Made by a program: the position numbers and the translations under genes. This document shows positions 1 to 34,045 of a DNA stretch of 34,045 nt, in pieces (the stretch's first letter is position 1; each line of letters opens with the position of its first letter). The notes beneath the pieces are model-generated. The model searched no databases, was not told the DNA's origin, and saw only the letters and a program-made list of their open reading frames with translations. This DNA is from Octopus sinensis (Eukaryota): contig NW_021831907.1 in assembly GCF_006345805.1 (NCBI RefSeq), positions 1 through 34,045 on the forward strand, written 5' to 3'.

Positions 1-20
1 GTGTGTGTGTATATATATAG

Positions 21-51
<31 letters not shown>

Positions 52-57
52 GTATAT

Positions 58-89
<32 letters not shown>

Positions 90-228
90 ATATATATATA
101 TGTATGTGTGTGTGTGTATTATATATATGTATGTGGTGTGTGGTAATATATATATATATTATGTTGTGTGTGGTGTGGTTATATATATATAATATATATA
201 TATATATTATATATATATATATATATAA
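1..228. repeat. Mixed (TG)n/(TA)n microsatellite
   Basis: Alternating GT and AT dinucleotide runs; accounts for ORF 5..265. Confidence 0.95.
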
Positions 229-297
229 ACATAAACATCTTAATGGAAAGAAGATAAATTATTGAGTCAAAGAAACGAAGATAGTTTATAGGGGGTG

Positions 298-332
<35 letters not shown>

Positions 333-1098
333 ACAACACACACAAATAAATGCTTGCACGCACACAATATACACAAGCGTCTACTTGCACATATATATTC
401 CACCAAATAAAAAATGAAAAACGGAAAGCTGTCTCAAAACAGGGAAGAAATCAGATATGACAGACAAACCTTCAACCATTTTACATGTAGAATCTAAGTT
501 GATGCACAAACGTAGACACACCTGCTATTGTTCAGTCCCCATACCATACCTAATTCATTAGCCTTATAATCAAAGGTATTCCAGGTGTGACTATCCTGTT
601 TTGGGTTGTAAGCATAGTATATATACCAGTCGTATACTCGTGCCATCAAAAAACGATGGCATTTTAAAATGAAGAACCTAAAACTACTATTTTATGGATG
701 TGTATTGATATAACCTACATTCCATGTATTTAATAGTCAATCGTTACAACACACCATATTTTGCCAGGCTGCATGAAAGTCCATTTACCAAAAGTAGAAT
801 ATTTTGTCAATAATCAACGCAGTATGCACTCCATACAGATGTTTCATAATAGCATATCTCCCTGTCTGTCTGTCTCTCTCTCTCTCTAGATATATATATA
901 TATATATATATATGAAAAGAAAGAGAGAGATGTTACAGTGAAACATCACTATATACCATTTTTTATTCAATATACGATCACTGTATATTTTCTATAATTA
1001 ATATAAATTAGTTTTCCGTCTAAATATACTATAACTTGTACTGTACTAGAATATACTTATTGCAACAGCTGTGTGTGTATATTATATATATATGTATA

Positions 1099-1130
<32 letters not shown>

Positions 1131-1156
1131 TATTATATATAATATATATATATATA

Positions 1157-1300
1157 CTTTATTTAAAAGCAGCAGAAATTTAACAAAAGCTATTACTCGG
1201 AGTTTCACGTTCCCGTTCGTCCGACGAACGGTAACGTGTGTTACATTTCTGCTGCTTTTAAATAAAGCATATTACTCTAACTTACTTCTACCTCTGGTAT
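1157..1300. mobile_element. Fold-back fragment, Penelope-like inverted terminal repeat with degenerate hammerhead core
   Basis: Perfect 23-bp inverted repeat ctttatttaaaagcagcagaaat (1157-1179 / 1245-1267) and inner 16-bp IR (1206-1221 / 1223-1238, 1 mismatch). Minus strand reads cggacga-acg-ggaa-cgt-gaaac-tc. Embedded in a (TA)n tract. Confidence 0.5.
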
Positions 1301-1301
1301 T

Positions 1302-1350
<49 letters not shown>

Positions 1351-1454
1351 GTGTAATTTTCAAACACTGTACAGTACATTGAGCATAATTTAAAACACTT
1401 CCTTCAGAAATCCCCTTTTTTTTGGTAAACATAATTGGATGATATCTTTTATTT

Positions 1455-1456
<2 letters not shown>

Positions 1457-1518
<62 letters not shown>

Positions 1519-1628
1519 GTATGTATATATATAAATAGTATGATATATATATGTATATATATATATATATATATCTATATATGTTATGTTGATATATAAT
1601 ATATATATATATTATATGTATGTAGGTA

Positions 1629-1662
<34 letters not shown>

Positions 1663-1702
1663 GTATATATATATATGTTGGATATTATATATATGTATAT
1701 AT
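1457..1702. repeat. (TA)n-rich microsatellite
   Basis: Long interrupted TA run. Confidence 0.95.
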
Positions 1703-2005
1703 AGATTCACGAATAATTAAGTAGCTCTCTTATTACGATTTTTTTTTTCTTTTTTTGGTGTGTGAAGAATCTGTTTCCAATTAGATTCCTTTAATCATCG
1801 CTTCTTTTTATGTACAACCGCAGACAATTCTTAATTCTAGTATGTACTGGTAAGAGTCATACACACACACACACACACACGTATGCACACGACGGTAGTT
1901 TGTTATGGGAGATAAAGATAATAAACGTTGTGTATTTTCGTTTCCAGTTCTACAATTGAACTAACGCGATGAAAGAAACGTGTAGGCAATAAGTGGAACT
2001 GAAAA

Positions 2006-2049
<44 letters not shown>

Positions 2050-2060
2050 TATATATTATA

Positions 2061-2126
<66 letters not shown>

Positions 2127-2130
2127 TATA

Positions 2131-2496
2131 GGCGCAGGAGTGGCTGTGTGGTAAGTAGCTTGCTAACCACCCATGGTTTCCGGGTTCAGTCTCACTGCGT
2201 GGCACCTTGGGGCAAGTGTCTTCTGCTATAGCCCCGGGCCGACCATGCCTTTGTGAGTGGATTTGGTAGACGGAAACTGAAAAGAAGCCTGTCGTATACG
2301 GTGTATTTGTGTGTATATGTTTGTGTGTCTGTGTTTGTCCCTCTACCATTGCTTGACAACCGATGCTGGTGTGTTTACGTCCCCGTTACTTAGCGGTTCG
2401 GCAAAAGAGACCGATAGAATAAGTAATGGGCTTACAAGAATAAAGGCGGTGCTCCAGCATGGCCGCAGTCAAATGACTGAAACAAGTAAAAGAGTA
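2131..2496 (+). mobile_element. tRNA-derived SINE family A (CORE-like centre), near full length
   Basis: A-box-like tggctgtgtggtaag, B-box-like gggttcagtc, CORE-like ggcaccttggggcaagtgtcttc, internal TG tract, tail gactgaaacaagtaaaagag. Homologous to copies at 3563, 5794, 16925, 21333 and 27258. Confidence 0.9.
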
Positions 2497-2614
2497 TAGG
2501 GTCGTGTATGTGTTTTTGGTGAAAAGGGGGCGGGGGAATTTGCAATGTACATTTTTTGTGTAAGTGTGCTGTCGAATATTGTTTTGCACAGTATCTAGTC
2601 GATTAGAACTAGAA

Positions 2615-2700
2615 TGAAAGGTGTTACAGCCGTGACCATCCCTTTTCAGTTATCACCATGTTGCCTAAGAGATTTTGTGGTTATTTCTAGCAGATCCAGA
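2615..2700 (+). repeat. Old dispersed repeat family C fragment
   Basis: Motifs aaaggtgttacagccgtgaccatcc and ggttatttctagcag recur in diverged form at about 570, 3000(-), 4665, 6445, 6905, 15640, 20590, 24350(-), 32820(-) and 33570. Confidence 0.55.
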
Positions 2701-3115
2701 AACCTCTTATAGGCGCCTACATTACTTGTTATATGCTCTTTCTTTACTATAGAATATAATAATTGTGTGTCTGTGCGGTGGCGATGGTGGGGACGTTTCA
2801 TCTGTTACTAATTTTCACTCACTGAAGTTTACTGTCGCCCAGTATTTAGCCATACACATTTTTATACACATTCACCAACGAGTAAAGTCTCTACGACCTA
2901 TTAGCATCAATAAACGCTATTTCTCAAATTACACCTTTCTGTCCGAGGAAATGTTCCATTGCATCACGTAATGTGGTCTTGAATACATTAGTGCGAATTA
3001 GAGGGATGCGTCACGACAGGAATGCCTTTGATATCTTAAGGTCCTTGCTCGATGGGACTTGATCTGAAACTAAACAGCAACATGATTAATTGGGCAGCGT
3101 GTGTGTTTGTTTGTT

Positions 3116-3164
<49 letters not shown>

Positions 3165-3562
3165 GGTGGGTGGATGAAAACATTTAAAGATGGCCCAGAA
3201 ATACGCCAATTCCAACGTTAAGAGAAATTGCAGTTAACGTTTAGAATAAAGTGTATTTAATAATGGTAAGTATTCAGACGTTAATTGTGTGGTGGTGGTG
3301 GGGGGGAAAGACAATATTAGTTGATAACTAATAGTGTTTTAATTATATAAGCAAGTACAGGTGGAAGCGATAGCTTTGCACAGGTTTCTGTATTATTAAA
3401 TATCTTCAGATAACAGACTAGATGTAAGATGTCATTGTCTTACCACTAACTTGAGTGAAAAATGACAATATTGATATATTAGAAGCTGGGAAACTATTCT
3501 TCAGAATGTTACAGATTTGGGTGAAAGAGTCAACAGAATCCTTTTACTTCTAAAATGAGCAT

Positions 3563-3969
3563 TCTTTTACTTTTTTACTTTTTTACTTGTTCCAGTGACT
3601 TGAATGCGGCCATGCTGGAGCACCGCCTTTAGTCGAGCAAATCAACCCTTGGACTTATTCTCTGTAAGCCTAGTTCTTATTCTATCGGTCTATTTTGCCA
3701 AACCACTAAGTTACAGGAATGTAAGCACACAACCATCGGTTGTCAAGTGATGTTGGTGGAGGAGGAGGGGGGAGCAAACACAGACACACAAACATACACA
3801 CACACTCACACACACACATGTATATACGATGGGCTTCTTTCAGTTTCCATCTACCAATTCCACTCACAAGGCTATAGTAGAAGACACTTGTCCAAGGTGC
3901 CACGCAGTGGGACTGAACCCGGAACCATGTGGTTGGTTAGCAAGCTACTTACCACACAGACACTCCTGC
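3563..3969 (-). mobile_element. SINE family A, full length
   Basis: Reverse complement of the 2131 copy; (ttttttac)n tail at 3563-3590; head ends cactcctgc at 3969. Confidence 0.92.
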
Positions 3970-4654
3970 ATTGATTATAAAATTATAAAAAAACAAAACC
4001 AAACAATTTTTACGTTAATTAGTTACATATAATAATATATCAGCAGAAATCAACAGTCGGACTATTGTAAAGGGTAGAACGCGAAGACATTCAAATTCAA
4101 TAAATGCTGTTTGGGTATATGCAGGTAGATATCTGTGTGTGTATAAGATATACAATAAGTAATATTTCTTGTTGAGTACGTGACGGCGGTTAATTGTTCT
4201 TAACACTCACTGCTCGCTCGTCTTTTTATTCGAAGTTAGTCACTACCACCACCAATACTACCACTACTACTACTACTACTTCTACTACGACTACTACTAT
4301 TGACAATAACACCAGCAACAATAGTAATATAATGATGATGATAATCCCTCTTATAAGCTAACACGCAAACACTGCAGCCTGAGGCACCGGTTAAAGTTAT
4401 CTTCCTTTGATGTTTAAACTGTTGTCGTTTGTTTCAGGGCAATATGGACCACTTACTATTATTATCATTTTATTGATGCCATTGTTCTTTTCGTTTTCCT
4501 CAGTTCATTAAGGAGTCTTTCATTAAATCTAAATAATTGTCAATGTACACCAACACTTGAGATGTCACGTTATTGTTTTTACGTGGGAGTGACTACAGAT
4601 AGAGGCTGTAGCCAAAACACCAGTCTTTTGTGTGCTGTATATAGATATATATAC

Positions 4655-4810
4655 TGATAGCGCAGTCCTATGATCAAGAGCGACCCGGCAATGGCCATCT
4701 ATCCATTGTTATTTTCAGGTAATGCACCAAAGGACAATTATTTATATTGTACCTTTTAAAGACGGTTTGCGGAAAATTTGGTTGCTTTTCTTAGCACGTC
4801 GAACGACAAA
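4655..4810 (+). repeat. Dispersed repeat family C, degenerate
   Basis: cctatgatcaag...ggcaatggccatc...aatttggttgcttttcttagca matches family C motifs in the same order. Confidence 0.45.
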
Positions 4811-5534
4811 CAGCATAGAAGGTACTTCGTTAGCTCGAATACCCACGGTAATTAATTAATTAACAGTAGTTAATTATTATAATTAGCAACACGCTTAAAT
4901 GTCACATTGTTGTTCATGAAATGCGAGAACATGTTATATGATGGGTACACCACCCGTTAACACAGCCTTCATCTTTGGTACATGTATTGTTGAACCCTGG
5001 AAAGCTTTCAGATTAACCTTGAAAGATCGATTGCAGAATAACGAAAGACTCCAAATACGACTCATTCTCTACAGGATCGCTTTTACCTTTTGCAAATCGC
5101 CAACACTCGATTTTTTGTTGTTGTTTTTTATATATATATATTTATTTATTTATTTTGAAAAAAATCTTGTCTGTTGGGCCTGAGTGTTGATTTTGGTAAA
5201 TTGGTCATTTACAATCTTTGTTTAAATCCTACCAACTTAACTTTATCTTTCATGGTCATTCGGTGGGGTTAATAAAGTAAGAAGCGGCCATGTCGGTATG
5301 GAAATCTAATAAGTCTACCTAAAACCCAAAATATGAGGCCTTGTCGCAACACAAGTAGAAATCGTTATGGTCATTAACACTCACATCACTGAAAACTAAG
5401 TCACTGAATCTAAATGAAAACTTTGTAGGTGAGGTTGCGCATGTAATCACTAAGATTTGATGCAGCCAATCCGAAGTTCCTATCTTCAATGATGATGAGG
5501 GGAATAATGATGAAGATGACCATCATAATAGCGG

Positions 5535-5700
5535 CGGCAGTTTTGAAGGGCGGGGAGTTAGCCGATCGAATCAATTTCAGTAGTTGACTGGTTCTTTATT
5601 TTATCAAGCTGATCTTGGCATAATTTCAACGTAAACTTACAAGCCGGAACTGAATACCGCAAAGTATTTTGTCAATGCTTTGACGATTCTGCTAATTGGC
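5535..5700 (-). mobile_element. Highly degenerate SINE family B
   Basis: gactggttctttattttatc and aataccgcaaagtatttt...gacgattctgcta align with the family B reverse complement. Confidence 0.45.
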
Positions 5701-5793
5701 TCCAAGGTTGTGGAACTCGTACGTTGAAACATTTAGAATATCAAGACACTTCGAGTGAGAGTGACAACCGTCTCAGTTAACTAATTACACTTA

Positions 5794-6011
5794 ACTCTTT
5801 TACTTGTTTCAGTCATGTGACTGTGGCCATGCTGGAGCACCGCCTTTAGTCGATCGAGCAAATCGACCCCAGGACTTATTCTTTATAAGCCTAGCACTTA
5901 TTCAATCGATCTCTTTTGCCGAACCGCTAAGTTACGGGACGTAAACACACCAGCATCGGTTGTCAAGCGATGTTGGGGTGGGGGACAAACACAGACCAAC
6001 ACACACATTAT

Positions 6012-6047
<36 letters not shown>

Positions 6048-6210
6048 ATGACGAGCTTCTTTCAGTTTCCGTCTACCAAATCCACTCACAAGGCTTTGTT
6101 CGGTTCGAGGCTATAGAAGAAGACACTTGCCCAAGGTGTCACGCTTTGGACTAAACCCGGAACCATGTGGTTGGTAAGCAAGCTACTTACCATACAGCCA
6201 CTCCTACGCC
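5794..6210 (-). mobile_element. SINE family A, full length with internal (TA)n
   Basis: Reverse complement of the 2131 copy, from ctcttttacttgtttcagtc to cactcctacgcc; internal microsatellite is (TA)n here. Confidence 0.93.
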
Positions 6211-6439
6211 TATTAGTTCAATTAGTTTTATATCATTAGTGGGTATGTTATTAGTGTGTTCGTGGTGGAAAGAACGATAGAGCAATAGACTAAAATGTCT
6301 TCATTATTAGCAACTACCCTCCATTTTCTTAGTTCGACTCTAACTAAAGTTGATTTAGGAAAAGTAGCATCTTAGAAATGACAGCTTTGGTTTCGATACC
6401 GGGTTTTTAGCCTTCTGCCGCTAAAGGTGTTTGTCATCA

Positions 6440-6940
6440 ATGAGAAGACCTATGATTGAAAACTTTCTAGCCGTAACCATCCCATCGGTTTTTTCTAGGA
6501 TTGCATTATCCAGTGTGTCGCTCGTTCATGATGGTATGGTGTGGTTTAAGGCGGTGAGCTGGCAGAAACGTTAGCACGAGGGGCGAAATGCTTAGCAGTA
6601 TTTCGTCTGCCGCTACGTTCTGAGTTCAAATTCCGCTGAGGTCGACCATGCCTTTCATTCTTTCGGAGTCGATTAAATAAGTACCAGTTATGTACTGGGG
6701 TCGACTTAATCCGTTTGTCTGTCCTTGTTTGTCCTCTCTATGTTTAGCCCCTTGTGGGTAGTAAAGAAATAGGTATGGTGTGATTTTAGGAAATCTGGCT
6801 CCTGTTTCTAACATCCACATCAAACCTCACTATTTGGCATTAAAGAGGCACCTGTATGGTTTTGGTTATTCTTTGGTCCAGATCAGCCCCGATTGTGTAA
6901 AAGTATAATCAAAGACATTGCAGCCGTAACCATTTGGTTA
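6440..6940 (+). repeat. Family C repeat(s) interrupted by a SINE B insertion
   Basis: gacctatgattgaaaactttctagccgtaaccatcc (about 6446-6485) continues after the SINE as aaatctggctcctgtttcta; a second family C start lies at about 6860-6935. Confidence 0.5.
6550..6773 (+). mobile_element. tRNA-derived SINE family B (Nin/Deu-like domain), full length
   Basis: Head ggcggtgagctggcagaaacgttagc, B-box gagttcaaattcc, gcctttcattctttcggagtcg domain, tail gtaaagaaatagg. Flanked by ggtatggtgtg(g/a)ttt direct repeat (6533-6547 / 6772-6786), a probable TSD. Confidence 0.93.
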
Positions 6941-7514
6941 TCAGAGACTACATTGTCAAATGAATTCTTCGGATCTTGTCCACATTTCCTTTTAATGATG
7001 TTTTATTGTGACGAATGTTGTAGAACCAAACGATTTAGTCAGTTGAGTTAATTTCGGTTCTGAATTGAAACTAAATTCCATACTTTGAGAGCAGAGATCA
7101 ACATCGTGTCATCAAATCCGTTATATCATAAATTTTCCGTAACTGTGTTCTTTTGTCACGAAGACTACTTTTACAGCAATGTTTCGCGACGTAGTAAGCT
7201 TTCTTCACTCATGTAAATGTGAGATTATGTAACCGTCCTTTAAAAACAAAATACAAAAACGAATTAAATTAAAAAGGATAGTTTTTATCTGCAGTTGGCA
7301 GAAACGATGAAAGCCAGAATGCCGAACTAAAAGACATTTAAATATTCAGTTTCTGACGTTTATGATGAAATGAACTGATATGCTGCCCAGTTCAAATTTG
7401 TCTTCATTCCAATGAGTGCTTCAAAATGAAGTTACCAATAATATATTAGACCCAGTAGCAATTCAGCAAGAAAACATAAGTAAATGCACACATCCTTCTG
7501 AGATAGGATATCAT

Positions 7515-7815
7515 TGTGTGAATATATATCATTGTGTGTGTGTGTGTGTGGCTTCTGTACATTTATACACTTATTTATGCGTGTGTATGTGTTTGTGTAT
7601 ATGTGTGTGTGTGTATATATATGTATATATGTATAAATATATATATATGTGTGGTGTGTGTGTTATGTATATTATGTATATATATATGTGTATATGTATA
7701 TATATATATATGTGTATATGTATAATATATATATGTGTGTATATGTATATATATATTATATATGTATATATATATGTGTGTATATATATACATAATGTGT
7801 ATGTATGTATGTATA

Positions 7816-7846
<31 letters not shown>

Positions 7847-7854
7847 ATATATAT

Positions 7855-7905
<51 letters not shown>

Positions 7906-8035
7906 AAGAATGCATATATGTGCATAAGTTTGTATATATTTACATACATATGTCTTTATATACAAATCAATTCACATATATTTATATATATATATTATAT
8001 ATATATATACACACACACACACACATGTATATATA
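7515..8035. repeat. Compound (TG)n/(TA)n microsatellite
   Basis: Low-complexity tract; explains the overlapping Y/I/C/V-rich ORFs. Confidence 0.95.
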
Positions 8036-8040
8036 AAAAA

Positions 8041-8856
8041 CAGCCTCAGTACGCTGGAAATAGTACCCTTTTTCCAAAAGTATGGCTCCCTCACAGATAG
8101 TCCAACCAGGATCAGTGAGGTACTGAATGACCGGTTCAAAAGTGTCTTTACCACCCCGTTGGAACACAGACAAGTGAACGAACCAGTGGACAGCTTTGCC
8201 GCCTCACCTATACCCAGCCAAGCATTTACGATGGAATACATCGACATAAGCGAAGAAGATTTACTACTAGCCTTAGATGAGGTGGACGCAAGCTCAACTG
8301 CTGGTTCTGATAGTTTTTCAGCAATCCTCCTCAAATCATGTAAGCAAGCCCTGGCAAAACCCCTCCAGATTCTCTTTCAGAGTTTTCTTGCAAATGGCAG
8401 ACTGCCCAGCAAGCTGAAGGAGGGCATGATATGCCCAATCCATAAAGGAGGGAGCAGAGCAGATGCCAAAAACTATAGACCTATCTCTCTGACTTCACAC
8501 ATCAGCAAAGTCATCGAACAGATCCTTGAAGAAAATAATTTGCTGAGTGATACCCAGTATGGCTTTCGACCAGATAGGAGCTGCCTGACCCAGCTCTTAC
8601 AACATTATGACTGGGTGTTGAGGCAGTTACTCAACAACTCAAATGTAGACGTAGTATACCTTGATTTTGCAAAAGCTTTTGACAAAGTGGATCATGGCAT
8701 GATATGCCAAAAACTGCGTGATCTCGGCATAGCTGGAAAACATGGAGAGTAGTTACATGGCTTTCTGAAAGATAGAAGCCAGACACCTCAATGAAAACAA
8801 AAGTAGCGAGCGGTGTTCCGTAGGTCACTGTCTTGGGACCATTGCTTTTCATATAC
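8041..8856 (+). pseudogene. Non-LTR retrotransposon (CR1/L2-group) reverse transcriptase fragment, inactivated
   Basis: ORF 8159..8752 has PIHKGG, NYRPISLTSHISKV, QYGFRPDRSCLTQLL and [17 protein letters not shown]. In-frame TAG at 8750-8752 (expected W), then [10 protein letters not shown], a deletion, and [15 protein letters not shown] at 8809-8856. Truncated before the YADD motif. Confidence 0.93.
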
Positions 8857-8858
8857 CT

Positions 8859-8881
8859 ATATATATATATATATGATATTA

Positions 8882-8914
<33 letters not shown>

Positions 8915-8935
8915 CGTGAATATGTATATATATAC

Positions 8936-8966
<31 letters not shown>

Positions 8967-9143
8967 ATGTATATATATATGTATATATATACGTGTATAT
9001 GTATATATATATGTATACGTGTATATGTATAATATATACGTGTATATGTATATATATGTATACGTGTATATTATATATATATACGTGTATATGTATATAT
9101 ATATATGTATATGTATTATATGTATATATATATATGTATATGT

Positions 9144-9174
<31 letters not shown>

Positions 9175-9394
9175 TATATAATATACGTGTATATGTATAT
9201 ATATATATACGTGTATATGTATATATATATACGTGTATATGTATATATATATACGTGTATATGTATATATATATACGTGTATATGTATATATATATACGT
9301 GTATATGTATATATATATACGTGTATATGTATATATATACGTGTATATGTATATATATACGTGTATATGTATGTATATATACGTGTATATGTGT

Positions 9395-9425
<31 letters not shown>

Positions 9426-9593
9426 TATGTGTGTGTGTATATATATATATATACGTATATATATATGTGTGTGTGTATATATATACGTATATATATGTGT
9501 GTATATATATATATTTGTGTGTATATATATACGTATATATATGTGCGTGTGTGTATATATATATATATTTGTGTGTATATATACGTATATATA

Positions 9594-9638
<45 letters not shown>

Positions 9639-9700
9639 ATATATATATATATATGTGTGTGTGTGTATATATATACATATATATATACACACGTATATAT
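8859..9700. repeat. Compound TA micro/minisatellite with about 20-22 bp unit (tatatatacgtgtatatg) grading into TG/TA units
   Basis: acgtgtatatgtatata recurs tandemly across about 8930-9430; source of the 368-aa pseudo-ORF. Confidence 0.95.
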
Positions 9701-10184
9701 TGTCCACATGCTCGCGCGCGCGCGCACACATGGCCACCTTTTGAATAATAGTAACAGAACAGCCATCCTAGTTTTGTTAATGCTGAAGACATGCCAAATG
9801 TCTTCAGCGGACAGCGCAAAAGGCAAGGGTTTGAGGTGATAAAAACAAGTTATTATTTAAAATCCATAGTCTGTTTTGTACCTTATATTATGCAAAACTT
9901 TGTTGGCTCCTACGTCATACACTCTGCATTGAAATGGGTCCTACATAAGGTTTAGTTAAGTTATACTTTTCACAGGGATAGCGAAGTAAGAGGTCCTGGA
10001 TTGAAGATTAAAGCACCTCTACATGTCTCGCCATGTCTGTATGACATACACACATACATATGCGTACAAACAACTCTTTGTGCCATACTCTACACACTCC
10101 TTATATACGTGTATATGTATAAATGAAATGAAATGTATGTGTGTGTGTATGTATATATGTGCGGGTAGTCTGTGTATGTATATA

Positions 10185-10235
<51 letters not shown>

Positions 10236-10696
10236 ATATATATATACATACACGCATAATATATGTGTGTGTGTCTATGTATGCATGGAAACTATTTTCA
10301 TGTGTACATAACAAACGAGTCTACGTATGTGTCACACATGGGTGCGCGTATGTGCACGCGTGTCTCTATGAATCAGTGGGAAAGGAATACACGGATGACA
10401 AATTCCTTCAGTGAATTCCACAATGACATTGATGGGCAAAGAAATTTGTTTTCTCCTTTCTTGTATTTTATGTTGGGGGCGAAAGAGAAACGAAATCAAC
10501 AAATGTTGGTTCCCTTTGATATTTCACCCACTGAAATCCTTCAGATAAATAAATAAAGAAAGAAAGAACAACAGAAACAAGCAATTTCAGCTCAAAAATT
10601 GTGCCACTTAATAACGAAGTTTACCAACCAAAGCCAAAACGGAGATATTTCTAGAAAGTCTATTAAGGTTGCCATATTTCTTTCATTTTACTTGCG

Positions 10697-10794
10697 CTCT
10701 CTCTCTCTCTCTCCTTCTCTTTCTACCCGCTTTCTCTCTCTCTCCCCCCTCCTTTTCTCTCTCTCTCTCGCTACCCCTCCTTTTCTCTCTCTCT
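10697..10794. repeat. Degenerate (CT)n polypyrimidine tract
   Basis: About 100 bp almost purely C/T. Confidence 0.85.
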
Positions 10795-11759
10795 TTGGTT
10801 CTCTGCCAAAGTGAAAGAGAGGATAGAAAAATAATCGAGCTTAAAATGTCCCCTAAGCAATTTCAACAGTGCTGGTTCATTTGTCATTTGCATGTAATTT
10901 AAATAATTGTTACACGTCCTTCCTACAACCCCTACTCCTGAACGAAAAACCATTTCGTCGAAAACATTAAGCAGATGGTAATATTTATGACAGTATTGTG
11001 GGGATTGGAAAATAAATAAAAGTCGCCATTGTAACTTAATAGGAAACCCTATCAAGTTTTATCACCCATATGAATACTTATCGCCGTTGTCGAATACAGT
11101 GGTTAATATTACAAAAGCAATTAGTTTATTTGTCTTGATCTCTGTGTAATGATTCCAGCAACAACTTGAAACGTTTTGTAGGAAAACTTACAGACAAGTA
11201 AGTTACAAATGAATACAGAAAACATCTAATTTTACCATTTTAGAGCTTTTAAAGTTCACACCCTTCCCTCTTACCACACCAAAACCTCCATAGTTTTTCA
11301 AGTATCCCAACTTAATCTTGTTCTCTCGATGCTATCAACAAGAAGACCTGATAACTGAAATACTAGAATATAATACTAAGCTACAAATATATTAAACGTA
11401 TTGGCAATCAAATCTGTTGAAGGAAAATATAAATTTGAACTGTTCTTCCTCTCCACGTCCTCAACACATCAGTCCCCACATGCACCTCACTGGACATAAA
11501 TCAGGAGAAATTTTGAAGTTTTGCTGTTGACGGACGGACAGATTGGGGGGGGGGGTACACACACACACACACACACAAATACTAACGCACGCAAATGCAA
11601 AATGGTAGGTCCAACTTGTGAGTGCGCATACGCATCTACATGCATGCATATGTATACTTCTGGTGTGTGCTGGCGTATGTGAGTGTGTATATATATATAT
11701 GTATGTATTTCTATACACACATACACATACTAGTTTGAAGGTACGATGTGTCACTATAT

Positions 11760-11992
11760 CCTATTTCTTTACTACCCACAAGAAGCTAAACACAGAGAGG
11801 ACAAACAAGGACAAACAAAGGGATTAAGTCGATTACATCGACCCCAGTGCGTAACTGGTACTTAATTTATCAACCCCGAAAGGATGAAAGGCAAAGTCGA
11901 CCTCGGCGGAATTTGAACTCAGAACGTAACGGCAGACGAAATACGGCTACGCATTTCGCCCGGCGTGCCAACGTTTCTGCCAACTCGCCGCC
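11760..11992 (-). mobile_element. SINE family B, young full-length copy with 12-bp TSD
   Basis: Reverse complement of the 6550 copy; gtgtcactatat duplicated at 11748-11759 and 11996-12007. Confidence 0.95.
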
Positions 11993-12031
11993 TTCGTGTC
12001 ACTATATATCCAGAAGCACGAGGGTGAGAGC

Positions 12032-12073
<42 letters not shown>

Positions 12074-13030
12074 TCCTTTAGCATGTTGATGACTGTCCAT
12101 AATATATCTAACTGGAAAACAGTGGGCTCCCCCGTAGGTAATTATTCCCAAGTAATAGGGGATAAAATGTCACTGGAAATATTTAACTTCTACAAGGGAT
12201 AGGGTTTTACCGCTGGACAAATTAATCTTCTGCCAGAGTAACAGATTCGAAACTAAGCAAATCAGCGGGAGGGTCATTCAACAGAATAGATAAAACAACA
12301 ACAGTGTTTACACTAGTTGTTGTCAGTGAACGCTCTCTATATCAGACTGAACTCATACATTTATAAAGAGAGATCAGTCTATAATTTAAAGAAAGAAAAG
12401 GCAAGATTTTTTAGAGGGGACTCTGTATGTGTATGTGTGTACACGCGCGCGTAAACTTAAAATGTATTTATAAGCTTCCAGTAGATTCTTTTACTCTATA
12501 GCAGTATTTGAGAATCAGTGTGTGTGAAATTCAAAACAACCTTTGATAACAACAGTTACTGATAAGTCAGAGTTCATTTAAAAGGAATAGGTGACGAACC
12601 ATAGTCAGCCATGTTAGTCTTCATTTCTGTATCTCGGTCGTACACCAAAAAAAAAAGAAAAAAAATGTTACTTAGAAAACGTATTTGTTTCGCCGAAACA
12701 ATAATTAAAAAGAATAGGAAAGTGTTTATTACTGAAAGTTGAATCCGGTTCGTGTATTTATTTCCCTTTAAAATCCAACGATTTAATTTGCAAAATACAA
12801 CAAATAATGATTTAATATGAATATAGTAATGAAAAATATTGTATGAGACATATAAAGTAAGTAGTGGCTTGTGAATAATATCTATGTAACTGTGGAATCG
12901 ACAAGAGTAAAAGTTAAAGTTTTGAACCCTGAGTGGAATCTTATCATTTGTCACTTAACTAAAGAACACTTAGTACTGGATACTTGAACTTGTCTGCAGA
13001 TATGAAAGTACCATGAAATTGTACACAATA

Positions 13031-13263
13031 CCTATTTCTTTACTACCCACAAGGGGCTAAACACAAAGAGGACTAACAAAGACAGACAAACGGATTAATT
13101 CGATTACATCGACCCTAGTGCGTAACTGGTACTTATTTAATCGACCCCGAAAGGATGAAAGGCAAAGTCAACCTCGGCGGAATTTGAACTCAGAACGTAG
13201 CGGCAGACGAAATACGGCTACGCATTTCGCCCGGCGTGCTAACGTTTCTGCCAGCTCGCCGCC
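13031..13263 (-). mobile_element. SINE family B, young full-length copy with 13-bp TSD
   Basis: Nearly identical to the 11760 copy; attgtacacaata duplicated at 13018-13030 and 13271-13283. Confidence 0.95.
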
Positions 13264-13419
13264 TTCTGATATTGTACACAATATCAGAAGAAGCAAGACT
13301 AAAAAATAAAAAAAAGGACGATGTTAAAGATGGTCGGGATTGGGGCGCATCTAAATGAAACAGAAGAAACCATTGTGAAATTGAGAAGGCAACACAAATG
13401 AAAAGCACAAACCAAATCA

Positions 13420-14190
13420 AATGGAGTCTCAGAGCTCTAATGGATAAATAAGACTATTACATAGCAAACATCCTACAAAGGCCAGTGATCTTGATGCTGT
13501 TGATCCATCAGTGACTGGCTGCGCCTGGTCTTAAATCTGAAACAGGAAGTTTCATTGTTGCTGCTCAGGATTTGTGCCTGCTCGCAAGAAATTAGGGAGA
13601 GTTTACGAAAAAAACAGAAGACGAAGACAAGTGGTGTAGGAAACAAACAGATGTATTATTAGTATAACGCTCAGGAATAGAAAGTCTTTTACATTTCGAG
13701 CCTACGCTCTTCTACAGAAAGGGGTACAGAAAAAAAAAAAACAAGGAGAGAAAAAAATTACCTCGTCAATATTCTTTAAAACGGTGTTGATCTTAACTGC
13801 TGCTTTTGTGGTACAACCAGAGAAACAATTGACCACTTCATCTCTGGATGCTCTATGTTAGCCTGAAATAAATATATTCCGCCGTGATAGACTTGGACAC
13901 TATTCGAATTGGATGTATGACCTAAGAACTAGTGAGAGTATAAGCTTGCCAAAGTCGTAGAAAATAAAGAAGTCACCGTTCTTTGAGACTTCAGTATTCG
14001 ATCTGGTTGAAGTTATTCACGTCAGTAGACCAGATATTGTGGTAAAATCGACACATCAATCCCTGCAGATTGCAAAGCCAAGATTTGTGGTATCTAACAA
14101 CAACTTTACCTGTAATCACCGACACTCTTAAATAACATGATCAAATACCAGGAAACCCCAAAACATCATGTTCCTCCTCTAAGAAAATCA
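13420..14190 (+). pseudogene. Dead 3' portion of a restriction-like-endonuclease (R4/Dong-like) non-LTR retrotransposon
   Basis: Manual translation: IHQ*LAAPGLKSETGSFIVAAQDLCLLARNY (13503-13594). After removing the 13595-13760 insert it continues LVNIL*NGVDLNCCFCGTTRETIDHFISGCSMLA (CCHC knuckle), then KVVENKEVTVL*DFSI and RPDIVVK (14027-14047, PD motif). Boundaries approximate. Confidence 0.82.
13595..13760 (-). mobile_element. Short Penelope-like terminal-repeat insertion with hammerhead-like motif
   Basis: Interrupts the LINE reading frame, flanked by aaatta (13589-13594 / 13755-13760). Minus strand cttt-CTGTAGA-a-gagc-gtag-gctc-GAAA-t-GTA-aaag at about 13687-13721. Confidence 0.65.
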
Positions 14191-14420
14191 ATATCTGAAT
14201 CTTTTAAACTCTTTCAAAATAACAAATTTTAGAACAAATTTTTAATAAAATCTTAATACTTGATATTTGGTCTCTTTTCCCTGGAATATATCATTGTTAC
14301 TCATGAATATCACCCACAATAAAACGACCATCTTGGGTTTTTTTACGTACGGTCTCTGGTTGAAACTTAAAATATCTTGTATAAACTAAAGCAGCAACAA
14401 CAACAACAATAATAATAATT

Positions 14421-14625
14421 GTTTCAAATTTTGGCTCAAGGCCAGCATTTTTGAGATGAAAAAATTTAGTCGATTACATTGACCCCGATGTTTGACTAAC
14501 CCCGATGTTTGACTGACCCCGAAAAGATGAAAGTTAACCTCGGCGGGATTTCAGCACCGAAGTTAAATAACCGAAACAAATAACATTTTCTCTGATGCCA
14601 TAATGATTCTGTCAGCTTGCCACCT
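14421..14625 (-). mobile_element. Degenerate SINE family B (older subfamily, alternative tail)
   Basis: tttcaaattttggctcaaggccagc tail, gtcgattacattgacccc, gaaaagatgaaag, aacctcggcgggattt; contains a local tandem duplication of accccgatgtttgact. Confidence 0.7.
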
Positions 14626-15202
14626 CAATAATGATAATAATAATAATATTTTACAGAACTTTGAATTGATATTTACTAACAAGGTTTCGCTCAAATATGA
14701 TTAGCAGTTAAGCCTAATATGCTACACTGCCATGTATATATTTTAAAAATCCTTGGATGAAAAATATCCGTCGGAATTTCCCCTCCTTTCCCACTCCCCC
14801 CTACCGAAACACTAGCAATAAAAGACAAAGCAGCAACAACGGCAAGGAACGTTGGTTTGTGAATATTATACAATATATGATAGACACTATCAAAACTGTC
14901 AGACAGAAAATAACGGAAGTAGAAAAAATATAAAATATAAACATGCAGAAAAAGAAACAAAAGACTTTTCCTGTAAGTTGGTTTGTCTTAGAAGGAGAAA
15001 TCTTCGATATGCAAGATTAACTTTTAAGACTTAGGTAGACAGTCAAATAACGTAGACAGCCAAATTTATGATATCAATATACTTTATAACATTCTTTAAA
15101 AACATAGCGCTCATTTTGTATACGCCCATTAGGTGTATTTTTAGATAGACTGACAAGATTATGTTACACTAGTCGAAAAAGCAAATACAATTGGAAGGGT
15201 CC

Positions 15203-15246
<44 letters not shown>

Positions 15247-15746
15247 ACGTGTGGATGTCGTGTATGTGTATCGCCCTTTAGATCGCTTTATAAATTCCTT
15301 ATGTGAAACATAGAACAAACCCGAAACTTCTAAGCAACGTTTGTTGTGACGCAAATTTAAGATAGAAATTTGAACTCAGTGACAGCTGTTTAATGGCCAT
15401 GTGAGTAAGTTCTTTAAATTTGCATCATTTCATTCGTCGCGAGCAGTCGCCCCCCCCCCCCGCACCCTGTAAAAATGCATGAATTCTACAGTTATCCTCA
15501 TTTTCTCTTCTGCTCTATAGTTTATTTGTACTTGATCAAAAGAAATTAAACTGATAGAAACAGAAAAAAAAAAAAAAACCCAGTTAAAGACCGTTATTAT
15601 GTTTTAAATTCTCTTGGCTGATCAGTTGTGGTTGTTGTTATTTGACTCTAGGTCAGAACAGAACTATGATCAAAAATGTTCAAGCGGGAATAATTTCAAT
15701 CTTAATTTCAGACGTTACACACATCTATAATAATAATAATAATAAT

Positions 15747-15958
15747 GGCTTCAAATTTTGGCACACTGCCAGCAATTTCTGGGGAGAGAGTAAGTCGATT
15801 GCATCGAATCCAGTGCTCAACTGCTACTTATTTTTTTGATCCCTTAAGGATGGAAAGCAAAGTCGACTTCAAAGAAATTTGAACTCAGAACGTAGCAACG
15901 GACGAAATGCCGCTAAGCATTTTACCCAGCGTGCTAACGATTCTACTAGCTCGCTGCA
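15747..15958 (-). mobile_element. SINE family B older subfamily
   Basis: aaggatggaaagcaaagtcgac, aatttgaactcagaacgt, gtgctaacgattct; tail ttcaaattttggcac; flanked by (AAT)n on both sides. Confidence 0.85.
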
Positions 15959-15990
15959 CTAGTAATAATAATAATAATAATAATAACAAT

Positions 15991-16150
15991 CCTTTCTACT
16001 ACGGGCACAAGGCCTGAAGTCTGGGGTGGGGGGAACACCTGTGCTACTCTGGTACTTATTTCATCGACCCTGAAAAGACGAATGACAGTGTTTTCCTCGG
16101 TGGAATTTGAACTCCGAACGCAAAGCTAGAAGAAATGCCACTACGCATTC
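15991..16150 (-). mobile_element. SINE family B, 5'-truncated, third tail type
   Basis: cctttctactacgggcacaaggcctgaa tail, ggtacttatttcatcgaccc, ggaatttgaactc. Confidence 0.75.
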
Positions 16151-16924
16151 ACATAGTCAATCATTGTGTAAAATATTACACACTAGTTATCCCCGTGCCG
16201 TAAAAAATGACGGCTAATTCTAGTATTTTATATATGAATATAGATGGTAAATCAAATTAATACATTTGTCAATGTTATCTAGTGGTTTGTCTTTTGAGAT
16301 GTGCCATCGATCATAGTTTGTTGTTGAAAGAAATCTGGTTCACACATACATTCACATACTTCCCTTGTACACGTACACACATACACCCATACAGAGTTGA
16401 AACGCTGTTTGATTTTTCTTTTCATCGTTGAATATTCACCATCCCACTTTCATTGCGCACACACATACAAACGTTCATATACTTCCCTTTTGTATACGCA
16501 CACATATACTCACACAGAGTTGAAACGCTCCCACTACCATTCTACCGTCACCCCGTCCTTATTCATCTATCACCCTTTCCTTTCTCATTCATATGTTCTG
16601 ACGGAGAAAAGCATAAGAGTATTATTATAGTAGATTATCGTTTTTTTTACAGACGCGCTAGAATGCTGTTGTCCGGGAAAGAAGGCAGTCGTTAGTTTAA
16701 AAGGTCTATTTCAACTCCGTTTTGTTGCTGTCTTTTCCATCCTAAATGGAGATAAGAGATGGTGGCGAAGGGATTATACTAATCCTGTATAAATTCATTA
16801 TTTCAAACACATTGTTTATTATTATAACATAGATAAATTTTATTTTTTTAATTCTTAGAACATTACTTGATGTTTATTAACCCCAAAATAAAAGGAAATT
16901 ACACAAATCCTTGCTAATCCAGTC

Positions 16925-17270
16925 AGTGAGGTTTAGAAGGCTCGGTTTTTGATACCGTAGTTTCAGGTTCAATCCACTGTATAGTACTTTGAACAAATGT
17001 CTTTTAATATAGCCCCGGGCCACCAATGCTTTGCGAGTGAATTTGGCAGACAGAAATTTTATGGAAGTCCATTGTGCATGTGTGTTTCCCTTGCACCACC
17101 GCTCGACAACGGTGTTGATCGTTTATGTCCTCGAAATTTAGTGTTTCGCCAAAAGCGACCGATAGAACGAGTAACCGACTTAAATCACTGGTGGTGATTT
17201 GTTCGACTGAACACTTGAAGGCGGTGCTTCGGTATGGCCGCAGTCGAATGACTGAAACAAGTAAAGGATG
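16925..17270 (+). mobile_element. SINE family A, diverged
   Basis: atagccccgggc, gagtgaatttggcagacagaaa, gcggtgcttcggtatggccgcagtcgaatgactgaaacaagtaaa. Confidence 0.85.
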
Positions 17271-17284
17271 AAAAAAAGATCTCT

Positions 17285-17410
17285 TCTTACTCTCTATGTT
17301 CTGAATTCAAATTCTGCTGCGGACAAATTTGCCTCGAGGTCGATAACACAAGGGACCTATCGACCTCCTCCCAAAGTTGCTAGCTTTGTACCTAAACCAA
17401 GAATCATTAT
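17285..17410 (+). mobile_element. Degenerate, internally deleted SINE B fragment
   Basis: gttctgaattcaaattctgc...tttgcc...ggtcgataa...aaagttgctagctttgtacc. Confidence 0.55.
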
Positions 17411-17596
17411 TTTTTTTTCTCTCTTGTTTCTAAATATGAAACAAACTAAATAGAATGTTAGTGTGTCACAGATGAAATATAAAACAATAATCGTCAGTGA
17501 AGGGAAAGAATAAGGATAAAACTCCTTCACAAATTATATAAACTTATAAGGCCACCATGGATATGGCTGCCGGTCTATGCAGGATTACTCATTTTT

Positions 17597-17729
17597 AGTG
17601 GGAGAGGACACGGGAGCAGCGTGAAATTAAGGGCTTTGTCACAACACAAGGCATTACCCGGTCGAGGAATCGAAACCACAGTCTCACGATCATGATTCCT
17701 ATACCCGAATCTCTAAGCTATGCGCCTCC
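17597..17729 (-). mobile_element. tRNA-derived SINE head of a third family (D), diverged
   Basis: Minus strand ggaggcgcatagcttag (A-box-like), gtggtttcgattcct (B-box), then ttgtgttgtgacaaagcccttaatttcacgctgctcc (CORE/V-like). Confidence 0.6.
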
Positions 17730-17840
17730 TCTAAATGAAGGGGGGAAATATTTTTCTAAGAAACCTATTTTTTGTGTAATGGATATTCCAGCCAAAATTA
17801 TACATACACACACACCACACACACCACACACACACACCAC

Positions 17841-17884
<44 letters not shown>

Positions 17885-18029
17885 GATATATATATATATA
17901 TATATACACACACAATACATACATACATACATATATACATAAACATATCCTTTGTTATGTGCACATATATGTCCCGGTAGTAAATCTCTCACTCTCTTTC
18001 TGTATCTCATCATCATCATTATTGTTTAT

Positions 18030-18375
18030 ATATTATTATTATTATTTGCCTGGAATCGAACTCGGAATCTTGGGTTAGCAGCCTGCGCTCTTAACCGTGG
18101 TTAAGAACGCTGGATACTGACCCCAAGATTCCGAGTTCGATTCCAGCAGTGACCTGATAGATAATAATAATAATAATAATAATAACAACAACAACAACAA
18201 CATCGTAAAATACCTTAGGAATGAGAACCCAGGTTCGAAATTTCCCCAAGACACCTGATGAAGGCTGGAGAGTATATCAGCCGAAACGTTGTGTTAACAA
18301 CAAAAAAAGATGAGGACAAATATCCGTCGAATGTAAATAATGTAAATAATTCCTCATCTCTTAAATATAGAAATG
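18030..18375 (+). mobile_element. Composite element: inverted-duplicated tRNA-like head + (AAT)n(AAC)n + hammerhead-containing tail
   Basis: Perfect 25-bp IR 18050-18074 / 18122-18146 centred at 18097-18098; tggttaag A-box and gagttcgattcc B-box on both arms; hammerhead at 18250-18295. Confidence 0.75.
18250..18295 (+). ncRNA. Minimal type I hammerhead ribozyme motif
   Basis: Stem I gacac/gtgtt, core CTGATGA (18255-18261), stem II ggctg/cagcc, GAAAC, palindromic AACGTT stem III typical of dimer-acting Penelope-associated hammerheads; cleavage triplet GUU. Confidence 0.8.
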
Positions 18376-19015
18376 TAATATTTGTATTGTAATATTTGTA
18401 TGTCGTTCATTTACTAGACACTAGCTACTGAGTTATTTTTCTTAGCTCATTTCTGTTTCGATTATATATAAATGTGTGTGATATATGTGTGTGTGTGTGT
18501 GTGTGTGTTTATCTGCGTGTGTATTTATGTCTGTGCGTAATGTATGAATGAATCAGTTCTCTTAATTTTCTTTAAAAATTAGCAAGTAAATTCAGCAACA
18601 GTCTATAATCTGTCCTTTAATAATTATAATTATTTCTCTTTCGTTAATTAAACGCGGCTTACAATAAAATTTTAATGGGAAAGTTAACAATTCGAGTTTA
18701 AAAAAGCAAAAGAAAAAACTTTTTTCTCATAACATAATTATAAAAATAATGAAAATAATTTGTTTCTGCTTTACTTCGATAATTACATGCTCACATACGA
18801 TAGTGTGTGCACCATATATATATATATATATTATATATATATATATATATATACTGGTGTATACGTATGTTTGTATGTGTGTAAATATATGCATATATGT
18901 AGGTATAGATGCATGTTTACATGTATGTAAATATACATATATGTATACAATCATGTATATATATTTGTATTTGTTTACGTATGCATACATATACTTTGTA
19001 TATATGTTTTAGTTT

Positions 19016-19242
19016 GCGGTGAGCTGGCAGACACGTTAGCGCGCCGGGCGAAATGCTTAGCAGTATTTCGTCTGCCATTACGTTCTGAGTTCAAATTCCG
19101 CTGAGGTCGACTTTGCCTTTCATCCTTTCGGGGTCGATGAAATAAGTACCAGTTATGCACTGGGGTTGATATAATCGACTTCATCTGTTTGTCTGTCCTT
19201 ATTTGTCCTCTCTATGTTTAGCCCCTTGTGGGGAGTAAAGAA
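19016..19242 (+). mobile_element. SINE family B, full length with perfect 16-bp TSD
   Basis: atatatgttttagttt at 19000-19015 and 19243-19258; body matches the 6550 copy. Confidence 0.95.
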
Positions 19243-19307
19243 ATATATGTTTTAGTTTTATATATATGTAATTTGTATGAATGTATTTATCCATCCATCT
19301 AAACAAA

Positions 19308-19358
<51 letters not shown>

Positions 19359-19484
19359 ACACATATACACCCAAAAGTGTTTTTCAACCCAATATTTACT
19401 TGCTGTTATTTATAGCTTTATGTGTCTACTTCGAGACTCAATTCCAAAAGAGAATCATGTGTGTATTCATGAATTTTTTATGTA

Positions 19485-19532
<48 letters not shown>

Positions 19533-20323
19533 TATGGGCTCGTTTGGGCAGGCATCTAAAAATGTTTGTGCATCTTGATGCTGACATAAGTTCCTTACTT
19601 TTCCTGAAGAGAAGACGGCATAATGCACCCCTTATTCCTTCGAAACATATGTCGAAAATAAAATAAAGGAATTTTGTTAATTCGTCGTTCAACTCCATTC
19701 TTTCATTATTTGTATTAAAAAAAACACACAAATTTCCACACGATAGCACGTGATCTCTCTGCCTAGGCATGTAGCTTCAACCGTGTTTTTCTGACGTGAA
19801 TTTGCTACCCAGTTATCGGTTAACCGAATTATCCATAATAAGATAATTCATTCAACTACTCAATAAATATATATATATAATATCGTTCGTATGGGAGAGA
19901 CAGGTGGGGAGGAGAAAGAAAGGGTTTGTGTATGTACATTTATGTATGTTTGTTTATGCGATGTGAATGGTGATACTTTTTTGACGAAAGCAACGCATTT
20001 ATGAGCATCAGACGAACGTTGACAACGATTGAATGCCGGCGTCAATTTGAACTTGGAACTTAAATGACATGTACCATAAAGCTATTTTCATCTGCCTTTG
20101 GTACCGACTTCGGCAATCCACCCCACACGACTCGTGAATCCCTTAATGACGTTCACTCCTGGTACGCTGGTATAATTTTTATGAATAGCGTCTCTATGTG
20201 CATGTTCTGTAATATTTGTTTCGTCTTGCTTTCTATGCCTGTTCTATTAACCAGCTACAAAGTTCATCATCAACACCATGAGTTTTTGAGATTGTAGATG
20301 AGGCAATTTTATTGTCAAAAGAA

Positions 20324-20325
<2 letters not shown>

Positions 20326-20400
<75 letters not shown>
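20326..20400. repeat. (CT)n microsatellite
   Basis: About 37 perfect CT units. Confidence 0.98.
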
Positions 20401-20403
<3 letters not shown>

Positions 20404-20559
20404 CAACAATGTTCATCATGATAGTGTGATTCGACGGGTTGTTTTCTTGCTCTACCACTTACTGGATTCCTGTTTGGTATCGTGTTATATACGTCACAGT
20501 GTTGTTGACTGTGAAAATTGTTAATTATTTTCGATAGTATGCTTGAAACGAAACATTGC

Positions 20560-20735
20560 TGTCTCTGACTTAATCTACGCATGGCAAAATTGACTTCCAG
20601 CCGTGACCATCATCACCCCTTTCTGTATGTCATAGGCTATCTCCGCCTGCATTATTCCATGTGGAACCCTGCTCTTTTTAAAAGTATCTGATACGATGTA
20701 AATTTAGCTGTTAATCCTAGCAGGTTAAGGGTCCT
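20560..20735 (+). repeat. Dispersed repeat family C
   Basis: ttccagccgtgaccatc...cattattccatgtg...aatttagctgttaatcctagcagg in the same order as the 6440 copy. Confidence 0.55.
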
Positions 20736-20922
20736 CATGGAGAATCCCTTCTTCAGCTTCTGTTTCATGATGTCTTCATAGTTTTAGCTCCTCAGTATAT
20801 TAAATATAGGACAACGTTAGCATTACTGACGTTGCTGTTTTGCTTGGGTCGGCTTTGATTGAGTAGACACACACACGGTCAAAGTTATTCTACTCGTAAC
20901 GATCTTGTTATTGTTGCTGTTG

Positions 20923-20923
20923 T

Positions 20924-20985
<62 letters not shown>
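20923..20985. repeat. (CTA)n to (CTG)n compound trinucleotide repeat
   Basis: Direct reading of the sequence. Confidence 0.95.
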
Positions 20986-21332
20986 GCTGCACTACTGCTA
21001 CTCATTTGTAGGTCATTATATAACCTGCTGAGGCTGGTGACACTTTAGTCAATTGACATTTGTTTATTTAAAAGCAATCAACTTAAGAGTTAATAATCTA
21101 GAGGCTGGACAATTAAATACAAATTTGTGTTGCTGTTTTATGATTACTTTATTTTTAATCAGTGAAATGTGATAAACAACGACTACGGAAGTGTTTGCGC
21201 GCGCAAGCGCACTTACACACACACACACAACACAACACACACAAATACACACACGGTTCAGCATCGAATAAGTTTACATAGTTAAACAAAGCGGAAATTG
21301 CTAATTTATGTGTGTGTGTGTATGTGTGTATT

Positions 21333-21660
21333 GGTGCCGGTGTGGCTGTGTGGTAAGAAGTTCACTTCCCAACCACATGGTTCCGAGTTCAGTCCCACGG
21401 CGTGCCATCTATGACAAAGCATTTTGATTGACAGAAACTGAAAAGAAGCCGTATCATATGCAGGTGTTTGTCTCCTACCCCCACCGCTTAAGAATCTGTT
21501 GGTTTGTTTACGTCACCTTAATTTAGCAGTTCGCCAAAAGAGGCTAATAAAATAGTACCAGATTAATAAAAAATAAGTATTGAAGTTGACTTGTTCGACT
21601 AAACCCTTCCAGACGGTGCTCCCAAATATGGCCATTGATTGAAACAAGTAAAAGTTAAAA
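21333..21660 (+). mobile_element. SINE family A, diverged with internal deletion
   Basis: ggtgccggtgtggctgtgtggtaagaag head, ccgagttcagtccc, acagaaactgaaaagaagcc, tail gaaacaagtaaaag. Confidence 0.87.
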
Positions 21661-21880
21661 GCTATATAACGGGTTAAATTTTAAGGGCCCACATTTAAAA
21701 AAAAATTCTGCCAAACATCCTCAGAGATCTGCAAGATGTAAATGTAAAAGTTTTTCAAAGAATGTTTGGACAAATTTCTACCAGAGGTACCATAAGGCGG
21801 CAGGAGACGCAAAGAAGACCGGTTCCATTCAATTCGCTTCTTTAACAGAAACGATACAGAAAAGAAAACTAATTGCACTG

Positions 21881-21939
21881 AAAGGCAGTGCCCCAGCATG
21901 GCCTCAGCCTCTGACTGAAACCAGTAAAAGATAAAAGAG
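21881..21939 (+). mobile_element. SINE family A 3' tail fragment
   Basis: aaggcagtgccccagcatggcc...tgactgaaaccagtaaaagataaaag. Confidence 0.75.
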
Positions 21940-21947
21940 CGCGCGCG

Positions 21948-22000
<53 letters not shown>

Positions 22001-22093
22001 TTACTGTTCCGTTATTGGTGGAGTCAGCAAAAAAAAAAAAAAGGTATTCCATTCAGTGAGAGATAGATATCATTTAATATACAGAGTATTTAA

Positions 22094-22307
22094 GGCGTCG
22101 AGCTGGCGGGATTGGTAGCACGCTGAGCAAACGCTTAGCAACATTTCTTCCCTCTTTACGTTCTGATTTCAAATTCCACCGTGGTTGATTTTGCCTTTCA
22201 TCCTTTCGATGTTGATAAAATGAGTACCATTTTATCGAGCGCTGGGGTGGAAGTGATTGACTTATACCCTCCCGCGAGAATGCTGGCCTAGTGCTAAAAT
22301 TTGAAAT
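22094..22307 (+). mobile_element. SINE family B older subfamily
   Basis: ggcgtcgagctggc head, ttgcctttcatcctttcg, tail tgctggcctagtgctaaaatttgaaa; imperfect flanking repeat atatacag(ag)tatttaa. Confidence 0.85.
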
Positions 22308-22631
22308 CAGTATATACAGTATTTAAAAAAAGAGCCACTAATAGTTTCATGCTGTGGTAACCCAATAAATGAACATTTTTGTTGTCTTCACTGCAGGAAA
22401 CTGATAGTAGCTCATATTTAAGTACTGTGTATATTAAATGATATATATATTATATCATGCATGTTGTATACACACACACGCGTGTGCATTCTCAATCTGT
22501 GTATAATATACATCGTGGAAAGATGGACGTACAGTGTTAAAAAACTAGAAATATATATCAGTAGTAGGCTGAAACTGTTCAGCAATGGTATTTACTTTGC
22601 TAAAAACGGGTTTCTCTCCGATTTTGTTTTA

Positions 22632-22808
22632 AAAAGCTCACTTTGCAACCATGAGGTTTCGTGTTCAATCCTGATGCGTGCCTCTTGAGCGAGTGACTTT
22701 ACTACATACAGCGCGGGTTAACCAATTCCTTGTGAGTTTATTTGATAGACAGAAACTCTGTGTGTGTGTATGTTTTGCTTGACAACCGGTGTTGGTTTAT
22801 TTACGTCC
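22632..22808 (+). mobile_element. SINE family A degenerate fragment
   Basis: gtgttcaatcc, ccttgtgag, gatagacagaaact, gcttgacaaccggtgttggtttatttacgtcc. Confidence 0.65.
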
Positions 22809-23111
22809 ATTTACGTGAAACACGTAAATGACTCGATGCAATGCATGTTACCTTACACACCTGCCAGACCTGTTGATAAGAAATGCCTTGGGCGTTGGGC
22901 TTAAGACTGAGCTGGGAATTGAGTAAGCTTCCTAGTTTGTATCTGAATTGCATACATCACGTTTAAGATACGTTGCTGCTGCATTTGTAACATTTGCTTC
23001 TTAGAATTTTAATTTTTCGACCCTTGGTCAAGACATTCCCGAACAAATCTGTTCAAACGGGTCCTTTATATGTGTGCGGCGCACGTGTTCGTTTGCAGTG
23101 TGTGTGTGTGC

Positions 23112-23145
<34 letters not shown>

Positions 23146-23307
23146 TAGTAGTGAGACTGAGGAACGACTACTGTATTGTCAAAGTTGCGTTGATATTCGT
23201 CTGTGCTCTCCATTTCACATCCGCTTCTCTCTCGTTTTTGCCTTACTCGCCATCCTTTTACTCTGCCAGTCCGTCAACTCATTCGCTCCCACTCACCCCC
23301 TCACTCT

Positions 23308-23342
<35 letters not shown>

Positions 23343-23551
23343 CATTATCTGTTTTTTCTCTGCTATTACCCTCTCTCTCTCTCTCTCTCTCTTTCTCTTT
23401 CTCTCTCTCTCTCCCCTTATGTTATCTTCCATTTCATACCACAACTCCTGTAATTATGTTGTAGATGCATTTCCTCTTCCTTCCTTATTACATCTCCAGT
23501 GAAACGAACGTTGTTTCATATGAACACTTGCATGATGTGACTGACTCAGGC

Positions 23552-23588
<37 letters not shown>

Positions 23589-24334
23589 TAATAATAATGA
23601 TGATGATTTCCTTTAGGAACCTCCGAGAAAAATCACCAGAGTGTGGTTAAATGCTTTCTCGAAATTGTCCTAATTTTTATTAGGTTGAGTGATTCTGAAG
23701 CCCGCATTGAATAGCTTCTTTATCTGGAAAGCAATTATTTTCAATGACTTTTCATATTCACAAAGCATTCCCGACCTCGTGTCTAACCTTGCCGCTCCGT
23801 TCCGTCAACCACTGCACTTCAATCAGTGCCGTAGCTTTTTTTCCCCCCCGCGCGCGTGCGTGCGTGTGTACGTGTGTGTGTGTGTGTGTGTGTGTGTACG
23901 TGTGCGTGCGTGATCATCCTATGCCAACATCACCATTGCCGCCGCCGCCACCACCCAACTCGCCTGCTGTAACGCAAACATGACGAGTTTAGAGGAGGTT
24001 AGAGTACTTCAATTGCCACGTTGCCTGTCAAAATAAACATGCAGTTGGTGTAAGCCGGGTGACTATTTTTTCACCCCTGCCTATTTACTACAATGATGCT
24101 GTTTCCACGTAATTTCGTGACCGAACCCCGGTCCAGTATGTTGTGCGCGTGTGAATGAATATCTCTGCAGCTGTTCATGGAGATGTTTTGATTACATGAA
24201 CAAGAGAATTTATCAGTAATATCTTCAGTTTATTTCATTTTTTTTCAAGGTGATGATTCTTATCGTTACAATCTTAAATAAACAAATAAAATAAAACTTA
24301 AAGCTACTCTATGCTAACAAGGAATTCCTAATGT

Positions 24335-24512
24335 TCTCTGTCAACCTGCAAGAAATAGCAACCAAATCTCTCTCTAATCACATTTCATCTTTATAAAAAG
24401 AAAGCATATTGGATAGCATATTCTTCGTGAACTGTGTCTAGAGAAAAGGCGTGTTTGGTCATGGCCTTTGGTCGTTGGTCTACTGATTCAGAGCTGAGCT
24501 GGCGTTAATAAC
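24335..24512 (-). repeat. Dispersed repeat family C, reverse orientation
   Basis: cctgcaagaaatagcaaccaaatctc and tggtcatggcctttgg are reverse complements of family C motifs. Confidence 0.5.
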
Positions 24513-25464
24513 TTTCCCAAAACTCTTCCACGCAGATTTATGATTATTTCGATTTTTACAATTTTATTGGAAAACGTGTTTATGTGTAACCTTTGAGTCC
24601 TTAACCGTTTCCTTAGAAACAACACTCAGTAAATAAAATATTTATTAGACTCTTCTACTGTAAATACAACCTCTTTGAGTCACTGTCTTGTAACTGTAAC
24701 TTTTAACCAGAGTACCCTATCAGTTTGTGTTCAGCTCACCTCGGATGTTCTGGATCCAAGTTACCACCACGTCCTCTTATTAGTCAGTAAGCAGTTGTGG
24801 CCAGTCTCTTGCCCATCACCTCCACGATTACAGCTCAACTATCATCGTTTTTTTTTTTACAGAACCAACAAACTGCACTTCCCGTTTCTCCCTCCAAACT
24901 TACGAGCATCTATCTTCCTCCTCTCTTCATGCCAATCTTTTCTTCTTTTAGTTTAACGCGATTGAATAGTAGAAACACTATAACACCACACTAGATACTG
25001 CACAGTGTTTCGTTCTTGTGTGTGTTGCATTCATCATAAAATAAGTAACAGTAGTAGACATGTACTGGAATCGTAGCAAGTAGCTAATCTCTTTGCCTAG
25101 AAATATGTGACTTTTCATCATTATGAAAAATGAACCCCCATGTTTCATGGATTAGGTGGAAATAAAACCGAAACATGTAGTCTACAGTTTTCTGGATTTT
25201 TTTTTTAATACGATTTTGTCCCAGACAAGACTTAAGGCCACTGTAGCGTAAGGGGCTACACAGAAGAAAAGGAGTAGACCTACAAATTCCAAAATGCGTT
25301 AAAGGACTGAATATCATAGACGAGAGGAAAACAAGACGATGGTAATGAGTTCCATTGAGCAGTAGTTTTTTAAAAAATCTATTACAGTAAAAGGGAAGCT
25401 CGACTAAGAAACGATTATTTAGGAATTCTCTTAGCACTACTTCGACAAGGACGAGGAAGTTTGT

Positions 25465-25508
25465 ACTTTGCTGATGAGGTCATAATTATACCGAAACGTA
25501 TCCGAGGT
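25465..25508 (+). ncRNA. Degenerate minimal hammerhead ribozyme motif
   Basis: CTGATGA (25471-25477), stem II ggt...acc, GAAAC-GTA (25493-25500); stem I only weakly paired. Confidence 0.55.
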
Positions 25509-25540
25509 TGCATCCCTACCGAAATGATTAAAATAATATT

Positions 25541-25950
25541 GGATCTTTTCGGTTTGAACGGCAGTTTTTTCTAGCGGTGTCATATGAAATTGTCACCCAT
25601 AATTATGACCCTAGAATCGATCTATTCCATTTCAATCTGTTTTAGGGTTAGGGGTGGGGGAAGGGTATCTTTTTTTCTTCACAAATGTAAATAAACCCAA
25701 TCTATTTCTTAAACGAGGGACATATTCATACGGCACAGAATGTTTTCACCTCAAATAGACGTCATTGATTGGTTGAAATTGCCGAAATTGAAGAAAAAGA
25801 ACAACAAATATCTTACAAACCATAGAATTTTCTCAATAAAGCCAAGAGAAAAAGATGTTTTATAAACACATTCTACCAGTATACGAAGTTTAACAGTGTT
25901 TAGTTACGTGGAAATTATTTTAAAAACCGCCGTTCAAACCGAAAAGATCC
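25541..25950. mobile_element. Non-autonomous DNA transposon (MITE), Merlin-like
   Basis: 29-bp TIR ggatcttttcggtttgaacggc(a/g)gttttt at 25541-25569 / 25922-25950 (1 mismatch); perfect 8-bp TSD ataatatt at 25533-25540 and 25951-25958. GG termini with 8-bp TSD fit Merlin; superfamily is inferred. Confidence 0.92.
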
Positions 25951-26683
25951 ATAATATTTTTAATATTATTCCCTGTGTAATTATTTCTAAATATTTCTGT
26001 TGATCTCTCTTTAAACCGACTCAATTGTAAACAATTTAGTTCGTAGCTTGATTGTTTTATATTTTCCAAGTTCCCCCGAACGTAAAATTCGTTATATAAC
26101 TGGTGAAACGCAATACATGGAATTAGTAAGCATGTGCATGAGAAGGCCACAGGAATCGGAAAGAAAACCGAAAAGCGGAGAGGGGAAAGTCTAGCGAAAT
26201 GGCAGACAGGTGGCTGCATATTCATTGTAAGGTTTCTTTCTACAGTGTCACGGCTTGTTTCAAGTAAAGCTACATCGAAAGAAGAGGCAGTGTGTTTTCG
26301 CTGGCGATGGATATCTTTTCTACTTCCTTTTCTGCTCGTTGAGTGGGTTGTTAGTTACAATAGTAGCTTTACTTCGTTATTGTTATCTTCGCGCTTTCCG
26401 TCAAATTTGTAATTATTGAATTGCTGGTATGTTTAATGAAGTAGAAGTTGTTTTGTTTTGTTTTTTTTTTGCTCTTGTTTTTGTTTTGTCCTTACTTGTA
26501 TTCTATTTTTGATTTTTCTTGGAGAGGCAGTCAGCAACCCTATGAGTTAATAGTTACGATGTCTGCCTCCCTTTTTATTTCTCTTAAGAATTACAATGTT
26601 CGGATGACTGGCTATCTTATCCTTTGGGATTAGCGACATGCCAGTTTGAGGTCAAGCATCTCTTTTATGTTTTTGTTTTGTCT

Positions 26684-26719
26684 TTATTATTATTATTATT
26701 ATTATCATTATTATTATTA

Positions 26720-26792
<73 letters not shown>

Positions 26793-26806
26793 CATTATTA
26801 TTATTA

Positions 26807-26843
<37 letters not shown>

Positions 26844-26867
26844 CATTATTATTATTATTATTATTAC

Positions 26868-26910
<43 letters not shown>
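26684..26910. repeat. (TAT)n microsatellite with periodic CAT interruptions
   Basis: About 75 triplets; source of the poly-Y/L/N/I ORFs. Confidence 0.98.
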
Positions 26911-26912
<2 letters not shown>

Positions 26913-27044
26913 ATGCTTCAATTTAAGAGAAAGTCTGAGAAGCCTCTGATTTTCTTTCATAATCTTGAAATACGAAATATTACTTTGTGTCTGTATGTTT
27001 ATGTTCTATATATATTAATTATATATATGTATGTATGTATATAT

Positions 27045-27108
<64 letters not shown>

Positions 27109-27118
27109 ACACACACAC

Positions 27119-27169
<51 letters not shown>

Positions 27170-27257
27170 GATATACTATGTACAATATATAATATATATA
27201 TTATACATATATATACTATATGACTATATGTATGTATGTATGATACACACACACACA

Positions 27258-27419
27258 CGACATGCTTCTTTCAGTTTCCATCTACTAAGTCCACTCACAA
27301 GGTTTTGGTCGGCCCGAGGCTATAGTAGAAGACACTTGCCCGAAGTGCCACGCAATGAGTCTGAATCCGGAACCATGTGGTTGGTAAGCAAGCTACTTAC
27401 CACACAGCCACTCCTTGCG

Positions 27420-27420
<1 letters not shown>
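27258..27420 (-). mobile_element. SINE family A, 5' half only
   Basis: Head and CORE-like part present; homology ends in the internal microsatellite and no 3' half is seen to the left. Confidence 0.9.
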
Positions 27421-27421
<1 letters not shown>

Positions 27422-27474
<53 letters not shown>

Positions 27475-27863
27475 CATATGTACATATATATATAACATAT
27501 GTACATATATATATATAACATATGTACATATATATATATAACATATGTACATATATATATATAACATATGTACATATATATATATAACATATGTACATAT
27601 ATATATATATATAACATATGTACATATATATATATAACATATGTATATATATATATATAACATATGTATATATATATATATAACATATGTACATATATAT
27701 ATATATAATATAACATATGTACATATATATTATATAACATATGTACATATATATTATATAACATATATCCATATTTATAATATATAATACTATATACATA
27801 ACATAATATATATATAATATATATATATAACATATATATAATATAATATATTATAATTTTATA

Positions 27864-27920
<57 letters not shown>
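27422..27920. repeat. (TA)n plus minisatellite (atataacatatgtacatat...)n and (TG)n
   Basis: About 12 units containing the palindrome acatatgt at about 27470-27765. Confidence 0.95.
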
Positions 27921-27921
<1 letters not shown>

Positions 27922-28855
27922 ACAAACACACGTTACCTTTCTCTATTTTTTCTTCTTACTGTCTTTTTTTTTCTCTTTCCTTCTGTTTTTCACTGTTCAT
28001 TATGCCCCGGGGCCAAACTCTAGAAGCCAGGTTAATGTTTCCAGAGAGCGCCTCTCTCGTTGGCAACCAAGTAAACTTCCATATTTACGTCCTTCATATA
28101 TTTTGTAATTCTATTTATGCTGTCCATTATCCAATTCCTAGTAACATATTGTTCATTATCTTGTCTGCCGTCTTCTCTTTTCTTCCATTCTTACCCCTGT
28201 GTGTGTGTGTTTTTTTTTTTTTCCTTTTCTTTGTATGTCTTTATTGTCTCCCTCTTTTGCCGACTTCCTACAATGTCCGCCATGTTCTTCACTCTTTTAA
28301 AACAAAATAAATCAGACCGAGCAATGGCGGCTAATAAGAGCCACTTGGCTGATTATAATTTGATATACCTCCATTACTTTAATGGAAGCGTATGACTGCG
28401 CCCCTCTATTAATGTATTCGGAGTGTGTTAGCTACAAAGGAACATAGCAATCCTCCTTACGCCACTTATCCACGTACGTAGTGTCTTTGTTTTTAGAAGC
28501 CCCATCCACGCCCACCCCCGCGCATGTGTGTGTGTCTACGTTTTGCAAACGCGCGCGCGCGCGGGGACATTTATGTGTGTATGTACCGGCATAGATGTAA
28601 ACCCATCTTAACACGAATTAAGAATTATGCTATCAAAATTAGGATTCAGTTTCTTTCGATGGATATGTGTAACTGTTCAGTGCACTTACATACACGCTCA
28701 CATACATACACACACACACACACACATGTATACATATACTTACAGACATATGCATACACTCACACATTCGTACATGCATTCACAAATATAAATATATACA
28801 TGCATACACACGTATATACATTCATATACATATTCTTCAATTATATATATATATA

Positions 28856-29087
28856 TATTTCTTTACTGCCCATAAGGGGCTAAACACAGAGGAGATAAAC
28901 AAGGACAGACAAAGGGATTAAGTCGATTACATCGACCCCAGTGCGTAACTGGAACTTAATTTATCGATCCCGAAAGGATGAAAGGCAAAGTCGACCTCGG
29001 CGGAATTTGAACTCGGAACGTAACGACGAGCGAAATACCGCTTAAGCATTTCGCCCGGCGTGCTACCGTTTCTGCCAGCTCGCCGCC
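28856..29087 (-). mobile_element. SINE family B, young full-length copy
   Basis: Reverse complement of the 6550/19016 copies; tail abuts a (TA)n run. Confidence 0.94.
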
Positions 29088-29422
29088 TACGGTAGTGTTA
29101 GCTTCTGTTGATGTAAAAAAACATGAGAGCAATGTGAAAATGCACCTTAAGATTTAGTCACACAATAAATATAAGGTGCACTGGGAAGGAACCGACGAAT
29201 TCTATTCGATTAGATCACAAGCTGTGACAAAAGAACTTTGTCAAACCAATATAACTAATTAGTAATCAAATTGATTAATTTTATAAAACTGAAGCGAAAT
29301 ACTAAAAGGCTTTTTCAAGTGAATGTATGGTCTTTCCAGAATCCCTTAAAATTCATAACAAACTTCTGTTTTAGAAAATTACTATTTTTAAATCTCACAA
29401 CAAGAGATATTCAACAACAGTG

Positions 29423-29659
29423 CTTTGGAGTAAAGATTGTTTGCCAACATAACATGGCAGTCCTGGTTTAGGACGAATGTTGCTGTAATTTAGCCACAGG
29501 AGTCTAGGGTTGCTAGATTCCCTTATTCGAAAATGTAAGGACACAGATCGTGTCATATAGCCAGCTGGAGACGATGTCTCCTGGGGCTAAATTACAGCAA
29601 CGTTCATCCTAAACCAGGACTGCCATGTTACGTGTTGGCAAACAATCTTTACTCCAAAG
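29423..29659. repeat. Long inverted repeat (about 80-bp arms, 75-bp spacer)
   Basis: 29423-29502 pairs with 29578-29659 with 3 mismatches and one 2-nt indel. Confidence 0.93.
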
Positions 29660-29807
29660 TTCTGTTTGTTGGGAGTTTACTGACAAAACACTGTTCTTGC
29701 TTCTCTTTCTTTAATTACTATACTTGGAAAACATTGAGCAGCATTAACATAAAGTTTGAAAACTAATATATCATTTAAATAATAATGCCTAATTTCACTA
29801 AATTTTA

Positions 29808-29885
29808 TTTTAACTATTTTTTTCTTCTTTTTTTTACAGGTAAGTGATACGAATTATTTCCGAAATTGTCTATTGGAAGGTAAGT
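29808..29885 (+). other. Candidate recursive splice site / 40-nt RS-exon (or microexon)
   Basis: Branch-like ttttaac (A29813), 19-nt pure pyrimidine run, CAG ending 29839, immediately GTAAGT (29840-29845); second AAG|GTAAGT donor at 29880-29885. Confidence 0.7.
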
Positions 29886-30922
29886 GTTTGTGTTTTATTT
29901 AAATATAATATTGTTCCGTTGAAGTCGGACATATAAGGTTGTCTCCATTATCGTTATTATATTTGGAGTTGTTTACTGTAAGATTAAGATAATTCTATGT
30001 CTGCCATCTTATCAATAGAGCGACACTTAATACGCTTGTTGTGCTTGGCTCTTGCTAATGAACAACTCATCCAGCTTCGTTTTGTCGTAAATAAATAAAA
30101 TCCGAGACTATAACAACATTTATGTTTCCATTTCGTTATTTTACGAAAACAGAATAAATAAAATAAAGTAAAAAATTAAAAAAGACACAAACTAAAGGAA
30201 AATTCTTGGCATTTATCCACTAAATCGTTTCTTTTTCTCTTATTCTTTATTCGTGAAATGATTTTAAAAATAAGTAATTCATTACTTTTTCAGCTATGCT
30301 GTATTTAAATTTTAACATACAATTTTCCTTCATTTTGCCATGATTCCACTTTATCGCTGTTTGCATTTCGGTTCCGTTTCCTTCTCTCTTTCTTTTTTCT
30401 TTTCTTTTTTTTCTTGCTTTTCTTTTGTGTGTGTGTGTGTGTGTTTAGAAAATCGGTTTCTGTTTCACGTTTCCTTTTTCTTTCAGTATCTTTTTTCATT
30501 TTCACTTCTTCAATAATAACGAGATTGGCCACACTCAAACACCAATGTCTTGTGTTAAAAATATTTTAAAAAATATTTTCTGAAATATTTTCGAAATTGT
30601 AAAGATCGATAAAGGCGATTTCTCTAGAAATAATAATTAAAGGAAAATTAAATCAACTCCCAAATAAAAGTGTGATACAGAAATTAGGAAAAGGGTTTAT
30701 CATAAACGAAACAATTTGATTAGATAATGCTTTTGTTTTTTTTAATGAAGGAAAAGATTGGATCTAAAATAATGGCGGGATCCTCGGTAACTTTAAAAGA
30801 TGCAACATACATAAGTACACACATTCATTAGGGAAGCAATGGGGAAAAGATGTATTACTTTCACCAGAAGGCAAAGCACAAACTATGTGTTTACATAAAC
30901 GGGCGCATAATAATGGTGTTCA

Positions 30923-31290
30923 TCTCTATATGTAAACGGCAAAATGTCTGTCTGTGTGTGTGTGTCCTTTATACGAAACCACAATTTTTCAGTTAGAGGG
31001 CTCGCACTTTCTATGGTCATTCAAAACCGTCCAAGGGTGGTCGTGCACATCTTTACATTTCCCCAGTCACCCCGCAAAGTCATTAAAAAATCAATAGAAG
31101 TGACTTTTTTGTGAATTTTCTATCCAAAACCCAATCAAAATACCCGAAACTTGATACGCCAATTGAATGCCAGCTAGCTGTATGTGATTGGTCGGAGATT
31201 TGAACAGTACTCGCGTGTATGTGCGCACGCATGCAGCTGTATATGCATGCATTAGCACTATGACCCGGCGTTGTCGGGTCATAGTGCTAG
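30923..31290 (+). mobile_element. Non-autonomous Helitron
   Basis: 5' TC (tctctatatgtaaa) after A30922, early (TCTG/TG)n tract, subterminal GC-rich hairpin, 3' CTAG (31287-31290) followed by T; no TSD. Confidence 0.88.
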
Positions 31291-31543
31291 TCATATCTAT
31301 TTCAATAAGTAATTGCTTAGATTTCATTTGTATTTTTGGTTATTAATATCGTAAGAATCTCCCTCGTTTTATACGATTTCAATTTACATGGCAACTACTA
31401 ACATCATCTGCTGTGGAAACCGAGGGTTAATTGAATTTCTCATTTTTGAATCATTTTTTTTTTTCTTTTACAGCAGCTTATTGAACATTAATATGTCTTG
31501 AATGAATAAATAAAATATTTTCAGACCTTGTTTATTTTCATAC

Positions 31544-31899
31544 TTTCTCGAAACGTAGACCATAATTATCTAAAATACTCGGCAAACCTGTTAACGCTAT
31601 TTTTAGGTGAAATGCTTGGTCATAATTGCATGTTTGCCGGGTGAAATATTGTGCTCTGTTATAGTTATTACTTAAATAAACCTTGAGTAACGATAGCGAG
31701 AAAGAAATTAATGCTGTGTTGCTTAGTGTTTCAAAGATGACTGCTTCGCTGATACAGTAAGAAGTTCTAAGCTTAGGTTTATGTATTAAACGCACAATAT
31801 TCCTGGTCAAAGGCGGGAATCTTAGCGCCAGTCGATGGACATTTTGTATGGATTGTCCTTGGACTGGAAACTGTCTGGATGTTTGCAACAGAGTAGCCT
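31544..31899 (-). CDS. Possible exon of an unknown protein
   Basis: About 118 open codons of non-repetitive AT-rich DNA, preceded on minus by cctttttttaacag acceptor (ends 31900) and followed by GTATGA; strong upstream donor ACG|GTGAGT at 31990. No family recognised. Confidence 0.3.
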
Positions 31900-32095
31900 C
31901 TGTTAAAAAAAGGCCGGGAATTTATTGAGGAAGAGTAGTTATTTGGATTGATCCCAGTACAACTCATTTTCTTTCTTACTTTAAACTCACCGTGAGAAAC
32001 AGACCAATAATCAGTCCCTTCTAACTTCTATGTTTTATGCTCTTATTTTTTTTTTTTTAACAATTACCATTTTCCACTTTTCTTCATTTCTACCT

Positions 32096-32485
32096 TTAGT
32101 TATGATTTTTACGTAATCCTTGCTCTTGGTACAATCTCATGATGTTCCCATGTAGTGCTTGATTTTCATACAACCCCATGATGTTCCCACGTGGCCCTTG
32201 GTCTTCGTACAACCGCATGAATTTTCCACATGATCCTTGATCTTCAAACAACCCGAAGATGTCCCCATATGGTCTTTGGTTTTCGTTCAACCCCATTGCT
32301 GTATTCGCGAAAGAGCTTCTTGGACTATCCTGCCAGCCTATCGCATGGTTCATAAATTCCAGGTGATTAATCTGGAGTTCCTTCTTCGGGTCAAACATCG
32401 CTTTGGTTCTTTCCTGAGAACGGCTTTGACCAGTGACTAACGTATACGTCTCGCTTTCTATTCTTGTTTCTTTAGCAAGAAAGGT
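32096..32485 (-). CDS. Possible coding segment with five 13-aa tandem repeats, unknown product
   Basis: Frame open for 29 codons upstream of the annotated ATG (32398); repeats MGLNENQRPYGDI / FGLFEDQGSCGKF / MRLYEDQGPRGNI / MGLYENQALHGNI / MRLYQEQGLRKNH. Confidence 0.4.
   Translation of the reverse strand, partial: TFLAKETRIESETYTLVTGQSRSQERTKAMFDPKKELQINHLEFMNHAIGWQDSPRSSFANTAMGLNENQRPYGDIFGLFEDQGSCGKFMRLYEDQGPRGNIMGLYENQALHGNIMRLYQEQGLRKNHN
32102..32296. repeat. Diverged 39-bp tandem repeat x5
   Basis: Constant 39-nt period without indels. Confidence 0.9.
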
Positions 32486-32846
32486 CTAAACGCCGATGAA
32501 TTGCTCCTACAACCCTCTAAATGTGGGGATGAAATTTGTATTAATAGTTGTTTACTTTAACATGCTCACAAACAATCAGTAGCTGCCAGTCTTTGTGACT
32601 TTAGGAAAGAACTCCTGCAATACATAAGAATCTTGCTATATTATTAGTATGAAACGGCGAGGTTTACTACGGCTAGAAATTTTAATCTGGTTCCCTATAT
32701 TTTATTCTGGTTATCTCTTAGTAGGGCTTACAATATTACCATTGTCAACCAAATCTTCAAATTATACCCTAGCATATTATCAGATAATGAAGACGTCGTC
32801 AGTTACACAAAATGGATTGTCTTTGATTGTAGGCTCCCTCAATTAA

Positions 32847-33070
32847 CCCTTTAGCATTCAGATTACTCTGTCCTATGTGATACTTATTTATTCACATTGT
32901 TTTGAATTAATCATGCATTGTCTCATAGTTTCGAGATTTCAATCAGATGATTGTTTATTTGTAGAAAGATAAATTTAGACTGGTAGTTCCAAGAGGCCCG
33001 AGTTGGCTGGCATGAACATGATGTAGATGGGATGTTTTGGCCAGATAAGGTTGGTTTAAATGCTAACGAC
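32847..33070. mobile_element. TTAA-flanked (piggyBac-like) MITE nested in a family C repeat
   Basis: TTAA|ccctttagcatt at 32843-32858 and aatgctaacgac|TTAA at 33059-33074 (degenerate TIR). The flanks ctttgattgtaggctccctcaa and agctggtctgagactaaacaac join into a reverse family C start. Confidence 0.65.
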
Positions 33071-33561
33071 TTAAAGCTGGTCTGAGACTAAACAACAATA
33101 AATACGAAGACAGCACTTCTTCCTATTTTTCTGAAGAAAGTCTGCCAGTACTTGCTTCAGTCTAGTATACAACTGCAAATTATCGAGTTACGTATATGAT
33201 GCCAGACAAATATTCCCCGAATTAATAGTTACAACTGGTGTTGTGTTGTTCACTTAGTGATTGCAACAACAGCGAAAGTTATACTCAATTATATCGAACC
33301 CAGTATTTACTCTGGTACTTATTTTATCGATCTATATGTGTCGAGTGGAATAGGTCTAACTCTGGAGAAGTGGAACGTAACACCAAATACCACAAGGTAT
33401 CCATAGCACCGATTTTGTTTTTAACTGAATGCAAGATTAACCTTTTTTTTTTTTCTTATAAGAGCTTGAAATCAATTTCTCTATATTACTTTCCAATACG
33501 GAACGTCTATGTAGCCACTCTAACTGCTAGAAAAAGCAGCCAAACCTTCCCCAAGTACCAG

Positions 33562-33750
33562 TTTGTTGTTTAACCCCCCATGATCGTGCAGATTTGTTAT
33601 CAAAAAATATTGAAGCCGTAAAATTCTTTTTGTATAGTGAAGGCGACAAAATACAAAATGCTTTAAAAATAATGAATAAAATAGTAGCGTGTGGTTCGGG
33701 AAAAATTTAGCTGTTATTTCATCCAGCGGGAGTGACGCGTAAAGACCCGC
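33562..33750 (+). repeat. Dispersed repeat family C, degenerate
   Basis: gttgtttaacccc...tgatcgtgcagat...atcaaaaa...agccgta...aatttagctgttatttc. Confidence 0.5.
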
Positions 33751-34045
33751 CCATTCAGTGGTTCGGTTGGTTGTTCAATACCCTATCATCTTTATTTGCC
33801 TTATCAAGCTCTCATAAATTATTATAATCACTGATAAACAACTCCTGTATCTTCCATTTTGTTTGGGGTTTTTTTCTTACAATGGATAGCCAGACGTTAT
33901 TGATATGGGAGATGATACTGTTGCTGAACGTGTTAAATATTGTTTGTTAGACATTAAGTATCTAAAAATGGAAGGGGTTGGCAAACTACGGTCGTTTTTA
34001 AAAGTTTATAGCATGTAATTGCCAATTATTGTGCTGTAGAATAGA

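What the first reader, a model, noticed from the sequence alone, without database searches (positions are those of the whole stretch)
29808..29885. Recursive splice site (ratchet point) signature with a 40-nt RS-exon
Seen: branch-like ttttaac, a pure poly-pyrimidine run, CAG directly followed by a perfect GTAAGT donor, and a second perfect AAG|GTAAGT donor 40 nt downstream. Established: fused 3'ss/5'ss sites followed by a short cryptic exon define recursive splicing in long Drosophila and vertebrate introns. Inference: the window lies inside a very long + strand intron that is removed stepwise; I am not aware of this being characterised in cephalopods. The 40-nt exon is not a multiple of 3 and has stops in two frames (TAA, TGA), as a poison RS-exon would; the third frame reads VSDTNYFRNCLLE.
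Basis: partly seen in the sequence, partly recalled or inferred. Interest (0 to 1): 0.78.

Follow-up and report, generated by a model that had tools for sequence, protein, structure and literature searches.

The report
Recursive splice sites in octopus introns
This spot in octopus DNA has a splice acceptor fused to a splice donor with a second donor 40 bases on, and about a hundred similar sites occur across the genome, so octopuses likely remove their giant introns in steps as fruit flies do, a process that our literature searches did not find reported for any mollusc.

Summary
The motif is real and is not chance. It is one of a genome-wide class in Octopus sinensis. The strict motif occurs 28 times against about 4 per control hexamer, and a relaxed form 104 times against about 22. 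A second donor lies 30-80 nt downstream in 51 of 107 other sites (shuffles 12±3; median 54 nt, no frame bias). Neighbouring sites within 1 Mb are co-oriented in 13 of 13 pairs. Three sites lie sense-strand inside one 355-kb coding intron and their small exons are absent from the annotated protein; two lie 5' of CAST/ELKS-type exons. At this site, one probable-RNA contig from a 5%-diverged octopus aligns from 29836 through the second donor and has 23 unaligned 5' letters, as an exon-to-ratchet-point intermediate would. It is a single low-depth contig and its loose letters were not displayed. The host gene is unknown, and lariats and the saw-tooth were not testable. Verdict: very likely a fly-type ratchet point with a cryptic RS-exon; known mechanism, new lineage. 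The scan noted such sites earlier in other genomes, none in this genome.

The parts
29754..29837 (+). AT-rich zone free of AG upstream of the acceptor
   Evidence: nearest upstream AG 86 nt away; sequence
29808..29814 (+). branch-point-like TTTTAAC (A at -27); its use is inferred; other candidates lie near 29787-29802
   Evidence: a TRAY element lies at -45..-16 in 59 of 107 class members against 3 of 12 and 5 of 28 controls
29817..29835 (+). 19-nt T-rich polypyrimidine tract
29836..29845 (+). ratchet point: acceptor CAG (29837-29839) fused to donor GTAAGT (29840-29845)
   Evidence: contig of run X7 begins to align at 29836 after 23 unaligned letters
29840..29879 (+). 40-nt cryptic RS-exon (not a multiple of 3; one open frame)
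   Evidence: class median 54 nt, lengths mod 3 = 18/20/19
29877..29885 (+). second donor AAG|GTAAGT, 9 of 9 consensus matches
   Evidence: only 3 of 107 other sites have one this strong; no difference listed at 29867-29890 in organism B
29861..30175 (+). sequence just 3' of the site, held unspliced in low-depth contigs of five probable-RNA runs (three studies)
   Evidence: runs were found with this stretch; contigs give no strand
30090..30200 (+). AATAAA hexamers (30090, 30153, 30162) and an A-rich tract where the contigs end; possible poly(A) site, priming site or assembly break

Best explanation
This is a splice acceptor fused to a splice donor with a second donor 40 nt downstream, and it likely works as a fly-type ratchet point that lets a very long + strand intron be removed in steps. 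Inferred steps: (1) the strong acceptor and the donor at 29880 define a 40-nt cryptic exon; (2) a distant upstream exon is joined to 29840; (3) the join rebuilds a full donor (exon end, probably ...ACAG, plus GTAAGT); (4) that donor is used for the next step, so the 40 nt leave with the next intron piece and nothing of the site remains in the mRNA. Shown: the anatomy, the genome-wide excess and organisation of such sites, and one contig that fits step 2. Steps 1, 3 and 4 rest on the Drosophila mechanism.
For: Motif excess: Y18-N-CAG+GTAAGT 28 against 12 over three control hexamers; relaxed 104 against 67 over three. Second donor at +30..80 in 51 of 107 other sites against 7-17 of 107 in six other 50-nt bins, 11 on the opposite strand, 12.1±3.3 in dinucleotide shuffles, and 2 of 12 and 2 of 28 in control sets. 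In the 80 sites fetched after the donor rule was fixed: 36 of 80 against 11 of 80, P 2e-5. No frame preference (18/20/19). Neighbours within 1 Mb: 13 same strand, 0 opposite, among 102 sites (null 2.1 and 2.7). C13: exon 1 of P0001 ends at 4,080,922 and exon 2 starts near 4,435,690; three strict sites and one weak one lie between, all sense; their 46, 50 and 55 nt exons are not in the protein and would shift its frame. C24: two sites 43 kb and 5 kb 5' of a CAST/ELKS-type exon on the same strand. Site level: run X7 record 25 aligns 29836-30175 from its letter 24, unspliced through the second donor; in simulation an orthologous pyrimidine tract would fail to extend in at most 1% of trials, exon-like sequence in 59-70%.
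Against: The junction evidence is one contig of depth 4 from a run only guessed to be RNA; its 23 letters were not displayed, so they were not mapped to an exon, and a chimera or adapter is not excluded. It shows at most use of the acceptor, not of the rebuilt donor. No host exon was found in the window (0 of 40 candidates apart from a reverse-transcriptase fragment). In flies the ratchet donor is usually the stronger one (PMC8605326); here the second donor is perfect, which favours some inclusion. About half of the class (50 of 107) has no second donor at +25..89 by my rule. Conservation of the second donor is not significant (P 0.23). A genome-wide test against 102 homeobox, Ig and nuclear-receptor loci was inconclusive (6 same-strand 5' cases for 102 sites, 2 for 62 controls), and the C21 cluster gave no host gene (0 of 140 candidates).
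Confidence: 0.82

Rival explanations
1. An expressed RS-exon: the 40 nt are often kept by use of donor 29880, as a 5'-UTR exon or as a regulated frame-shifting (poison) exon.
For: The second donor is 9 of 9, matched by only 3 of 107 other sites; no difference is listed across it in organism B; flies have a minority of expressed RS-exons (PMC8605326, passages).
Against: No joint or 40-nt piece was seen in the six probable-RNA runs laid (tables were cut, so absence is weak). The one contig that reaches the site runs unspliced through 29880. In the C13 example the small exons are absent from the annotated protein.
Confidence: 0.08
2. The acceptor starts a short last exon (about 250-340 nt) that ends at a poly(A) site near 30110-30190, in a long non-coding RNA or a truncated isoform; the donors are then bypassed.
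For: All five RNA-type contigs stop at 30103-30175, near AATAAA at 30090, 30153 and 30162; the X7 contig has 5 loose letters at its 3' end.
Against: It does not explain two perfect donors or the class statistics. The A-rich tract attracts many unrelated contigs, so assembly breaks or internal priming are expected there. Run X6 holds patches of similar depth further on, to 33450.
Confidence: 0.06
3. A chance juxtaposition in AT-rich non-coding DNA with no use by the spliceosome; the contigs come from DNA or unspliced RNA.
For: Controls show that about 4 of 28 strict matches, and about 22 of 104 relaxed ones, can be background; two relaxed sites (L078, L115) look like copies of one repeat; run type is a guess.
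Against: This site has all extra features (long AG-free zone, T-rich tract, perfect second donor at +40) and a loose contig end within 4 nt of the predicted junction.
Confidence: 0.04

Closest known systems
Drosophila intronic ratchet points with cryptic RS-exons (Ubx, kuz, Bx, luna; PMC8605326, preprint 10.1101/006163, PMC6110457)
   Same: Fused (Y)n-N-CAG|GTAAGT, strong T-rich tract, second donor about 50 nt downstream (octopus median 54 nt), exon lengths with no frame bias, several co-oriented sites in one long intron, small exon absent from the protein.
   Different: Mollusc, not insect. Pieces between strict sites in the one intron mapped are 54-130 kb, against about 9-16 kb in flies (weaker sites may be missed). 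At this site the second donor equals the best ratchet donor. No saw-tooth, lariat or mutation data.
Vertebrate RS-exons in long neuronal genes (Sibley 2015, as described in PMC8605326; primary paper not read)
   Same: Exon definition by a downstream donor followed by competition between two donors.
   Different: Vertebrates have few fully skipped sites (nine, per PMC8605326) and little sense-strand excess of the motif (ratio 0.9-1.5, PMC2773006); the octopus shows an excess of some 80 sites at my stringency, as invertebrates do.
Computational RP-site enrichment in mosquito, bee, beetle and sea urchin long introns (PMC2773006)
   Same: Motif excess over a control in an invertebrate with long introns.
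   Different: That survey held no mollusc or other lophotrochozoan among its 13 species, and the passages I saw did not examine second donors.

Membership tests
Fly-type ratchet point with cryptic RS-exon | Fused strong 3' and 5' splice sites, AG|GTRAGT after a pyrimidine tract | tested here: met
Fly-type ratchet point with cryptic RS-exon | Second donor a few tens of nt downstream, no frame constraint | tested here: met
   +40 at this site; 51 of 107 in the class
Fly-type ratchet point with cryptic RS-exon | Lies on the sense strand inside a very long intron | tested here: inconclusive
   Met for three class members in a 355-kb intron and consistent for two more; for this site the contig is unplaced and no host exon was found
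Fly-type ratchet point with cryptic RS-exon | Junction from an upstream exon into the AG|GT with downstream intron retained | tested here: inconclusive
   One contig of run X7 fits; its 23 letters were not displayed or mapped
Fly-type ratchet point with cryptic RS-exon | Saw-tooth coverage in total or nascent RNA | not testable with these tools
   Only assembled contigs with one depth each were offered
Fly-type ratchet point with cryptic RS-exon | Lariat from the rebuilt donor; RS-exon absent from mature mRNA | not testable with these tools
   No raw reads; no host transcript. Absence from the annotated protein shown only for the C13 sites
Fly-type ratchet point with cryptic RS-exon | Core motif more conserved than flanks across species | tested here: inconclusive
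   Organism B: 15 listed differences over 29867-30145, none over 29867-29890, P 0.23; 4 unlisted differences near the contig ends could not be placed; no second genome available
Ordinary coding cassette exon or microexon | Length a multiple of 3, open frame, recognisable peptide | tested here: not met
   40 nt; class lengths 18/20/19 over the three phases

The most novel reading that the evidence does not exclude
Octopus runs a genome-wide, fly-type recursive-splicing programme (a hundred to several hundred sites, cutting 100-400 kb introns of genes such as the active-zone scaffold CAST/ELKS into pieces several times longer than a fly's). With insects, sea urchin and vertebrates this would make cryptic-exon-guided recursive splicing a bilaterian ancestral trait. 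This site, with two perfect donors and poly(A) signals close by, could also be a regulated switch between skipping, inclusion and early termination.
Probability: 0.55. Interest if true: 0.65.

Novelty: new member of a known kind. Interest (0 to 1): 0.52.

Why it matters
Octopus genes have very long introns and a large nervous system, and how those introns are spliced has not been addressed in the papers I could search. A ready list of about 100 sites with coordinates makes the question testable at once on existing octopus total-RNA or single-nucleus data. It would add the third bilaterian branch (Lophotrochozoa) to flies and vertebrates, and so bear on whether fully skipped RS-exons are ancestral and were largely lost in vertebrates. 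The mechanism itself is known, so the surprise is moderate.

Tried and rejected
No RNA holder is on record as RNA; run types are guesses. No contig covered the unique stretch just 5' of the site (29700-29791). That would fit a saw-tooth, but the DNA run X10 showed no long contig there either, so it is not counted as evidence. X10 (0.84 of the words) gave no usable alignment for conservation, and X11 held nothing specific. The loose-end tables were cut (140 and 22 rows hidden), so the 23 letters of the X7 contig could not be read. Host-gene search in the window: 40 of 40 candidate frames scanned, only a reverse-transcriptase fragment; the ORF at 32099-32485 (-) has no paralogue or homologue; no Rfam match. 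Cluster C21: 0 of 140 candidates matched Pfam. C13: 150 of 368 candidates scanned, one over cut-off. C24: 90 of 255 scanned, chosen mostly from the + strand, so an antisense gene there is not excluded. The control Y18-N-CAH+GTAAGT (35 matches) is inflated by one repeat family and was used only for the second-donor test. PF23070 did not hit C13. Proximity to homeobox, Ig and nuclear-receptor loci was inconclusive. Spliced-leader trans-splicing was considered for the 23 letters and set aside: it does not explain the donors or the location of class members inside a coding intron, but the letters were not seen. Joseph et al. 2018 was not held.

Full report
1. Observation. The sequence at 29808-29885 is as described: TTTTAAC, a 19-nt pyrimidine run, ACAG, GTAAGT at 29840, and AAG|GTAAGT 40 nt later. 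No other AG lies within 86 nt upstream. It is the only fused site in the window on either strand, and the region is single-copy. The window is a whole unplaced 34-kb contig of a 2.72-Gb genome. An exon elsewhere in this genome is identical to a protein labelled Octopus sinensis. The window holds simple repeats, a reverse-transcriptase fragment and no recognisable host exon.

2. Is the motif more than chance? Y18-N-CAG followed by GTAAGT occurs 28 times in the genome. With the first G replaced by A, C or T it occurs 12 times in all, about 4 each (Poisson P 5e-15). A relaxed pattern gives 104 against 67 over three controls, an excess of about 80 sites. The third control (donor without AG, 35 matches) is inflated by one repeat family.

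3. Do these sites carry RS-exons? I examined 107 other sites: 27 of the 28 strict ones (this site left out) and 80 of the 84 listed relaxed sites not already held (four not fetched; four further matches were not listed by the tool). A donor (AGGTR or GGTRA) lies at +30..80 in 51 of 107, against 7-17 in six other 50-nt bins, 11 on the opposite strand and 12.1±3.3 (maximum 21) in 300 dinucleotide shuffles. Control sets gave 2 of 12 and 2 of 28. The rule was set after seeing the strict sites; the 80 later sites alone give 36 against 11 at +130..180 (P 2e-5). The median implied exon is 54 nt with no frame bias (18/20/19 of 57). Fifty of 107 have no such donor at +25..89, in line with some background and with weak donors that my rule misses.

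4. Are they organised like ratchet points? Among 102 sites on chromosome-scale contigs, neighbours within 1 Mb are on the same strand in 13 of 13 pairs (random placement 2.1 same, 2.7 opposite); the 62 control sites give 2 same and 1 opposite. In 800 kb fetched around three clusters, relaxed matches were 10 on the sense strand (7 seeds, 3 new) and 0 on the other. On C13 the first coding exon of P0001 ends at 4,080,922 and the second begins near 4,435,690. This 355-kb intron, which includes short assembly gaps, holds three strict sites that divide it into 130, 73, 97 and 54 kb. Their 46, 50 and 55 nt exons are not in the protein and would shift its frame. On C24 two sites lie 43 and 5 kb 5' of a CAST/ELKS-type exon on the same strand (90 of 255 candidates scanned, mostly + strand). 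The C21 cluster gave no gene (0 of 140). A wider test against 102 homeobox, Ig and nuclear-receptor loci was inconclusive.

5. RNA at this site. No run is on record as RNA, and only contigs were available. Four probable-RNA runs of organism A hold contigs of depth 3-4 over 29861-30129; they were found with this stretch, and contigs give no strand. In run X7 (organism B, 15 listed differences over 279 nt) a 368-nt contig of depth 4 aligns without gaps from 29836 to 30175, starting at its letter 24. The break is 4 nt before the predicted junction, where an exon ending in ACAG would begin to match, and the contig runs unspliced through the second donor. In simulation an orthologous tract would fail to extend leftward in at most 1% of trials, unrelated tracts of the class in 1-10 of 107, and exon-like sequence in 59-70% (the aligner's scoring is unknown, five settings tried). 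This is what the first intermediate of recursive splicing should look like. It is one contig, its letters were not displayed, and it cannot show the second step. All contigs end at an A-rich tract with AATAAA hexamers, which keeps a last-exon reading alive. No sign of inclusion of the 40 nt was seen in six probable-RNA runs, but the tables were cut.

6. Mechanism. [quoted passage not shown] The anatomy and class statistics are shown; the join is suggested by one contig; the rest is inferred from Drosophila. Rivals are frequent inclusion of the exon (0.08; its donor is 9 of 9, like only 3 of 107 others), a short last exon (0.06) and chance (0.04).

7. Comparison with what is known. PMC8605326 (first of six parts and passages read) describes more than 500 fly ratchet points with cryptic exons of about 50 nt, generally out of frame, and donor competition. 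The Duff preprint 10.1101/006163 (passages) defines sites by junction reads, saw-tooth and lariats, with a median piece of 16 kb. PMC6110457 (passages) gives pieces of about 9-15 kb and enrichment in first introns; the C13 example is a first coding intron. PMC2773006 (passages) found motif excess in four insects and sea urchin but not in vertebrates, and held no mollusc. A 2026 review, PMC13149111 (passages), names flies, mice and humans. Joseph 2018 and Sibley 2015 were not read. No supplements were opened. Searches for recursive splicing with octopus (0 papers), with mollus- (2, unrelated by title and abstract), octopus with ratchet and long introns (0) and with bilateria (3, listing only) found no report for molluscs; one search was too loose to inform. 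Most subscription journals are not in the library. The scan's own notes hold 68 similar findings in other genomes and none for this genome, for octopus or for this sequence; they are unchecked and were not used as support.

8. Verdict. Observation confirmed, interpretation supported. It works like a Drosophila ratchet point, and no defining feature tested was failed, though three were inconclusive and two untestable. New member of a known kind, in a lineage where I found no report. Interest 0.52.

Noticed in passing
window 32099-32485 (-): 129-codon open frame ending in a degenerate 13-residue repeat (39-nt period, 4.7 copies); single-copy in the genome, no homologue among proteins of 70-226 aa, no convincing Pfam match.
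   Followed up: partly
window 7928-8752 (+): Fragment of a LINE-type reverse transcriptase, Pfam RVT_1 E 5e-13.
   Followed up: partly
window 29416-29666: MITE-like inverted repeat (arms 93-94% complementary) about 170 nt upstream of the site; multi-copy by contig depth.
   Followed up: no
window 31454-31473 (+): A second very strong acceptor-like tract (T11-C-TTTT-ACAG) without a fused donor; one X6 contig crosses it unspliced.
   Followed up: no
G000:C24:3,230,127 and 3,267,819 (L199, L202): Two ratchet-like sites 5' of exons of a CAST/ELKS-type active-zone gene (Pfam Cast and RBD-FIP exons at 3.27-3.35 Mb, + strand).
   Followed up: partly
G000:C13:4,080,868-4,677,475: A gene of about 600 kb for a 580-aa protein with DUF7042/7043/7044 domains; its 355-kb first coding intron holds three strict ratchet-like sites.
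   Followed up: yes
G000:C6:84,165,278-84,181,557 (-): An open frame of 2989 codons with eight nuclear-receptor-type C4 zinc-finger matches in tandem, and four more matches beside it.
   Followed up: no
unplaced contigs such as C8699, C12463, C12460, C9497, C12597: Many small contigs carry tandem nuclear-receptor and homeobox matches, several interrupted by a single stop; a non-octopus passenger in the assembly or very short introns might explain this.
   Followed up: no
L046/L047, L059/L060 and other matches: A repeat family whose ends read like a pyrimidine tract plus CAA-GTAAGT, in inverted pairs about 350 nt or 1 kb apart; probably terminal inverted repeats.
   Followed up: no
L078 and L115: Two relaxed ratchet-like matches on different chromosomes share flanking sequence, so a repeat can carry the motif; both were kept in the counts.
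   Followed up: no
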